In this document: positions 1 through 64,000 of the stretch, piece after piece
Position numbering within the stretch: position 1 is the first letter of the stretch
Layout of the letters: the number at the start of each line of letters is the position of its first letter
Notes under the pieces: generated by a model
What the model was told of the DNA's origin: nothing
What the model saw: the letters and a program-made list of their open reading frames with translations, nothing else
The model's database searches: none
Position numbers and translations under genes: made by a program
Assembly: GCA_017962105.1 (NCBI GenBank)
Contig: JAGCVY010000052.1
Location: 983-64,982 of the forward strand
Length of the DNA stretch: 64,000 nucleotides
Source: Lachnospiraceae bacterium
Lineage (GTDB): Bacteria > Bacillota > Clostridia > Lachnospirales > Lachnospiraceae
Direction: 5' to 3'

Positions 1-1369
1 TGGAAAGACCTATGCCGCTGCCGCCGTACTCCCGGCTGCGGGCTTTGTCCACCTTGTAGAATTTCGTCCAGATCTTGTCAATCTCATCCTCCGGGATCGG
101 TTCTCCGGTGTTGTATACGGACACGCGGATCGAACCCTCGGTATCGGAGAGGGAGACAGCGATCTCTTTCTGTTTGGATGCGTAATGAATGGCGTTGCTG
201 ATATAGTTCGTCACAACCTCCTCGATCATGTACTCATCAGCCCAAACATACACCGGATCCGTCTCATGCCAGTGCAGCGTGATCTCCTTCTGTGTGCGGA
301 GCACCTCCGTGGAATTCAGCACCCCGTTGATCAGGCTCACGATATCAAATCGCTCGTACTCCACCTGGTTTCCGCCGAACTCCAGCTGGGTGAGGGTCAT
401 CAGCTTCTGGACCATACGGTTCATCTTGCCTGCCTCGTCGGAGATGACGCCGCAGTAGAATTCCCTGCTCTCCGCGTCATCGGAGACATTTTCCGCCAAC
501 CCCTCCGCGTATCCCTGGATCAGCGCAATCGGCGTCTTCAGTTCATGGGATACGTTCGCTATGAAATCCGATCTCATCTCATCGAGCTGCGTGCGGTAAT
601 CCAGATCCCGCTGCAGTTCGCTGTTGGCATTCTTCAGTTCCCCGATGGTCTCCTGCAGCCGCTCGGAAAGGCGGTTGAGGGACCCCGCGAGAACGCCGAT
701 CTCATCGCCTCCGTGCTCGGTGCACCGCGCGTCGAAATCCAGACCCGCCATGCGCTCCGCCACCTCGGACATCTGCCGGATCGGCTTCGTAACGGTACGG
801 CTCACCAAAAAGGCTACCACCACCGAAACGATCAGGACCGCGACGCCGACCAGAAGGAGCCGGTCGGTTATATAGCGGTTGTCGCTCTCCATCTGCATGT
901 AGCTGGCACGGATCAGCACGGTAAATCCGTTGCTGAGCTTCCCGTACAGGTCAAGGCTCATCAGATTGGTCGTTTCGTCAATATTTTTGTAGACGGCGTA
1001 CCGCTCCGTCCGCACGATCTCCGACACCGAGTCCGAATTGCTGTACCCGGTGTAGCGCAGGATGGGATCCATGTACCAGTTGTCCGTGCTGGAGTTGTAG
1101 CTCGCCCTCGTCTCCGAGTTGTACATGAACACCATGTACTGCTGCCCGATGCGCACCGTGATGGCGTTGCGCTCGTCGCGCTGGATTGCGGTTTTCCCCT
1201 CCATGATGCTGTCCATCTCCCGGTAGCATTCCTCGATCTCATTGACAATCTTCCGAAACGAAAAATCATCGATCAGGATTCGGAACAACAGCCACATGGC
1301 GCCGAGACTCGCGATGATCATCACCGCAAATGTCAGCATCATTTTGGAACGAAACGATATCTTCTTCAT
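1..1369 (-). CDS. Two-component sensor histidine kinase (partial; C-terminus lies beyond the left window edge)
   Basis: Missing from the ORF track because no stop codon falls inside the window. My minus-strand translation from ATG 1369-1367 gives MKKISFRSKMMLTFAVMIIASLGAMWLLF (TM), then LLLVGVAVLIVSVVVAFLVSRTVTKPIRQM (TM plus HAMP-like). It continues to the H-box FIANVSHELKTPIALIQGYAEGL and, at the window edge, FYKVDKARSREYGGSGIGLS (G2 box). It starts 15 nt after the stop of the OmpR-type regulator. The + ORF 185..1408 is its antisense shadow. Confidence 0.85.
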   Translation of the reverse strand, partial: MKKISFRSKMMLTFAVMIIASLGAMWLLFRILIDDFSFRKIVNEIEECYREMDSIMEGKTAIQRDERNAITVRIGQQYMVFMYNSETRASYNSSTDNWYMDPILRYTGYSNSDSVSEIVRTERYAVYKNIDETTNLMSLDLYGKLSNGFTVLIRASYMQMESDNRYITDRLLLVGVAVLIVSVVVAFLVSRTVTKPIRQMSEVAERMAGLDFDARCTEHGGDEIGVLAGSLNRLSERLQETIGELKNANSELQRDLDYRTQLDEMRSDFIANVSHELKTPIALIQGYAEGLAENVSDDAESREFYCGVISDEAGKMNRMVQKLMTLTQLEFGGNQVEYERFDIVSLINGVLNSTEVLRTQKEITLHWHETDPVYVWADEYMIEEVVTNYISNAIHYASKQKEIAVSLSDTEGSIRVSVYNTGEPIPEDEIDKIWTKFYKVDKARSREYGGSGIGLS

Positions 1370-1383
1370 GCCTTTTCCCGCCG

Positions 1384-2058
1384 TCAAATCTCCGGATCAA
1401 ACTTGTAGCCCATCCCCCAGATGGTCTTGATATAGTCGCCCTTCGCCCCCATCTTGCTGCGCAGCTTCTTCACATGCGTATCGATGGTGCGGGCGTCCCC
1501 GTAGTAATCGTAATTCCATACGTTGTTGAGGATTTTCTCCCGCGACAGCGCCACGCCGCGGTTCTCCATAAAGTAGCTCAAAAGCTCAAACTCCTTGACA
1601 CTCAAGTCCACCGGCGCGTCGTCGATCTTCACCAAATGCGCCGTCTTGTCCACGACGATGCCGCCCAGGGAGATCGTTTCCTCGTCCTGCCCGGTCCTGC
1701 GGAGGATCGCATCGATCCGCGCCATCAGGATCTTCGGACTGAAGGGTTTGCTGATGTACTCGTCAACGCCGAGTTTGAAGCCCAGAAGCTCATCCCTCTC
1801 CTCCGATCGCGCCGTCAGCATGATGATCGGCACCTTGGAGTACTGGCGGATCTCCTTGCAGACGGCCCAGCCGTCCATCTTGGGCATCATCACATCCAAA
1901 ATCACAAGATCGATATTCTTGTTCTCAAAAAACTTGTCGACGGCCTGCTCGCCGTCCTCGGCCTCGATGAAGCTGTACCCCTTCTTCTGAAGAAAGTCGC
2001 ACACCAGCTTGCGCATGCGCGCCTCGTCGTCAACCACCAATACCGTAATTTCTTCCAT
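1384..2058 (-). CDS. OmpR/PhoB-family response regulator
   Basis: 224 aa. Receiver motifs are VLVVDDE and DLVILDVMMPKMDG. The winged-helix output shows LSVKEFELLSYFMENRGVALSREKIL ... TIDTHVKKLRSKMG ... IWGMGYKF. A GGAGGAGG RBS lies upstream of ATG 2058. Confidence 0.95.
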   Translation of the reverse strand: MEEITVLVVDDEARMRKLVCDFLQKKGYSFIEAEDGEQAVDKFFENKNIDLVILDVMMPKMDGWAVCKEIRQYSKVPIIMLTARSEERDELLGFKLGVDEYISKPFSPKILMARIDAILRRTGQDEETISLGGIVVDKTAHLVKIDDAPVDLSVKEFELLSYFMENRGVALSREKILNNVWNYDYYGDARTIDTHVKKLRSKMGAKGDYIKTIWGMGYKFDPEI

Positions 2059-2152
2059 CCCTTTTTCCTCCTCCGGAAAATGTCTTTCGTTTCATTGTAC
2101 CACGGTTATATGTTCGTTCTGTGAATGTATCGTGTTGTCTTAGGGTGCTGTC

Positions 2153-2992
2153 TTATTTTTCCCCGTAGTGGAACACCCGGACCTTGGAGATCAGGATCGC
2201 GGGGTTCGGCCGGAATTTCGACGTCACCTTCGTCTCCATAACCGCGTCGAGCACATCGTACCCCTCATAGATCTGCCCGAATACCGTATTGTGTCCGTAC
2301 AGCCACGGCGCGCCGCCGTACGTCTCATAAAGCTGCAGCTGTTCCTCCGTAACCTCCGTGCCGTAGGCTTCCTTGAGGTACTGCGACAGCGTGATGTTAT
2401 ACCGGTTGTCCAGCGGATCCTTCAACCCGCGCACCACAGCAGCCTTCGTCTGAACGAAGAAAAACTGTATGGTGTTCGTGGAATCCTCTCCCAGATTGGC
2501 CATGCACAGCGAACCGCGGATCGGCGCCAGGCGCTCGGATATCTCGTTGGCAAATCCGCCGCCGTAGATGCTCTTCCCGCTCAGTCCGAGGCCGTCCTTA
2601 TCCCCTGCCTGCATCATGTAGTCCCCGACGACGCGGTTGATGGGAATCCCGTCATAAGCGCCGTTCTCGGAGAGGGTTTTGAAGTTCTCCACCGCCTTGC
2701 GCGCATCCTCGGAGAAGAGTCGGACGAAGATCGATCCGTACCCGTCGATGACAATCTCCGCGCACAGTTCCCCCTGGGCCGGCGTCTGGAGCTGGTAGAT
2801 GCTCTGGGCTGCCGGCAGAAGCGCCGGCTCGGTATCGTCGTCCTCCCAGGGCGTCGGCGTCACCGTGCCGGTGGGCGTCCCGTTGTTCGTGCCGTTGGAA
2901 GGCTTCTTCGTGCAGGCGGTGAGCCCCGCGAGAAATGCGGCCAGAACCAGCACCGTAATTGAAAATTCAATTGTCCGCCGTCCTCTGTCCAT
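2153..2992 (-). CDS. Cyclophilin-type peptidyl-prolyl cis-trans isomerase, predicted lipoprotein
   Basis: 279 aa with a signal peptide and lipobox LAGLTAC. The cyclophilin core reads FVRLFSEDARKAVENFKTLSENGAYDGIPINRVVGDYMMQAGD ... GSLCMANLGEDSTNTIQFFFV. Confidence 0.9.
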   Translation of the reverse strand: MDRGRRTIEFSITVLVLAAFLAGLTACTKKPSNGTNNGTPTGTVTPTPWEDDDTEPALLPAAQSIYQLQTPAQGELCAEIVIDGYGSIFVRLFSEDARKAVENFKTLSENGAYDGIPINRVVGDYMMQAGDKDGLGLSGKSIYGGGFANEISERLAPIRGSLCMANLGEDSTNTIQFFFVQTKAAVVRGLKDPLDNRYNITLSQYLKEAYGTEVTEEQLQLYETYGGAPWLYGHNTVFGQIYEGYDVLDAVMETKVTSKFRPNPAILISKVRVFHYGEK

Positions 2993-3082
2993 AGAAAAAA
3001 CGATTGCTCCTTTAGCTGAATTCTTCCCCTGACCAAACTGTCCCTCACAATACCATAATGTTATACCAAAAGCGGTTTTTTT

Positions 3083-3120
3083 GCAAGCAAAACAGCGGAT
3101 CCCCCCGCAGAAGGATCCGC
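3083..3120 (-). terminator. Intrinsic terminator downstream of serpin 1
   Basis: Arms GCGGATCC (3095-3102) and GGATCCGC (3113-3120) form a hairpin. On the minus strand it is followed by TGTTTTGCTTGC. Confidence 0.55.
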
Positions 3121-3148
3121 TGCAGCCGTATCATTTTTCGATTTGGTA

Positions 3149-4528
3149 TCACTCGTATGTTCCGATAAAAACCGGAAGTCCGTCGGCGTCCACGATCATA
3201 TAGACAAACGGACGGTCAAGGGTCACATAAAAGATCTGCGGCTGCTCGATGGAGGTGGCCGTATCCATGAGGATCGCGGTCACCGCTGCCGCCTTCGTTC
3301 CCTCGTTGTCCACGCTGATGAACGTCTTGTGGAGAACGCTGTTGACAAAGGTGTTTCCATCCTTGTAATCCATCAGCTTCGTGAAGTCCGCAAGGTCCTG
3401 ATCGAAAGCGTTCTTCATGCCGAGCTGCTGCAGGGCATCGTTGAGGGTGACGGTATATTCCTCCTTGTACTTCGGAAGACCGATATGGACTTCGCCGGAC
3501 CGTTTGGTCTGCCAAAGTTCCTTCACAATGCCGGGCTTCAGGGATTCCGTCAGCTGGGCAAGGCTCACGCCCTCCTTCGGCAGGAGTGCCACATAGGAGA
3601 ATTCGCCGCCCTGATATGCCTTTGTGAAGCCGGTAGCCAGGTCATTTTCCAAAAGCCCGTAATCGGCCTCGCCGAACATCATCTCCACCTTCTTGGTGGT
3701 TCCGTCTTCCCTCGTAAAGGTGTAATCCTCGCGGATGTAGTCCGTCTTGAAGGGATCCGCCCATTTGGCGTCCAGCGCGATGGCGTTGAGAAGGATCATC
3801 GACGCCGACGGGGAGAGCTCGTCAAGGATCTTGTCGATCATCCCCATGGTGTTATCGAAGACCCACTGGTTCACGGCGCTGATCGTCGATCCGTCCATCG
3901 GTGTGGAGTACACCGACGCTTTGTAGTACTTGGCGCAGGCATCCAGAAACTCCTTCGGGACATAACTCTCCAGGGAGTTCCTGATCCAGATGGAGTCGGC
4001 GTTAGTGAACTTCGCACCCGCCGCGCTTCCGCCGGTGAGCTTCGCGATCCAGGACGCCATGTAGGCGTTCCGCTCCTCCGCCGTCAGTCCCAAAACCGCG
4101 TCGATCTGCGCAAGGGTCTCGGCGTCCGCACCGTTGTCGAGCATAGCCAGAGCGGTGTAGATGGAGAACGGGGAGATCATTTTCGTGGAGCCCGTCCCCA
4201 TGAGGCCGAACATCTTATAGGCAAATGTCTCATAGGCCGTCCGCATCTTGTCGTCCATGGCCTTTGTCTCAGGCGCTTCCCCCGAGGAACCTGCGGTCAG
4301 GTTCCTGGATTCGCCGGAAACCGGCGCTCCGGTGGGCTTTGCCGGATCTGTCGGCGAAGGCTCGGACGGTTTCTCCGTCGGCGTGGGTTCTGACGGCTTC
4401 TCCGTCACCTTCTTCTCCTTTCGCTCGCCGCCGTTGTTCTCAGCGGCTCCGCAGCCGGTGCATCCCGCAACCAGCACTACTGCACACAGGATTGCGAGCA
4501 GTCTTCTCATTTTCCTCATTACCAACAT
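3149..4528 (-). CDS. Serpin (serine protease inhibitor family), lipoprotein, paralog 1
   Basis: 459 aa with lipobox LVAGC and then a Pro/Thr/Glu/Ser-rich tether. Serpin core motifs include SPFSIYTALAMLDNGA. The hinge plus RCL reads NEGTKAAAVTAILMDTATSIEQPQIFYVTLDRPFVYMIV. ATG 4528 is preceded by an AAGGAG RBS. Confidence 0.9.
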   Translation of the reverse strand: MLVMRKMRRLLAILCAVVLVAGCTGCGAAENNGGERKEKKVTEKPSEPTPTEKPSEPSPTDPAKPTGAPVSGESRNLTAGSSGEAPETKAMDDKMRTAYETFAYKMFGLMGTGSTKMISPFSIYTALAMLDNGADAETLAQIDAVLGLTAEERNAYMASWIAKLTGGSAAGAKFTNADSIWIRNSLESYVPKEFLDACAKYYKASVYSTPMDGSTISAVNQWVFDNTMGMIDKILDELSPSASMILLNAIALDAKWADPFKTDYIREDYTFTREDGTTKKVEMMFGEADYGLLENDLATGFTKAYQGGEFSYVALLPKEGVSLAQLTESLKPGIVKELWQTKRSGEVHIGLPKYKEEYTVTLNDALQQLGMKNAFDQDLADFTKLMDYKDGNTFVNSVLHKTFISVDNEGTKAAAVTAILMDTATSIEQPQIFYVTLDRPFVYMIVDADGLPVFIGTYE

Positions 4529-4550
4529 GGTTTTCTCTCCTTTTCCTCTT

Positions 4551-5900
4551 TCAACGGTAAGTTCCGATAAACAACGGCAGATTGTTGCCGTCGACGATCA
4601 TATATACAAAGGGACGGTCCAGCTTCACAGTACGGGTTTTCTCCATCCCCAGGTTTCTCATGGTGACCGCCGTGACTGCCGCTGCCTTGGTTCCCTCGTT
4701 GTCCAGACTTAAGTATGTCTTGTGGATCACCCGGTCGATCTTGGCACCGGTGCGGATCATCCGCGTAAAATCCGCCTTCCCGAAGCTGAATGCATCGCCC
4801 ATCCCGAGTGCCGCAAGGATATCCTGAAGCTCTTGTTTATACTCCGTGGTATACTTCGGGATCCAGAGGTTCACCGTGACCGTTTCCGCCCCGGAGAACA
4901 GGGAGTCCACGCTCCCGGGAGTCAGGGACGCGATCGCCTCCTCCATGCTCACGCCGTCCTTCGGAAGAAGCGCCACATACCGGAATTCCCCGCCCTGATA
5001 GCTCTTCGCGCAGCCGGTAAAATACTCATTTTCCAGATAACACCGGTCGGCCTCTCCATGCATCATCGCAACCGTCTCTTCCCTGCCGTCCCCGTGGATG
5101 AACACCCCGTTTGCATCAATCCTCTCGGTGTCAAAGGGAATCGCCCATTTGGCGTCTAAGGTGATGGCGTTGACCAGCACCGCGACGATTTCCGAATACA
5201 GATCCCCATGCTCCAGGATCGCAGGGATCATCTCCTTCGTATTTTTGTTTGTCCAGTCGTTGATATCGTCAACGGTCTTGTCATTCATATCCGCAGCGTA
5301 TACCTCCGCGCGGTAGGAATCCGCACAGGCCTTGAGGAATTCGTCAAGGACCTCCTCGCGGAAGCGGTTGTTCACCCAGACGGAATCCGCGCAGGTAAAC
5401 GCAACCTTATCCTGCCCGGTCAGGGCAGCAATCCACGCAGCCATAAACGCATTACGGCCGGCCTCGTCCAGCCCGAGAATCTCGTTCATCTGCGCCGCCG
5501 TGTTCCCGTTTGCCCCGCAGGCAACCATGGACAGTGCCGTGTATACGGAAAATGGCGAGATCAGGCAGTTCCCCGAAGCCCCGTTCTGACTCTTCACACA
5601 GGAGTTGAACAGCCGGTAGGCGAAGTCCGCGTAGGCTTTCCGCATCGTCTCATCCATCGGCTTTTCGGCCGGTGCCGTTCCCGAGCTTCCGGTGAGCACC
5701 TTCGTTCCCAGCGCCGTCTCCTGCACGCTGTCCGTGGGCGTGGTCTCCGGAGTGCCGGTGGGCGAGGCTGCCGGTGCGGATTCCTGTTTTTTGTCTTCCG
5801 GTTTTGTCTCCGCCGGCCCGTCCTTTCCGCACGCCGCGCATGCGATCATCATCAACCCCGCCAGTAACAGCGCTGTTATCTGTCTCATTTTTCTTCTCAT
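4551..5900 (-). CDS. Serpin, lipoprotein, paralog 2
   Basis: 449 aa with a signal peptide ending MMIACAACG. The core shows SPFSVYTALSMVACGA. The hinge plus RCL reads NEGTKAAAVTAVTMRNLGMEKTRTVKLDRPFVYMIV. A GAGGGG RBS lies inside the end of serpin 3. Confidence 0.9.
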   Translation of the reverse strand: MRRKMRQITALLLAGLMMIACAACGKDGPAETKPEDKKQESAPAASPTGTPETTPTDSVQETALGTKVLTGSSGTAPAEKPMDETMRKAYADFAYRLFNSCVKSQNGASGNCLISPFSVYTALSMVACGANGNTAAQMNEILGLDEAGRNAFMAAWIAALTGQDKVAFTCADSVWVNNRFREEVLDEFLKACADSYRAEVYAADMNDKTVDDINDWTNKNTKEMIPAILEHGDLYSEIVAVLVNAITLDAKWAIPFDTERIDANGVFIHGDGREETVAMMHGEADRCYLENEYFTGCAKSYQGGEFRYVALLPKDGVSMEEAIASLTPGSVDSLFSGAETVTVNLWIPKYTTEYKQELQDILAALGMGDAFSFGKADFTRMIRTGAKIDRVIHKTYLSLDNEGTKAAAVTAVTMRNLGMEKTRTVKLDRPFVYMIVDGNNLPLFIGTYR

Positions 5901-5903
5901 ATG

Positions 5904-7172
5904 TCACCCCTCATAGGTTCCCAGGAAGATCGGGATCCCCTGATAATTGATGGTGTAGATAAACGGGCGGTCCAGACGGACCGTGATCTCGTCCGGATAG
6001 TCCATCGGAGCCGCGGCCTTTTCCATCATGATCGTAGCTGCCGCCGCTTTTGTTCCCTCTTCGTCGACCTCCACCTTTGTCTTGTGCAGCACTTCCCCGA
6101 GAACGATCACCCGGTCGTCGGAAATGCTGTCAAGTCCGGTGCTGAACGGTGCGGTGAATCCCATCTCCATGAGAATATCCGCCATATTGTCACAAAAGTA
6201 TTCGCTTGTGAATTCCGGCAGCTGGAGGGTGATCTTCGCCTCATGACGCTTGCCGTAACCGTTCATCCCGTACAGATACTGCGACGACATCTGCGCAAGA
6301 AGCTCTTCCACCGTCACCCCTTCCCGCGGCTGATAGACGCTGAAGGAAAAGTATCCGTCCTTGTAGGACTTTCTTACCTGAGTACACCATTCATCCTGAT
6401 AGTAGCTTCCGCTGTAGGTTTCCGTCATAAGGTCCACAGTCCCCGTCTTCGTTCCCGAAGCATCGTAAAATGCGGCACCCTTCTCGGTCTTCTCCTTATC
6501 AAACGGATCTGCCCACTTTTGGTCAAACAAAACGGCGTTGACCAGAACGAGGTTCCCGGGAATCCCTCCGTCATTCAACATTTTCTCGATCATGCCGTCG
6601 GTGTTATTCATGATCCACAGATTGATATCGTCAACCGTCGACTGATCGAACGGAGCCTTGAACACGCCGGCCCGGTATGCGTTCGCGCACATCTGCAGAT
6701 ACTCTTTTTTCACCGAATCGGCAAAACTGTCACGGAGCCAGACGGAATCCGCGATCCGAAGGCCTTCGTTCCCGTTCACCTCCGACAGTAACGTGGCGAG
6801 ATAACGGTTCATCACGTCCCTGGAAAACCCGAATTTCTCCTCCATCTGGGCAAGGGTTTCCCCGGAGGCTCCATTCTCCGCCATACCCAGGGCAAACATC
6901 ACCGAGAGCGGCGACACAGCCATGGTCTTGCCTGCCGATTTCCGGGTGAGCTGAAACATTTCGACCGCGAAATCCAGATACTTCAACTCGAAGGTTTCGT
7001 TGATCTCCAGCGGTTCCAGCCCCGTACCCGACGACGAGGATCCCGGCTCAATGAGCGCCTCGGCCCCGATGTATTGTTCGCTGCCACATCCGGCGAACGC
7101 GGTTACAAGCACCGCGGCAAGCAACAGGGCGAGTCCCTTTTTCATCCTCTGTCTGATTTTTGTTCCGTGCAT
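5904..7172 (-). CDS. Serpin, lipoprotein, paralog 3
   Basis: The track ORF is 5904..7238. I prefer ATG 7172 (MHGTKIRQRMKKGLALLLAAVLVTAFAGCGS) because GGAGGAGG lies about 6 nt upstream. Lipobox is FAGC. The hinge plus RCL reads EEGTKAAAATIMMEKAAAPMDYPDEITVRLDRPFIYTI. Confidence 0.85.
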   Translation of the reverse strand: MHGTKIRQRMKKGLALLLAAVLVTAFAGCGSEQYIGAEALIEPGSSSSGTGLEPLEINETFELKYLDFAVEMFQLTRKSAGKTMAVSPLSVMFALGMAENGASGETLAQMEEKFGFSRDVMNRYLATLLSEVNGNEGLRIADSVWLRDSFADSVKKEYLQMCANAYRAGVFKAPFDQSTVDDINLWIMNNTDGMIEKMLNDGGIPGNLVLVNAVLFDQKWADPFDKEKTEKGAAFYDASGTKTGTVDLMTETYSGSYYQDEWCTQVRKSYKDGYFSFSVYQPREGVTVEELLAQMSSQYLYGMNGYGKRHEAKITLQLPEFTSEYFCDNMADILMEMGFTAPFSTGLDSISDDRVIVLGEVLHKTKVEVDEEGTKAAAATIMMEKAAAPMDYPDEITVRLDRPFIYTINYQGIPIFLGTYEG

Positions 7173-7353
7173 AAAGCACCTCCTCCCACAACCCGTCGGT
7201 CTCTCTCCGACCATTGTATACCCAAGATACGACCGCACACAAGGTTTTTATGGGATGGCACACACTGCAATTGTGTAAAGTTTGTGAAAAAAGAATTGTG
7301 CCCGTTTCCCTTTACTTTACGAGGAATCTGTGCTATCATACGTTTCGTTGTCA

Positions 7354-7426
7354 GCGCTTGTAGCTCAGTGGATAGAGTAGTGGCTTCCGAAGCCAATGGT
7401 CGGGGGTTCGAATCCCTTCAGGCGCA
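7354..7426 (+). tRNA. tRNA-Arg (anticodon CCG)
   Basis: Hand-folded 73 nt cloverleaf. Acceptor is GCGCTTG/CAGGCGC (one G-U pair), D arm GCTC-AGTGGATA-GAGT, anticodon loop TTCCGAA and T loop TTCGAAT. CCA is not encoded. Confidence 0.85.
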
Positions 7427-7433
7427 CACACAG

Positions 7434-7467
7434 GAAGGCCCGCGGATTCCGCAGGCCTTCTTTTTTT
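7434..7467 (+). terminator. Intrinsic terminator after tRNA-Arg
   Basis: GAAGGCCCGC ... GCAGGCCTTC stem-loop followed by TTTTTTT (7461-7467). Confidence 0.75.
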
Positions 7468-7506
7468 GTCCCGGCGGGATTGACCCGCCGCCTCTGTTTT
7501 CACCAT

Positions 7507-8451
7507 TCAGGCGCCCATCTGCAGCTGATGGCGGAACTCCTCCGGCATCAGATTCTCAAACTCCTCGTAGCTGTACACCTCATCCGAGAGAACCTCCTGC
7601 GGCGGGACCTGCGTCTCGTTGATCTGACGCACCATCGCCCGCAGCCTGTCCCGGTCTGCCATCTGCGATACCGGAACGAGGATGACTTCGTGGATGCTGG
7701 AGGGCAGGATCCAGAAGTCCTCTCCGATCCGTTCCCGGAAGCCGTCAAGGAACGGAATGTCCAACAGTGCCGAGGCCCCCATATGGCTCTGCCGGTTGGT
7801 CAGGACATACATGGGAAACTCCTCCGGTTCGGCCTCCGTCAGTTCCTCCTCCGAAAGCCCGGCAAATCTCCCTCCGTTCTCCCTGACGATCTCCAGAATG
7901 ACATCCTCGATATTCCGGAGTACCGGCGGCACCTCCCTCGCGGAATTCTCCACCGCCAGCTGTGTCAGCTCCTCCGTGGTAACCCCCCAGAACTCCGCCT
8001 GCTCATCCGTCACCCGGACCGACCCCAGGCGCCGGTCGTCCGTGTTCACGACCCACTGGAATCCCACCGCCAGGTCGCCGATCTCGATGTGCGGCATGTG
8101 CATCAACTCCTCCTCGTTCATCCCCCGGTTGATGACGCGGAACAAAATCTTGTCGCGGATGTCGGAAAATTCAAAGCTCGGCGCCTCCTTCCAGGGCTCC
8201 CGGTTCTTCTGATAAATCTGCGTCACCTCCTCCGCGATATGGGCGATGGTCCGCCCCTCCGCGTACTGCTCATAGTACGGATTGAGGTACACTGTCGGCG
8301 CGATCGCGGAATCCGGTCTGCGGATCAGCATTCCGTCCATTGTGATATTGTTGTTCTTGCGAACGGTTTTCATCGTAATCTCGTATTCTTCCCCTAACAA
8401 ATTCCGCGCATGCTCGCACACACATACACAAAATTCCTGAAAATTTTTCAT
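7507..8451 (-). CDS. DUF5688-like protein
   Basis: The track ORF starts at GTG 8460; I prefer ATG 8451 (MKNFQEF...). The N-terminus MKNFQEFCVCVCEHARNLLGEEYEITMKTVRKNNNITMDGMLIRRPDSAIAPTVYLNPYYEQY matches my recollection of DUF5688 proteins from Clostridia. The family call is from memory only. Confidence 0.6.
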   Translation of the reverse strand: MKNFQEFCVCVCEHARNLLGEEYEITMKTVRKNNNITMDGMLIRRPDSAIAPTVYLNPYYEQYAEGRTIAHIAEEVTQIYQKNREPWKEAPSFEFSDIRDKILFRVINRGMNEEELMHMPHIEIGDLAVGFQWVVNTDDRRLGSVRVTDEQAEFWGVTTEELTQLAVENSAREVPPVLRNIEDVILEIVRENGGRFAGLSEEELTEAEPEEFPMYVLTNRQSHMGASALLDIPFLDGFRERIGEDFWILPSSIHEVILVPVSQMADRDRLRAMVRQINETQVPPQEVLSDEVYSYEEFENLMPEEFRHQLQMGA

Positions 8452-8572
8452 AGCAAACACACACCCGGATAGTTTCCCCGGGTCCTTTCCCCAATATAGT
8501 CATAATCGTTGTACGCCTCTGCGTACCGTATCAATCTCACGCGTGGATCTGTCCGGGCGAACGCCCCGAAAT

Positions 8573-8604
8573 ACAAAAAAGAGCTGCCGGGATTCCGGCA
8601 GCTC
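8573..8604 (-). terminator. Intrinsic terminator (minus strand)
   Basis: Perfect 10-bp stem GAGCTGCCGG (8581-8590) / CCGGCAGCTC (8595-8604) with a 4-nt loop. On the minus strand it is followed by TTTTTTGT. It lies about 220 nt downstream of the GGDEF/EAL-like gene. Confidence 0.7.
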
Positions 8605-8823
8605 CGATTGTATCATACCCTGTTCTCTCTCCGCAAGGGAGAGGGCCATTTTCCGACTGAGAAGATAGCCTGTCATTTTTGTTCAATACATCCTCTTTTT
8701 TTCTCCTGCGGGGCACGCTTTCCGCGGAGTGCGGATGGCAGCGCCGGCATTCGCTGTGCGTTGTGAACAAAGAGGACTCTTGCGGCTGTACAACAGTGAC
8801 AAAAATAGAAGAAATCTGAATTT

Positions 8824-10365
8824 TTACATGTGGGTCCGCAGAGCGGTGATCATATGCCCTACCAGTTCCGCTCCCATTGCTTCCCCGTACAGGGTTCCCT
8901 GGGCGATATCCAGACCGCATTCCGCGGCAAGGATCTCCTGTTCCCTGCTGTTTACGCCCGTTCTGATCAGCTTCACGCCAAAGAGATGGGCTGTCTGAGC
9001 CACCACGGAAAGCGTGTGCTTTCCCGCGGCGTCGCCGGTTTCAGGAACATTGCTGTTCTGCATTTTCCAATAAGCCACCGGCAGTTCCGTCAGCTCCGCT
9101 GCCGGGATTGCAGGGATTCCCGCAGTGTCCAGCGCAAATCGGATGCCGAACACCGAAAGCTTTTGGAAGATCGTCTTGGCGCGGGCAAGATTCCGGTTTA
9201 CGGTATGCTCAGATATTTCAAACACCACCCGGCGCAGACCCGAATCCAGCGTCTGCATTACATCGTATGTCGTCTTGATAAACTCCCGGTTGCTGAACAC
9301 CCGCTCCGAGACAGGGATCGCTACGTTGACATCCTCTATGCCCATCTCGGCAAATCTGCGCAGGCACTCGCCGGCACGCTGCAGCATTGCCTCATAGACA
9401 ACCATCGTAAGACCACTTTGGTCGAGGCAGGCAAACAGCTGCTCTCCCCCGGTCACTCCGCCGGCTGTCTTGAGCATCGGGGAGATCTCCAGCTGCTCGA
9501 TCTTCTCCTCCGCAAGGGATTTGCGGGGGATCAGCGGATACTCCACGGCCCCGTTCCGCACGGCGTCTGTAACGGCCGTCTGGAAGCTCATCCGATCGAT
9601 CGTCTCCTGTGCAAGTCTCTTCGAATAGAAGCAGTACCGGTTGTCCCCCTCCTCAGCGGACTCCTTCACGGCCTCAGCCATAGCCAGCCCGAGGTTCATA
9701 TCCAAAACCTGCATGGTGTCTCCGTCCTCCGGAGCGATCGTCACGGCCCCGTACACCACCGGAGCAACCTCCACGCCGTTGTTCATCACCGGAAGCGCCA
9801 GCAGTTTGAACAGCTTGTCAATCTTACTCTCATAGTCGGCACGGCGCAAAATCCTTCTTGTCAATACGGCAAATGCGTCATCGTTCAGGACGGCGATCTC
9901 ATCATCGTCCTCATTGACCGCACTGCGAAGGCGCTGCAGGATCTCCTGCTTCATCTCCGCATTGTTCCGTCCCAAAAGGCTGGGACCCGCGTCCCCTTCC
10001 CCGCGAAACGCAAACATCGCCAGACCGATCTCCTCGCCCTCTCCGCATTTGCGCTTGGCTGTCTCAAAGGATTCGGCTAACTTCGCCCGGTTCGGAAGAT
10101 CCGTTCCGGGATCGGTGAACGCCAGCCGCTTTGCGCGTTCGAATTTCTTCTTCAGCGCGTCATAGTCGTCCAGCAGGGAGTTCCTGGCACTCGCGTTCTC
10201 CTTGCCGAAGGATTCCGCCTTCGCCAGCTGCGCCTTCGCGTCGTTGAGCTGCTTGGCCAGCGAGGCAGCGCGCTGCTGAGCCATCCTCTTCTGCATAAGG
10301 AAAATAAATGCAGCCGTCAACGCCGCAATGGCTGCCAATGTAATTATGATCAACGGGATTTTCAT
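8824..10365 (-). CDS. Membrane-anchored protein with degenerate GGDEF-like and degenerate EAL-like domains
   Basis: The track ORF 8824..10542 runs across a tRNA gene. The true start is ATG 10365 (MKIPLIIITLAAIAALTAAFIFL) with a GGAGGTC RBS. It has a coiled coil, then DLPNR ... IAVLNDDAFAVL where GGDEF would sit. The EAL-type fold shows EQLEIS, EISEHTV, LDTAGIP, RTGVNSREQ and AQGTLYG in place of EAL, E.TE, DDFGTG, EGVE and QG..F. Confidence 0.75.
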   Translation of the reverse strand: MKIPLIIITLAAIAALTAAFIFLMQKRMAQQRAASLAKQLNDAKAQLAKAESFGKENASARNSLLDDYDALKKKFERAKRLAFTDPGTDLPNRAKLAESFETAKRKCGEGEEIGLAMFAFRGEGDAGPSLLGRNNAEMKQEILQRLRSAVNEDDDEIAVLNDDAFAVLTRRILRRADYESKIDKLFKLLALPVMNNGVEVAPVVYGAVTIAPEDGDTMQVLDMNLGLAMAEAVKESAEEGDNRYCFYSKRLAQETIDRMSFQTAVTDAVRNGAVEYPLIPRKSLAEEKIEQLEISPMLKTAGGVTGGEQLFACLDQSGLTMVVYEAMLQRAGECLRRFAEMGIEDVNVAIPVSERVFSNREFIKTTYDVMQTLDSGLRRVVFEISEHTVNRNLARAKTIFQKLSVFGIRFALDTAGIPAIPAAELTELPVAYWKMQNSNVPETGDAAGKHTLSVVAQTAHLFGVKLIRTGVNSREQEILAAECGLDIAQGTLYGEAMGAELVGHMITALRTHM

Positions 10366-10424
10366 CGAAAGACCTCCATAACAGCAAAGAAGCCCTACCT
10401 CCGGTTGGAGATAAGGCTCATAAA

Positions 10425-10498
10425 TCGAGGCGACGTGACTTGAACACGCGACCCCCGCGTCCCTAACACGGTGCTCTACCAAACTGAGCCACGCCTCG
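10425..10498 (-). tRNA. tRNA-Pro, anticodon read as AGG (unusual for bacteria)
   Basis: 74 nt minus-strand cloverleaf: CGAGGCG-TG-GCTC-AGTTTGGTA-GAGC-A-CCGTG-TTAGGGA-CGCGG-GGGTC-GCGTG-TTCAAGT-CACGT-CGCCTCG-A. The C1:G72 pair and G37 are typical of tRNA-Pro. Anticodon positions 34-36 correspond to + strand 10464-10462. Confidence 0.75.
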
Positions 10499-10658
10499 AG
10501 TTTTCGTTGTTGCTCCGAGCGCATATTCCGTCCGAAGTACAAACAAAATGTATGTTTTGTTGCCGGCCAAAACCACTTACATTCGCAAACCGCTTGATGT
10601 CAGAAAGCAAGCTTTCACATCAATCGCTTCGAGCCCGCATGGTTTTGCCACGGTAACA

Positions 10659-10731
10659 AGCTGGAAATCAGATTTGAACTGACGACCCCTTCATTACGAG
10701 TGAAGTGCTCTACCGGCTGAGCTATTCCAGC
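10659..10731 (-). tRNA. tRNA-Thr (anticodon CGT)
   Basis: 73 nt: GCTGGAA-TA-GCTC-AGCCGGTA-GAGC-A-CTTCA-CTCGTAA-TGAAG-GGGTC-GTCAG-TTCAAAT-CTGAT-TTCCAGC-T. Confidence 0.9.
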
Positions 10732-10777
10732 ATGCGCATATGCGCTTCTTCCAAACGGCATACCGTCGAAAGAGAAA

Positions 10778-10851
10778 TCGAGGCGACGGGATTCGAACCC
10801 ACGACCTCTGCGTCCCGAACGCAGCGCTCTACCAAACTGAGCCACGCCTCG
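10778..10851 (-). tRNA. tRNA-Pro (anticodon CGG)
   Basis: 74 nt: CGAGGCG-TG-GCTC-AGTTTGGTA-GAGC-G-CTGCG-TTCGGGA-CGCAG-AGGTC-GTGGG-TTCGAAT-CCCGT-CGCCTCG-A. Its acceptor and D arms are identical to those of the 10425..10498 tRNA. Confidence 0.9.
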
Positions 10852-10995
10852 AATTTTCGCGTGCTTTGTAATTATGCAACAAGGCACGCGAAATGTCAAG
10901 CACTATTTATGATTTTTTACGGGCGGGAAAGGTTTTCGGATTTCTCCCTTCCCGCCCGCATTTTACGTATTGTTTCCGAACTATCCTGCTCCGGG

Positions 10996-12366
10996 TTACG
11001 GATTGATGGACATGTACGCTTCCGCCGTTCCCTTCGTAAAATAATCCGTGAAAATGACGTACAGATCCAAAGGCTTCCACATTACGGACTGCAGTTTGAT
11101 CGTGGTGTCGCCGTACTTATCCTTGAGCTTCTCGTCAAGCAGCTCGATGCCCGTCCCTGCAAATTTGGAACCTTCGTGAAGCAGGATCTCCAGCTCGGTC
11201 TGCCCGTTGACTGCCTCCATGACCGCCGCGTTGATCACGGGATCCTTGATCACTTCCCTCATGTAATTGAGGTATTCGTTCACCATGGCGACATCGGCGT
11301 CGACACGTCCCTCAAGGGCATCCGTCTCGTACTGCAGAAGCCAGTCAAGACGGTCTTCCACAGGCTCGCCCACGGAGGTGTTCTTCTTGGCTTTCTCAAA
11401 CTCTTCCGCTTTTGCTTTGGGAAGAACGATCTCCGTTGTTCCGATCTCGGAAAATTTGATCTCGCTGTTGATCTTCGCATAACTGCCCGAAACGGTGGAG
11501 ACAGTGATACGGTCAAGGATATTGCCGTTGAATTTTACGGTAACCTCAAAGTCTCCGATCTGGGAGAGAATGCTGAGACTGCTGTCCCCGAAATAGTAAA
11601 GGATTCCCTTGAAATTGTTCTGGCAGTACCCGATCACCTTGGCGATCAGTTCCTTCCGGATCACCAGCACCTCGGAACCGTCCTCCGCCTTGTGGTATTC
11701 GAAATTCTTCGTCAGGATTTCATCGTTGTTCAGAGGCGCAAACACGGTGAGAAGCTTACCGTCCAAAGGAAGCAGCGTCTTCGGCCAATCCGGTAAGAAC
11801 GCCGCCAGCATGGACACATAACTCTGGTAGGCTGCGTCTGCCGACTCATGGAGGGAACGGACAACCTGATACATATGGCCGCCCTCGTTCTTTCCGATCT
11901 GCTGCATAAAGTATTCCATCTTGACATCCGCCCACCAGGAGCTTAAGTAAACGCCGCCGTTTTCATGGAGATACGCGTACTTGAGATCTTTTGTACCGTC
12001 CTCATAGGTGTTGTTGCTATACACCAGCTCGCCGTCTTCCAGTTTGTTAAAGCAGATTTTCTTGCTTTTCGTCTTCTCATCCTGCTCGGGCAGCTGCCCC
12101 GTGATGGAGTAATCGATCGTCAGGTTTCCCTGCGCAAATGTGTTCTGCGCAGCGGCAACAAACCGTTCTAAAAGCGTTCCCTCCGGAAGATCCGGAACAT
12201 CCGGCTCCTCCGTAGGAGTCGGCGTAGCCGTTCCGTTTGCCGGCGCCGCAGGCGTTGCTGTCGCCGTCGGTGTGGTCTTGTCCGACCCATTTGACGCGGG
12301 CTTCCCGCATCCGGCAAGCAGCACCGCAATCATCAAAACTGCCAATAATACCTTTCCCCGTTTCAT
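10996..12366 (-). CDS. Hypothetical lipoprotein
   Basis: I prefer ATG 12366 (MKRGKVLLAVLMIAVLLAGCGKPASNG) with a GGGGG RBS. Lipobox LLAGC is followed by a Thr/Pro/Ala-rich tether. I recognise no family. Confidence 0.75.
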   Translation of the reverse strand: MKRGKVLLAVLMIAVLLAGCGKPASNGSDKTTPTATATPAAPANGTATPTPTEEPDVPDLPEGTLLERFVAAAQNTFAQGNLTIDYSITGQLPEQDEKTKSKKICFNKLEDGELVYSNNTYEDGTKDLKYAYLHENGGVYLSSWWADVKMEYFMQQIGKNEGGHMYQVVRSLHESADAAYQSYVSMLAAFLPDWPKTLLPLDGKLLTVFAPLNNDEILTKNFEYHKAEDGSEVLVIRKELIAKVIGYCQNNFKGILYYFGDSSLSILSQIGDFEVTVKFNGNILDRITVSTVSGSYAKINSEIKFSEIGTTEIVLPKAKAEEFEKAKKNTSVGEPVEDRLDWLLQYETDALEGRVDADVAMVNEYLNYMREVIKDPVINAAVMEAVNGQTELEILLHEGSKFAGTGIELLDEKLKDKYGDTTIKLQSVMWKPLDLYVIFTDYFTKGTAEAYMSINP

Positions 12367-12530
12367 ATATAAACCCCCAAATAATAAAATGATGATCACT
12401 GCCCATCAGCGATTCTTCTGTCAGTATACCACTCGTATTTACCCATGTCAACCATGTTTACTGTTTATTTTTTCTATTTTCGGTTGAGTTTTTCAACCTC
12501 ACGACCGCCTCAGCCGACGACCTCAGTACG

Positions 12531-12568
12531 AAAAATGCAGCCGCTCTCCCGGAAAGGTTGCGGCTGCA
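12531..12568 (-). terminator. Intrinsic terminator downstream of htpG
   Basis: TGCAGCCGC (12536-12544) / GCGGCTGCA (12560-12568) stem, followed on the minus strand by TTTTTCG. Confidence 0.65.
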
Positions 12569-12602
12569 TCGTATTTCTGTTTTTCGTATTGTCCGACGAT
12601 GT

Positions 12603-14681
12603 TTACTCGTCCTTCAGTCCGGCGAACAATCCCATAAGCTTGTTGCTGCGCTCCAGGAACGCCGTCATGTCGTCGGGCTCCAACGGTCCCTGGGAAAGTC
12701 TAGCAAGGTCGTAAATCTGTGCGCACAGAAGGGTCGAATCCTCCGACTCCCCGTTTGCGCTGATATGCTTGACCAGCTTGTTGCCCGCGTTGAGCACCAG
12801 CGTCGAGTCATCCGGCATACCGGTCTGTGCCATGCCGTACATCTTCATCATGTCCTGCATCCGGCGGCTCTCCTCGGAGAGAGTGATCACAGCGGGTATC
12901 TCGGCGTTTCTGAGTTTTTCCACCTTAATATCGAGGGAGTCCTTCTTAAGGGCCTTGCGGAACGTTTCGGTAAGCTTCTCCGAAAGGCTCTTCAGCTCCT
13001 CCGCATCCGATTCCTCCCGGCAGGCGTCGGTCACATCCGCGTCGATGCGCTTGAAGGAAACCGTGTCGTTATCCTGCTCCAACTGCGAGATGAAGGGCTG
13101 GTCGATCCGATGGGTCATGATGACCGCGTTCATGCCGTTCTCGCGGAACATGTTGATATACTGACTCTGCTGCTTCTCATCCGTGACGTAGTACACGGTG
13201 GTCTTCTCCGGCTCCTTCGACTCATCCGAAGAAGTCTCCGCAGCCTTGTCGTCCGACGCATCCGTTTTCGTCTCGCCGGCCTTTGCCTCATCGGCCTTCT
13301 CATCCGCAGCGTCGCCCGCTTCCGCCTTCTTGGCAGCCTCGACATACTCCGGCAGCGTGATGTAGTTGCCGTCGAGATCCTTGTAGATGATGAAATCCTT
13401 GATCTTCTCGCGGAACTTCGAATCGCGGAGGCATCCGTACTTGATGAACGGGCAGATGTCATCCCAGCATTTTTCGTAGTTCTCGCGGTCGGTCTTGTAC
13501 ATGCCGGAAAGCTTGTCGGCAACCTTCTTCGCGATGTAATCGCTGATCTTCTTCACAAAACCGTCGTTCTGCAGCGCGCTCCGGGACACGTTCAGAGGGA
13601 TGTCCGGACAGTCGATGACGCCCTTAAGGAGCATCAAAAACTCCGGAATGACCTCCTTGATGTTGTCCGCGATGAACACCTGGTTGTTGTACAGCTTGAT
13701 GGTCCCGTCAAGGCTGTCGTACTCCGTATTGATCTTCGGAAAATACAGGATGCCCTTGAGGTTGAACGGATAGTCCATGTTCAGGTGGATCCAGAACAGC
13801 GGCTCCTTATAGTCATGGAAGGTCGTGCGGTAGAACTCGCGGTACTCCTCGTCCGTGCACTCGGAAGGCGTATGCAAAAACAGCGGGAAGATGTCATTGA
13901 TCGGCTTCGGGCCTTTCTTCTCCTTCTTCTCGTCCTTCGCCTCTGCGGCGTCCTCACCGTCCTTCGCTTCCGCGTCCACATCCTTGGCTTTGCCGTCGGC
14001 ATCGACCTCCGCGTCGATCACCTCGGGTTCCTCTGCCGGAGCGGGTTTCGTCGCATCCTCAAAGAAGATCGGGACCGGCATGAAGGAACAGTACTTGGAA
14101 AGGACTTCCTTCACGCGGTATTCGTTGGAAAACTCATAGCTGTCGTCGTTTAAGTACAGCGTGATCTCGGTGCCGCGCTCCGTTCTTTCGGAGTCGCTCA
14201 TCTCGTAGTTCATGCCCTCCTCGGACTCCCAGTGGACCGCCTTGGCGCCTTCCTGATAGGAAAGGGTGTCGATGGTCACCTTGTGGGCAACCATGAAAGC
14301 GCTGTAGAAACCGAGGCCGAAATGACCGATGATCTGGTCCTCGTTGGCCTTGTCCTTGTATTTTGCAAGGAAATCCGTCGCACCGGAAAATGCGATCTGG
14401 TTGATGTACTCCTTCACCTCGTCAGCGGTCATACCGATACCGTTATCGATGACCGTCAGCGTCTTCTCCTCGGGGTTGCTCCGCACGATGATCTTCCACT
14501 CGTTGTCATCCGGAAGCTCCGCCTCGCCGATCAGCGCAAGCTTCTTAAGCTTCGTGATGGCGTCGCATCCGTTGGAGACAAGCTCACGAAGGAAAATGTC
14601 GTGATCCGAGTACAGCCATTTCTTGATGATAGGGAATATATTTTCCGAATTAATGGACAAATTGCCTTGTTCCGTTGCCAT
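12603..14681 (-). CDS. htpG: Molecular chaperone HtpG (Hsp90 family)
   Basis: I prefer ATG 14681 (MATEQGNLSINSENIFPIIKKWLYSDHDIFLRELVSNGCDAITKL) with a CGGAGGTG RBS. The GHKL ATPase motif is IGHFGLGFYSAF. The product is 692 aa and carries two long acidic/Lys-rich insertions. Confidence 0.95.
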   Translation of the reverse strand: MATEQGNLSINSENIFPIIKKWLYSDHDIFLRELVSNGCDAITKLKKLALIGEAELPDDNEWKIIVRSNPEEKTLTVIDNGIGMTADEVKEYINQIAFSGATDFLAKYKDKANEDQIIGHFGLGFYSAFMVAHKVTIDTLSYQEGAKAVHWESEEGMNYEMSDSERTERGTEITLYLNDDSYEFSNEYRVKEVLSKYCSFMPVPIFFEDATKPAPAEEPEVIDAEVDADGKAKDVDAEAKDGEDAAEAKDEKKEKKGPKPINDIFPLFLHTPSECTDEEYREFYRTTFHDYKEPLFWIHLNMDYPFNLKGILYFPKINTEYDSLDGTIKLYNNQVFIADNIKEVIPEFLMLLKGVIDCPDIPLNVSRSALQNDGFVKKISDYIAKKVADKLSGMYKTDRENYEKCWDDICPFIKYGCLRDSKFREKIKDFIIYKDLDGNYITLPEYVEAAKKAEAGDAADEKADEAKAGETKTDASDDKAAETSSDESKEPEKTTVYYVTDEKQQSQYINMFRENGMNAVIMTHRIDQPFISQLEQDNDTVSFKRIDADVTDACREESDAEELKSLSEKLTETFRKALKKDSLDIKVEKLRNAEIPAVITLSEESRRMQDMMKMYGMAQTGMPDDSTLVLNAGNKLVKHISANGESEDSTLLCAQIYDLARLSQGPLEPDDMTAFLERSNKLMGLFAGLKDE

Positions 14682-14723
14682 AAAAAACACCTCCGTCTGC
14701 GCATAATTCTTCACGCAACCACA

Positions 14724-14752
14724 AGTATACTCCGCACCTGTAGGTTTGTCAA
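14724..14752 (-). promoter_or_regulatory. Sigma-A-type promoter of htpG
   Basis: The minus strand reads TTGACA (14752-14747), a 17-nt spacer, then TATACT (14729-14724), about 40 nt upstream of the htpG start. Confidence 0.6.
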
Positions 14753-14759
14753 TAAAAAA

Positions 14760-14786
14760 TTAGCACTCATTTTGTCTGAGTGCTAA
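14760..14786 (-). promoter_or_regulatory. CIRCE operator (HrcA binding site)
   Basis: TTAGCACTC-ATTTTGTCT-GAGTGCTAA is a perfect match to the CIRCE consensus TTAGCACTC-N9-GAGTGCTAA. It sits just upstream of the htpG -35 element. Confidence 0.85.
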
Positions 14787-14789
14787 CAA

Positions 14790-15710
14790 TCACAGTAAAT
14801 CCCTTACCGCAGCCAGATACTCTGCTTCGTTGCGGCATTTATGGATGTGCTTTTTCGCGCGGTCCGCATCGGGAAACCGGTCGCCGAGGTACCCCCAGAC
14901 CTCCTTCATCTTAAAGAGCGTATCCTTCACGCCCCACAGGTTGACGTAGGAACGGTACAGGTCGTCGTGGAACTCCCGAAGCTCCGCGGGGCTCATGGAA
15001 ACCCCCGTGGCAATCTCCCGGAAAATGCCGGGGTCTGCCACCGCACCTCTCCCGATCATCACAGCCTTCAGGTTCGGAAACTCCTCCGTGAGCTCCTGAA
15101 ACTGCGCGGCACTTGTGATGTCGCCGTTATACACAAGGGGCGCCTTGCTGTTCTCACAGGCATACGCAAACGCCTCCCGGTTCGGCGTACCTCCGTACCA
15201 CTCCTCCCTCACCCGCGCGTGGACGATCAGCTCGCTTATCGGAAAATGATTGTACACCGCAAGGATCGCCGGCCACTCCGCCGCATCCGCAAACCCGAGC
15301 CTCGTCTTCACCGACACCGGCATCGGAAGTTCCTGTGAAAACAACCGCTCAAAGAAGCGCTCCATCGCCTCGGTGTCCCGCAGGAATCCGCTGCCCCGGT
15401 TTTTCTTGACTACCGTCCCGGAAGGGCATCCGAAGTTCAGGTTGGCCTCGGTGTAACCGAGCGTTGCGAGGAAGCGGATCATTTCCGCAGCGGCGTCGGG
15501 GTCGTCCGTCAGGATCTGGGGGACAACCGGCAGGCCTTCGTTGTGCTTCGGGTCCAGCTCCCGTCCCTGGCGCGTCTTAAACGCGCATCCGGTCACAGGC
15601 GAAAGAAACGGGGTGAAATAGCGATCCACCCCGCCGAAATGCCGATTCAGGATTTGCCGAAAGAGGTAGCCCGTGACTTCCTCCATCGGTGCAAGATACC
15701 GTTGTGTCAT
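14790..15710 (-). CDS. tRNA-dihydrouridine synthase family protein
   Basis: 306 aa. Motifs are APMEEVTGYLFRQI ... PVVPQILTDDP ... EANLNFGCPSGTVVKKNRGSGFL (Dus catalytic Cys motif) ... MIGRGAVADPGIF. Confidence 0.85.
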   Translation of the reverse strand: MTQRYLAPMEEVTGYLFRQILNRHFGGVDRYFTPFLSPVTGCAFKTRQGRELDPKHNEGLPVVPQILTDDPDAAAEMIRFLATLGYTEANLNFGCPSGTVVKKNRGSGFLRDTEAMERFFERLFSQELPMPVSVKTRLGFADAAEWPAILAVYNHFPISELIVHARVREEWYGGTPNREAFAYACENSKAPLVYNGDITSAAQFQELTEEFPNLKAVMIGRGAVADPGIFREIATGVSMSPAELREFHDDLYRSYVNLWGVKDTLFKMKEVWGYLGDRFPDADRAKKHIHKCRNEAEYLAAVRDLL

Positions 15711-15733
15711 AGGAACACCCTAATCCTCGTTTA

Positions 15734-16612
15734 CTACTTAAAGATATTTCCGAAAATCTCCTGAAAATACCGCGATTCCACAATGATCGCCAGATGCAGC
15801 GGATAGTAGGCGTAGAACAGGATCCGCACGAAGGGGTGCTTCTCCTTGTCGTAGCCGAGCTGCCCGTTGTAGCCGAAGATCAGGAACACGCCCAAGAGCG
15901 TCGCCAGCGCCATGTAGATCGATTGCGTCGCCATGAAGAGCGATATGACCCCGAGCATAATGCCCATGGTCTTGCGCTCCTCCCGGAACAGGTAACAGGC
16001 CAGAATGATCATCGGCGCTTCGATGGCATAGTCCAGCGTGAGCGGACAGAGGGCACAGAAAAGGATGGTTACCATGACCGTGCCGCCCATGCAGGCAAGA
16101 TATCCGACGTTCTTCATCAGCTGATTGGGCATCAGATCGCCGAAGTGATCCTTGATCTTCTTCACAAGCAGAAGCATCAGCATGCAGATGGTGAAGGTGA
16201 ACAACACATTCAGGATCGGGACGATCCAGCCGGTGAGCTCCGTCTGCTGTTCCGAAGAAAGCGCCGAGAACCAGGTGTACAGTCCGTCTTTGCCGGGGTA
16301 TTTTGCTTCCCCGCCGGCTTCGTCGAAAAGACGTTGTACATTTTTCATTGCTTCAATGCGCTGCATGCTCCACAGATACAGCCAGAACAATTCCGCAACC
16401 ACCGCGGTGACGACAATGCGGAGAATGTATTTTGCGCGGTTGGAGGTTTTCACAAACCCTTCCGCAAGAAGGAAGCAGGCAATCGGCAGAGCCGGTCTGC
16501 CTGCGACACGCATCCAAAAATACAGGCTGCTCCCCCGGTCAAGGAACACCACCGCCACATGATCCACGGTCATCGTGACGACCAGTATGATTTTCAGAAC
16601 CAAAGCACTCAC
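15734..16612 (-). CDS. TraX-family integral membrane protein
   Basis: The N-terminus LKIILVVTMTVDHVAVVF is typical of TraX, and the protein is polytopic and hydrophobic. The GTG start at 16612 directly abuts the TAA stop of the upstream gene, with a GGAGGGAG RBS. Confidence 0.7.
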   Translation of the reverse strand: MSALVLKIILVVTMTVDHVAVVFLDRGSSLYFWMRVAGRPALPIACFLLAEGFVKTSNRAKYILRIVVTAVVAELFWLYLWSMQRIEAMKNVQRLFDEAGGEAKYPGKDGLYTWFSALSSEQQTELTGWIVPILNVLFTFTICMLMLLLVKKIKDHFGDLMPNQLMKNVGYLACMGGTVMVTILFCALCPLTLDYAIEAPMIILACYLFREERKTMGIMLGVISLFMATQSIYMALATLLGVFLIFGYNGQLGYDKEKHPFVRILFYAYYPLHLAIIVESRYFQEIFGNIFK

Positions 16613-18610
16613 TTAGCTTGTTTCTCCCTCCGGCTTTGCGCCTTCCGTTGAATTTCTTTTTGTCCGCCGCACCGGTTTGCCGGCCTGCGCCGGAAGGCTT
16701 TGCAGCACGACGATGGTACGCGCGGGGATCACCAACGCCCCCTCCACGGTTTCTCCCGTCTTCAGGGAAGCGTCCGTCGCGATCGCGATCCGGAACCCGC
16801 CCCGCCCGGGCAGCACGGGAATGGCAAAGGTCTGCTCCTCCCAATACATGTTGAACATCAGGTAGAAGGAATCGTCCCGGTCCTCATGCCCGACACGGGC
16901 AAAATCACCGGAGAGCAGGATTCCGAGACACCGGTTGTAGGGACTGTCGTCCGGTCTCCAGGCCTCCCTGCCGTGCACGGACACATCCGGTGCACCGCTG
17001 GAGAGGTAATCCATCCCACGCAGGGGAATGGGGTTGTGCAGAACCGGATGAGCCTTCCGGAGGGCAATGGCATCCCGCACAAAGGTCGTGAACTCCGCCT
17101 GCCGCTTCTGTAGGGCCCAATTGACCCAGCCGGTGGGGTTATCCTGATTGTACGCGTTGTTGTTTCCGCCCTGGGAGTTCCCGAACTCGTCACCCGCGAG
17201 AAGCATCGGCGCGCCCTGCGACAACAGCATTGCAAGAACTGCATTCTTCCGCATGCGGAGCCGTAACTCGCGGATCCGTTTCCGCATGTCGGGGCCCTCC
17301 GCGCCGCAGTTCCAGCTGTAATTGTAGTCGCTGCCGTCGCGGCCGTGTTCGCCGTTCGCCTCATTGTGCTTCACATCATAGGAATACAGGTCCGCAAGAG
17401 TGAACCCGTTGTGGTCGGTGATATAGTTGATGACTCCGGCGTTATTCCTGCTCTTTGTGACACGCTCGGAAAATGCCCTTGCCATCGCCTCGTCGCCCTT
17501 TAAAAACCGCCTTGCATCCACGAGGAATCCGTCGTTATACTCGGCAAGCATCGGGGTTTTCGGGGCTGCCGTCGCGCGATAGATATCGCCGGCGTCAAAT
17601 CCTCCGCAGAGGATCTTGGTCTCCGAGAGATACGGATCGGTGGCCGCCATACGCAGATCCACCGCGTCACCGCTTAAGCGGAAACCGTCAATCCCGTACT
17701 CGCGGACCCAGAAGCGCAGGGCATCCATGACCATGCAGCGGTTCACGTCCGCGGGGATCATCATTTCCAGGAGAACTTCGATGCCGGCGGCATGAAGCTT
17801 GCGCACCATCATCCGGAATTCCGTGTCGGCCCTGCCGGGATCCGAAGCGTAGGAAGCCTTGGGTGCAAACAGGAAATAATGCTTCGCATATCCCCAGTAA
17901 TTGACCTTCTGCTCCCGGTCCGCCGCCTCGGCGATCTCCTCCGGGATGCGGGGCTGCATACCGCTTCCGCGGTAGTACGGCGAGGACACGAAATACGGCG
18001 TGCTCTCGTCGCGGTCTCCCTCCCGGAAGCACTCGTTGAACTCCGTGACCGGCATCAGCAGCACCGCGTTGATGCCGAGGGTCTGCAGGTAATTAATCTT
18101 GCCGGCAAGTCCGGCATAGGTTCCGGCATAGGCGCTCTTCGTCTCCTTGGTAAAGCCGCGCACGTGCAGCTTGTAGAGGATCATATCGTTCATCGCAATG
18201 CCCGGTTTTCCCTGGGCTGCGATGCCTGCGGACGGGCGCACGATGCCGCGGACAAGCCGCTCCTCCTTCGCCGGAACGCGTCTTCCGAAGCGTTCTCTTC
18301 CTGCAAGCAAACGGGCATACGGATCAACGAAACGCATGCCCTTCATCTCATAATCATACTGCCAGCCGCCCTCGGGCGTATCGCCGGCAAGTTTCACATT
18401 CACACAAAACACCGAGGCCGTCCGGTCTGCCGCATCCATCACAACAGTACACTCCGGCGTCTCCGCGTTTCCGCGGTAGATCCGCAGCGTTACCTCCTCG
18501 GCACCGGGAACCGAAACCGCAAAATTGACACAGGCTCCCGCAACCGTCGCCCCCAAAGGTGCCGGCACGCCTTTTTTCACTTCAAATGTGTTTCCTTCTG
18601 CCAATTTCAT
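16613..18610 (-). CDS. GlgX/isoamylase-like GH13 protein, catalytic residues apparently substituted
   Basis: I prefer ATG 18610 (MKLAEGNTFEVKKGVPAPLGATV), because the track start at 18694 overlaps the ABC-F gene end. GlgX hallmarks are present: LLAGDEFGNSQGGNNNAYNQDN and KHNEANGEHGRDGSDYNYSWNCG. However, region II reads DGFRLSGDA, region III KILCGGFDAG and region IV ITDHNGFTL. Confidence 0.8.
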   Translation of the reverse strand: MKLAEGNTFEVKKGVPAPLGATVAGACVNFAVSVPGAEEVTLRIYRGNAETPECTVVMDAADRTASVFCVNVKLAGDTPEGGWQYDYEMKGMRFVDPYARLLAGRERFGRRVPAKEERLVRGIVRPSAGIAAQGKPGIAMNDMILYKLHVRGFTKETKSAYAGTYAGLAGKINYLQTLGINAVLLMPVTEFNECFREGDRDESTPYFVSSPYYRGSGMQPRIPEEIAEAADREQKVNYWGYAKHYFLFAPKASYASDPGRADTEFRMMVRKLHAAGIEVLLEMMIPADVNRCMVMDALRFWVREYGIDGFRLSGDAVDLRMAATDPYLSETKILCGGFDAGDIYRATAAPKTPMLAEYNDGFLVDARRFLKGDEAMARAFSERVTKSRNNAGVINYITDHNGFTLADLYSYDVKHNEANGEHGRDGSDYNYSWNCGAEGPDMRKRIRELRLRMRKNAVLAMLLSQGAPMLLAGDEFGNSQGGNNNAYNQDNPTGWVNWALQKRQAEFTTFVRDAIALRKAHPVLHNPIPLRGMDYLSSGAPDVSVHGREAWRPDDSPYNRCLGILLSGDFARVGHEDRDDSFYLMFNMYWEEQTFAIPVLPGRGGFRIAIATDASLKTGETVEGALVIPARTIVVLQSLPAQAGKPVRRTKRNSTEGAKPEGETS

Positions 18611-18665
18611 CTGATCACCCCAATAATGCTTTCGTCGATTGACGTTATGCCCTTCATGCGGGACT

Positions 18666-20300
18666 TCAGTCGTCCTCCTCCGCATTGACCACAAGCTTCT
18701 GACGCTTGACGGCCATCTCGTCGCTCTCGAGGTACTCGTCGTAGGTTGTCACCTTGTCGATCAGCGATCCGTCCGGAAGGATCTCCATGATCCGGTTGCC
18801 GACCGTCTGAATGAACTGGTGGTCCTGAGAGGTGAACAGCGCAACGCCCGTAAACTTCATCAGGCCGTTGTTCAAAGCCGTGATCGACTCCATATCCAAA
18901 TGGTTGGTGGGCTCGTCAAGGATCAGAACGTTGGCGCCCATGATCATCATCTTCGAGAGAAGCACGCGCACGCGCTCACCTCCGGAGAGAACGTTCACCG
19001 GCTTCACGCCGTCATCCCCTGCGAAGAGCATACGCCCTAAGAATCCGCGGACATACGTCACATCCTTCTCCGGGGAGAAGGGCATCAGGAAATCCACGAT
19101 GGACTCACTGCCCTTGAAGAGCTCCGTGTTATCCTTCGGAAAATACGCCTGCGTCGTGGTGATCCCCCACTTGAATTCGCCGGAATCCGGCTCCATCTCG
19201 CCGGCCAGGATCTTAAACAGAACCGTGCTTGCCATGGTGTTGGAACCGACGAAGGCAACCTTGTCCTCTCGGCCGAGGACGAAGGAAATATCATCGAGGA
19301 CCTTCACGCCGTCGATGGACTTCGAAAGGTGAGAAACCGTGAGCACCTCGTTTCCGATGTCGCGGTTCGGGCGGAAATCGATGTAGGGATATTTGCGGGA
19401 CGAGGGACGGATGTCGTCAAGCTCGATTTTCTCCAGGGCACGCTTTCTGGAAGTTGCCTGTTTGGACTTCGAGGCGTTGGCGGAGAAGCGCTGGATGAAC
19501 TCCTGCAGCTCCTTGATCTTCTCCTCCTTCTTGCGGTTCGCTTCCTTCATCTGCTTGATCATCAGCTGGCTCGACTCATACCAGAAATCGTAGTTGCCGG
19601 CGTAGAGCTGGATCTTCGAGTAGTCGATATCCGCGATGTGCGTACACACCTTGTTGAGGAAATAACGGTCGTGGGAAACCACGATGACCGTGTTGTCAAA
19701 GTTGATCAGGAACTCCTCAAGCCACTGGATCGCCGCAAGATCGAGGTGGTTGGTGGGCTCGTCGAGAAGAAGGATGTCCGGGTTGCCGAACAGGGCCTGC
19801 GCAAGGAGAACCTTCACCTTGTCGCTGCCGTTCAGTTCGCTCATCTGCATATAATGCATGTCCGTCTCGATCCCGAGACCGTTTAAGAGAGTCGCGGCAT
19901 CGGACTCCGCCTCCCAGCCGTTCAGCTCGGCGAACTCGTTCTCCAGTTCACTCGCCTTGATGCCGTCCTCCTCGGTGAAATCCTCCTTGGCGTAGATGGC
20001 GTCCTTCTCCTGCATAATGTCGTAGAGACGCTTGTTGCCCATAATGACGGTGCTCAGCACGTCGTATGCGTCATACTTGAAGTGGTCATGCTGCAGGAAC
20101 GAGAGCCGCTGTCCCGGGGTGATGATGACATCTCCCTTGGTGGGCTCCAGCTGCCCGTTCAGGATCTTTAAGAAGGTGGATTTGCCGGCACCGTTAGCAC
20201 CGATGATGCCGTAGCAGTTGCCCTCCGTGAATTTGATGTTCACATCCTCAAACAGCGCCTTCTTTCCGATGCGCAGCGTGATGTTACTTGCCTGTATCAT
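18666..20300 (-). CDS. ABC-F family ATPase (two NBDs, no transmembrane domain)
   Basis: 544 aa. It has two Walker A motifs (GANGAGKST and a degenerate second NBD), two signature/Walker B pairs (LLLDEPTNHLD, LILDEPTNHLD) and an inter-domain linker MKEANRKKEEKIKELQEFIQRF. Confidence 0.9.
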   Translation of the reverse strand: MIQASNITLRIGKKALFEDVNIKFTEGNCYGIIGANGAGKSTFLKILNGQLEPTKGDVIITPGQRLSFLQHDHFKYDAYDVLSTVIMGNKRLYDIMQEKDAIYAKEDFTEEDGIKASELENEFAELNGWEAESDAATLLNGLGIETDMHYMQMSELNGSDKVKVLLAQALFGNPDILLLDEPTNHLDLAAIQWLEEFLINFDNTVIVVSHDRYFLNKVCTHIADIDYSKIQLYAGNYDFWYESSQLMIKQMKEANRKKEEKIKELQEFIQRFSANASKSKQATSRKRALEKIELDDIRPSSRKYPYIDFRPNRDIGNEVLTVSHLSKSIDGVKVLDDISFVLGREDKVAFVGSNTMASTVLFKILAGEMEPDSGEFKWGITTTQAYFPKDNTELFKGSESIVDFLMPFSPEKDVTYVRGFLGRMLFAGDDGVKPVNVLSGGERVRVLLSKMMIMGANVLILDEPTNHLDMESITALNNGLMKFTGVALFTSQDHQFIQTVGNRIMEILPDGSLIDKVTTYDEYLESDEMAVKRQKLVVNAEEDD

Positions 20301-20378
20301 GTCTTTCTTACTCCTATCTTTGTCATACTTACTGCTCTTTCTGAATCTGTGACCGCCTTACGGCCCGGAACGGGTCCG

Positions 20379-22487
20379 TCACACCTCGAAGAGCATCTCC
20401 GCATAGGTCGGTACCGGCCACAGGTCGCGGTCGATCAGCATTTCCAGACGGTCGATCGGTGCGCGGAGTGCCGCCATCGCGGGAACCACATGGGCGTGGA
20501 AGAATTCCGCCATCTCACGGCCTTCGGCCTTGCCCACCGCCTCCTCATCAAGACGGCGGAGTTCCGTAAGCGCATCCTGCGCCTGGCGGAGAAGCTGCGA
20601 CGTCTCTAAGAGAAGCTCGATCTGAACGCTTGTATCCGCCTCGGGAACGGCATCCGTGATCGTCTTCACAGAGTCCGCAAGGCGGGTCGTGAAGCGGATG
20701 ACCGAGGGGATGTATTTGCAGCCCGCCATGGAGATCATGGTGCGGGCCTCAATGTTGATCGCTTTCGCGTAGATCTCATAGTCAATCTCCGCGCGGCTGC
20801 GAAGCTCGGTCTCGGTAAATACGCCCTGATGACCGAATGTCGCGATCGCCTTGTCCGTGACAAGGGCGGGAATGGCATCAACCATGGAGCGCAGGTTCGG
20901 CAGACCTCTTCTCTCGGCCTCCTCAACCCACTCCTGCGAATAGCCGTTGCCGTTGAAGATGATGCGCTCATGCTCCGCGAGGGAAGTCTTGATCAGGTCG
21001 TGAACCGCCTGCTCGAAGTCGTCCGCTTTCTCCAGAATATCGGCAAACCGCTCCAAAGTCTCCGCGACAATGGTGTTGAGCACCGTGTTGGCGTCCGCGA
21101 TGGACATGGAGGAACCGACGGAACGGAACTCGAATTTGTTTCCGGTAAATGCGAAGGGCGACGTACGGTTTCTGTCCGTGGCGTCACGGCCGATGGACGG
21201 AAGCGTCGAAACGCCCGTGTAAAGGCGTCCTTCCTTCTTTAAGCGCTTCGCCTCGCCGGTCTCCACAAGCTGGGTGACAACGTCGTCCAGCTGCTCTCCG
21301 AGGAACACGGAAATGATCGCGGGCGGTGCCTCGTTGGCCCCGAGACGGTGGTCGTTTCCGGGGTTGGCCGCCGAAAGGCGCAGCAGGTCCGCATGGTTGT
21401 CAACCGCCTCCAGGACCGCCGTTAAGAACAGCAGGAACTGCACGTTCTCGTTGGGCGTCTTGCCGGGATTTAAGAGGTTCTTGCCCGAGTCGGTGATCAG
21501 GGACCAGTTGTTGTGCTTGCCCGATCCGTTCACGCCGGCAAAGGGCTTCTCGTGAAGGAGGCACTCCAAGCCGTGGCGCTTTGCCACCTTCTTCATGCAC
21601 TCCATGATCAGCTGGTTGTGGTCGGTGGAAACATTGACCGTGGTATAAACCGGCGCGAGCTCATGCTGCGCGGGCGCCGCCTCGTTGTGCTGCGTCTTCG
21701 CGTAGATGCCGAGCTTCCAGAGTTCCCGGTTCAGTTCCTTCATGAACGCACCCACACGCTCCTTCAGGCTTCCGAAGTAGTGGTCGTCCATCTCCTGCCC
21801 CTTCGGGGGCTTTGCACCGAAGAGCGTGCGTCCCGTAAAGATCAGGTCCTCACGCTTCATATAGTTCGCATGATCGATCAGAAAATACTCCTGCTCTGCG
21901 CCGACGGAACACTCCACGCGGTTCACATCGGTGTGGCCGAACAACCTGAGCACACGAAGTGCCTGCTTGTTGATCGCCGCCATCGAACGGAGAAGCGGCG
22001 TCTTCATGTCAAGCGCATCGCCTGTGTAAGAGCAGAATGCGGTGGGGATGCACAGCGTCACGCCGGAGGCGTCCTCCCGAAGGAACGCCGGCGATGTGAA
22101 GTCCCAGGTCGTATATCCGCGGGCCTCGAAGGTCGCACGGAGACCGCCGCTGGGGAAGGAGGATGCATCGGGCTCACCCTTGATCAGCTCCTTGCCGGAG
22201 AACTCCATGATGGCCTTGCCGCCCGGAGCCGGCGTGATAAACGAGTCATGCTTCTCCGCCGTGATGCCGGTAAGGGGCTGGAACCAATGCGTAAAATGCG
22301 TCGCCCCGCGCTCGATTGCCCAGTCCTTCATGGCACAGGCAATCTCCTGCGCAACCTCGCCGGTCAGCTGTTCCGACCGCTCCATCGCAGTCTTCCACGC
22401 GGCAAATGTCTCCGCGGAGAGTCTCTCCTTCATCACTGTCTCATTGAACGAATCCATTCCGAAGATATCGGTCAATTGTTCCGTCAT
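20379..22487 (-). CDS. glnN: Glutamine synthetase type III
   Basis: 702 aa, the length typical of GSIII. Motifs are THFTHWFQPLTG ... GAEQEYFLID ... HNEAAPAQHELAPVY ... HEKPFAGVNGSGKHNNWS. Confidence 0.9.
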   Translation of the reverse strand: MTEQLTDIFGMDSFNETVMKERLSAETFAAWKTAMERSEQLTGEVAQEIACAMKDWAIERGATHFTHWFQPLTGITAEKHDSFITPAPGGKAIMEFSGKELIKGEPDASSFPSGGLRATFEARGYTTWDFTSPAFLREDASGVTLCIPTAFCSYTGDALDMKTPLLRSMAAINKQALRVLRLFGHTDVNRVECSVGAEQEYFLIDHANYMKREDLIFTGRTLFGAKPPKGQEMDDHYFGSLKERVGAFMKELNRELWKLGIYAKTQHNEAAPAQHELAPVYTTVNVSTDHNQLIMECMKKVAKRHGLECLLHEKPFAGVNGSGKHNNWSLITDSGKNLLNPGKTPNENVQFLLFLTAVLEAVDNHADLLRLSAANPGNDHRLGANEAPPAIISVFLGEQLDDVVTQLVETGEAKRLKKEGRLYTGVSTLPSIGRDATDRNRTSPFAFTGNKFEFRSVGSSMSIADANTVLNTIVAETLERFADILEKADDFEQAVHDLIKTSLAEHERIIFNGNGYSQEWVEEAERRGLPNLRSMVDAIPALVTDKAIATFGHQGVFTETELRSRAEIDYEIYAKAINIEARTMISMAGCKYIPSVIRFTTRLADSVKTITDAVPEADTSVQIELLLETSQLLRQAQDALTELRRLDEEAVGKAEGREMAEFFHAHVVPAMAALRAPIDRLEMLIDRDLWPVPTYAEMLFEV

Positions 22488-22518
22488 GTGTCTCCACCTC
22501 TTGTAGTGTATTCCGCTG

Positions 22519-23367
22519 TTACGGCGTCTTGTCCATATGGATATCTATCTGCTGGAACGGGATTGTGAAGCCCCGTTCGGTCATGGCGTACTTGATCTCT
22601 TCCATCAGGCCGAAGTACACCGGCCAGTAGTCCTCCTTCTTCACCCAGACACGGAAGACCATGTTGACGGAGCTCTCTCCGAACTCCTTCACATACACTT
22701 CCTTCGGGTGTTCCGGAAGGATCTTATCATTGCCGTCCGCAACCGCGAGAAGCATCTCGCGGACTCCGCGGATGTCATCCTCGTAGGCGATCGGAACAAT
22801 GATGTCCACACGCCGCTCCGGCTGTGCGGATACGTTGATCAGGTTGGTGTTCGCAAGGCCGCCGTTGGGAAGGATGACCGTGCGGTTATCCGGCGTCAGC
22901 AGTCTGGTATAGCAGATGCCGATCTCCCGGACCGTGCCTTCCATCCCCGAGGCAACGATGTAGTCCCCGACGACGAAGGGCTTCGTCAGAAGGATCAGCA
23001 CCCCGCCGGCGAAGTTCGAAAGGCTTCCCTGCAGCGCGAGGCCGATGGCCAGTCCGGCGGAACCGATGATGGTTGCTACCGACGTGATCGGCAGTCCGAG
23101 AAGCTCGAACAGCATCACAAACAGGATCGTGTACATCACGACCTTGCACAGGGAACCCAGGAATTTCGCCAGACCGGCATCCATTCCCTTCTCCTGTCTT
23201 GCTGCAAGCCCCCGCTCTATGAGGGACAGTATTTTCCGAATTACCTTTCGCCCGAGCCACCATAAAAAGATGGCAAAAAGGATGCGGACGGCAACCGCTG
23301 CGAACAGCGTCAGAGCCGTCGTAAAATCCCCCTTGGAAAGGCTTTGCAGGAACTCTTTCATAATCAC
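22519..23367 (-). CDS. Small-conductance mechanosensitive channel (MscS family)
   Basis: TM helices are followed by LTKPFVVGDYIVASGMEGTVREIGICYTRLLTPDNRTVILPNGGLANTNLINVS. GTG 23367 overlaps the glgB stop as GTGA. ATG 23361 is an alternative start. Confidence 0.9.
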   Translation of the reverse strand: MIMKEFLQSLSKGDFTTALTLFAAVAVRILFAIFLWWLGRKVIRKILSLIERGLAARQEKGMDAGLAKFLGSLCKVVMYTILFVMLFELLGLPITSVATIIGSAGLAIGLALQGSLSNFAGGVLILLTKPFVVGDYIVASGMEGTVREIGICYTRLLTPDNRTVILPNGGLANTNLINVSAQPERRVDIIVPIAYEDDIRGVREMLLAVADGNDKILPEHPKEVYVKEFGESSVNMVFRVWVKKEDYWPVYFGLMEEIKYAMTERGFTIPFQQIDIHMDKTP

Positions 23368-25604
23368 TTCTTCTCCTTAAGGATCGGCGTGCAGGTGAAG
23401 ATCGCACAGCCGAGAGGCGGGATCGTGATCTGGATCGAATTGTCACGGCCGTCCACGCGCTCCTCTTTCGACTGCTTCAGGCGGGCGTTGACATTGCCGC
23501 TGCCGCCGTACTGGACGGCGTCGGAGTTGAAGATCTCTTTGTATTTGCCGGGGAACGGAACGCCGAGAGGCTGCTTCTCGTACACCACAGGCGTAAAGTT
23601 GCAGACCACAAAGAGGGACTCCGCAGGATCCTCCGTCTTGCGGACGAAGGTGACGATGCTGTGGTCCGCGTCAAGGCAGCTCATCCACTCGAATCCGTCC
23701 GGATCCTGATCCAGTTTGTAAAGCGCAGGATGGGAAACGTACAGCGCGTTGAGGTCGCGCACCATCGCATGGATCTTGGCGTTGAGAGTGCCCGCCTGGT
23801 CACCGTCCACCTTGTCGGTCAGAAGGTGCCACTCGAGGCTCTTCTCTTCGCTCCATTCCGCGAGCTGTGCCATATCCTGACCCATGAACAAAAGCTTCTT
23901 TCCGGGATGGCACATCATGAAGCCGTAGGCGACGCGCAGATTGGCGAACTTCTCCTCGTAGGTGCCGGGCATCTTCCCGAGCATGGAACCCTTGCCGTGC
24001 ACCACCTCGTCGTGGGAGAGCACGAGGATGAAATTCTCACTGTATGCATAGATCATGCTGAACGTAAGCGATCCGTGGCAGCCTCTGCGGAACAGGGGAT
24101 CCTGCCGCATGTAGGTCGTAAAATCGTTCATCCAGCCCATATTCCACTTGAAATCGAAGCCGAGGCCCTCGTCGTTGAGGTCGCCCGTGATCTTCGGCCA
24201 TGCCGTCGATTCCTCCGCGATCATCAAAGCGCCGGGAACCAGTTTCTTGGCAATGGAGTTCAGGTGCTTCAGAAGCTCGATCGCCTCGAGGTTCTCGTTG
24301 CCGCCGTACATGTTGGCGACCCACTCTCCGTCGTTCTTGCCGTAGTCCAGATACAGCATCGATGCGACAGCGTCCATGCGGATGCCGTCCACGTGGTATT
24401 TCTTAAGCCAGAACAGGGCGTTGGCGATCAGGAAGTTGGAAACCTCCGGCCGGCCGTAGTTGAAGATCAGCGTACCCCAGTGCGGGTGGCTTCCCTTGCG
24501 GGGATCCTGATGCTCGTACAGGCAGGTCCCGTCGAAGTTCGAAAGACCGAAGGTGTCTCTCGGAAAATGAGCCGGCACCCAGTCGAGGATCACGCCGATC
24601 CCCTGCTTGTGCATGTAATCCACGAAATACATGAAATCTTCCGGCGAGCCGTAGCGGGAAGTGACCGCATAGTAGCCCGTCACCTGGTACCCCCAGGAGG
24701 CGTCAAGGGGATGCTCCATCAGAGGCATCAGCTCAATGTGGGTGTATCCGGTCTTCTTGACGTACTCGGCAAGCATGACCGCCAGCTCGCGGTAGTTGTA
24801 AAAGCTTCCGTTCTCATCGTTCGGCTTCTTCCAGGAGCCGAGGTGAACCTCATAGATCGCCATCGGGGAAGCCTTGAAGTCAATCTGTTTGCGCTCCTCC
24901 AGATAGCGTTCGTCGTTCCACTCATAGTTTCTCAGGTCTGCGACGCGGGATGCCGTGCCGGGGCGAAGCTCCGCCGCGTTTGCATACGGGTCCGCCTTCA
25001 GGTAGGTGAGACCGCCCTTTACCTTGATCTCGAACTTGTACAACTCCCCTGCGCCGACGCCCGGGATGAACAGCTCGAAGATCCCGCTGCCGCCGAGTCT
25101 GCGCATCGGATAGAGACGGCCGTCCCAGTGGTTGAAATCACCGACGACGCTGATACGCATGGCGTTGGGCGCCCACACGGCGAAATACGTTCCGTCGACT
25201 CCGTCGAGAGTCATCGGATGTGCGCCGAGCTTCTCATACACGGTGTAGTGGATTCCCGCGTTAAATTCACGGCAATCCTCCTCGGTAATCTGCGGCCAGA
25301 AGCGGTACGCGTCCTCGCAGGTGCGCTCGCCGCCCTCGTAGAGGAAGCGGAAGTGGTATTTGCCCTCCGGGGCAAGGCAGGCGAAAAATCCTCCCTCGTC
25401 AACCTTCTCCATCTCAATCGACTCCGCCTTGCCGGCCTCCCCAAGCAGAAGGATCGCCCTTTCCGCGTTGGGGTCAAACGCCGTATACACCATACCGTTC
25501 TTGGCTCTGTGAGCTCCCAGCACGGTGTGGGGATCGTCGTGTTCGGAATAAACAATCGCTTCAATGTCCCGCCAATTCATCAATTTGTACAAGGTCTCGT
25601 CCAT
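23364..25604 (-). CDS. glgB: 1,4-alpha-glucan branching enzyme
   Basis: 746 aa. The GH13 regions are intact: DWVPAHF, VDGIRMDAVASMLY, MIAEESTAWP and VLSHDEVVHGK. A CGGAGGTA RBS precedes the start. Confidence 0.95.
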   Translation of the reverse strand: MDETLYKLMNWRDIEAIVYSEHDDPHTVLGAHRAKNGMVYTAFDPNAERAILLLGEAGKAESIEMEKVDEGGFFACLAPEGKYHFRFLYEGGERTCEDAYRFWPQITEEDCREFNAGIHYTVYEKLGAHPMTLDGVDGTYFAVWAPNAMRISVVGDFNHWDGRLYPMRRLGGSGIFELFIPGVGAGELYKFEIKVKGGLTYLKADPYANAAELRPGTASRVADLRNYEWNDERYLEERKQIDFKASPMAIYEVHLGSWKKPNDENGSFYNYRELAVMLAEYVKKTGYTHIELMPLMEHPLDASWGYQVTGYYAVTSRYGSPEDFMYFVDYMHKQGIGVILDWVPAHFPRDTFGLSNFDGTCLYEHQDPRKGSHPHWGTLIFNYGRPEVSNFLIANALFWLKKYHVDGIRMDAVASMLYLDYGKNDGEWVANMYGGNENLEAIELLKHLNSIAKKLVPGALMIAEESTAWPKITGDLNDEGLGFDFKWNMGWMNDFTTYMRQDPLFRRGCHGSLTFSMIYAYSENFILVLSHDEVVHGKGSMLGKMPGTYEEKFANLRVAYGFMMCHPGKKLLFMGQDMAQLAEWSEEKSLEWHLLTDKVDGDQAGTLNAKIHAMVRDLNALYVSHPALYKLDQDPDGFEWMSCLDADHSIVTFVRKTEDPAESLFVVCNFTPVVYEKQPLGVPFPGKYKEIFNSDAVQYGGSGNVNARLKQSKEERVDGRDNSIQITIPPLGCAIFTCTPILKEKK

Positions 25605-25657
25605 ATTGATTACCTCCGTTGTATTGTGCGTGGATTTCTATCGTTCAGCGTCCTTTT

Positions 25658-26323
25658 TCACTCGAGATACCAGGTGTCAACAGTATTCTCCTCGCCTTCC
25701 GCAGGCTTCGGAGTGTATTTGCGGAGAATCTTCTCCATAAGCAGCGACTCCAGGAATGCGTACCCGGAACAGCCGATCAGGAAGACGACCAGATAAAACG
25801 GCGGGAACACAGCCGCCAGGAACACTTCGGCTGCAAGGATCAAAGCCATGAGCAGCGTGCTCGGAAGGTGGCGGAGGGAAAGGAAAAACGCCATTTTGAT
25901 GATCTTCATCGTAGGAAGGCTGAATCTTGACAGCACCGGGTAAAGATAAATAGAAAGGAACACAAAGAGCACGGTAAAGATCAGCCAGAGCATGAAATAG
26001 ATCTGGGAAACCGTCTCCCCCTCCTTCATGGACATTGCAAACCAATAGCAGTAGTACAGGGAAAACGCGGCGATCGCCTGCAGGATACCGATGACAAATC
26101 CCTGTTTGAAATTGATCTTGAAGGAATGGAAAAATGTTTTTATCGTATATCCGCGGCTCTTGCGGATGTTCTTGGCGACCGCGTAATACAGGCCGGTGGA
26201 GGCCGGTCCGATGCCGAGGATCACCGTGAGGATGAAAAGCCAGTTGAGGACCATCACGTCCCAAAGTTTATTCATCGCGGAGAAGAATCTGTTTTCCGAA
26301 TTAAAGACGTCGTTGATGTTCAT
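25658..26323 (-). CDS. YesL/DUF624-family membrane protein
   Basis: 221 aa. The N-terminus FFSAMNKLWDVMVLNWLFILTVILGIGPASTGLYYAVAKNIRKSRGY is typical of DUF624. Confidence 0.7.
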   Translation of the reverse strand: MNINDVFNSENRFFSAMNKLWDVMVLNWLFILTVILGIGPASTGLYYAVAKNIRKSRGYTIKTFFHSFKINFKQGFVIGILQAIAAFSLYYCYWFAMSMKEGETVSQIYFMLWLIFTVLFVFLSIYLYPVLSRFSLPTMKIIKMAFFLSLRHLPSTLLMALILAAEVFLAAVFPPFYLVVFLIGCSGYAFLESLLMEKILRKYTPKPAEGEENTVDTWYLE

Positions 26324-26510
26324 TGAAGGTCCCCGTTTTCCGTGTTTTCGCGCTGATCCCGCCGCAGATTTCGCGGCCGTTCTTCCGACAGCGCATAGTT
26401 ATTAATAGTGTACCTTATTTGCCGCTTTTCGTCAAGTCACGAGTTGCTTTCTTTCAAGGCAGGGATTGCTTTGTTCAAAGCGGTTTGGTATGGCATTTCC
26501 GCGGGGAATA

Positions 26511-26519
26511 TGGTATACT
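26511..26519 (+). promoter_or_regulatory. Extended -10 promoter element upstream of the patatin-like gene
   Basis: TGgTATACT lies about 50 nt upstream of ATG 26571, and the -35 is weak. If it is used, the track start at 26466 lies upstream of the transcript. Confidence 0.4.
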
Positions 26520-26570
26520 CCTTTTGGGAAAACATGGGGTTTCCCGCGCAACACTATTTCGGAGGGGAAT

Positions 26571-27518
26571 ATGGAACAGAGAGATTTCGGATTGGTTTTC
26601 GGCGGTGGCGGCGGCAAGGGCTCCTACCAGATCGGCGTATGGAAGGCCCTGCGGTTTCTCAAGATGGACTCCTGGATCAAGTCGATCTCCAGCGATTCCA
26701 TCGGAACGCTGAACGCCGTTATGTTTCTTAACGGGGATTACCAGAAGGCGGAGGACGCGTGGTACAAGATCCGCCCGGTCCAGTTTTTGGACATCACGCC
26801 CGAGGGCGTCTGCTCCCGCGACGGTCTTATAAAGATCCTCACCGAGCTTGTGGACATGAAGAAGGTTTCCGAGTCGCCCATCAAGACGTACACGACCCTT
26901 GCAAAGCGGTCTTCCGTGACGGATTCGTACCAGATCATCAGCACCTGCTTCGGCGTGCGCCATGACGATCTGGACATCGAGGGCGAGTACGTGCCCATCA
27001 ACGGCAAGAGCCCGGAGGAACTGATGCAGCTGCTCCTCGCAGCGACGGCGATGCCGTTTGTCTACGACCCGGTGACCATCAACGGCGTGGAGTACCGCGA
27101 CGGCGGCATCTACGACAATCTTCCGCTTCGTCCGCTGATCGAGGATGACGTCAAGCATCTGATCCTCGTAAGCCTCAACCCGTCCTACGAGTACGACGTC
27201 ATGTGTGCCTCCCGGGCGGACACCATCATTCTGATCACCCCGAGTCAGGAGATCGGTGCCCTTCTGACCGGTACGCTGGATTTCGATGGACGCAACTCGG
27301 CATACCGGTTGAATCTCGGTTTCTACGACACGCTGCGCGCCTTCGAGTATTACGAGCGCCGCATGCTCGGATTCCCGGTGTCGGCAGCCGAGAAGTCAGC
27401 CCGCATCCGCGAGGATAACGAGAAGGCCCTGTCCGCAGCCAATGCGCAGAATGCGCTGGAGAGCGCCAACCGGAACTTCAGCAAGATCGACGAGATGATG
27501 AAGAAGCTCGGGCTGTGA
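26571..27518 (+). CDS. Patatin-like phospholipase domain protein
   Basis: ATG 26571 has a GGAGGGG RBS. The oxyanion motif is FGGGGGKGSYQIG. The nucleophile elbow reads SSDSIGT (Ser kept; first Gly of GxSxG is Ser), and the catalytic Asp motif is YRDGGIYDNLP. Confidence 0.8.
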   Translation: MEQRDFGLVFGGGGGKGSYQIGVWKALRFLKMDSWIKSISSDSIGTLNAVMFLNGDYQKAEDAWYKIRPVQFLDITPEGVCSRDGLIKILTELVDMKKVSESPIKTYTTLAKRSSVTDSYQIISTCFGVRHDDLDIEGEYVPINGKSPEELMQLLLAATAMPFVYDPVTINGVEYRDGGIYDNLPLRPLIEDDVKHLILVSLNPSYEYDVMCASRADTIILITPSQEIGALLTGTLDFDGRNSAYRLNLGFYDTLRAFEYYERRMLGFPVSAAEKSARIREDNEKALSAANAQNALESANRNFSKIDEMMKKLGL

Positions 27519-27583
27519 ACTACTGCACCCGGAACTAATTCAACGGCAGAAACGAATTGCCTCGCAGGCGAAAGGAGACGATT

Positions 27584-28024
27584 ATGAAACTTGTGATATA
27601 TTTCAGTGCCGAGGGCACGACAGCGAAGGTAGCGAAGGATCTGGCAGAGGCGATCGGGGTTGAGACGTTCGAGATCGTCCCCGAGGTTCCGTACAGCAAG
27701 GGCGACCTGCGGTGGATCAACCCGGTGGCTCGCTGCAACAAGGAAAAGTTCGGCAAGAAGGATGTGCCGTCGGTTGGCAAGATTGAGAATTTTGCGGAGT
27801 ACGACGAGGTATATCTCGGTTTCCCGATCTGGTATGCCGGCGCCCCGAACGTGGTGAACACGTTCTGCAAAGCATACGACTGGACCGGTAAGAAGATCCG
27901 CATTTTTGCCACCTCCGGGGGAAGCGGGATCGGCAAGACCGCCGAGAAGCTCATGCCCTACGTTCCCGGAGCCGAGATCGTCGACGCAAAGATCGTGAAG
28001 TCCGCGAAGGACCTGACGGAATAA
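27584..28024 (+). CDS. Flavodoxin
   Basis: ATG 27584 has an AAAGGAGA RBS. Motifs are MKLVIYFSAEGTTAKVAKDLA ... LGFPIWYAGAP ... IFATSGGSGIG. Confidence 0.85.
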   Translation: MKLVIYFSAEGTTAKVAKDLAEAIGVETFEIVPEVPYSKGDLRWINPVARCNKEKFGKKDVPSVGKIENFAEYDEVYLGFPIWYAGAPNVVNTFCKAYDWTGKKIRIFATSGGSGIGKTAEKLMPYVPGAEIVDAKIVKSAKDLTE

Positions 28025-28067
28025 TACTGTTTTATCAGGTAGACGATAGAACTGACGAAGAACAGAA

Positions 28068-28112
28068 AGACCGGCATCCGACGGTTTATCCGCCGGACGC
28101 CGGTCCTTTTTT
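28068..28112 (+). terminator. Intrinsic terminator between convergent genes (possibly bidirectional)
   Basis: GACCGGCATCCGACGG - TTTAT - CCGCCGGACGCCGGTC (two mismatches), followed by TTTTTT (28107-28112). Confidence 0.75.
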
Positions 28113-28129
28113 GCGTTCTCCTGAGTTTC

Positions 28130-30415
28130 CTACTCCCAGTAGTTCTTCACATCCAGCGGTTCATCCGGGATGTTCGGCCGGTTCATATCATTGACAAAGT
28201 CCGTGCCGTCATACTTTTCTCCGCTGACGATCGCTGCCAGTTTTGCGTAATACAATTCAAGGATATCCGACGGCAGCATCTCTTCTGCATAGTAGACCAG
28301 CTGATCCGCCTGAGCAATCTTGGATGCAATATCTCGGGTTAAGGGATTAACGACGGAGTCATCGTAATCGATACTCCAGGCCGGTATGCCGTAACAGTCA
28401 AGATACTCGTATCGGTTGATCCGTTTCGCCAGTTCAAAGGCATACGCTGCCGCAATCGAAGCGTTGTCCGAGTCGGCGGAGACCGCAAGGAAATTCCCCG
28501 GGCCGCCGATCCATTGTCCCATTTTGGACTTCTCCGGATTTACCACAGGAAACTCCGCTGCCCGGATGTCCCATCCGCAATTGGAGAAATCGGGACAGTT
28601 CCAGGAGCCGTTTACATAGAAGGCGTACCTTCCGGAAGTAAAATCTTCTCTGACAGGGTCGTTGTAGGAGAGCCTATCGGGGGGGCCGAAATACGGCTGC
28701 AGGCTGCGCAGAAGATTGACCGCGGCAGCAACATCCCCGTTATACCAATCGGCATTCCCCCGGTAAATCGCATCGAGTGTCTCTGCCCCGCAGGTTTTCA
28801 CGATAATGGTCTCCAGATACTCCGAGATACACCATTTCTCTTGGGCTCCGATCCCGAACGGGCAGTATCCGGCTTTACTCAGTTTTTCGCAGCATTCCTG
28901 AAGCCCCTGAATGGTGTCGGGTACTTCGGTAATCCCGACCTCCCGCAGGAGGTCCATATTCACGTACATACAGGCGACGTTGAAGCTCGTCGGAATTCCG
29001 TACAGCTGTCCGCCGAAGGTGGCGTTGCCGCACATCTTCTCGGGAAGTTCCCCTGCGTATCCTATGTAGTAATCCTCCAGGCTGTACAGCCGGCCTGCGG
29101 CATAGAGATTGCTGAGGGAGTAGCTTGCATCGGGGTGTCCGCCCCATGCCAGGAATATGTCCGGCAGGTTTCCGCTGCGGGATGCAGCGGTCAGTTTCTC
29201 CTGATAAGCATATAGTTGGGTCGCCTCCCACTGGATCTTTATGTTCGGATAGAGCTCCTCCATTTCTCTGATGGCGGCTTCATAGGAATAGCGTCTTGCA
29301 TCGCTCTTCGTCACATCGCACCACATGGTCAGAGTGATCTCATCGTCCATGGGTCCCGGCGTAGGGGAAAGCTCGCCGATCGCAGGTGTGGGTGTGGGCG
29401 TGACTTCGCTGTTGTCAGGGTCCTTCAGATGCTCCTTTGCGTCCTCTGCGATTGTAACGGCGCTGCCCTTCTTTGCTTTTAGCTGATCAATGTCGGAAAA
29501 TGCAATTTCCAGTATCGCCGGAGAATCCGGGGTCTCCAGCTCCACAGAGAACAAGACCAGATATCCGTCCTCGATCCGGAAGGAGATTTCAACATCCCCG
29601 CTCCCCAACATTTCAAGTATCTTCAGCAGTTCCGCGTAGTCGCTGTCGTCAATCTCCAGCCCGTAATCCCTCCGGAGTGTCTTGACCAGCTCCACAGGAT
29701 CGCAGGTGAAGGTGTACTTTCCGTCCTTCTTCGTCACCGACTTGAGAAATGCAACTTCATTTTCCGTTGTAAGACAATCCTTTAAAGCCCGGAGAAAGAT
29801 ATCATCCAGTTTCTCATAGTTTTTGCAGAAATGGCTGACGTTTTGTTTCAACTCGGAACTTCCGTTCACCACCCCGATATAGTCTTTCCGGCACAGTTTC
29901 CTGAAAAGCTTCAGGTCTTCTTCCCCGGTGAGTTCGTTGTAAAACGTAAATTCGCCCTGGTCCGCTGATCCGCGGGCGTAAGCCTTTCCGTCGACATACG
30001 CGGTCTCCAGGGTATACTTTCCCGCGGGGATGTTCATTTTCCGACGGAAATAAAACTGTTCGGTCTCATCCGTTCCGATCAGTTCGCCGTTGTAACTTGA
30101 CTCCTCCCCGTCGTGTGTCACGGTTATCGCAAAGGCGTAGCTCTTCGCCTTCAGCGTCTTACGGAACGCCTCCTCGATCTGTTCGATCTCGGTTTTTTCC
30201 TTCCCGGATTCCCCCTTTCGGAGCGCAAAATACAGCCCCGTCCCGAGTGCGGCAAGAAGAAGGATCGAGATCACGGTGATCAAAACGATCTTCCTTTTGC
30301 CGCCCTTTCCCGTTTCGGAAAATGATTCCTCCTGTACCGGTACCTTTGCACCGCAGCCACCGCAAAATGTCTCATCCCCGCGCAGCGGTCTTCCGCATTG
30401 AAAACAAAAAGCCAT
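28130..30415 (-). CDS. Zinc-ribbon / TM-anchored protein fused to an ABC-type extracellular solute-binding domain
   Basis: ATG 30415 (MAFCFQCGRPLRGDETFCGGCGAKV) has a GGAGA RBS. One TM segment (KIVLITVISILLLAALGTGLYFAL) is followed by an unassigned domain of about 280 aa and a Pro/Thr linker. The C-terminal half is SBP family 1-like (LTMWCDV ... NIKIQWEATQ ... LPDIFLAWGG ...). Confidence 0.75.
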   Translation of the reverse strand: MAFCFQCGRPLRGDETFCGGCGAKVPVQEESFSETGKGGKRKIVLITVISILLLAALGTGLYFALRKGESGKEKTEIEQIEEAFRKTLKAKSYAFAITVTHDGEESSYNGELIGTDETEQFYFRRKMNIPAGKYTLETAYVDGKAYARGSADQGEFTFYNELTGEEDLKLFRKLCRKDYIGVVNGSSELKQNVSHFCKNYEKLDDIFLRALKDCLTTENEVAFLKSVTKKDGKYTFTCDPVELVKTLRRDYGLEIDDSDYAELLKILEMLGSGDVEISFRIEDGYLVLFSVELETPDSPAILEIAFSDIDQLKAKKGSAVTIAEDAKEHLKDPDNSEVTPTPTPAIGELSPTPGPMDDEITLTMWCDVTKSDARRYSYEAAIREMEELYPNIKIQWEATQLYAYQEKLTAASRSGNLPDIFLAWGGHPDASYSLSNLYAAGRLYSLEDYYIGYAGELPEKMCGNATFGGQLYGIPTSFNVACMYVNMDLLREVGITEVPDTIQGLQECCEKLSKAGYCPFGIGAQEKWCISEYLETIIVKTCGAETLDAIYRGNADWYNGDVAAAVNLLRSLQPYFGPPDRLSYNDPVREDFTSGRYAFYVNGSWNCPDFSNCGWDIRAAEFPVVNPEKSKMGQWIGGPGNFLAVSADSDNASIAAAYAFELAKRINRYEYLDCYGIPAWSIDYDDSVVNPLTRDIASKIAQADQLVYYAEEMLPSDILELYYAKLAAIVSGEKYDGTDFVNDMNRPNIPDEPLDVKNYWE

Positions 30416-30517
30416 GATGTTATCTCCTTCTCCCTTAGCGAGACTTACTGCTCTCACTATAAGTTTTACGATAGCAACAGGCTTTTTGTAAAGTGTTATT
30501 TTGTTCCCCCGGAGGGA

Positions 30518-31453
30518 TTACTGCAGTTTCTTCACCGTGATATCCCCGGATGATGTCTCCACGGTCAGTTTGCGGCTTCCGTCACCGCTGACATACTTAC
30601 CGCCGGACTTGGAAAACGGAAGTTCGTAGGTGATGTCCCCGGAGGAAACATCGAACTCCGCGGTCACGTTTGCATCCTCGGGCAGGTACACCGTGATATC
30701 TCCGGAAGAAGCTTCCATCTCCGCCGTCTCCGGAACCTCAGCGAACTTGAACTCTCCCTTGCCGCTGGAGGAATGGGACTTGAACACCTTCGCGCCATCC
30801 GAGGCCACCGAAATCTTCCCGGAGGACGACTCCACGTCCAACTTACCCACCTTCTCGGTGAGGACAGTGATGCTTCCCGAAGAAGTCTCCAGGGAGATCT
30901 TATCGCTCTCCCCGGTCTGGGTCAGCGTGATGTCGCCGGAGGACGCTTTCATCTCGATGGTCTCCGCCTTGCAGCTCGCGAACAGGTCGCCGGAGGAGGC
31001 CTTCATCTCCACGCTTTTCGCCTCGAATTTGCTGCAGTCCGCATCTCCCGAGGAGATCTCGATCTTCAGTTCGGACAGTTTTACATTTTCCGGAATATCA
31101 ATCTCCAGGGTTTTCTCCAGTTTATAAAGGTCCAGTCTCTTGGCCGAAGCGCAGTACCGCACATACAGCGTCGTGCCGCTCACCCAGGTGTGAACCTTGC
31201 GGTCGTCATCCAGCGTCTCGTTGGCCGTCTCCCGGATCTTCACGGTTTCCGAATCCGTTCCGGTAAGCTTCACCTTGCCGGAGAGGTAGTCGATGTTGAT
31301 GGTTTCGATCTTGTCCGAGATCTCGCGGTCACCGGCCGTGTATTTGTCGCTGTCCTGATAGAGATAGTTGGTATAGCTCACACTGCAGCCGCACAGGCAT
31401 ACAGCAGCCGCGACGATCACGGCCGCAAAAAGTGTCATTATCAGTTTACGCAT
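30518..31453 (-). CDS. DUF4097-family beta-repeat lipoprotein
   Basis: Lipobox is LCGCS. SSGD(I/L) strand repeats recur (SSGDADCS, SSGDLFAS, SSGDITLT, SSGSITVL, SSGKISVA, SSGDITVY, SSGDITYE, SSGDITVK). Confidence 0.8.
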   Translation of the reverse strand: MRKLIMTLFAAVIVAAAVCLCGCSVSYTNYLYQDSDKYTAGDREISDKIETINIDYLSGKVKLTGTDSETVKIRETANETLDDDRKVHTWVSGTTLYVRYCASAKRLDLYKLEKTLEIDIPENVKLSELKIEISSGDADCSKFEAKSVEMKASSGDLFASCKAETIEMKASSGDITLTQTGESDKISLETSSGSITVLTEKVGKLDVESSSGKISVASDGAKVFKSHSSSGKGEFKFAEVPETAEMEASSGDITVYLPEDANVTAEFDVSSGDITYELPFSKSGGKYVSGDGSRKLTVETSSGDITVKKLQ

Positions 31454-31509
31454 TGTTTTCTTCCTCCGTATCGGGTTTCCCGTAATTCATTCGTAATTCG
31501 TCGACAGTT

Positions 31510-32469
31510 TCACTGCCGGTCCTTCTTTCGGCCGAGTCCGGTCAGCAGACCGATCACGGCGAGAACTGCGCCGAAGGCGATACCGCCCATGGCGAAGATC
31601 GGCGACGTCTCCGTGTACATAACCACATCCTCCGGACCTGCGGGCTTCATCGTGAACCATAAAATGGCGTCCGTTCCGATGATTGAGAATGCGCAGATCA
31701 GCGCAATAAGGATCCCGGTCTTGGCAAGCTTGCTCACCGGAAGATACCGGATGATCAGGAACACAAGCCAGGTCATGGCCACAAGCGGCACGGCGATGCC
31801 GAAGGCGAGGCGGAAATAGCCTTTGCCGCCGACACACAGGCCGATGCACAGAAGCATTACGAAAAATGTCACCGTGTATGCCGCCATCACAACAATCCCC
31901 TTGGAATTGCCGAGGTATTTCCGGACAGGCTCATTGCAGGCGAGTATCGGTGCGAACAGGACCGTCAGCCCGAAGAGGACTGCCGACGCGGCCAGGAAGA
32001 ACCATTTTCCGCCGGTATAGATACAGATGACTGCCAGGAGAACCATAAGGCTTACCGTGAAGGAAGTCAGCGTAAGGAACAGTTTATTCTTCGTGGCCAT
32101 CAGCGGCACCACAAGCAGCGAGGTCGGCACAAGCATCGCGGCAAGCACGATGAAGAGCCAGCTGAGGCTGTGGCCGCTGGCCAGGTTCACGATCAGGCAG
32201 ACCAGGATCGGCACCGCGAAAACTGCGGCGATGATGCTTCCCGCCATCGCGCTCTTTCTCTTGAAATATTTCGACTGGGCCCCGATGACATCGTCCCTCT
32301 CCCGGAGGAGCTCTTCGTCGATAGCGTCGTCATTCAGGCGATTTAAGAAGTCTCTGCATTTCGGGCAATCCGCGAGATGCTCTTCCACGGCTTTGGTGCT
32401 CGCAGGGCCGCACACGCCGTCCTTATACAACGGCAGCAGATCCTCAATCATGTCACATTCGTATTTCAT
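31510..32469 (-). CDS. Anti-sigma factor (zf-HC2) with polytopic membrane domain
   Basis: The N-terminus is EDLLPLYKDGVCGPASTKAVEEHLADCPKCRDFL (H-x3-C-x2-C), followed by about 6 TM helices. The ATGA overlap with the sigma-factor stop suggests translational coupling. Confidence 0.85.
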   Translation of the reverse strand: MKYECDMIEDLLPLYKDGVCGPASTKAVEEHLADCPKCRDFLNRLNDDAIDEELLRERDDVIGAQSKYFKRKSAMAGSIIAAVFAVPILVCLIVNLASGHSLSWLFIVLAAMLVPTSLLVVPLMATKNKLFLTLTSFTVSLMVLLAVICIYTGGKWFFLAASAVLFGLTVLFAPILACNEPVRKYLGNSKGIVVMAAYTVTFFVMLLCIGLCVGGKGYFRLAFGIAVPLVAMTWLVFLIIRYLPVSKLAKTGILIALICAFSIIGTDAILWFTMKPAGPEDVVMYTETSPIFAMGGIAFGAVLAVIGLLTGLGRKKDRQ

Positions 32470-32954
32470 GATTTCTCCATCCTTTCTTTGATCACCAGTT
32501 TTGCTCGATGGTATGTAACCCGGGCCCAGGTTTCCGTTTTCCCGAAGATCGATCCGATCTCCCGGAAGGACAATTCTCCGAACACACGCAGCTGAAACAC
32601 TTCCTTATACGGTTCCTCCATCGTGTGTAAGATCCGATGGATCCGCAGCGAGGTGTCGGCATCCGACAAGCTCTCCTCCACACTTTTTCCCGTGTCCGGC
32701 TGCTCCTCGAGCGGTGCATCCTCAAACCGGGATTGTCGCCGTTTCTCGTCGATGAAGAGGTTCTTGGCGATCGCACACAGCCATGTGTAGCTTTCGCTCT
32801 CCCCTCGAAATTCGCGAGTCGTTGAGATTGCCCGGTAGAACGTCTCCTGGGTAATCTCCATAGCGTCATCCCGGTTGCTCGTGAGCGTCATTACATAGGA
32901 AAATACTTTCATGTAGAACGCTTCATACAGTTTTTCCGCAGTGTTCCTGTCCAT
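32466..32954 (-). CDS. ECF-type RNA polymerase sigma factor
   Basis: 162 aa. Region 2 reads DDAMEITQETFYRAI ... SYTWLCAIAKNLFIDEKRR, and region 4 reads PYKEVFQLRVFGELSFREIGSIFGKTETWARVTYHRAK. Confidence 0.9.
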   Translation of the reverse strand: MDRNTAEKLYEAFYMKVFSYVMTLTSNRDDAMEITQETFYRAISTTREFRGESESYTWLCAIAKNLFIDEKRRQSRFEDAPLEEQPDTGKSVEESLSDADTSLRIHRILHTMEEPYKEVFQLRVFGELSFREIGSIFGKTETWARVTYHRAKLVIKERMEKS

Positions 32955-33095
32955 GTTCCTTCGAGCTTCCTTTTTCTGTGTTTTCGTCGATTAGACGCAG
33001 AAACCTCAGATTCGTTACAAAAAAAATGAAATAATTTTCAAAAAATATTTTCCGAGCTTTGCATACAAACGCGAAACAGCGTTCGCGCCATAGTT

Positions 33096-34271
33096 CTACA
33101 ACTGTAGAAGATATGTTCGGAACGCCGTTGCAATTCCATATTCCGCCGTTATCTGCTCTGCGGTTACCCACACAAACTCCGTATTTTCACCGGTACCGTC
33201 ATCCTCTTTCGGAAAATGTTCCCCGGTTTCCGGCCGCGCTCCCCTCTCCGTGGTTCCGTCAGCAAAAACGGTATATCCCCGCATCAGCCACTCCACGTGG
33301 CTGAATCTGTGGCGGCTGTCCGGGAGACGCTTCGCCCGCGCCGGCACAATGCCGGAAATCTCCTCTGCCGCCTTCTTCGCACCGGCAGACGACAAATGTC
33401 CCGTGACATTCGGGAACTCCCACATGCCGGCAAGCAGCCCGCTCTTCGGTCTGCGCCGAAGTAGAACCCGATCCCCGTCGCGGATCACAAGCACGGTCTT
33501 CTTTTCCACCGGTTTTGCTTTCCCTGCCGGTTTTGCGGGAATCTCCCCGGTGAGATTCTGCCGGAACGCCGTGCACAGGTGCGACAGCGGACATACGTCA
33601 CAGTGCGGTTTCCCGTTAGGGACACAGACCGTCGCGCCGAGGTCCATGACCGCCTGGTTGAACCGCCCGGGAACAGTCCCCTCCGCTGTGTCGGGATCCT
33701 TCGGGAAAAAGGAGTCATTTTCCGACGAGATATAGTCCGAGATCGTCGCCGAAAGCTGATCGCGGACCTGCCGTTTGAAGCTCTCCGAGCGGATGTCATC
33801 CCGATACCCGGTCAGACGCGCATACACCCGAAGTGCGTTACCGTCCACCGCCGGAACCGGAAGTCCGAAGGCAATCGAGGCGATGGCACCTGCGGTGTAC
33901 TCCCCGATTCCCGGAAGGCTTCGCAAAAGCGCATAGTCCGCGGGCAGGTTTCCGCCGTAGGTTTCGCACAAAACTCTGGCCGCCTTGGCGATATTGCGGA
34001 CTCTGGAATAATACCCGAGTCCCTCCCACAATTTTACGAGCCGGTCCTCCGAGGCCTCCGCCACCGAAGGGATGTCCGGCAGCTCCGTCAGGAACCTTTC
34101 GTAGTACCCGCGGACGGCTTCCACGCGGGTCTGCTGGAGCATGATCTCCGAGATCCACACATGGTACGGCGTTGGGTCTTCGCGCCACGGAAGGACACGG
34201 GCGTTATACGCGTACCAGAGAAGCAACGCGGGAACCGACTCCTTATATTGTTCTTCCTGATTCATTCTCAT
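33096..34271 (-). CDS. mutY: A/G-specific adenine DNA glycosylase
   Basis: Motifs are LPWREDPTPYHVWISEIMLQQTRV ... LPGIGEYTAGAIASIAFG, plus the Fe-S cluster cysteines CVPNGKPHCDVCPLSHLC. A C-terminal NUDIX-like domain is present. Confidence 0.9.
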   Translation of the reverse strand: MRMNQEEQYKESVPALLLWYAYNARVLPWREDPTPYHVWISEIMLQQTRVEAVRGYYERFLTELPDIPSVAEASEDRLVKLWEGLGYYSRVRNIAKAARVLCETYGGNLPADYALLRSLPGIGEYTAGAIASIAFGLPVPAVDGNALRVYARLTGYRDDIRSESFKRQVRDQLSATISDYISSENDSFFPKDPDTAEGTVPGRFNQAVMDLGATVCVPNGKPHCDVCPLSHLCTAFRQNLTGEIPAKPAGKAKPVEKKTVLVIRDGDRVLLRRRPKSGLLAGMWEFPNVTGHLSSAGAKKAAEEISGIVPARAKRLPDSRHRFSHVEWLMRGYTVFADGTTERGARPETGEHFPKEDDGTGENTEFVWVTAEQITAEYGIATAFRTYLLQL

Positions 34272-34290
34272 GGAATTCTGTTGTTTCCTC

Positions 34291-35112
34291 TTATAACACT
34301 ATACTCAGTTCTTTTTCCAGCACGTCCGCATACTCCTGCACCACGGGGCCCAGCCCGGCCAGCCATTGTTTGGTCTCCGGCTCCTCCTTGTAAAGAAGCG
34401 GATTTTTCCGGATTTCGATGGTCCTGCGAAGCGGTTTATCATCACGGAAAATGTTTTCCTCCACTGCCCACAGTCCTGCCTCCGTCTTGGAAATGACATC
34501 GCCGTATCGAAGCGTATGGATACAGCGGGCGATGTCCAAAAGCCAGCCGCAGGCGTACAGGTTCGAATCGGTCCTCACCGCATATTTTCGGATGGTCTCA
34601 TAATGGCTCCGGACCGCCTGAACCAGTTCCGCCCTCTCCGGTTTCGGAAACGGCCACTTCCGCCCTCCGTAGACCGGTTGGCTGCACACGGCAAGCTCAT
34701 ATTTTGAGAACGCGTCGTGCTCAAAGGTATCGGTAATGCGCTGTCCGCTTGTTCCCCAATACACCAGACGGCGGAAAGTATCGGTGCGGTATTCCTCAAG
34801 ATTTGCGATAATCCCTTCAAAAGAACGATAGTACGGATTTCCGTTTTCTCTTTCCGAGAGACCCTGCCGAAGCATCAGCAGCCGTTCCGCCTGGTCCTCC
34901 GTGATCTCACAATCCGTCAGCGCGACAAAATCGATGTCGCTCCAGCCGAGCCGGAAATCCTTCAGGACAACACTCCCGTACAGCCAGATGCCGAACACCC
35001 GACCGTCAAGCGCCGCAACTATCTCTCCCACCATCTTCGAAACCGCTTCCGTTGTTTCGTCTCGCATTATATCCTCCGGATCACTCAAACTCCGCAACAT
35101 TTCGGAAATCAA
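34291..35112 (-). CDS. Nucleotidyltransferase domain plus DUF4111 protein (AadA/ANT-like family)
   Basis: The motif is GIWLYGSVVLKDFRLGWSDIDFVALTD (G-S ... D-x-D), with an AadA-like C-terminal helical domain. The start is uncertain: TTG 35112 overlaps the upstream stop (TTGA), or ATG 35100. A resistance function is not inferred. Confidence 0.65.
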   Translation of the reverse strand: MISEMLRSLSDPEDIMRDETTEAVSKMVGEIVAALDGRVFGIWLYGSVVLKDFRLGWSDIDFVALTDCEITEDQAERLLMLRQGLSERENGNPYYRSFEGIIANLEEYRTDTFRRLVYWGTSGQRITDTFEHDAFSKYELAVCSQPVYGGRKWPFPKPERAELVQAVRSHYETIRKYAVRTDSNLYACGWLLDIARCIHTLRYGDVISKTEAGLWAVEENIFRDDKPLRRTIEIRKNPLLYKEEPETKQWLAGLGPVVQEYADVLEKELSIVL

Positions 35113-35948
35113 TAATGTATCGAATATACTTCCCCGAAAACCTTCTCCTGGGTCTCCGGATCAATCTGGTAGCACCGCAATGTCAATTCCTCAATAGCGG
35201 GAACAGCGTCGTTCAAGTGCGTCAGAAGCGTAGGGGAATCCGGCATCTCCGTTGCACAGATTTGCAACTCACAGGACAGGTGGAAATTGTCGAAACGGCC
35301 TTTCCTGTTTTCTATTGTCCTTGGTGGAGTCGAAAGACACCATTCCACTGTTTCCCCGTGAACCCCCATCGGAAGCATGTTCCTGTCCACACAATTATAA
35401 CTGGCACACCTGGTTCTGATGTTGAGAACCTCCGGGTTCATATCCGCTATCCACGGGTGTTCTTCTATCACCTGTTTTAGAATATAGGCTCTTGCCTCCT
35501 CGAGGAACTCCTCCGACTTGTAATCCGTATTGCCGTCGAAATAGCCGTATTCCTTTCCGCCACAAGAAAAAATGAGATAGGTATTGATGCTCTCCTGTCG
35601 GTAGTATTCCTCAACTATCGAATAGTCCGATTCCGTCAGTCCGAAGACTTCCTGCATATCCTCGCGGAATTGTTTGCGTTGTGATTCCAACGCCTCGTCC
35701 CTTTGTTTATCACGCTCCTCCCCCCAGTGCATAATTTCATGACACGCCCATGCACAGAAAGCCACAATCGCACATAATACAATCAACGCCAAGTAGCGCA
35801 TGGTCTTTTTTACATTCAGACCCGAGGATGACGACTTGTCAAGGTAATCCGAGGCGTTACTCGGTTTGAAAAAGTCAATCGATTGATTGTCGATATAATC
35901 CTGATTTTTCCCTGAACTGTTGTTTTCCCAATCATTATTCGTTCCCAT
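35109..35948 (-). CDS. Hypothetical single-pass membrane protein (low-GC gene)
   Basis: 279 aa. ATG 35948 has a GGGGGAAGG RBS. One TM segment is present (YLALIVLCAIVAFCAWAC). I recognise no family. Sampled 60-nt lines give about 33-50% GC, against about 60% in the neighbours. Confidence 0.65.
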   Translation of the reverse strand: MGTNNDWENNSSGKNQDYIDNQSIDFFKPSNASDYLDKSSSSGLNVKKTMRYLALIVLCAIVAFCAWACHEIMHWGEERDKQRDEALESQRKQFREDMQEVFGLTESDYSIVEEYYRQESINTYLIFSCGGKEYGYFDGNTDYKSEEFLEEARAYILKQVIEEHPWIADMNPEVLNIRTRCASYNCVDRNMLPMGVHGETVEWCLSTPPRTIENRKGRFDNFHLSCELQICATEMPDSPTLLTHLNDAVPAIEELTLRCYQIDPETQEKVFGEVYSIHY

Positions 35949-36037
35949 TTACCTTCCCCCTTTTGGTATTGGTCATATAATTATACCATAATTCAATACA
36001 AAGTGGAAGCCCTGTGTCACTGCAGGTTCTATCCACC

Positions 36038-36076
36038 AAAAAAATAAGAAGACCGGCTTTCCCCGCCGGCCTTCTT
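36038..36076 (-). terminator. Intrinsic terminator downstream of the ABC cassette
   Basis: AAGAAGACCGGC (36046-36057) / GCCGGCCTTCTT (36065-36076) stem, followed on the minus strand by TATTTTTTT. Confidence 0.75.
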
Positions 36077-36084
36077 TTGTTTCT

Positions 36085-38307
36085 TTACGCTCCTGCCGGA
36101 ACCGCCTCCGGCTCCTCGCCCTTCAGCGCCTGCATCTGAAGCTGCGCCGTGACAAGGCCGTAGTAGATCCCCTTCTGTTCCATCAGTTCGTTGTGCGTGC
36201 CGATCTCGGCGATGTGGTGGCCGTCGATGACAACCAGACGGTCCGCATCCTTGAGCGTCGACAGGCGGTGTGCAATGGCAAATGTGGTGCACCCGGCGGT
36301 GAGACGCTCGAGAGCCTTCTGGATCAGGTACTCGCTCTCCGTGTCAAGAGCCGACGTCGCCTCATCGAGAATGAGAAGTCTCGGCTTGTTCAGGATGGCT
36401 CGCGCAATCGCCAGTCGCTGGCGCTCGCCTCCCGAAAGGCTGTATCCGTGCTCTCCGACGTAAGTGTTGTATCCGTCCGGCGTCTTGACGATGAAATCAT
36501 GGGCATTGGCCATCTTGGCAGCCATGATGATCTCCTCCTCGGTGGCGTCGGGCTTCGCAAACTTTAAGTTGTTGTAGATGGTGCCGGCGAACAGGAAGTT
36601 CTCCTGCAGCACCACCCCAATCTGGGAGTGATATTTTTCGATTTTCAGGTCGTTGATGTCGACGCCGTCGATCAGAAGCTTTCCGTCATCCACCTCATAG
36701 AGGCGCATGATCAGGTTGATGAGGGTCGACTTACCGGTGCCGGAAGCGCCGACCAGACCGATCATCTCCCCGGGCTTTACCTTAAGGTTGATCTTCTCAA
36801 GAACCGGCTCATAGGAACGGTATCCGAAGGTCACATCCCGGAATTCCACCTCGCCCTTGATGTCGCGCTCAACCGCCTGCTCATTGTCGCGGATCAGAGG
36901 TTCCTCGTCCATGACGTCGTAGATACGCTCAAGACTCGTCATCAGCTGTGTGATCATTCTGGGAAGGAATGTCATCCATCCTAACGGTCCGTACAGCATC
37001 CAGGTGTAGTTGATGAACTGCTGAAGCTGTCCTACCGTGAAGCGGTCCTCCAAAACGCCGACGCCGCCGAAGTACGTTACCACGTAGACGCCCATACCCA
37101 TGACAAACGAGATGATCGGGAACAGCGATGCCCAGAAGACCTCGTTGCGCTCCTGAACCTTCGCAAAATCATCCGTGAGTTTCCGGAAGTGTTCCGCCTC
37201 CTGCTCCTCGGTACCAAAGGACTTCACAACGCGCATGCCTGCAAGGATGTCCTGCAGACCGCTGTTGGTCTTGTCAAAGCGATGCCACTGCATGTGGAAG
37301 CGACGGTGGATATTCTTTCGGAACGAGATGGAAAGTCCCAGCGCGATCGGCACAAACACCACCGACATCACCGTCAGTTTCCAGTCCATCGTCAGCATGA
37401 CCACCACAACCGAGATCATCGAGATGATACAGGAGAACATTCCGGCAAATGCTTCCTCCATGAATCTGCGGACCTGTATCGTGTCATCCACGATACGGTT
37501 CATCAGCTCGCCGGGACGGCGGTCCTGAATGAACGAAAGCGACAGGATTTGGACCTTATGGTAGAGCATCTGTCTTAAGTCCATGCTCATCTTCGTACCC
37601 ATGGAGATACACATCCAGTACCGGAGCACGTGAAGCAGGATGGTGAAGATCGTTACGCCGATCAGGATCGCCGCGTAGATGATGATCTCCTTCATCCCGC
37701 CGCGTCCGACCTTGAGGTAATCGTCGATGAAGACCTGTTGAATCTTCGGGATTATCAGCTGGACCGCTGCCACACCGAGCATCAGAAGTGCGATGATAGC
37801 GAGCCGTCCCTTATAAGCTCCGCAGAGCTTGAAAAACTTCCAAAGGACCGAGGGCTTATGGCTGCACTTCGGGCATTCCTTCGTACCGCGCAGCGCCCGT
37901 CCGCACACCGGGCAGGTCTTGTCGTACTCCCTGCTGATGACCTGCTTCGGAACGCCGTCGCGGAGCAGGAGCGCTCCCTTGGCGATAAATGCCACTCTCG
38001 ATACATGCTTCATCGTAAACCGCGCGAGGATCCGTTCTTCGGGCTCCTGCACGGTACGGGCGATCAGGATTCCGTTGTTCACCAGCGGATCGCACTTTAA
38101 GTACGTGATATCCGCAAGCGCCAGCTCGGTCTTCACCTCCGATCCCGAGATCACGAACAGGCGGCGGTTCGTCACGACGAGATAACCGTCGTGCTTCATC
38201 TTCCCGTCGTCGCCGATGTCCACGGGCGAGCAGTATCGAATCTCCTCTCCGTCCGCCGGCGTAAATGCGTGTCTGGCTTCCGCCGGCAAATCAAAATTCA
38301 AATTCAT
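36085..38307 (-). CDS. ABC exporter half-transporter (TMD-NBD) with N-terminal PH-like domain and zinc ribbon
   Basis: 740 aa. The N-terminus reads GYLVVTNRRLFVISG ... CPVCGRALRGTKECPKCSHK, followed by 6 TM helices. NBD motifs are GASGTGKST, LSGGERQRLAIARA, LLILDEATSALD and AIAHRLST. Confidence 0.9.
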   Translation of the reverse strand: MNLNFDLPAEARHAFTPADGEEIRYCSPVDIGDDGKMKHDGYLVVTNRRLFVISGSEVKTELALADITYLKCDPLVNNGILIARTVQEPEERILARFTMKHVSRVAFIAKGALLLRDGVPKQVISREYDKTCPVCGRALRGTKECPKCSHKPSVLWKFFKLCGAYKGRLAIIALLMLGVAAVQLIIPKIQQVFIDDYLKVGRGGMKEIIIYAAILIGVTIFTILLHVLRYWMCISMGTKMSMDLRQMLYHKVQILSLSFIQDRRPGELMNRIVDDTIQVRRFMEEAFAGMFSCIISMISVVVVMLTMDWKLTVMSVVFVPIALGLSISFRKNIHRRFHMQWHRFDKTNSGLQDILAGMRVVKSFGTEEQEAEHFRKLTDDFAKVQERNEVFWASLFPIISFVMGMGVYVVTYFGGVGVLEDRFTVGQLQQFINYTWMLYGPLGWMTFLPRMITQLMTSLERIYDVMDEEPLIRDNEQAVERDIKGEVEFRDVTFGYRSYEPVLEKINLKVKPGEMIGLVGASGTGKSTLINLIMRLYEVDDGKLLIDGVDINDLKIEKYHSQIGVVLQENFLFAGTIYNNLKFAKPDATEEEIIMAAKMANAHDFIVKTPDGYNTYVGEHGYSLSGGERQRLAIARAILNKPRLLILDEATSALDTESEYLIQKALERLTAGCTTFAIAHRLSTLKDADRLVVIDGHHIAEIGTHNELMEQKGIYYGLVTAQLQMQALKGEEPEAVPAGA

Positions 38308-38355
38308 ATGTATTCCTTCCTGCTGCCGAAGCAGCTTCCGTAAGGTCCTGTCTGA

Positions 38356-38943
38356 TTACAGGAACAGATCCAGTTTCTTCAGTTCTCCCGCCGACAGCTT
38401 CGTAAAATCCGGTATCTCAAACCGGTTTCCGTCAAGGTCGGTGATCATCAGTCGGACATCCGTGAGGCTTACCACCGAGCTGGAGTTCATGTAGATCACG
38501 AACTTGCACGGTCCCTCCGTCGTGACAACATCCCAGTAGGCGTGTCCGTACTCCTCCTTGATGTCGTTGATCTTAGTGATGACCGGGGTAAAGTAACGAA
38601 GGTTCATCTGCTCCTCGAGCATTTTCCGAGTCTCCTTCGTGACGTCCTTCGTGATATCCTTGATGATGCCGATCTCCTTCGACTTTTCCTCCGTCGTGCG
38701 GATGGAAATGTAGCTGTCCGGCGCCGTGAACGGGAAGCTCCGCACCACGCGCACGCGGTCGTAATGCTCCGGCTTGTCATCCTCGCCCACGGGGATGTCC
38801 AGCGAGACAAATCCGCCGGGCGTGCGCTCGAACTTCGCATTGTAGCTGTTCAGGAAACGAAGCCGAAGCATCGCCTCGGTCTCGGCCTCCATCTGCTCGA
38901 GGTTGAATTCCTCGTCCGCTCCTTCAAAATTCTTAAAACCCAT
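38356..38943 (-). CDS. DUF1854-like protein
   Basis: 195 aa: FERTPGGFVSLDIP ... VRVVRSFPFTAPDSYISIRTTEEKSKEIGIIKDI ... RYFTPVITKINDIKEEYGHAYWDVVTTEGPCKFVI ... LMITDLDGNRFEIPD. This matches my recollection of DUF1854, which typically sits beside ABC exporters. A GATAGGAG RBS precedes the start. Confidence 0.7.
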   Translation of the reverse strand: MGFKNFEGADEEFNLEQMEAETEAMLRLRFLNSYNAKFERTPGGFVSLDIPVGEDDKPEHYDRVRVVRSFPFTAPDSYISIRTTEEKSKEIGIIKDITKDVTKETRKMLEEQMNLRYFTPVITKINDIKEEYGHAYWDVVTTEGPCKFVIYMNSSSVVSLTDVRLMITDLDGNRFEIPDFTKLSAGELKKLDLFL

Positions 38944-38983
38944 ACTATACTCCTATCTTCCGGTGCGCCGCACCGGAACGTTT

Positions 38984-41383
38984 CTATTCTATTCCCTTCA
39001 GCGCCAAAGCCTTGGTCTGCAGCTCTTTCAGCTTGTAGTACACGCCCTTCTTCGCCAGAAGCTCCTCGTGGGTACCCTCCTCGGCAATCTTGCCTTCGTC
39101 GATGACGATCAGCGTATCGGCGTCGCGGAGCGTCGAGAGACGATGCGCGATGGAGATGGTCGTTCTGCCCTTGATGAGCATGTTGATGGACTGCTGGATC
39201 GCCTGCTCCGTCTCGGTGTCCACGGCGGCCGTCGCCTCATCGAGGATGAGGATCTTCGGGTTCGCCAGAATGGCTCTCGCGATGGAGATTCTCTGGCGCT
39301 CACCGCCGGACAGCTCGCGTCCGGAGGAGCCGATCATCGTGTCGTAGCCGTCCGGCATACGGCAGATGAAGTCGTGGGCGCTGGCTAAAACCGCCGCACG
39401 GATGATCTCCGCGCGGGAGGCATCCTTCTTGGCGTAGGCGATATTTTCCGCAACCGTTCCCATGAACATGTAGGTCTCCTGGGACACCATCGCGACGTTG
39501 CCGCGAAGCGTCTTGAAGGAGAGGTCCTTCAAGTTCACGCCGTCCAGCGTGACCGAGCCCTCCTGCGGGTCATAAAGACGCGAGATCAGGTTGACGATGG
39601 TGGTCTTGCCTGCGCCGGAACGCCCGACGATACCGAGCATGTGGCCGCCCTCGACCTTCATGTTGATGTTCTTGAGAACGGGCTTGTTCTTCTCGTACCC
39701 GAAGGTGACGTTCTTCATCTCGATCGTACCCTCGATGGTGTCGAGTGAAACGGCGTCCTCCTTCTCCGCGATCTCCGGAACCGCGTCGATGATCTCGAAC
39801 ATACGCTGTGCGCTGTTCATGCAGTTCGTGAACCAGCGGAAGAAGAACGACATGAAGTCCATAGGACCGGTCATCTGGCCGACGTACCCTGCAAAGGTGA
39901 TCAGGATCGCGTAGTCGAACCGCTTCTGGATCAGGATCAGGTACGCACCCACGATGTACACCATCAGGGATGCCAGATTTTCCGCCGCCGAATACAGCGC
40001 GGAAAATTTGTTGTCGTAGTTCATGACCGCCAGATCGGCGCTTCGCACCTTCTCGTTGCTCTTGTCAAACCGCTTAACCTCGCTGCTTTCCTGTCCGAAT
40101 GCCTTGACGACGCGCGCGCCGCTTAAGTTGTCGTGAATCTTCGAATTCAGCGATCTCGTCGCGCGGTGCCTCCGCCCGTAGCGATGCCACAGGCGCGGCA
40201 GCATTTTCCAACTCACCAGGAAGGTGATCGGCATGAACATCAGGGCCACAATTGCCAGCGGCCAGCTCAGCCGGAACATCACCACAGCCATCGCGATGAT
40301 GGAAAATACATTGATCAAAAAGTACGGCAATCCGTCGATGAAGAAGCCCGAGACTTCATCCGAGTCGGACATGACACGGGTCATAAGGGATCCGGTCTGC
40401 TTGCTCGTGAAGAAGTTGATGGAGAGTTTGCCCATGGCGCCGAAGACGTCGTTTCTCATGGATTTGACGACTCTCGGCACGATCTTCGCAGTCATAACGC
40501 CCTGCAGGATACCCACCAGCTGCATCGTGATCTTCGTCATCACCATGGTGAGAACGATGAGAAGCAGGATGGTCACGTAGCGGTTGCCCTCGATCGACAG
40601 GAACGAGAGGAATTTCTCGTCCTTCCCGAGGACCTTGCGGTACAGTACAACGCCGTTTAAGTACGGCCACACAATGTTCAGTGCCGCTGTCGCCAGATAG
40701 CACAGAAACATCACGAGAATTCTCCATTTGTACGGCTTTAGGTAGCCGATGGTCCTGCGGAAGATAGATTTCTTGTTCATGCACTTCGGGCACACCTTGC
40801 GGTCCGAGTCAGGGTACATCGTGCCGCAGATCGGGCAGTACTCCTCTTCCTCGTCATCCTCGAGGTCTTCGTCCTTGATTTCCTTGTCCTCCGCAAGCTT
40901 TTCGCAAAGCCGCTCAATCTTGGTTGCGCTGCCCATGCAGTGGTTGGACACCGCTGCAACGGTCTCCGCGGCACCCTCAGCCTCCGGATCATCCTTATCC
41001 TTGTGGACCAGGATCAGGAATCCGCCGCTCACCGTGCGCTCCACATAAGCGTTCTTCACATCCGAGATGTCGAATTCGGCAAATGTCCACTCGCGGTCGG
41101 AAGCTATCTTCCGCGTATTGCGGGTCTCCATACCCTTGAAATAGTGAACCTCGCCCGAGAGCGGGTCCGCTGTCGCCGTGATCAGTCGATCCTTCGTCAT
41201 GATAATCCACCCGGGCGTGAACGCGCAGGTCAGATCCATATCTGTCCGGACGCATACCAAAACGTCCGACTCCTTGACCCCGCGGGCCCAGAGTTTGTTT
41301 TCCAGTTCCTGCGGAAGCTTTCCGGTCACCTGTTTCGGCTCTTCCGAAATCTTCCGATTCTTCTTACCCCTTGTTATCCTCAT
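38984..41383 (-). CDS. ABC exporter half-transporter (TMD-NBD) with N-terminal PH-like domain, acidic linker and zinc ribbon
   Basis: 799 aa. The N-terminus reads GWIIMTKDRLITA ... DEDLEDDEEEEYCPICGTMYPDSDRKVCPKCMNK, followed by 6 TM helices. NBD motifs are GRSGAGKTT, LSGGERQRISIARA, ILILDEATAAVD and SIAHRLST. Confidence 0.9.
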   Translation of the reverse strand: MRITRGKKNRKISEEPKQVTGKLPQELENKLWARGVKESDVLVCVRTDMDLTCAFTPGWIIMTKDRLITATADPLSGEVHYFKGMETRNTRKIASDREWTFAEFDISDVKNAYVERTVSGGFLILVHKDKDDPEAEGAAETVAAVSNHCMGSATKIERLCEKLAEDKEIKDEDLEDDEEEEYCPICGTMYPDSDRKVCPKCMNKKSIFRRTIGYLKPYKWRILVMFLCYLATAALNIVWPYLNGVVLYRKVLGKDEKFLSFLSIEGNRYVTILLLIVLTMVMTKITMQLVGILQGVMTAKIVPRVVKSMRNDVFGAMGKLSINFFTSKQTGSLMTRVMSDSDEVSGFFIDGLPYFLINVFSIIAMAVVMFRLSWPLAIVALMFMPITFLVSWKMLPRLWHRYGRRHRATRSLNSKIHDNLSGARVVKAFGQESSEVKRFDKSNEKVRSADLAVMNYDNKFSALYSAAENLASLMVYIVGAYLILIQKRFDYAILITFAGYVGQMTGPMDFMSFFFRWFTNCMNSAQRMFEIIDAVPEIAEKEDAVSLDTIEGTIEMKNVTFGYEKNKPVLKNINMKVEGGHMLGIVGRSGAGKTTIVNLISRLYDPQEGSVTLDGVNLKDLSFKTLRGNVAMVSQETYMFMGTVAENIAYAKKDASRAEIIRAAVLASAHDFICRMPDGYDTMIGSSGRELSGGERQRISIARAILANPKILILDEATAAVDTETEQAIQQSINMLIKGRTTISIAHRLSTLRDADTLIVIDEGKIAEEGTHEELLAKKGVYYKLKELQTKALALKGIE

Positions 41384-41469
41384 TTCCCTGCATCCACAGT
41401 GCAGTATAGTAAAAACCGTCGGTTCCTATGGTCTGAAGCCGCCACACAAATCGCTCTGAAATACAACTA

Positions 41470-41498
41470 TGCGGCACGACGAAAACCGTCGTGCCGCA
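41470..41498 (-). terminator. Intrinsic terminator downstream of the decarboxylase gene
   Basis: Perfect 12-bp stem TGCGGCACGACG / CGTCGTGCCGCA with loop AAAAC. The minus-strand tail TAGTTGTATTT is only moderately U-rich. Confidence 0.55.
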
Positions 41499-41548
41499 CA
41501 TATATCGTGACTCATTTCGCACAGGTTTCGTCTGTCGCCGAAACCGTA

Positions 41549-42814
41549 TCAGAAATGACCATCCATTATATTGCTGAAATTGAATGTCGCGAAATAATCC
41601 CCCGGCGTCTCCGCCCTTCGGATCCTCGTCACCGACCCGTCCGGTCGGAGCAGCAGTTCCGCTGATCTCAGCTTACCGTTGTAATTGTACCCCATGGAAA
41701 AGCCGTGGGCACCGGTATCATGGATAAACAGGTAATCTCCGATATCGATCTTCGGCAGTTTGCGGTCTATCGCAAACTTGTCATTATTTTCACACAAAGA
41801 ACCGACCACATCATACGTGTAATCGCACGGTTCATTCTCCTTCCCCAAAACCGTGATGTGGTGATACGCCCCGTACATAGCAGGCCGCATCAGGTTGACG
41901 GCGCAGGCATCCACGCCGATGTACTCCTTGTAAATGTGCTTCTCATGAATTGCACGCACCACAAGACCGCCGTAAGGCGCAAGCATAAAGCGCCCAAGCT
42001 CGGTATAGACGGCAACATCGCCCATCCCGGCCGGCACCAGCACTTCGTCATACACTTCCTTCACACCGCGTCCAACAGCTGCGATATCCACAGCCTCCTG
42101 CTCCGGCCGATAAGGCACACCGATGCCGCCGGAAAGGTTGACAAATGCGATATGAGCCCCCGTCTCCTTAGCAAGATCCACTGCGAGCGTGAACAGAGTC
42201 CGAGCCAGCGTCGGATAGTAATTCTCCGCAATCGTGTTGCTTACAAGGAACGAGTGGATGCCGAAATGCTTCACTCCGAGCCCCTTCAGGGTACGGAACG
42301 CCTCGATGAGCTGCTCCTTGGTGCAGCCGTACTTGGCGTCGCCGGGGTTGTCCATGATCCCGTTGCCGAGCTCATAGACTCCGCCCGGATTGTACCGCAT
42401 GCAAACGGTCTCCGGAATGCCGCACTCCTCCTGTAAGAACGGAATATGCGTGATGTCATCCAAGTTGATGAAAGCACCCAATTCCCGTGCCTTGGTAAAC
42501 TCACCGAACGGTGTCTCATTGGAAGAGAACATAATATCCTCCCCGCGCATGCCGGCCGCGTCGGCAAGGCAGAGTTCGGTATACGAAGAACAATCCGCAC
42601 CGCAGCCCTCTTCGCGGAGGATCTGCAAAATGAACGGATTCGGGGTGGCCTTGACGGCAAAGAACTCCTTATAACCGGGATTCCACGCAAACGCCTGCTT
42701 AAGCGCACGGGCATTGCGGCGGATCGCAGCTTCGTCATAGATATGGAAAGGCGTAGGATACGTCTTCACGATTTCTTTGACCTGCTGTTCGGTTATAAAC
42801 GGTTTCTTGCTCAT
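41549..42814 (-). CDS. lysA: PLP-dependent decarboxylase, Orn/DAP/Arg decarboxylase family 2 (probably diaminopimelate decarboxylase)
   Basis: ATG 42814 (MSKKPFITEQQVKEIVKTYPTPFHIYDE) has a GAAAGGAG RBS. Motifs are FFAVKATPNPFILQIL (PLP Lys), NLSGGIGVPY and GSLCENNDKF. The substrate assignment is an inference. Confidence 0.7.
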   Translation of the reverse strand: MSKKPFITEQQVKEIVKTYPTPFHIYDEAAIRRNARALKQAFAWNPGYKEFFAVKATPNPFILQILREEGCGADCSSYTELCLADAAGMRGEDIMFSSNETPFGEFTKARELGAFINLDDITHIPFLQEECGIPETVCMRYNPGGVYELGNGIMDNPGDAKYGCTKEQLIEAFRTLKGLGVKHFGIHSFLVSNTIAENYYPTLARTLFTLAVDLAKETGAHIAFVNLSGGIGVPYRPEQEAVDIAAVGRGVKEVYDEVLVPAGMGDVAVYTELGRFMLAPYGGLVVRAIHEKHIYKEYIGVDACAVNLMRPAMYGAYHHITVLGKENEPCDYTYDVVGSLCENNDKFAIDRKLPKIDIGDYLFIHDTGAHGFSMGYNYNGKLRSAELLLRPDGSVTRIRRAETPGDYFATFNFSNIMDGHF

Positions 42815-42893
42815 GGTTCCACTCCTTTCTTCGATTTTAGTTTTTCGGAAAATGCCGTAACCGTACGGCGCTTCCGGGCACGAAACTTTTTGC

Positions 42894-42922
42894 ATTATAG
42901 CACCATGTCCCCGAAAAGACAA
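42894..42922 (-). promoter_or_regulatory. Sigma-A-type promoter of the decarboxylase gene
   Basis: The minus strand reads TTGTCT, a 17-nt spacer ending in TGC, then TATAAT (42899-42894). The leader is about 80 nt. Confidence 0.6.
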
Positions 42923-42929
42923 TGGTAAA

Positions 42930-43418
42930 TTATGAGTTTTTTTGTGTTATTTCCTTCACTGTACTTTTTCTGCTTTTCGGCACGACCGGATGTCTCTCCT
43001 GAAAGCGCTTGATGGCATTTTCCTGCTCGACGGTTTCCACCGCCTTCTCGCTGTATTTATCATGCAGAAAAGCAATCGGCCTCTTCTGCCCGAGCATGTG
43101 GAGAACACACGCCGCCACATAGCCTGTCCTTCCGTGCCCGCCGACGCAGAACAGGCCCACGCGCTTGCCGGCCTTTAAGCGGGTCACAATGGCGTCCACA
43201 AGCAGATCCAGAACATCATCCGGCAGGATGCCGTAATCATCGATCGGATAATACACCACCTCACCCCGGTAACCATCCCTCCACACCCAGGCGGGGAGCC
43301 GCTCGAGCGGGAAGAGTGCATCCGGCTTGAGGTACAAAATCTCCTCCAGGTTAACGATCCCGCAGAGAATAAATCCCTTGACGATCTCAACGGCGTGCTG
43401 CGGTTCATAATCGCCCAT
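42930..43418 (-). CDS. Dual-specificity / tyrosine protein phosphatase family protein
   Basis: 162 aa. The CX5R P-loop is FCVGGHGRTGYVAACVL. A GGAGGTG RBS precedes the start. Confidence 0.75.
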   Translation of the reverse strand: MGDYEPQHAVEIVKGFILCGIVNLEEILYLKPDALFPLERLPAWVWRDGYRGEVVYYPIDDYGILPDDVLDLLVDAIVTRLKAGKRVGLFCVGGHGRTGYVAACVLHMLGQKRPIAFLHDKYSEKAVETVEQENAIKRFQERHPVVPKSRKSTVKEITQKNS

Positions 43419-43580
43419 TGTTCACACCTCCGTAATCCTCGAAAAATAACGACTGTGTTACACTGTTACTATCACAGAATCCCCCCGAAAAGTCAAGCGT
43501 TTTCGCTCGCAAGCAACAACAAAATGTGGTAGTATAGATAAGCCGCAGGCACAACATAAAGGCTAAGGAAGGTATTCCCC

Positions 43581-45521
43581 ATGGCAGAATATACCGGAAG
43601 TCAAATCGTCGTTCTGGAAGGGCTTGAAGCTGTCCGCAAGAGACCGGGTATGTACATCGGTTCCACGGGCACGAAAGGCCTTCATCACCTCGTATGGGAA
43701 ATTCTGGACAACGGTATCGATGAGCATCTGGCGGGCTACTGCAGCGAGATCAACATCATCCTGCAGAAGGACGGAGGCATGACCATCATCGACCACGGAC
43801 GAGGCGTTCCCGTGGACATTCACCCCACGAAGAAAATCCCCACCGCGCGGGTCGTGTACACGATTCTTCACGCGGGCGGCAAGTTCGGGAACTCGGTCTA
43901 CAAGGTTTCCGGCGGTCTGCACGGCGTCGGCGCCTCTGTCGTCAACGCACTCTCCTCCCACATGATCGTGGAGATCAAGAGAGGCGGGAACATTTACCGT
44001 GACGAGTACCGGGACGGCGGACATCCCGTGACCAAGCTGGTGGACGGACTTCTGCCGGTGGTGGGCACCTGCAAAAAGAGCGACACCGGAACGAAGGTTA
44101 CCTTCTACCCCGACCCGTCGATCTTCGAAACGATCGAATTCAAGCCCGAGACCATCTGCAAGCGGCTCAAGGAGATCGCGTACTTAAACCGCGGCCTGAC
44201 GGTCACATTTACCGAGGAGAAAACCGGCGAGACCCGCACCTACCACGAGGAGGACGGGATCAAGAGCTTTATCTCCTACATCAACCGGGACGCGTCCCCA
44301 CTGCACCCCGAGCCGGTCTACATCAGCGGCGAGAAGGGCGACATTGAGGTGGAGGTTGCCTTCCAGTACATCAACGACTACACCGAACAGATTAACGCAT
44401 ACTGTAACCGCATCAACGTGGTCGACGGCGGCACCCTTGTAACCGGCTTAAAGACCGCTCTCACAAGGGTCCTCAACTCCTACGCAAGGGAGCTCGGATA
44501 CCTGAAGGACAAGGACGACAACTTCGACGGAAAGGACGTGCGAAACGGCCTCGTCGCCATCGTCTCCATCAAGCATCCGGACCCGCAATTCGAGGGTCAG
44601 ACCAAGACGAAGCTCGGCAACACGGACGCCAAGGTCGCGGTGGACGAAGTCTTCGCGACGGAAGTCACGAGATGGTTTGACAAGAATGTCGAAGTGCTCC
44701 GGGCGATCCTCGATAACACCGCCCGCTCCTGCAAGGCCCGTCAGGCCTCCGACAAGGCGCGCACGGCAGTCCTCAAGCAGTTGAATGACGTCGACACCAA
44801 GAGCAAGCTCGCAGCCTGCTCCTCGAAGAAGCCCTCCGAGTGCGAGGTCTACATCGTCGAGGGTGACTCCGCAGGCGGCACCGTGAAGACTGCGAGAAAC
44901 CGCCGAACGCAGGCTGTTCTTCCTCTCCGCGGTAAGATCATCAACGTGGAGAAGGCGACTCTTGAAAAGATTTTACAGAACAACGAGATCAAGTCAATGA
45001 TCGCGGCATTCGGCTGCGGCATCGGCGACGAATTCGATATCACCAAGCTCCGCTACGACAAGATCATCATCCTTACCGATGCCGATGTCGACGGCGGCCA
45101 TATCAGCACGCTGCTCCTCACCTTCTTCTACCGCTTCATGCCGGAGCTGATCATGGAGGGCAAGGTGTACCGGGGTCTTCCGCCGTTATACAAGGTGGAG
45201 TACGAGACCACCGGCAAGAAGAAGGGTAAGCACAGTGCGTACCTGATGAACGACTTCGAGCTCGACAAGCTTCGCAAGGAGCTCGAACACGGAGGAAAAA
45301 TCCTCAATGTCCAGCGCTACAAGGGTCTCGGTGAGATGGATGCCAACCAGCTCTGGGAGACAACCCTCGATCCCGAGCACCGTGTTCTCGCGCAGATTTC
45401 CATCGGCGATTCGGTGGAGGCCGACGAGACGACACAGCTTCTCATGGGAAGCGCCGTACCGCCCCGCCGCGAGTTCATCATGAAGGAAGCGCAGTACGCC
45501 ACTCTCGATCTTCAGGCATAG
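43581..45521 (+). CDS. Type IIA topoisomerase subunit B (ParE/GyrB family)
   Basis: 646 aa. Motifs are [47 protein letters not shown], the Toprim [12 protein letters not shown] and DADVDGGHI. Confidence 0.9.
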
Positions 45522-45530
45522 GAGTAATCC

Positions 45531-47777
45531 ATGGATAACGAACGCAACGATACCATACAAATTGATTTTGCGGAAGAGATGCGGACCGCCTTCCGCGACT
45601 ATGCGGTGAGCGTTATCATCGCCCGCGCCCTGCCGGATGTCCGGGACGGCTTAAAACCCGTGCAGCGCCGAATTCTCTATGCGATGAACGAGCTGGGGCT
45701 CGACCCGAAGAAGCCGCATCGTAAGAGTGCCCGTATCGTCGGTGATACGATGGGTAAATACCATCCCCACGGCGACACCTCCATCTATGACGCTCTGGTG
45801 CACATGACCGAGGACTACTCTCTCGCCATCCCCCTTGTGGACGGCCACGGCAACTTCGGTTCCATCGACGGCGACGGCGCCGCTGCCATGCGATACACGG
45901 AGGCCCGTCTCTCGGAAGGCGCCATGACGATGCTCGAGCATCTCGACAAGGGTCTCGTGGAGTTCATTCCGAACTTTGACGAGAGTGAGAAGGAGCCGAC
46001 GGTTCTCCCGGCGATGCTGCCGAACCTCCTGATCAACGGTACAACCGGTATCGCTGTCGGTATGGCCACGAACATTCCGCCGCACAATCCCGTGGAGGTC
46101 ATCGATGCGGCCATCGCGGTGATGCACGACCCTACCGTCTCAACGGAAGAGCTGATGCAGCTCCTTCCGGGTCCTGATTTTCCGACCGGCGGAACGATCG
46201 TCAACGGCGATGAGCTCCTCTCCCTCTACGAGACCGGCGAGGGCAAGATCCGCGTCCGTGCGAAGGCACAGGTGGAGGGCGGTGACAACGGCAAGAGGAA
46301 CATCGTCATCACCGAGATTCCCTACACGGTAGCCGGCACAAAGCAGAAGCTTGTGGAAGCTTTGGTGGACGCCTACCGCAACAAGACCTTCGACGAGATG
46401 GCCGACGTCCGCGACGAATCCTCCAAGGAGGGAATCCGCATTGTCATCGAGGTCAAGAAGGACCGCGACGTGGAAAATCTCCTGAACGGTCTGTACAAAA
46501 AGACCCCGCTGGAGGACACATTTTCCGCATACTTCCTCGCCGTCAAGGACAACCAGCCGCGTCAGTTCGGTCTGCGCGCGATGCTGCAGGAATTCATCGA
46601 TTTCCAGGAAGAGCTCTACACAAAGGAATACAAATATCTCCTCGACAAGGCGGAGAAACGTCTCGAGATCGTCTCCGGTCTCATGCGCGCCGTGGATGTG
46701 ATCGACTTCATCATCGAGGTCATCCGCGGGTCCTCCACCGTGCGGCAAGTTAAGGACTGCCTGACCACCGGCAATGTCGCTGACATCAAGTTCAAGACCG
46801 AGGAGGCTAAGAAGGCCGCGGTAACATTTGACTTCACCGAGGCGCAGGCTGATGCCATCCTTGCGATGCAGATGCAGAAGCTCGTCGGGCTGGAGATTCT
46901 CAAGCTCACCGATGAGCACAACGATCTGAACAAAAAGATCAAGCTGTACAACAAGATCCTCGGCAAGCGCTCAGAACTCTACAAGGTGATCGAACAGCAG
47001 CTTCTTGAGTTCCGCGTAAAATTCAACGTGCCGCGCAAGACCGTGATCACCAACTCCGTCGCCAAGGACTACGTCGTCGAGGAAAAGATCGAGGACCTCA
47101 TGATCCTAATGGACCGCTTCGGCTACACCAAGGCCGTGGATGTCACCGCCTACCAGAAGGCCGGTGAGGATGTCCGCGGTGAGTTTACGCAGGTGGTGCG
47201 CATCCAGTCCAACGACCGTCAGTGCATCTTCACGGCGGAGGGTAACATGTACCAGCTCAAGGTCGCTTCCATCCCGCGCTGTCGTATCAAAGAAAAAGGC
47301 ACCCTCCTGCAGGTGCTCACAAAGATCGATCAGGAGACGCCGATCCTGCTGGTACCGGCGGAGGAGCTCGACAACTCCATGCTTCTCTTCCTCACCAAGC
47401 ACGGCTGGATCAAGTGTGTCTCCGGCTCCGAGTTCTACACCAACCGCGCGGTCATCGCTTCCACGAAGCTGGAGGACGGGGATGTTCTGGTGGGCCTCAC
47501 GGCGCTCTCGAGTTCCGAATTCGGATCCGGCAAGCAGAAGGTCATCGTTCTCACTGAGCGAAAGCTCTCCCTCGGCTTCCCGCTCGAGCAGGTCAACGTG
47601 CTCGGCAAGACCGCCAAGGGTGTTCGCGCTATCACGCTTGACAAGAAGGACTCCGTGATCTACGGCACCTCCTTCGACATCAACACCGAGGAGTTCACCT
47701 ACAAAGGAAAGACCTACAATGCGAAGAAGATCCGAAACCGCGCAAGAGGCGCCAAGGGTCAGAACGCCACACTGTGA
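45531..47777 (+). CDS. Type IIA topoisomerase subunit A (ParC/GyrA family; no GyrA box seen)
   Basis: 748 aa. Motifs are [22 protein letters not shown] and [10 protein letters not shown] (catalytic Tyr). The C-terminal domain is short, and I found no Q(R/K)RGG(R/K)G motif. This favours a topo IV-like enzyme, but that is an inference. Confidence 0.85.
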
Positions 47778-47835
47778 TCCGGGAGCAGACCTTCTACGGC
47801 AGTAGTACCGTGTAATTGTAAGCTTTCAAGGATAC

Positions 47836-48140
47836 AACACCGACAGGCATCGGAATCAGCAAGCAGCTACTTTCCGATGCCTTTTTGACCCTTAAAAACC
47901 GTTGGCTTGCATCGGAAATTGAAAGAAGCATCTTTCCGATGTCTTTTTATCGCAAAAAGGCCGTAGGCTTGCATCGAAAATTGAGAAGAACCTCTTTTCG
48001 ATGTCTTTTTGACCCCAAAAAGCCATCGACGAGCATCGGAATCGACAAAACAGTATCGTTCCGATGCCTATTTGACCCAAAAGAACCATCGACGAGCATC
48101 GGAATTGGCAAAAAAGCACCTTTCCGATGCCTTTTGTCCT
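47836..48140 (+). repeat. Tandem array of five 62-nt hairpin units
   Basis: The left arms GCATCGGAA begin at 47847, 47909, 47971, 48033 and 48096 (period 62, 62, 62, 63). Each pairs with TTCCGATGC across a 14-17 nt A-rich loop and is followed by C(T)TTTTGACCC-type T tracts. Confidence 0.85.
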
Positions 48141-48150
48141 TAAATAACAA

Positions 48151-48191
48151 GGGGCTGACGTCAGCGAGATACTCGCTTAGGCGTCAGCCCC
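48151..48191 (-). terminator. Intrinsic terminator of sigA
   Basis: GGGGCTGACG ... CGTCAGCCCC stem with an inner stem GCGAG/CTCGC, followed on the minus strand by TTGTTATTT. Confidence 0.7.
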
Positions 48192-48241
48192 ATTTCTGTC
48201 ACATCACTATCTCATATCATGTTTCCGATCTTTGTTTCGGC

Positions 48242-49444
48242 TCAGATATCGTATCCCTTTAACAGCTTTGCACGGCTCGGATGGCGGAGCTTCCGAAGCG
48301 CCTTCGCCTCAATCTGGCGGATACGCTCACGGGTTACGTTGAACTCCTTGCCGACCTCCTCGAGAGTGCGCTGACGGCCGTCGATCAGACCGAAACGGAG
48401 TTTGAGGACTCTGCGCTCACGCTCCGTGAGGGTGTTGAGAAGCTTCTCAATTTGCTCCTGAAGCATCATGTAGGAGGTTGCCTCCTCCGGTCCCGGAGTC
48501 TGCTCGTCCTTGATGAAGTCGCCCAGATGGCTGTCATCCTCCTCGCCGATCGGCGTATCCATGGAAATCGGATCCGCACTGATCTTGAGAACCTCACGAA
48601 CCTTCTCGACAGGCATGTTCAGAGCCGCTGCCAGCTCATTTTCCGTAGGTTCACGGCCGAGCTCCTGCAGGAGCGTACGGCTCACGCGGTAGGTCTTGTT
48701 GATAACCTCGGACATATGCACCGGGATACGGATGGTACGGGACTGATCCGCGATGGAACGCGTGATCGCCTGACGGATCCACCAGGTTGCATAGGTCGAA
48801 AACTTGTATCCCTTTGTGTAATCAAACTTGTCGACGGCCTTGATCAGACCGAGGTTTCCTTCCTGAATGAGATCGAGGAAGGAAAGGCCGCGTCCGACAT
48901 AGCGCTTGGCGATGCTGACAACCAGACGGAGGTTCGCCTCTGTAAGCTTTCTCTTAGCCTCCTTGTCGCCGTCGAGGATCTTCGTTGCAAGCTCGATCTC
49001 CTCGTCGACGCTCAAAAGAGCGAATCCGCCGATCTCGCGAAGATACTGCTTGACCGGGTCATCCGACATCGCGTTGGCAATGCTGTTCAATTCATCGTTG
49101 TCCGCCGGGAGGACTTCCTCGTCCTCATCGATCATGATATCGTCGTCAAATCCTCCGATGTCATCCATCGTTCCGATTCCGGCCTCCAGTTTGCGGAGAG
49201 CCTGATCGTTCGGGTCCTCGTCCGCGATATCCCGGTCGGCGTCCGGGTCCTCATCCAATTTCAAAAGCACGCTGATCCCGCGTCCTTCCAGATAATCATA
49301 CACTCGCTCCAGCTGATCGTCCGTCTTGCAGAAATCCTTCATGACATCGCCGATATACTCGGCCTCGATACTGCTGCCATGATCATACCCGTACTGGGTC
49401 AATTCCTCCAAACGGCTCTCAAATGTCGCAATCTGTTCACTCAT
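48242..49444 (-). CDS. sigA: Primary RNA polymerase sigma factor (sigma-70/SigA)
   Basis: 400 aa with an acidic region 1. Other motifs are [49 protein letters not shown] and region 4 [28 protein letters not shown]. Confidence 0.95.
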
Positions 49445-49469
49445 ATAGGCACTGTTCCTCCGGAAAATA

Positions 49470-49910
49470 TTACTGCGTTTCCCTGCCGGTTTCTGCGGCA
49501 GACTCCAATCTCTTCATGGTGCGGAAGCAATACTCCATGATATCGCTTCGCTTGACGATGCCGATGAAGATATCGTTGTCGTCGGTGACCGGCACAAAGT
49601 TTTGCGTCATCGCAACGCGGAGAAGGCTCTCCACCTCTGCGTTTACATTGACCGCGGTGTTATGCAGACGTCGGGGTATCCTCGTGATCGGGATCCGCTC
49701 CGCGTCGTGCATATTCATGTCCGCCACGTTCTTGATCCCCCAGAGAAGGTCTCCCTCCGTGATGGTTCCGACATAACGACCGTTGCGATCCAGCATCGGG
49801 ATTGCCGAATACCGGTGGAACTCCATTTTTTCCAAAACCTGACGAAGGCTGTATTCGTTTGTAACGTACGCAACCTCGCTCTTCGGCGTCAAGAAAAACA
49901 AGATGTTCAA
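49470..49910 (-). CDS. CBS-pair domain protein
   Basis: I prefer TTG 49910 ([16 protein letters not shown]...), which lies 8 nt after AAAGGTGG. The predicted promoter at 49955-49984 would exclude the track start (50045) and ATG 49964. CBS-like motifs include [20 protein letters not shown] and [20 protein letters not shown]. Confidence 0.7.
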
Positions 49911-49954
49911 ATCACTAACCACCTTTCCTGCTGACTTTAGGCGCACACCGCGTA

Positions 49955-49984
49955 AGTATAGCATTTTCCTCTTGCCTGTGTCAA
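49955..49984 (-). promoter_or_regulatory. Sigma-A-type promoter upstream of the CBS-sigA pair
   Basis: The minus strand reads TTGACA (49984-49979), an 18-nt spacer, then TATACT (49960-49955). Confidence 0.55.
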
Positions 49985-50005
49985 CCACAAAAACCAACCA
50001 AAATA

Positions 50006-52798
50006 TTAATACCAATCGTCGTCTTCGTTGTAATACTGATACCATTCCTGATCGGACAGATACCGGTAGCCGAAGGCGTAATTTTCCGTCACGTTGTGTC
50101 CGCTCTCGTCCAGAACCTCGGCGAAAACGCCGCGGTTGCCGACCGTACCGATCTGCATGGCAAAGCCGTGGTCCCAGCTCTCATCATTCTCCAGGAACAC
50201 GTGAAGCTCGTGGCCGTTCACCAAGGAACCGGAGATGATCCTCCATCGAAGGGAGTTTGTATCGTGGATGGAATCAGCATACAGAAGAAGGCTGAGGTTC
50301 CGCTGTGTGATGTTGAGTTCCGGGCAGGATACGGCCAGAACGTATTCGTAGGAAACATCCGCGCCGGAGCTGTCAACCACTCTGACATCAACTTCATCAA
50401 ACGTATACAGTCCGGCGTCCACATACTGGGAATCCGGTCCGAGAACATAGGGATCTCCTTCGATCCGGTCACCGTCGCGAAGGAGGCCGGACAGAAGATG
50501 CCAATCCATCGTAATCTCACCGGGAACATTGCCGTCGTACTCCTTACTCACGGAGTCAAAGGCGATATTCAGGATGCGATACTCGTTAGGGTCAAAATCA
50601 ATGATATCGCCGCCGGAAATCGTACCGCTGGAAAGCGATCCGTCAGGTCCGCCGGTAACCTCCACCGGCACCCAGCCCGTACCGTCGATATACACTTCCA
50701 CCCACGCATGTCCGCAGTTGGTGGTAACCGTTGTCCAGCGTCCCGCCTGACCGGACTGAGTGAATCCCAGAACAAATCTTGCGGGGATCCCGTATGCGCG
50801 GTACATCATGGTTGCGGCGCTGGCATAATGCTGACAGATTCCTCTTTTGCTCACTGTCAGGAAATACAGCACCATGTCCTCCCCTTCCGGGAAATCGTCA
50901 AAGGCAAGGTCATACGATGCCGCACCCTGGATATAGCGGGCAATCTGCTCGATCATATCGTATACCGAGCCGCCCTCATAGATGCCGTTGTCCTCTCCGA
51001 GACTGCGCAGTGCCGAGGAAAGTTCCGGATCAATCTCAAGATAGGTCTCATAGACGAACCGGCTGTATTCTCTCTCCCTCTCGTCATAGCAGACAGGAAG
51101 GACCATCCAACCGCTGTAGGGATTCACATAGGTCTCACAGGTGTAATCCCGCAGGCCGGTATCCGAGATGATCGGATCTCTGGTCATATAATACGGATAC
51201 ACCTTGTGGTCAAGCTTCAGATCGCGGATGCTCACGCTGTCCCGAAGCCCGTCGGATTCCAGAAGGGCTTCTCCGGTGAGATAGTTGTTCCAGGGCTGGT
51301 ACGCATCCTCTCCTTCGGTCTTATACCAGGTACTGCCGTCATATACGCCGTACGTCCATTCGCGGAAATAATATCTGCGGTTGCTCAATCCAAAGAAGGA
51401 AAATACCTTCGCGGGATTAAAGCTGGTCATGCCGAAGTCAAAGCTGCCATCCATCTCTCTTGCACCGGATCGGGAGATGGAGAACTGGCCCTCCTGAGCA
51501 GATTCGATATCTCCTTCTTCGCCGCCGCTTCCGCCCATGCCGCCCATGCCGCCACCGCCGCCTCCGCCCTTGGGAGCGTACACACGAAGCGTTCCTTTTT
51601 TCTCGGTGACGTCATAGTATTCCGAAACATCCCCGTAGGTATCGCTGATGATCCGGATCTCGTCGAAATAGTTGGGGCTCTTTCCGACTTCGGTCTGCGA
51701 ACCGATGCAGTCGGTGTCAAGATGATCTCCCGGAGCAAGACCTTCCCCTCCCACAGAAAACTGAGCATTGGTGAGCGGTGTTCCGTCATACTCCTTGCTG
51801 GCGGAACCGCTGGTGAGAGTTATCTTCCGGTTTCTGACCGTCAGCTCTCCCTCTTCGTAGGAGATCACATACTGGTAAGTAACGTCTTTGCCGTCTTCAT
51901 CAAAGATACACTGATCTTTTTGGATCACTTCATTGATCGCATAATGACTGTCGACCGCTACCTTTCTGGTGTGGAATTCCGCATGATGACCGTTCTTCAG
52001 TTTACCGGAGATATCGCAATGATCGTATTCCTCCGGCTCCTTCGGAACCCCGTCGTACACATAGGTCTTGCTTCCGGCGCGAACCGTTAAATAAACTCGC
52101 TCGTCCGTGATCTTCCCGGTTGGATTCGGGATTGTGTAGCAGTCCGACGCATCGGTGCCGTCCTTGTGAACGATAAAATCCGATGCATTAACGCCCAGCC
52201 GGTACTGTCTGTCATCCTTGTTCTTCCCGTAGGAATAGATGACCTCGCAGTTCCCGAGACGGTCTCCGTAGACAAGCCCTTCCACAGAGTAATCCTTCTC
52301 CGTAACCGTAACGCTCTCGGGATCTCCCATCACGGAGATGTTCGAGAGACGGATCGTCAGCTTCTTCGGCTTGATCTGGAACCGGACACTGTCGCTATCC
52401 CGCTCGACTCCGAGGAACGAGACGGAATGCGCGCGCACTTCGTAGGTTCCCGGTCTGATTGGAACGGTCTCGCTCCAATCCGAATACTCTTCTTTTTGGG
52501 ATTTCTTTTTCTTCTTCCCGTCTTCATAGTCCTCATAGTCATCATCGTCCTTATCGGAGACGGTGATCACCTCACGGTACTCATAGACGGTGGAACCGAT
52601 GGCGGAAATTCCCGACGAAGGCTTCGGCAGTTCGCCGTAGGTCACGGACTCGCAGGTCAGATCGCGATACCGGAACCCCACGCCGAAGCAGAACAAAAAC
52701 GCGGGAATCAGCACGGCGAGTGCGATCAGGCAGCCCTTCTTCACTCTCCGCAGGATACGCGCCAAACGTTCCATCGATTTTTCGTATTCCTCGTACAT
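50006..52798 (-). CDS. Membrane-anchored multi-repeat protein with transglutaminase-like (papain-fold) core
   Basis: ATG 52798 (MYEEYEKSMERLARILRRVKKG, then TM CLIALAVLIPAFLFCFGVGF) has an AGGAGG RBS. It carries YDG-type repeats (KTYVYDGVP, SKEYDGTPL, SKEYDGNVP) and a Gly-rich linker (KGGGGGGGMGGMGGSGGEEG). The TGase core reads KRGICQHYASAATMMYRAYGIPARFVLGF ... CGHAWVEVYIDGTGWVPVEVT. Confidence 0.85.
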   Translation of the reverse strand: MYEEYEKSMERLARILRRVKKGCLIALAVLIPAFLFCFGVGFRYRDLTCESVTYGELPKPSSGISAIGSTVYEYREVITVSDKDDDDYEDYEDGKKKKKSQKEEYSDWSETVPIRPGTYEVRAHSVSFLGVERDSDSVRFQIKPKKLTIRLSNISVMGDPESVTVTEKDYSVEGLVYGDRLGNCEVIYSYGKNKDDRQYRLGVNASDFIVHKDGTDASDCYTIPNPTGKITDERVYLTVRAGSKTYVYDGVPKEPEEYDHCDISGKLKNGHHAEFHTRKVAVDSHYAINEVIQKDQCIFDEDGKDVTYQYVISYEEGELTVRNRKITLTSGSASKEYDGTPLTNAQFSVGGEGLAPGDHLDTDCIGSQTEVGKSPNYFDEIRIISDTYGDVSEYYDVTEKKGTLRVYAPKGGGGGGGMGGMGGSGGEEGDIESAQEGQFSISRSGAREMDGSFDFGMTSFNPAKVFSFFGLSNRRYYFREWTYGVYDGSTWYKTEGEDAYQPWNNYLTGEALLESDGLRDSVSIRDLKLDHKVYPYYMTRDPIISDTGLRDYTCETYVNPYSGWMVLPVCYDEREREYSRFVYETYLEIDPELSSALRSLGEDNGIYEGGSVYDMIEQIARYIQGAASYDLAFDDFPEGEDMVLYFLTVSKRGICQHYASAATMMYRAYGIPARFVLGFTQSGQAGRWTTVTTNCGHAWVEVYIDGTGWVPVEVTGGPDGSLSSGTISGGDIIDFDPNEYRILNIAFDSVSKEYDGNVPGEITMDWHLLSGLLRDGDRIEGDPYVLGPDSQYVDAGLYTFDEVDVRVVDSSGADVSYEYVLAVSCPELNITQRNLSLLLYADSIHDTNSLRWRIISGSLVNGHELHVFLENDESWDHGFAMQIGTVGNRGVFAEVLDESGHNVTENYAFGYRYLSDQEWYQYYNEDDDWY

Positions 52799-52855
52799 TA
52801 CGTACCTCCTGTAGTTCTTCCCCACTCCACTCAATTACATTACACGACGCTTTGT

Positions 52856-53989
52856 TTATTCCGTAAGGGTCAGTTTTCCGTGCTGGCTGATCAGCCGGTA
52901 ACAATCGGAGACATCCCCGAGGATCGGATTCCAAACGGAATAGGAGTAAACCTGATTCTCATAGAATCCGGGCTGCCAGAACGAATGCAGCTGCTGCGTT
53001 GTCACGATCTTTAACTGCTCTCCGTCCAGAAGCTCCCCGTCCACCAGATGCCAGTCGCCGGGGATAGACGTATCGTAATACGGCCGGGTGACATCATCCG
53101 TTATGACCACAAGCGATCTCGGCGTGATCGTCAGCGTCCCCGTTGCATACTCGATCTCGTAGAACTCCGTGACATCCATACCGCGGGCATCGGTGATCTG
53201 TGCCTGCACGACGTTGTTGCAGATACCCACCACGGTGATGCTTCCCACCGCCTTCATCTGGATCTTATGGTCGGCTTGTACGCTTCCCTCCCGGATGCTG
53301 TAATCGGGATTGGACAGCGGTACGCCGTCATACTCCTTGCTGGCGGAACCGGATTCGATCACAAGCCTGCCGTAGCTGATGATGATCTCACCCAGATCGT
53401 AGTTGACCTCGTAATTCTCCGTCACATCCTCACCGTCGCTGTTGGTGATCCGGACGCGGAAGGAGTTCTTATATTTTCCCGCATCCGTGGGCTCCGCGAA
53501 ATCATACCCTTCCCAGGTTTCCCCGCTGGCAAGCCAGCCCGAGGCCAGCATAGCATAGGGGAAGGGATGTGCGTTCCCGTCATACACGGCGCGGTTGGAC
53601 TCGCTCCGGAAGGTAAGCTTGCGGCGAAACACCTCAAGCTTTCCGAAGTGCGTCTCAATGTCGTACTGATCCGTCACATCGGCACCCGAGGAGATGTCGC
53701 GGATCACGATCCTGGCGTAATTCTCGCTCGAGCCCACGTCGGTCTGCTCGCCGAGGACCTCCACCTCCAGCTCGTGCTCGTCCGACAGCTTTCCGGACAC
53801 CAGGCTCCACTTCTTGCTGCGGAGTACTCTTCCGTCAAATGTTTTCGACGACGAGGCGGTCTGGATCACCAGCGGAGTCTTCCGGTACCGGAAGCTTCCG
53901 GAGGCAATGAGTACGGACATCAGGATCAGGATTCCCGCCAGCACGACGCCGCCGATTCCGAATAAATAAACTGATAAATTCTTCTTCAT
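52856..53989 (-). CDS. Membrane-anchored YDG/MBG-like repeat protein
   Basis: I prefer ATG 53989 (MKKNLSVYLFGIGGVVLAGILILMSVLIASG) with AAGGTG 9 nt upstream; the track start GTG 54001 lies inside that RBS. About 4 modules follow the pattern K.(F/Y)DG ... G.L ... VG ... DVT..Y.(I/V)....G.L.(V/I), similar to those in the transglutaminase protein. Confidence 0.75.
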   Translation of the reverse strand: MKKNLSVYLFGIGGVVLAGILILMSVLIASGSFRYRKTPLVIQTASSSKTFDGRVLRSKKWSLVSGKLSDEHELEVEVLGEQTDVGSSENYARIVIRDISSGADVTDQYDIETHFGKLEVFRRKLTFRSESNRAVYDGNAHPFPYAMLASGWLASGETWEGYDFAEPTDAGKYKNSFRVRITNSDGEDVTENYEVNYDLGEIIISYGRLVIESGSASKEYDGVPLSNPDYSIREGSVQADHKIQMKAVGSITVVGICNNVVQAQITDARGMDVTEFYEIEYATGTLTITPRSLVVITDDVTRPYYDTSIPGDWHLVDGELLDGEQLKIVTTQQLHSFWQPGFYENQVYSYSVWNPILGDVSDCYRLISQHGKLTLTE

Positions 53990-54004
53990 CTTTTCATACA
54001 CCTT

Positions 54005-55378
54005 CTACGACACGGATTGACACAGATAGTGCAGGTAGCTGCGGCACAACGGCATAGCGTCCGGTCCGAACAGCTCGGACAGCTTCAGGGTGAGTCCTTT
54101 TCCTGCCTTCGCGATGACTACGGGGTTCTGGCCTTCGAGTTTCCGAAGAACCTTTTTCACCAGGAAATCATCGAGAGCATCCTCCTCAGTACCTCCGCAG
54201 GCGATGTACACGGAGACGTACTCCTCCATCTGCTTGCGGATCCGGTTACCGTAGGTGATATGGTAGTTGTCCATGAGATACCGGTCGATCTCTCCGACCT
54301 TGCGGCGGTTTCTGGAAGTCATCGTGTAGGACTTCTTCGCCCAGTCGACGGTGGTGCAGAATCCGGTGTACGACAGGCGCATACCGGCTGCCGACCTCGC
54401 GTAGAAGGGCTTTGCCTTCCGGTCAAGGTTCATGACCATCGCACGGTCATACACCTTATCGGAGATGGCAAATGTCGAATCGTCGTTGTTGGCCGTGCCG
54501 ATGAACCAGACGTTGACGGGGATCCGGAACCGTCCGTTCTCAAACAACTCGGGATCCTTCTCCCAACTGTCCGATGTCATCTCAAGGCACCGGTCCGCGG
54601 GATTCAGCTCCATCAGCGAGAGGAAATCCGCGAAGAAATACTCGACGCGCGCGATGTTCATCTCATCGAGAACGATGATGCAGATATCATCGGAATACCG
54701 CGCCTCGTACAGTCTCTTTAACAGGGCACTCTCGTTGAACTGTTTCGTGAACTCGTTGAAGTATCCGATGACATCCGCGCGCTCCTTCCACATGGGCTGC
54801 ACGGAGATGACCGACGACGGATTCCCGAGAAATGCCCCGAACGCGGTGGCTAACGATGTCTTACCCGTACCGGAGAGACCCTGCATGATCATCAGATGGG
54901 ATACGGAAAATCCTGCGATAAACCGGCGGATGTCGTCCACCTCATAGTACAGTTTCAATTGGGAAGCGGCGTATGCGCGGAAATCCTCGCAGATCTTCAG
55001 CATGGGAACCGCCCCTACCCTCTCGGGTGTGACAGCTGCAGCCGCATCCTGGTCGATGGCCGCCAGCGCACGGAAACGCACACCGTCGGATCCGGTCTTT
55101 TTCTTCCTGCGCTTGCTTCCGATCCAAAGAAAGCCTCTTCCGTGTTTCACGATTACAAGCGTTATGGCGATGATGATAACCGGCAGCAGGATCGCAAGGA
55201 TCACGGTGAAGAACACCGTCTCGCTGCGGAGGAGCATTCCCTCCTGGAAAATGTTCGCCAGATCTCCGTCATCGCTTCCGCAGATTCCGATGAGGATCAG
55301 CACGACACACACGAGTGCGACGGTGCCGAACACCAGAAACCGCCAATACCAGGCGGATTCGTTATGCTTTTCTTCCAT
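54005..55378 (-). CDS. Membrane-anchored McrB-like (AAA_5-type) NTPase, paralog 2
   Basis: 457 aa. It has two N-terminal TM helices (WRFLVFGTVALVCVVLILIGI; VFFTVILAILLPVIIIAITLVIV) followed by KRRKKKTG. Walker A is GLSGTGKTS and Walker B IIVLDEMNIARVEYFFADFLSLME. FIGTANNDDSTFAISDKVYDRA resembles the McrB MNxxDRS region. Confidence 0.75.
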   Translation of the reverse strand: MEEKHNESAWYWRFLVFGTVALVCVVLILIGICGSDDGDLANIFQEGMLLRSETVFFTVILAILLPVIIIAITLVIVKHGRGFLWIGSKRRKKKTGSDGVRFRALAAIDQDAAAAVTPERVGAVPMLKICEDFRAYAASQLKLYYEVDDIRRFIAGFSVSHLMIMQGLSGTGKTSLATAFGAFLGNPSSVISVQPMWKERADVIGYFNEFTKQFNESALLKRLYEARYSDDICIIVLDEMNIARVEYFFADFLSLMELNPADRCLEMTSDSWEKDPELFENGRFRIPVNVWFIGTANNDDSTFAISDKVYDRAMVMNLDRKAKPFYARSAAGMRLSYTGFCTTVDWAKKSYTMTSRNRRKVGEIDRYLMDNYHITYGNRIRKQMEEYVSVYIACGGTEEDALDDFLVKKVLRKLEGQNPVVIAKAGKGLTLKLSELFGPDAMPLCRSYLHYLCQSVS

Positions 55379-55381
55379 GTC

Positions 55382-56917
55382 TCAGCTTTTCCTCCTCCAC
55401 AGAAGTCTCTTGCGGATTTTCTTTCTGGCAACTCCCCAGTTGCGCTCAAAGTAGCGATCGAACGCATCCCGCTCCCGCTCCAGTTCGAGAAACTGTTCCC
55501 TCTCCGACATATCCTCGAGAGGTTTCTTCACGCCGAACTGTTCCAAAAGGGCGGTTATCCGCGCCGTGAGAAGCGCTGTCAGTTCCTTCTCCTTGTCGAG
55601 TTCCTCGGTGAGCGATTGGATCCGCCCGCGCAGCTCTTCCGCCGCGGCTTCGGATACCTTCCGGTCCTCCGCCATCTGCGAGCGGGCTGCTGCCGCATCC
55701 TCGCGGCTCCGCTCGGCATTTTCCTGCATCCGGAGGGCCCGGTTCTCCGCGTTGGCGGCACCGAGACGATACCGTTCCGTCTCGTCCTTAAGCTCCTCGT
55801 TTTTCTTCTCGGTCTGTTCCCTGCGGTCCACCTCGGCGAGTATCAGTTCGCGGAACTCGTCCGGGGTAACTTCCCCGGTCTCCGCGCGCTTCAGAATGCT
55901 CTGAAGCCGTACCTCCCGAAGTCTTGCCTGCTCCTGTGCAAGCCGCTCCTCTTCCTCGTCGTAACGGGCCTTCAATTCCCCTGAGAGGTTGCGGCCGTAT
56001 TTGGCGTTCAGGAAGCTCAGGAACATTACGGTCTCGACAATCTCCTTCTCCATCTCCGGAGGGAAGGGTGCCAGGGAATTCTCGTGGCGTACCACGGAAA
56101 ATCCGTCTTTCTGGTAGTTGCTCAGGAAGTCGTAGATCGCCACAACCTCCTTGAAGTGCGTATCCATCCGAAGTACGTTTGTCCTGGTGATGGGCGGCGT
56201 GACCATCGGCGCAAGCGCGACGCTCTTCATCAGCGGCATATCCAAAAGTACCGCGATCGTGCCTGCAATGTTCTCAAGCCGGGCAAGTTTGCCGGCATTG
56301 TGTTTTTCAATCTCCGAGAGACCGTCGGTGCCGTCGCTGTAGTTTACAGAGACGGAAATCGGACCTCCCTCCGTCCGGATCTCCTTTTTGAACGACGTCT
56401 CGGAGCAGGACTCCTTCCACGCCTGTGCGATCTTAAAATACCGGTAATCCACGAAATCCCGCGTATAGCAGAGCACCATGTACAGAACCCGGTTCTCATA
56501 CACTGCGAAATTGCTCTCGTTCTCATACACCTTGAGACGGTCGGGGATCAGATCCTCGCCCTCGTCCGGAACGTGGGTGATCATCTCGCTGTGGCGCGAG
56601 AGATGCTCAACGGAAGACCGCGAGACCTTGCGCACGCGCTCGATGGGCGTGACATTGCCCTCGGTCTTGATGAACTGACGATCCTCCCGGATCGCGGCCT
56701 CCAGATGCGGAAGCGCCGCCTCGATGTGCTCGATCCAGTCCTCCTCGATGGTGACGTCGAAATATACCGTCGAGAGTTTCTCGGTCTCCGTGCCGCTGTG
56801 TGAATACAGCTCGCGGAGCTTCCGTTCCTCCTCGCCGCCGGTCAGCGTATTTCCGTGCAGCTGCTCGGCAAACCGTCTGGCCGCCCGATAATACCGGTCC
56901 ATTACTCCCTGACTCAT
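55382..56917 (-). CDS. McrC/DUF2357-like N-terminal domain fused to a long coiled coil; no nuclease motif seen
   Basis: 511 aa with a GGAGGA RBS. PIERVRKVSRSSVEHLSRHSEMI ... VYENESNFAVYENRVLYMVLCYTRDFV ... TRTNVLRMDTHFKEVVAIYDFL resembles McrC-partner (DUF2357-type) proteins. Roughly residues 330-480 are Glu/Arg/Ala/Lys-rich heptad-like sequence. The stop lies 3 nt before the next start. Confidence 0.55.
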   Translation of the reverse strand: MSQGVMDRYYRAARRFAEQLHGNTLTGGEEERKLRELYSHSGTETEKLSTVYFDVTIEEDWIEHIEAALPHLEAAIREDRQFIKTEGNVTPIERVRKVSRSSVEHLSRHSEMITHVPDEGEDLIPDRLKVYENESNFAVYENRVLYMVLCYTRDFVDYRYFKIAQAWKESCSETSFKKEIRTEGGPISVSVNYSDGTDGLSEIEKHNAGKLARLENIAGTIAVLLDMPLMKSVALAPMVTPPITRTNVLRMDTHFKEVVAIYDFLSNYQKDGFSVVRHENSLAPFPPEMEKEIVETVMFLSFLNAKYGRNLSGELKARYDEEEERLAQEQARLREVRLQSILKRAETGEVTPDEFRELILAEVDRREQTEKKNEELKDETERYRLGAANAENRALRMQENAERSREDAAAARSQMAEDRKVSEAAAEELRGRIQSLTEELDKEKELTALLTARITALLEQFGVKKPLEDMSEREQFLELERERDAFDRYFERNWGVARKKIRKRLLWRRKS

Positions 56918-56963
56918 GTCCTATCCTCCGAATTCTGCAAATCCCCGACAGTGACGGAATCCA

Positions 56964-58328
56964 TCACGACGAATTTCTGCGCAGCCGGTCCAGACTGTCG
57001 CTGCACAACGGCATATTGGCAAGACCGAAGGTGGTCTCAAAGACGTTCTCAAGCGCATCCATGGAGTAGCGGATCATCACCGGACTCAGGCCGTCGAGCT
57101 TACGCAAAACCTTCTTGGCAAGGATATCGTCCACAGCCTCGGCTTCGGTCCCGCCGCAGGCGAGATACACCGGGATATACTCCTCCATCTGGCGGCGGAT
57201 GCGGTTACCGTAGGTGACGCGGTAACGATCCGTCAGGAACTCGTCAATCTTACGAACCTTCTGAATGGCATCCTCGGACATCTGATACGATGCCTTTGCC
57301 TCCGCCACAAGCTTCGAAAAATGGGTGAACGAAATGCGGTCCCCCTCCGTGGACTCCGGCTCGAACAGATCCGCCTTGCGGTCAAGGTTCATGACCATCG
57401 CACGGTCGTACACCTTGTCGGAGATGGCGAAGGTGGAGTCGTCGTTGTTGGCCGTACCGATGAACCACACATTTTCCGGAATACGGAGCATACCGCGCTC
57501 GAGAAGCTTCGGGTCATCCTCCCAGGTGTCCGAGACAACCTCGAGATACCGGTTGGCAGGACTCAACTCCATCTGGGAGAGGAAGTCCGCAAAATAATAT
57601 TCCACACGCGCGATGTTCATCTCATCGAGAACGATCACGTAAATCTCATCGGTGTAGCGCGCCTCGTACAGCTTCTTGAGCAGCGTGCCCTCGCTGAAGC
57701 GCTTCGTAAATTCGTTGAAGTAGCCGATGATGTCGGAACGCTCCTTCCACATCGGCTGTACGGAGATAACGGTGGACGAGTTCTGCAGATAGTTGCCGAA
57801 CGCCGTCGCCATGGAAGTCTTACCGGTACCGGAGAGACCCTGCATTACCATCAGGTGGGAAACTCCGAGTCCCGCGATGAACTTGCGGACATCCTCCTCG
57901 CTGTAGAACAGGCCGAGTTTGCACGCCGCATAATTACGGAAATTGCGGCAGATCAAAGGCAGCGTGATCGCGTCGTCATACTTCGGCGGAACGTAGCGCA
58001 AAGCTGCGCGGTCGTACTGGATCAGCGTGTGGAAGCGCGACGTGATCTCATCGTCGTCCACCAGCTGAAGCAATCCGCCCGTCGTCTGCTCCTCCGTCGG
58101 CTGCACAGGCGCCGCGCCCTCGGCTTCTCCGTTCTCTCCGGTTTCCGTCTTAGCGGCGGGTGCGGCCTTCGGCTTCTGCTCCGTCGTCAGCTTCATCACG
58201 GCAAGGATCATCACCGCGATGCTTGCAAACAGGATGACGAAGTAAATCAACAGCGCCACGCGGGAGGAAAGTCCTGCCCACAGCGCCTCAAACAGGGTTC
58301 CGAACAATACGGTATCCAGTAATTTCAT
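56964..58328 (-). CDS. Membrane-anchored McrB-like (AAA_5-type) NTPase, paralog 1
   Basis: 454 aa with an AAGGAG RBS. The N-terminus is hydrophobic (VALLIYFVILFASIAVMILAV), followed by a Pro/Ala/Glu/Thr linker. Walker A is GLSGTGKTS and Walker B VIVLDEMNIARVEYYFADFLSQME. FIGTANNDDSTFAISDKVYDRA is identical to paralog 2. Confidence 0.75.
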   Translation of the reverse strand: MKLLDTVLFGTLFEALWAGLSSRVALLIYFVILFASIAVMILAVMKLTTEQKPKAAPAAKTETGENGEAEGAAPVQPTEEQTTGGLLQLVDDDEITSRFHTLIQYDRAALRYVPPKYDDAITLPLICRNFRNYAACKLGLFYSEEDVRKFIAGLGVSHLMVMQGLSGTGKTSMATAFGNYLQNSSTVISVQPMWKERSDIIGYFNEFTKRFSEGTLLKKLYEARYTDEIYVIVLDEMNIARVEYYFADFLSQMELSPANRYLEVVSDTWEDDPKLLERGMLRIPENVWFIGTANNDDSTFAISDKVYDRAMVMNLDRKADLFEPESTEGDRISFTHFSKLVAEAKASYQMSEDAIQKVRKIDEFLTDRYRVTYGNRIRRQMEEYIPVYLACGGTEAEAVDDILAKKVLRKLDGLSPVMIRYSMDALENVFETTFGLANMPLCSDSLDRLRRNSS

Positions 58329-58356
58329 GGTTTCTGATCTCCTTGGATTTCATACT

Positions 58357-59094
58357 TCACTGTGTATTCGATGTATCGCCGATCGGCTTGTGAACCCGCA
58401 GGTATCGAAGGCTCATCGGCAGTTCCCGTTCCCCGAACACCTCGCGGAACACTCGCTCTGCGATCTTCATGCTCTCTCCGCCGCCATGTTGGAAAATCGA
58501 CGGCAGCAGAACGGTGTAGATGGCCCGGTCCAGCGCTTCCCCGCTGCCGGTTCCCGTGGCGAGCAGCGTCGAGGAGTACATCTCCATCCCGCGGATGGTC
58601 CGGTTTACCGTCCCCGGGACCCAGTTGGGCGCGCTCTCCTTAAGGATCGCATCAACCGCTCTCCAATCGCTCTCGGGAAGGAAGAAGTCATCCTCCGCCT
58701 CCCGCAGGATCCCGCGGAAGGTTTCGGCTCCGACACCGCAGTGGGGCTGGCCGTATTTTACGCCGGACCACGCAGCTTCCACCTCCGTGCGGAGGTAATC
58801 CGGCGTGTTGTCATCCGCGATGCGGAACACCGCATAAGGCGACATCAGATTTTCCGCCGATTCCCCGAAAAATGCATTGAGAAGCATCGACATCGTTCCC
58901 ATCAGCGCGGGTTCCGTCCCCGGTAGCCCGTCGAGACGCACATTGGCGTACGTCGCATACGCCGCGAGTATCCTTCCCGCGTCTTGTTCCCCGATTTCCA
59001 CCCCGCACACATGCAGGTACTTCCGGATCCGATCCGCCAGCATCCCCATCGTCTCGCCCGGAATCTCATCCGCTGACCGTGGTATTGTGTTCAT
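58357..59094 (-). CDS. Hypothetical cytoplasmic protein, first gene of the AAA/transglutaminase locus
   Basis: The track ORF extends to 59355. I prefer ATG 59094 ([19 protein letters not shown]...) with GAAAGGGG 6 nt upstream. The product is 245 aa with no TM segment and no motif I recognise. Confidence 0.6.
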
Positions 59095-59108
59095 AGAACC
59101 CCTTTCCC

Positions 59109-59151
59109 GAAATACGACAAAAAGACCGCAGGACAAGCGATTGCGGTCTTT
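59109..59151 (-). promoter_or_regulatory. Terminator-like hairpin in the 5' leader of the locus (possible attenuator)
   Basis: The minus strand reads AAAGACCGCA-ATCGCTTGTCC-TGCGGTCTTT followed by TTGTCGTATTT, ending about 15 nt before the RBS of the 58357..59094 gene. No minus-strand gene lies upstream for it to terminate. Confidence 0.45.
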
Positions 59152-59228
59152 GAGCAGAGTATGGCTCACGTGTATGTCGCATACGAATTCATTGTAATTT
59201 CCCCCATGTGGATTCATTGTATCAGATA

Positions 59229-59256
59229 CATAGGAAAAAAGCAAGATTTTCCGATG
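59229..59256 (+). repeat. Solo copy of the GCATCGGAA/TTCCGATGC hairpin repeat
   Basis: CATAGGAAA-AAAGCAAGAT-TTTCCGATG is followed by TCTCTTTCCGTTTTG. It has one arm mismatch and a shorter loop than the units at 47836-48140. Confidence 0.6.
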
Positions 59257-59343
59257 TCTCTTTCCGTTTTGTCCGCGCCGGTTCCGCCGCCCCGATCTCC
59301 GCGAAAACTCCTCATCGCGCTCCGCGAAAACCGCTACTCTCTC

Positions 59344-59372
59344 TTGACAAAACATACCCCCCGCGGTAAGAT
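59344..59372 (+). promoter_or_regulatory. Sigma-A-type promoter of gltX
   Basis: TTGACA (59344-59349), a 17-nt spacer, then TAAGAT (59367-59372), 32 nt upstream of ATG 59404. Confidence 0.6.
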
Positions 59373-59403
59373 ATCGGCAACATCAAAAAGGAGGGCATTT
59401 TCC

Positions 59404-60861
59404 ATGAAAATCAGAACCCGTTTCGCCCCCAGTCCCACCGGACGCATGCACGTCGGAAATCTGCGCACCGCGCTGTATGAGTTTCTGACCGCCAAGCACG
59501 AGGGCGGTGATTTCATTTTACGTATTGAGGACACCGATCAGGAGCGCTTTGTGGAAGGCGCTGTCGATATTATCTACCGGACGATGGAAAAAACCGGCCT
59601 TGTTCACGACGAAGGCCCGGATAAGGATAAAGGTTTCGGCCCCTATGTTCAGAGCGAGCGCGTCAAGAGCGGCCTCTACATGGAGTACGCCAAGAAGCTT
59701 GTAGAGAAAGGCGAGGCTTACTACTGTTTCTGCACCAAGGAGCGTCTCGAGTCCCTCAAGGGCGTTGTGGACAGCGAGGGCAAGGAGATCACAAAGTACG
59801 ACAAGCACTGTCTCTCCCTCTCCAGGGAGGAGGTCGAGGCCAACCTGGCTGCCGGCATGCCCTTTGTCATCCGGCAGAACATTCCCACCGAGGGAACCAC
59901 CACATTTTCCGACGCTCTGTACGGCGACATCACCGTAAAGAACGATGAGCTTGACGACATGATCCTCATCAAGAGCGACGGATTCCCGACCTACAACTTC
60001 GCCAACGTCATCGACGACCACCTCATGGGCATCACCCACGTGGTCCGCGGCAACGAGTACCTTTCCTCGACGCCGAAGTACACCCGCCTCTATCAGGCCT
60101 TCGGCTGGGATGAGCCCGTGTACATCCACTGCCCGCTGATCACCGACGAGAACCACCAGAAGCTTTCGAAGCGCTGCGGCCACTCCTCCTTCGAGGATCT
60201 GTTGGAGCAGGGTTTCGTCTCCGAGGCAATCGTCAACTTCATCGCGCTTCTCGGATGGAGCCCGGTGGGCAACGAGGAAATCTTCTCCCTTGAGGAGCTG
60301 ATCGAGCAGTTCGACTACCATCACATCAGCAAGTCTCCCGCTGTCTTCGATATGACGAAGCTTCGCTGGATGAACGGCGAGTACATCAAGAAGATGGACA
60401 ACGAGCGCTTCTATGAGATGGCGATCCCTTACATCCGCGAGGTTGTCACCAAGGACTACGACCTTCGCAAGATTGCCGATCTGGTGAAGACCCGAATTGA
60501 GGTGTTCCCGGACATCGCCGAGAAAATCGACTTCTTCGAGGATCTGCCGGACTATGACATTGAGATGTACACCCACAAGAAGATGAAGACCAACAGCGAG
60601 ATTTCCCTGGCGGTCCTTAAAGATCTCCTGCCCCGCTTCGAGGCGCTTGACGACTATTCCATCGCCGGCATCGAGAAGGTCTGCATGGACTACGTTGCCG
60701 AGAAGGAAGTCAAGAACGGCATTTGCCTCTGGCCTCTCCGCACGGCCGTCTCCGGCAAGCAGATGACCCCCGGCGGCGCTTACGAGATCATGGAGATCCT
60801 CGGCAAGGAAGAAAGCCTCCGCCGTATCCGCGTCGGCATCGCCAAGCTGGAGATCGCGTAA
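59404..60861 (+). CDS. gltX: Glutamate--tRNA ligase
   Basis: ATG 59404 has a GGAGGG RBS; the track start at 59161 is an upstream extension. Motifs are [25 protein letters not shown] (HIGH-type) and KLSKRCG (KMSKS-type). Confidence 0.95.
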
Positions 60862-60910
60862 TAGCAGGCCTGCAAAGTCCGATCCGGGTCGAACAGAATG
60901 AAACTTATTA

Positions 60911-60945
60911 CCGTCGGGCGGTGTGAAACCGCCCGGCGGGTTTTT
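60911..60945 (+). terminator. Intrinsic terminator of gltX
   Basis: CGGGCGGT-GTGAA-ACCGCCCG core stem with an extended GC-rich base, followed by TTTTT (60941-60945). Confidence 0.75.
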
Positions 60946-61206
60946 CTCTCCCGGCAGTGCGCCGCCTGAGCGCCTATTTCTCCCATCCGGCGGTGCGCGA
61001 AGGTTCCGTTTGCGCATGCCACACCGCCCGGCAGCCCACTTTCATCCCGCGGCGGTGCTGACAAGCAGAAAACATGTCCTGTTGCCACAAAATGCACCGT
61101 CCACAGGTCGAATTCCCGGTTCCGGCGGTGTGCAAGAGTCGGAATTCAGGCAAAATCATTTTGGATGCACCGCCCGGATATAAAAGTGGGCTAACAGGCG
61201 GTACCA
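60946..61206. repeat. Field of GC-rich inverted repeats (CCGGCGGTG / CACCGCCCGG motif)
   Basis: Forward copies lie near 60987, 61051, 61122 and 61196. Reverse copies lie near 61022, 61094 and 61166. They pair into three successive long-loop hairpins: 60987-61031, 61051-61102 and 61122-61177. The gltX terminator stem uses the same motif. Confidence 0.7.
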
Positions 61207-61245
61207 AACGGACATAAGTCAACCACAAGAGTGCCCAAGAAATCA

Positions 61246-61332
61246 TTTCCCATCATTTCACTAATCAATTCCCCCAATCTGTACAATCATTTTCCCCAAT
61301 CTGTACAATCAATTCCCCTAATCTTTAATATC
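61246..61332 (+). repeat. Four direct repeats of about 22 nt upstream of the helicase gene
   Basis: Two near-identical 21-nt copies, T(T/C)CCCCAATCTGTACAATCA, lie at 61269-61289 and 61291-61311; they differ at one position. Degenerate copies flank them (TTTCCCATCATTTCACTAATCA at about 61246, ATTCCCCTAATCTTTAATATC at about 61312). The array ends about 48 nt before ATG 61380. Confidence 0.8.
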
Positions 61333-61379
61333 GTATATCTTCCTGTCTCCCTCCGAATTCACATTCACGGAGGTCCCAC

Positions 61380-63467
61380 ATGAATCAACAATCGAATCCT
61401 GCCCAGACGGAGGCCATCCGACATAAGGACGGCCCTATGCTTGTTCTTGCCGGGCCCGGCTCCGGGAAGACCTATGTCATCACCAACCGGGTCAAATATC
61501 TGATTGAGGAACATCTTGTACCGCCCGAGGAAATCCTTGTCATCACTTTCTCGCGCATGGCCGCGAAGGAAATGAAAGAGCGGTTCGACCGTCTGACGGA
61601 CAAGGCATATCCCGGCGTCACCTTCGGCACCTTCCACGCCTGTTTCTTTCACATGCTGCAGTATGCCCGCGGCTATACCGCGGATGCCATCCTGCGGGAA
61701 AATGACGCCCTCGATATCATCGGCGAGATTCTCGCGGGGATCCACCCGGAATACGCCGACGACCGCGCACTGGTGCGGGATGTCTATGAGGAAGTGTTGA
61801 AGGTTAAATGTCAAAGCAATTATTCTACTCTTGTAGAATCCTTGCGCAATGCGGAAGAATCACCTCATTTCTCCAGCCGAACCACCTTCACCTACCACCC
61901 TTCCTCCTGCGACCTCCCCACCTTCAAAGCGGTGCTTCAGGGTTACCTCGCTTCCCTCAAAAGGCTTCGCAAACTCGATTTCGAAGACATGCTTCTTCAG
62001 ACGAAGAAATTGCTGACAAATGACCCCGAGGCTCTTGACTTCTGGCGCAGGCGATTCCGCTATCTCCTGGTGGACGAATTTCAGGATGTCAACCGCCTGC
62101 AGTACGAGATCGTCCGATTGCTCGCAGGAGGATACAACAATTCCAATGAAAGCTCCGGCAACCTCTTCGCGGTGGGCGACGACGACCAGTCCATCTACGG
62201 GTTCCGCGGATCGGAGCCCCGCATCATGCTGGAGATGCCGAAGGATATGCCGGACTGCAGGATCGTCACGCTGCCGGTCAACTACCGAAGCACCCCGGAG
62301 ATTGTCTCCGCTGCCGATGCGCTGATCGCCAACAACCGCGTCCGGTACGAAAAGGTCCACGCAACTGCCGCGGACAACGGCAACGCGGTCCGCATCCTTC
62401 CCTTCGATACGGTTTCCTCGGAAAATGAATTCCTGCTCTCGGAAATCGCATCACTTACTTCACCGAGCACCGACTGCCGCTACTCCGACATCGCAATCCT
62501 GTTCCGCACCAACCTGCAGATGCGAAGTCTCTGTGATTCCTTAAGCCGCGCGGGTGTTCCGTTCCGCATCCGCGGGTATCTGCCAAATCTCTACGACGAT
62601 CCGCAGGTTCGCATCGCACTCTCCTATCTTCGTGCCGCGCAGGGCGACCGCTCCCGCGGCACCATTCTCGCCATCGCCAACCGCCCGAAGAGGTACGTTG
62701 AACGCCGTTTGTTATCCGGCAGTGAAATCTCCCTGGAAGCCCTTCGCGATCAGGCAAAAGAGGAAGGCAAGAACTATCTTGCGGACAAGGTTGACCGCCT
62801 TCTCTATGACCTTGCGATGCTGTCAAGGATGAATCCCTTTGCCGCAGTCAACTATATCCGAAAGGTTATCGGGCTGGACAGTTATGTTGCCGAGCACAAT
62901 CTCCGCCGGGAGGAGGTTTTGGAAACCCTCGCGGAATTTCAGGAGTCCGTGAAAGCCTTTACCACGACGACCGAGCTGTTTGAAAGCATTGAGGCAGCAC
63001 GACGGAAGGCGGAGCAAAGACATTTTACGAAGGACGAAGAAGACAGCGGGGACCGGGTCTCGCTGATGACTTTTCACGCCTCCAAGGGGCTGGAGTTTTC
63101 GCATGTGTATATCTGCGACTGCAACGAAACGATTGTTCCGCACAAAAAAGCGCTTCTCCCCGAATCCGTCGAGGAGGAACGGCGGCTTCTCTATGTGGCT
63201 ATGACGCGCGCCAAGAGGGAGTTGACGCTTCTGTATACCGCCAAGCGATTCGGGAAGGATTTGCCGCCGTCGGGGTTTTTAGGAGAAATTCTACTGCCCG
63301 CTTCCGCCCTGCAGCCGGGCACGAAAATCATCCACAAATCCTTCGGAACGGGCACGGTTCTTTCGCTTGAAGAAGACAAACTCCGCGTGCGGTTCGAGCG
63401 GTTCCTGATGCCAAAGACGCTGTCGTACAGCCTGTGCGCAAAATCCATGCTGGTGCGTGTTCTCTGA
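61380..63467 (+). CDS. UvrD/Rep/PcrA-family ATP-dependent DNA helicase
   Basis: 695 aa with a GGAGG RBS. Motifs are NPAQTEAIRHKDGPMLVLAGPGSGKTYVITNRV (Q motif and Walker A), YLLVDEFQDVN (motif II), FAVGDDDQSIYGFRG, NYRSTPEI and VSLMTFHASKGLEFSHVYI. Confidence 0.9.
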   Translation: MNQQSNPAQTEAIRHKDGPMLVLAGPGSGKTYVITNRVKYLIEEHLVPPEEILVITFSRMAAKEMKERFDRLTDKAYPGVTFGTFHACFFHMLQYARGYTADAILRENDALDIIGEILAGIHPEYADDRALVRDVYEEVLKVKCQSNYSTLVESLRNAEESPHFSSRTTFTYHPSSCDLPTFKAVLQGYLASLKRLRKLDFEDMLLQTKKLLTNDPEALDFWRRRFRYLLVDEFQDVNRLQYEIVRLLAGGYNNSNESSGNLFAVGDDDQSIYGFRGSEPRIMLEMPKDMPDCRIVTLPVNYRSTPEIVSAADALIANNRVRYEKVHATAADNGNAVRILPFDTVSSENEFLLSEIASLTSPSTDCRYSDIAILFRTNLQMRSLCDSLSRAGVPFRIRGYLPNLYDDPQVRIALSYLRAAQGDRSRGTILAIANRPKRYVERRLLSGSEISLEALRDQAKEEGKNYLADKVDRLLYDLAMLSRMNPFAAVNYIRKVIGLDSYVAEHNLRREEVLETLAEFQESVKAFTTTTELFESIEAARRKAEQRHFTKDEEDSGDRVSLMTFHASKGLEFSHVYICDCNETIVPHKKALLPESVEEERRLLYVAMTRAKRELTLLYTAKRFGKDLPPSGFLGEILLPASALQPGTKIIHKSFGTGTVLSLEEDKLRVRFERFLMPKTLSYSLCAKSMLVRVL

Positions 63468-63503
63468 TCCATGTCCGGGACTTCCTTTTTCCCTTATGTA
63501 CAG

Positions 63504-63532
63504 TAGACATTTTTCCTGATTTCTGATATAAT
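63504..63532 (+). promoter_or_regulatory. Sigma-A-type promoter upstream of the DUF1292 gene
   Basis: TAGACA (63504-63509), a 17-nt spacer, then TATAAT (63527-63532). Confidence 0.5.
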
Positions 63533-63612
63533 TTTTGCTGTGCCGCGGAACATTTTCCGTGTCATAAAAGGTGCGCTTGCACCATACGAAAAATAACGGA
63601 GGACACAACCCC

Positions 63613-63924
63613 ATGAGTGAGTATGATGATATCTACGAGAAGGATGAAGTTACCCTGGAGCTGGATGACGGAACTTCGCTGAAGTGCGACGTGATCGGCA
63701 TTTTCCCCGGCCCGGACGACCGTGAGTACATTGCGGTGACGCCGCAGGAGTGGGAAGGCGACGATGACGCTGTCGTTTACCTGTATCGTTTCTGGGAGAA
63801 CCCGGATGACGAGGATGACATCCGCCTGGATGACATCGAGACGGACGAGGAGTTTGAAGCTGCCTCGAAGGCGTACGATGACTTCATCGCCGACGAGACT
63901 CTGCTGGATGAGGATGAGGAGTAA
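63613..63924 (+). CDS. DUF1292-family small acidic protein
   Basis: ATG 63613 has a GGAGG RBS. VTLELDDGTSLKCDVIGIFPGPDDREYIAVTP ... VYLYRF, followed by an acidic tail, is typical of DUF1292. Confidence 0.75.
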   Translation: MSEYDDIYEKDEVTLELDDGTSLKCDVIGIFPGPDDREYIAVTPQEWEGDDDAVVYLYRFWENPDDEDDIRLDDIETDEEFEAASKAYDDFIADETLLDEDEE

Positions 63925-63933
63925 GAAACTGCC

Positions 63934-64000
63934 TTGAGTACGACCCTGCCGACAACCGAACCCGTGCGCGTCCGCGTCTCCGTCCGCGATTTTGTGGAGT
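63934..64000 (+). CDS. Possible 5' end of a further CDS (partial, runs off the window)
   Basis: An open frame from TTG 63934 reads LSTTLPTTEPVRVRVSVRDFVE. The SVRDFVE motif resembles the N-termini of PD-(D/E)xK nuclease-family proteins often found beside UvrD-like helicases. It is too short to support firmly. Confidence 0.25.
   Translation, partial: MSTTLPTTEPVRVRVSVRDFVE

Follow-up and report, generated by a model that had tools for sequence, protein, structure and literature searches.

A predicted membrane-tethered McrB-type NTPase locus with a nuclease-less DUF2357 protein and two surface proteins in Lachnospiraceae

Six genes in a 64,000-nucleotide stretch of a gut or rumen Lachnospiraceae genome (the window; contig JAGCVY010000052.1) are predicted from their sequences to encode a McrB-type NTPase motor that lacks a nuclease and is tethered to the membrane, together with two surface proteins. 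On balance, they probably form a chromosomally inherited envelope system in which the membrane-tethered, McrBC-derived NTPase would control an extracytoplasmic transglutaminase/protease module. The six co-directional genes described in the initial annotation were found again with the same coordinates, all on the minus strand:

58357-59094, minus strand, P1, ORF of 245 aa
56964-58328, minus strand, P2, ORF of 454 aa
55382-56917, minus strand, P3, ORF of 511 aa
54005-55378, minus strand, P4, ORF of 457 aa
52856-53989, minus strand, P5, 377 aa counted from the ATG
50006-52798, minus strand, P6, 930 aa counted from the ATG

The gaps of 28, 46, 3, 15 and 57 nt (in the order P1 to P6) were reproduced, and the start codons assigned to P5 and P6 match the ortholog alignments. 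The region contains 11 terminator-like sites, which are not commoner than in shuffled sequences (8.3 +/- 2.7), and none of them lies in an intergenic gap. The initial observation is confirmed as a whole (ORFs, gaps, domains, topology and conserved arrangement), its interpretation is supported overall, and nothing that it had named as contrary evidence was found.

Two features precede P1:

59216-59244, minus strand, candidate promoter-like site (TTGCTT, 17-nt spacer, TACAAT), from manual reading of the sequence
59117-59150, minus strand, leader hairpin and U-run (9-bp stem AAGACCGCA / UGCGGUCUU, 11-nt loop)

On manual reading, the promoter-like site has a TG one base upstream of the -10 hexamer, giving an extended -10; it was missed by the consensus scan because its -35 hexamer matches at 3/6 positions. 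The stem-loop spans 59122-59150 with the U-run after it, about 25 nt upstream of the P1 start codon. The terminator-like hairpin claimed for the leader is thus present, but the 131-nt leader does not fold better than its shuffles (z = -0.91), and an Rfam search of it gave no match.

The McrB-family NTPases and the DUF2357 protein

P2 and P4 both match the Pfam family AAA_5 above its gathering cut-off of 22 (24.5 and 26.4 bits, respectively). A sequence search of the PDB with P2 matched only E. coli McrB (4e-5), in an alignment that runs through the Walker A, Walker B and N-x-x-D regions. These matches bear out the assignment of the NTPases to McrB/AAA_5 and not to MoxR/AAA_3, and profile searches revealed no DUF58 partner at the locus. 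The top profile match of both proteins is the PADLOC model PDC-M26A (7e-44 for P2 and 3e-42 for P4), and covers the NTPase core only. The ANNDD signature and the closest relatives place the NTPases nearer to the 'NxD' McrB branch than to E. coli-type McrB; this branch already includes the nuclease-less, coiled-coil variants CoCoNuT and CoCoPALM (PMC11090510). The elements of the two proteins are:

58191-58259, minus strand, P2 TM anchor (about aa 24-46; hydropathy peak 2.98)
57393-57911, minus strand, P2 NTPase core (aa 140-312; Walker A, Walker B and N-N-D-D signature)
55148-55339, minus strand, P4 TM hairpin (aa 14-32 and 59-77; basic stretch after TM2)
54440-54958, minus strand, P4 NTPase core (aa 141-313)

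A residue-level alignment of the P2 core was obtained both to E. coli McrB and to cyanobacterial PDC-M26A-like proteins. The P2 motifs GLSGTGKTS, VLDEMNIARVEY and FIGTANNDDST are kept in orthologs, and the NTPase motifs are conserved in both P2- and P4-type paralogs across 33 loci. P4 is 63% identical to P2 over 342 aa. In five lineages the two NTPase-coding segments are 97.7-100% identical in DNA, with unrelated anchors, which suggests that the NTPase modules of the two paralogs are interchangeable. P2 and P4 thus appear to be catalytically intact McrB-family paralogs, with the membrane anchor as their main difference.

Topologies were derived from hydropathy and flanking charge: P2 has a single TM segment, P4 a hairpin of two, and P5 and P6 one TM segment each, with the N-terminus inside. 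The upstream NTPase paralog of most other loci displays a single N-terminal hydrophobic peak or two that lie close together. The downstream paralog has at least two TM peaks in 29 of 32 loci and none in the other three, probably because a first-Met start was chosen for these. Linkers of roughly 45-65 residues, which in P2 is low-complexity (about aa 47-100), join the TM anchors to the NTPase cores. Because of their length, and of the low complexity in P2, tethering is better supported than rigid coupling through the anchors, and a transmission of force by the anchors is argued against.

P3 matches Pfam DUF2357 (2e-5, 24.4 bits; gathering cut-off 23.3), and the profile matches 17/24 members of the P3 family (best 6e-9), in agreement, at the family level, with the proposed likeness to McrC-partner/DUF2357 proteins. 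Four segments of P3 were delimited:

56300-56740, minus strand, segment matched by Pfam DUF2357 (aa 60-206)
56516-56671, minus strand, conserved stretch, candidate ring-insertion 'finger' (aa 83-134)
55538-55984, minus strand, long helices, coiled coil (aa 312-460; AF2 helices 312-346 and 352-460)
55394-55501, minus strand, basic C-terminal helix with conserved columns (AF2 helix 473-508)

The AF2 model of P3 (pLDDT 82.7) has only helices at the nuclease position, as expected from the claim that a coiled coil stands in place of a PD-(D/E)xK nuclease. The coiled coil varies in length across the family alignment, and a P3 profile search of the PDB returned coiled-coil noise only. Foldseek found no McrC among solved structures with the AF2 model as query, and hhalign of P3 against E. 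coli McrC gave a probability of 0.1; the relationship between P3 and McrC is suggested by the Pfam DUF2357 profile only. Residues 83-134 include invariant and near-invariant columns that are among the most conserved of the family (monomer pLDDT 48-59), and are a candidate for a McrC-like 'finger' inserted in the ring. The C-terminal helix, with the consensus F..ELE.E..AF...W..AKK.IRK..LW, may bind the membrane or a partner. Compared with McrBC, P2 and P4 share the AAA_5 core of McrB, whereas P3 lacks the McrC nuclease and the present locus is membrane-anchored.

The surface proteins P5 and P6

The main elements of the last two proteins are the following:

53906-53962, minus strand, P5 signal-anchor TM (aa 14-32 of the 381-aa ORF)
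52673-52798, minus strand, P6 cytoplasmic tail and TM (tail MYEEYEK.MERLARILRRVKK; TM 52673-52729)
51548-51568, minus strand, P6 poly-Gly run (GGGGGGG inside a Gly/Ser-rich linker)
50654-50965, minus strand, P6 transglutaminase-like core (aa 624-727 of the 942-aa ORF)

P5 is N-in/C-out and consists of four modules of about 85 aa. Every module has its own YDG motif; numbered on the 381-aa ORF, these are F/YDG at aa 55, 140 and 224, and YYD at 308. The internal repeats are visible in BLAST, and P5 weakly matches the adhesin repeats AgI_II_C2 and Lar_0958. P6, likewise N-in/C-out, is formed by YDG-motif modules, the poly-Gly linker, the transglutaminase core and another YDG module. Of the YDG/MBG-like character first ascribed to these modules, the motif repeats were found in both proteins, but profile similarity is weak (YDG, 0.045; AgI_II_C2, 7.5e-6, just under the cut-off; Lar_0958, 2.6e-4).

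The transglutaminase/papain-fold core recognised in P6 is a clear match to Pfam Transglut_core (2.7e-23). Its best solved relative is 6g49, 'Protein-glutamine gamma-glutamyltransferase' (7.8e-9), which we take to be P. aeruginosa TgpA. The candidate triad comprises the Cys in GICQHYA, the His in GHAWVEVY and the Glu in VEVT. Cys and His are present in all 36 aligned cores, and the third position is occupied by Glu in 34 of them and by Asp in the other two; since Glu takes the place of the canonical Asp in 34/36 cores, activity could differ. From these sequence features, P5 and P6 are predicted to be type-II membrane proteins that expose Ig-like YDG-motif repeats, one of them also carrying a TgpA-like Cys-His-Glu core. 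The motif of the P6 tail is conserved across Lachnospiraceae and recognisable in a distant locus (L001), and the tail may serve as a docking or contact site.

A functional parallel is offered by operons of the MoxR-DUF58-TgpA/YebA type, in which an AAA+ ATPase is combined with an adaptor and a transglutaminase of the membrane. TgpA is an essential protein that shows transglutaminase activity in vitro, and its gene is transcribed together with two genes upstream of it (PMC3507681). The present locus differs in its AAA+ branch and adaptor, which are unrelated, and is not a member of that group. Full-text literature searches found no paper with this gene composition.

Distribution and neighbourhood

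A pattern scan of a species-representative genome set found relatives of P3 in 408 stretches. Clustered at 50% identity, the P3 family amounts to 268 to 969 clusters, of which at least 268 have E <= 1e-30, and there are 1763 clusters at 90% identity. Co-occurrence of the gene set in other genomes, which the initial annotation had proposed as a check, is evident from related loci long enough to judge each gene: the upstream AAA gene is found in 46/46, the downstream AAA gene in 42/42, the repeat protein in 31/31 and the transglutaminase core, within 10 kb, in 28/31. The set recurs in hundreds of genomes, from hundreds of species of Clostridia. Precomputed Pfam assignments of neighbouring genes agree with a five-gene core AAA-DUF2357-AAA-YDG-transglutaminase. 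The 80 loci listed by the genome scan all belong to uncultured organisms, nearly all labelled MAG, and no cultured carrier was identified among them. Copies also occur under the labels Anaeroplasma and Izemoplasmataceae, which are wall-less lineages; this argues against peptidoglycan as a universal target.

Identity to the window is 49-79% in Lachnospiraceae/Lachnoclostridium and 30-40% in other Clostridia and Bacilli; because identity tracks taxonomic labels, vertical descent fits better than horizontal spread. Synteny with rpoD/CBS and gltX/pcrA is whole in four related genomes and one-sided in three more. The window flanks are housekeeping genes, and those in other genomes are ribosomal, purine and similar genes. 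No mobile-element association of the locus was found. Together, these data suggest a chromosomal, vertical, housekeeping character. All relatives of the P3 N-domain in the plasmid database are DUF2357 proteins, and two inspected genes lie directly downstream of a PDC-M26A-like AAA_5 gene (35-38% identical to P2), which suggests that the AAA-DUF2357 pair is an inherited unit.

An anti-phage or conflict role is unlikely, though it has several points in its favour. Surface repeats would sense or block a phage or a competitor's effector, the NTPase module would be a switch or amplifier, and the transglutaminase/protease would be the effector that cross-links or cleaves invader proteins or the cell's own receptors. 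The McrBC restriction ancestry (Pfam AAA_5, PDB McrB) and the top match to PDC-M26A, a candidate defence model, agree with this, as do the cyanobacterial plasmid relatives, which sit in defence-like loci next to a helicase and toxin-antitoxin genes, and one distant locus that adjoins a type I restriction-modification system and a barnase/barstar pair. P5/P6-type proteins also diverge far faster than flanking genes (39-54% versus 83-95% identity), as a conflict role would predict. However, PDC-M26A matches the NTPase core only, and a match to another PADLOC model was obtained for none of the components. Nuclease-less McrC homologs are reported always to adjoin another nuclease (Bell et al., PMC11090510), whereas profile searches and neighbouring genes revealed no nuclease, HEPN or toxin in or beside the present core. 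Housekeeping genes make up most of the neighbourhoods, and relatives keep the locus in a stable position; the system is absent from the phage collection searched, and the plasmid database holds no close match and only three distant ones.

The same fast-evolving ectodomains would suit a regulated adhesin or colonisation module, which we consider still less probable. P5 and P6 would then be surface adhesins of gut and rumen bacteria, which the transglutaminase fixes covalently to host mucus, plant fibre or other cells, while the NTPase module in the cytoplasm governs how they are displayed or clustered. The repeats have a weak similarity to mucus-adhesin modules of the Lar_0958 type and to those of antigen I/II, the sources named in record titles are rumen, gut or faecal samples, and the copies under wall-less labels are compatible with it. 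Yet the repeat matches are at or below curated cut-offs, and neither an LPXTG motif in P5 nor a sortase signal was found. The need for three McrB paralogs and a McrC-like activator is left unexplained, and the fact that the complete set is kept almost everywhere points to a cell-autonomous role.

P1 and the proposed mechanism

P1, which is soluble in the window and had been described as of unknown family, indeed has no match to Pfam, NCBIfam or PADLOC profiles, but it is not unrelated to its neighbours: the C-terminal half of P1 and the C-terminal domain of the NTPases are homologous. The P1 family HMM matches the AAA paralogs and, in distant loci, upstream ORFs at their C-termini; an hhalign comparison with the C-terminal domain of the AAA proteins gave a probability of 92% (E = 6e-7), and BLASTP of P1 against P2 gave 1e-4. 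A 10-residue stretch appears to replace Walker A GLSGTGKTSMA (manual pairing, with weak HMM matches only). The AF2 model (pLDDT 88) has no significant match to PDB folds. Homologs of 334-407 aa begin with a TM segment, which is missing from the window copy; the P1-type gene occurs in about three quarters of loci, and its product is membrane-anchored in other lineages and sometimes fused to a GH3-like domain. P1 is probably a degenerate, P-loop-less third paralog of the McrB-like NTPases and an accessory component, and is newly recast from an unknown protein to a likely pseudo-NTPase paralog.

The N-terminal domains of P1-type paralogs are variable, the GH3-like one being signal-less and cytoplasmic. 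This, and anchors that are tethers and not rigid rods, would be compatible with an outside-in sensor, the most doubtful reading, in which the ectodomains bind a ligand and pass the signal on to the NTPase ring, a timer or switch acting on a cytoplasmic target, and some lineages integrate the signal with the GH3-like sugar-binding domain. Against it, profile searches found no DNA-binding, kinase, cyclase or other output domain in the conserved set, and the conserved extracellular catalytic triad points to an enzymatic output outside the cell.

For the envelope system that we favour, we infer a trans-membrane machine. A McrBC-derived module would have lost its DNA-binding and nuclease parts and become anchored at the cytoplasmic membrane, where the NTPase paralogs would assemble a membrane-tethered ring. 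P3 may plug this ring and stimulate NTP hydrolysis, like McrC for McrB, a role to which one Pfam family relationship points, and its coiled coil may dimerise or bridge rings. The TM segments of P5 and P6, together with the conserved P6 tail in the cytoplasm, would provide the contacts with this complex. Cytoplasmic NTP hydrolysis would thereby gate how an extracytoplasmic enzyme is assembled, activated or turned over, an enzyme that may cross-link or cleave proteins on surface substrates.

Operon layout and conservation

The initial annotation had described six co-directional genes, and the ORF listing places them on the minus strand with the same gaps of 28, 46, 3, 15 and 57 nt. Numbered in transcription order, they are preceded by a leader hairpin. 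The window itself comes from an uncultured Lachnospiraceae MAG.

Operon features in the window (genes from the ORF listing)
59117-59150, minus strand: leader hairpin of 9 bp, then a U-run, upstream of P1
58357-59094, minus strand: P1, 245 aa, product of the first gene
56964-58328, minus strand: P2, 454 aa, AAA_5 NTPase
55382-56917, minus strand: P3, 511 aa, DUF2357 protein (MBP5489935.1, annotated 'hypothetical protein')
54005-55378, minus strand: P4, 457 aa, AAA_5 NTPase (MBP5489934.1, annotated 'AAA family ATPase')
52856-53989, minus strand: P5, 377 aa, YDG-repeat membrane protein, internal ATG start
50006-52798, minus strand: P6, 930 aa, YDG-repeat and transglutaminase-core membrane protein, internal ATG start

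The ATG starts claimed for P5 and P6 agree with those of their orthologs, and the claimed absence of a terminator between the genes was borne out, with 11 terminator-like sites against 8.3 +/- 2.7 in shuffles and none of them intergenic. The leader hairpin is present as described, but the leader as a whole folds no better than its shuffles (z = -0.91), which leaves a riboswitch or attenuator unsupported; a search of 49000-60000 against Rfam at E <= 1 returned no match. A candidate extended -10 promoter was read manually upstream of P1. The flanking genes are of housekeeping type: rpoD, a CBS-domain gene and a ParC/GyrA-like gene lie to one side of the operon, and gltX lies to the other together with a gene for a PcrA/UvrD-like helicase. 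The longest ORF of the CBS-domain gene (49470-50045, minus strand) overlaps the end of P6, and a strong promoter-like site lies just past the P6 stop (49955-49984, minus strand; TTGACA, 18 nt, TATACT, with TG). The CBS gene therefore probably uses an internal Met start and its own promoter.

The system is genuine, conserved and widely distributed. In a pattern scan of one genome per species, 408 stretches encode a P3 relative. Among the 80 listed with taxon labels, the labels are Lachnospiraceae/Lachnoclostridium, Oscillospiraceae, Christensenella/Christensenellaceae, Borkfalkiaceae and MAGs labelled only Clostridia or Eubacteriales, together with two Bacilli (Izemoplasmataceae and Anaeroplasma). 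A full-library search with the P3 N-domain gave 268 clusters (50% identity) at E <= 1e-30 and 969 at E <= 1e-10, and a Christensenella-type query gave 1763 clusters at 90% identity. Relatives of P3 number more than 136; the named ones are all MAG entries annotated "hypothetical protein", and no cultured carrier was identified among them. Linkage of the genes is strict, as judged by searching every fetched locus with domain queries (tblastn), with the loci long enough to judge as the denominator.

Genes linked to P3 relatives
Upstream AAA gene: 46/46 loci
Downstream AAA gene: 42/42 loci
Repeat protein: 31/31 loci
Transglutaminase core within 10 kb: 28/31 loci

The common order in the called-gene tables of six distant relatives is AAA_5, P3-like, AAA_5, repeat protein, Transglut_core. 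The locus is chromosomal and vertical in character: the rpoD/CBS ... gltX/pcrA setting is entire in four related genomes and retained on one side in three more, and the flanks in other lineages differ and are mostly housekeeping. Carriage as phage or plasmid cargo was rejected, as no phage match and only three distant cyanobacterial plasmid matches were found. Profile searches and the called-gene tables show no nuclease among the six genes or their conserved neighbours. One related locus (L087, 1-8503) has a type I restriction-modification system, a PDDEXK_9/AAA-ATPase_like gene and a barnase/barstar pair beside it, and is the sole defence-like neighbourhood among the six called-gene tables inspected.

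The NTPases and the proteins encoded beside them

Both NTPases, initially read as McrB/AAA_5-type, score above the Pfam AAA_5 cut-off of 22 bits (P2, 24.5; P4, 26.4). Among solved structures, E. coli McrB is the sole sequence relative of P2, aligned through Walker A, Walker B (DE.N.A) and the N-x-x-D sensor region. The P2/P4 motifs GLSGTGKTS, VLDEMN and GTANNDDS align with GPPGVGKT, IIDEIN and GLMNTADRS of McrB, and are kept in both paralogs across 33 loci. Because the NTPases reach only 23.9 and 19 bits against the NCBIfam McrB equivalog PRK11331 (cut-off 637), they are relatives within the McrB family and not orthologs; their identity to E. coli McrB is only ~21%, and P2 and P4 are 63% identical to each other across 342 residues. 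Hydropathy and charge assign one TM anchor to P2 and a two-TM hairpin to P4, a pattern seen in most loci. Between each anchor and the NTPase core lies a linker of some 45-65 residues, which is of low complexity in P2. The N-termini of both proteins gave no domain match and no nucleic-acid-binding specificity domain by Pfam profiles and hydropathy, and neither protein has a coiled coil.

In five independent loci, ~1.1 kb encoding the cytoplasmic NTPase module is 97.7-100% identical in DNA between the paralogs, with the copies forming a direct repeat on either side of the DUF2357 gene. The anchor-coding 5' ends of the same paralogs are unrelated.

Near-identical AAA paralog pairs (coordinates within each fetched locus)
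L003, 8660-9982 and 11877-13265
L060, 8645-9979 and 11948-13330
L063, 8529-10001 and 11898-13403
L053, 8537-9910 and 11695-13116
L068, 8639-9976 and 11786-13222

Gene conversion keeps the two NTPase modules homogeneous in these loci; by contrast, paralogs in the lineage of the window fall to 63% amino-acid identity. Near-identical modules on unrelated anchors imply that the two genes provide one motor on two anchors. Ancient 'upstream' and 'downstream' AAA clades were rejected, since clustering goes by lineage, as gene conversion would cause it to do.

The middle protein, P3, matches Pfam DUF2357 at 24.4 bits (cut-off 23.3), and the profile also matches 17 of 24 diverse members of its family (best 6.1e-9), which upholds the McrC/DUF2357-like assignment made initially. 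DUF2357 corresponds to the McrC N-terminal domain according to Bell et al. (PMC11090510), and distant DUF2357 relatives also adjoin PDC-M26A-like AAA_5 genes. McrC was absent from a Foldseek search of the P3 model against PDB (best E 0.35), hhalign of the P3 family with E. coli McrC gave a probability of 0.1, and the full P3 alignment, searched as a profile against PDB, returned coiled-coil noise only. In the AF2 model (pLDDT 82.7), an alpha/beta N-domain is followed by helices 312-346 and 352-460 and by a basic C-terminal helix that is conserved. From residue 287 onwards the chain is helical throughout, which leaves no room for a nuclease, and P3 matches no nuclease family; a coiled-coil C-terminus in place of the nuclease had been proposed from the outset. 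Residues 83-134 are among the most conserved and yet of low confidence in the monomer model, as would be expected of an element that folds upon binding.

P1 had been described as a 245-aa protein of no recognized family; the length is right, but the family statement is superseded, since hhalign (probability 92%, E = 6e-7 against the AAA C-terminal domain) and BLASTP (1e-4 against P2) tie P1 to the NTPases. An HMM of the P1 domain matches the AAA paralogs and, in distant loci, the C-termini of ORFs immediately upstream of the first AAA gene. P1 is, thus, probably a degenerate paralog of the NTPases. A ten-residue segment of P1 was paired manually with the Walker A position, backed by weak HMM matches only, and the sensor-1 region of longer P1 relatives also reads as degenerate. 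The AF2 model of P1 (pLDDT 88) found nothing below E = 0.3 by Foldseek against PDB, and an MCM AAA+ match (E = 1.7) was discounted.

An upstream P1-type gene is present in 31/43 loci. Lachnospiraceae homologs are 334-407 aa long with an N-terminal TM. P1 of the window has no TM, and tblastn upstream of it detected no remnant of that region. The longest P1 ORF (58357-59355, minus strand; 332 aa) spans the leader, and the gene-caller version (P0121) has 295 aa; the N-terminal extensions of both are unlike the N-termini of the homologs. Forms of ~1,100 aa occur under Christensenella and unclassified Clostridia/Oscillospiraceae labels, with two TMs before the pseudo-NTPase domain in the six checked. 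The four of these six that were scanned carry a GH3-like domain (Glyco_hydro_3_C 9e-15 to 4e-30, plus Fn3-like), followed by the two TM helices and the degenerate NTPase domain; no signal peptide was seen in the one sequence read, that of L053. The carriers are Christensenella, Gallimonas and unclassified Clostridia MAGs.

GH3-fused P1-type proteins (coordinates within each fetched locus)
L053, 5181-8570, plus strand
L061, 5377-8703, plus strand
L078, 4478-8158, plus strand
L068, 5140-8622, plus strand

That the system as a whole would act as an outside-in sensor is, in our view, very unlikely.

The surface proteins P5 and P6

Hydropathy and flanking charge give P5 and P6 the N-in/C-out topology first proposed for them, with one TM in P6. 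P5 consists of four modules of ~85 residues, each with a YDG motif, and P6 has further YDG-motif modules and a poly-Gly run. The YDG part of the initial module assignment holds at the level of the motif; similarity to adhesin-repeat families is weak, and an LPXTG motif is absent from P5 and P6. We consider it quite unlikely that the system is a regulated adhesin.

The transglutaminase fold read in P6 is corroborated by Pfam Transglut_core at 2.7e-23 and by the best solved relative of the core, 6g49 ('Protein-glutamine gamma-glutamyltransferase', 7.8e-9), which we take to be the periplasmic domain of P. aeruginosa TgpA. The catalytic triad is conserved across the 36 cores that were aligned: none lacks the Cys or the His, and the third position holds Glu in 34 of them and the usual Asp in 2. 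In the window, the core lies at 50654-50965 (minus strand), and its Glu is found in VEVT. The two Asp cases are locus L034 and one of the two L068 copies. The cytoplasmic tail of P6 bears a conserved motif, and is a candidate contact site. Some loci have two transglutaminase-core ORFs, or a core ahead of the repeat protein.

Variant arrangements of the surface genes (coordinates within each fetched locus)
L003, 13243-14772 and 14456-16312
L068, 13226-16330 and 16339-21648

These arrangements indicate that the order and number of surface genes vary while the NTPase/DUF2357 block is fixed. Copies are carried by L060, an Izemoplasmataceae MAG with the full upstream block, and by L071, a 3.5-kb contig of an Anaeroplasma sp. 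MAG, both of which bear the labels of Bacilli lineages that have no wall. Provided these labels are correct, peptidoglycan could not be the universal target of the surface enzyme.

In related genomes with the synteny of the window, P5 and P6 are 39-54% identical to those of the window, compared to 83-95% for the flanking proteins (CBS and PcrA excepted). Such fast-evolving ectodomains, together with McrBC ancestry, would be in keeping with a defence system, but the lack of a nuclease or toxin, the genomic context and the distribution of the system make that function unlikely.

Relation to known systems and a proposed mode of action

McrBC-type motors are known as nucleic-acid-directed restriction machines. 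P2 and P4 share with McrB the AAA_5 fold family and the motif register, and their partner P3 belongs to DUF2357. By contrast, membrane anchors here replace the DNA-binding N-terminal domain, P3 has no PD-(D/E)xK nuclease, two paralogs with active motifs and a degenerate one stand in place of a single McrB, and the system is always linked to extracytoplasmic proteins. Canonical McrBC membership was rejected, as there is no DNA-binding domain and no nuclease, and orthology does not hold.

Among the proteins found outside the system, those closest to the NTPases are PDC-M26A-like AAA_5 proteins encoded on cyanobacterial plasmids, 35-38% identical to P2, with the signature N-Q/T-D-E (NQDE or NTDE) and genes directly upstream of DUF2357 proteins. 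The ANNDD signature of the window can be read as NxD then D, or as NxxD; N-N-D-D fits 'NxD followed by D/E', and together with these relatives suggests a place for the NTPases in the 'NxD' branch that Bell et al. describe. Loci L090 (Pseudanabaena plasmid NZ_AP017561.1, 190054-200665) and L091 (Nostoc plasmid AP018224.1) encode a PDC-M26A-like AAA_5 protein of ~800 aa beside a DUF2357 protein of ~730 aa, with helicase-related and toxin-antitoxin neighbours in L090, and look like CoCoNuT-type defence loci.

The NxD branch includes nuclease-less McrC homologs with coiled coils (PMC11090510). In CoCoNuTs the coiled coils sit on the GTPase, and a HEPN or other nuclease is always encoded alongside (PMC11090510). 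Here neither P2 nor P4 has a coiled coil, and no nuclease was detected among the six genes or their conserved neighbours, so the operon does not belong to this class. In CoCoPALM, TM-containing (FtsB-like) N-terminal fusions on the GTPase are linked to the assembly of surface structures, and signal-peptidase-family (pilus assembly) proteins are said to be involved (PMC11090510). TM anchors on the NTPases and the P3 coiled coil are present here. No FtsB-like match was seen with Pfam, P2 and P4 have no coiled coil, and no signal-peptidase family matched the six proteins or their neighbours in the inspected called-gene tables. CoCoPALM, which PMC11090510 names without describing it further, is the closest published idea, a TM-fused NxD GTPase with a link to surface assembly, and may conceivably be the same system. 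Transglutaminases are not mentioned in that paper or its searched supplements, and the latter hold no Lachnospiraceae entries.

Operons of the MoxR-DUF58-TgpA / YeaC-YeaD-YebA type, in which the two genes upstream of TgpA encode MoxR and DUF58 proteins, are the other point of comparison. TgpA is an essential protein that shows transglutaminase activity in vitro, and its gene is transcribed together with the two genes that precede it (PMC3507681). The likeness lies in the P6 core, which is most similar to solved 6g49, and in a membrane-anchored extracytoplasmic transglutaminase-like protein being encoded with upstream cytoplasmic genes in both systems. By contrast, the ATPase here is AAA_5/McrB-type and itself membrane-anchored, the adaptor is DUF2357 plus a coiled coil instead of DUF58, P6 has one TM and YDG-motif repeats instead of a polytopic N-terminal domain, Glu takes the place of Asp in the triad, and there is invariably a second membrane protein, made of repeats only (P5). 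Pfam gave no AAA_3 or DUF58 match for any of the six proteins (E <= 0.1), so a MoxR/TgpA-type operon was rejected, in agreement with the initial annotation.

Both NTPases match the PADLOC model PDC-M26A strongly (P2, 7e-44; P4, 3e-42). The match is partial, covering two or three stretches of the 724 model positions (best ~313-435), and no other component matches any PADLOC model; membership in a known defence system was therefore rejected. No paper describing PDC-M26 was found. Full-text literature searches (DUF2357 with transglutaminase, McrB with transglutaminase, CoCoPALM, DUF2357 alone) across 8 million papers found no description of this composition, as the initial annotation had supposed. 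The operon combines known module types in a new way and is, as far as the searches reach, undescribed.

We tentatively propose that the system represents a new class of trans-envelope machine in Bacillota, a reading that we hold as possible though short of probable. It would comprise a domesticated McrB-type ring with an McrC-type activator, interchangeable membrane anchors and a pseudo-NTPase with lineage-specific sensor domains, with NTP hydrolysis controlling the cross-linking or processing of surface proteins. On the more general reading of a membrane-tethered NTPase that controls the surface module, which we hold to be slightly more likely than not, the NTPase paralogs would form a membrane-tethered ring, into which the conserved stretch of P3 would insert to stimulate hydrolysis as McrC does, and the P3 coiled coil may dimerize or bridge. 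The complex would contact P5 and P6 at their TM segments or tails, and hydrolysis would in this way gate how the extracytoplasmic transglutaminase/protease is assembled, activated or turned over. The linkers, being long and flexible, are easier to reconcile with a tether than with the transmission of force.

If the proposal of a new class is true, the system would give the McrBC architecture its first role outside defence and nucleic acids, and would offer a handle on the role of TgpA-like transglutaminases. Motor and activator are kept, the DNA-binding and nuclease parts are swapped for membrane anchors and a coiled coil, and in hundreds of species of gut and rumen Clostridia the module is firmly tied to extracytoplasmic proteins of the repeat and transglutaminase kinds. 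The near-identical NTPase modules on different anchors provide a natural experiment in the concerted evolution of paralogs. Should the module control the surface enzyme, the functional range of McrBC would be wider than thought, and a second independent case of AAA+ ATPase, adaptor and membrane transglutaminase would stand beside MoxR-DUF58-TgpA, making a general logic testable. A widespread unannotated gene set of abundant commensals, now labelled "hypothetical protein" and "AAA family ATPase", would then become a defined target of study.
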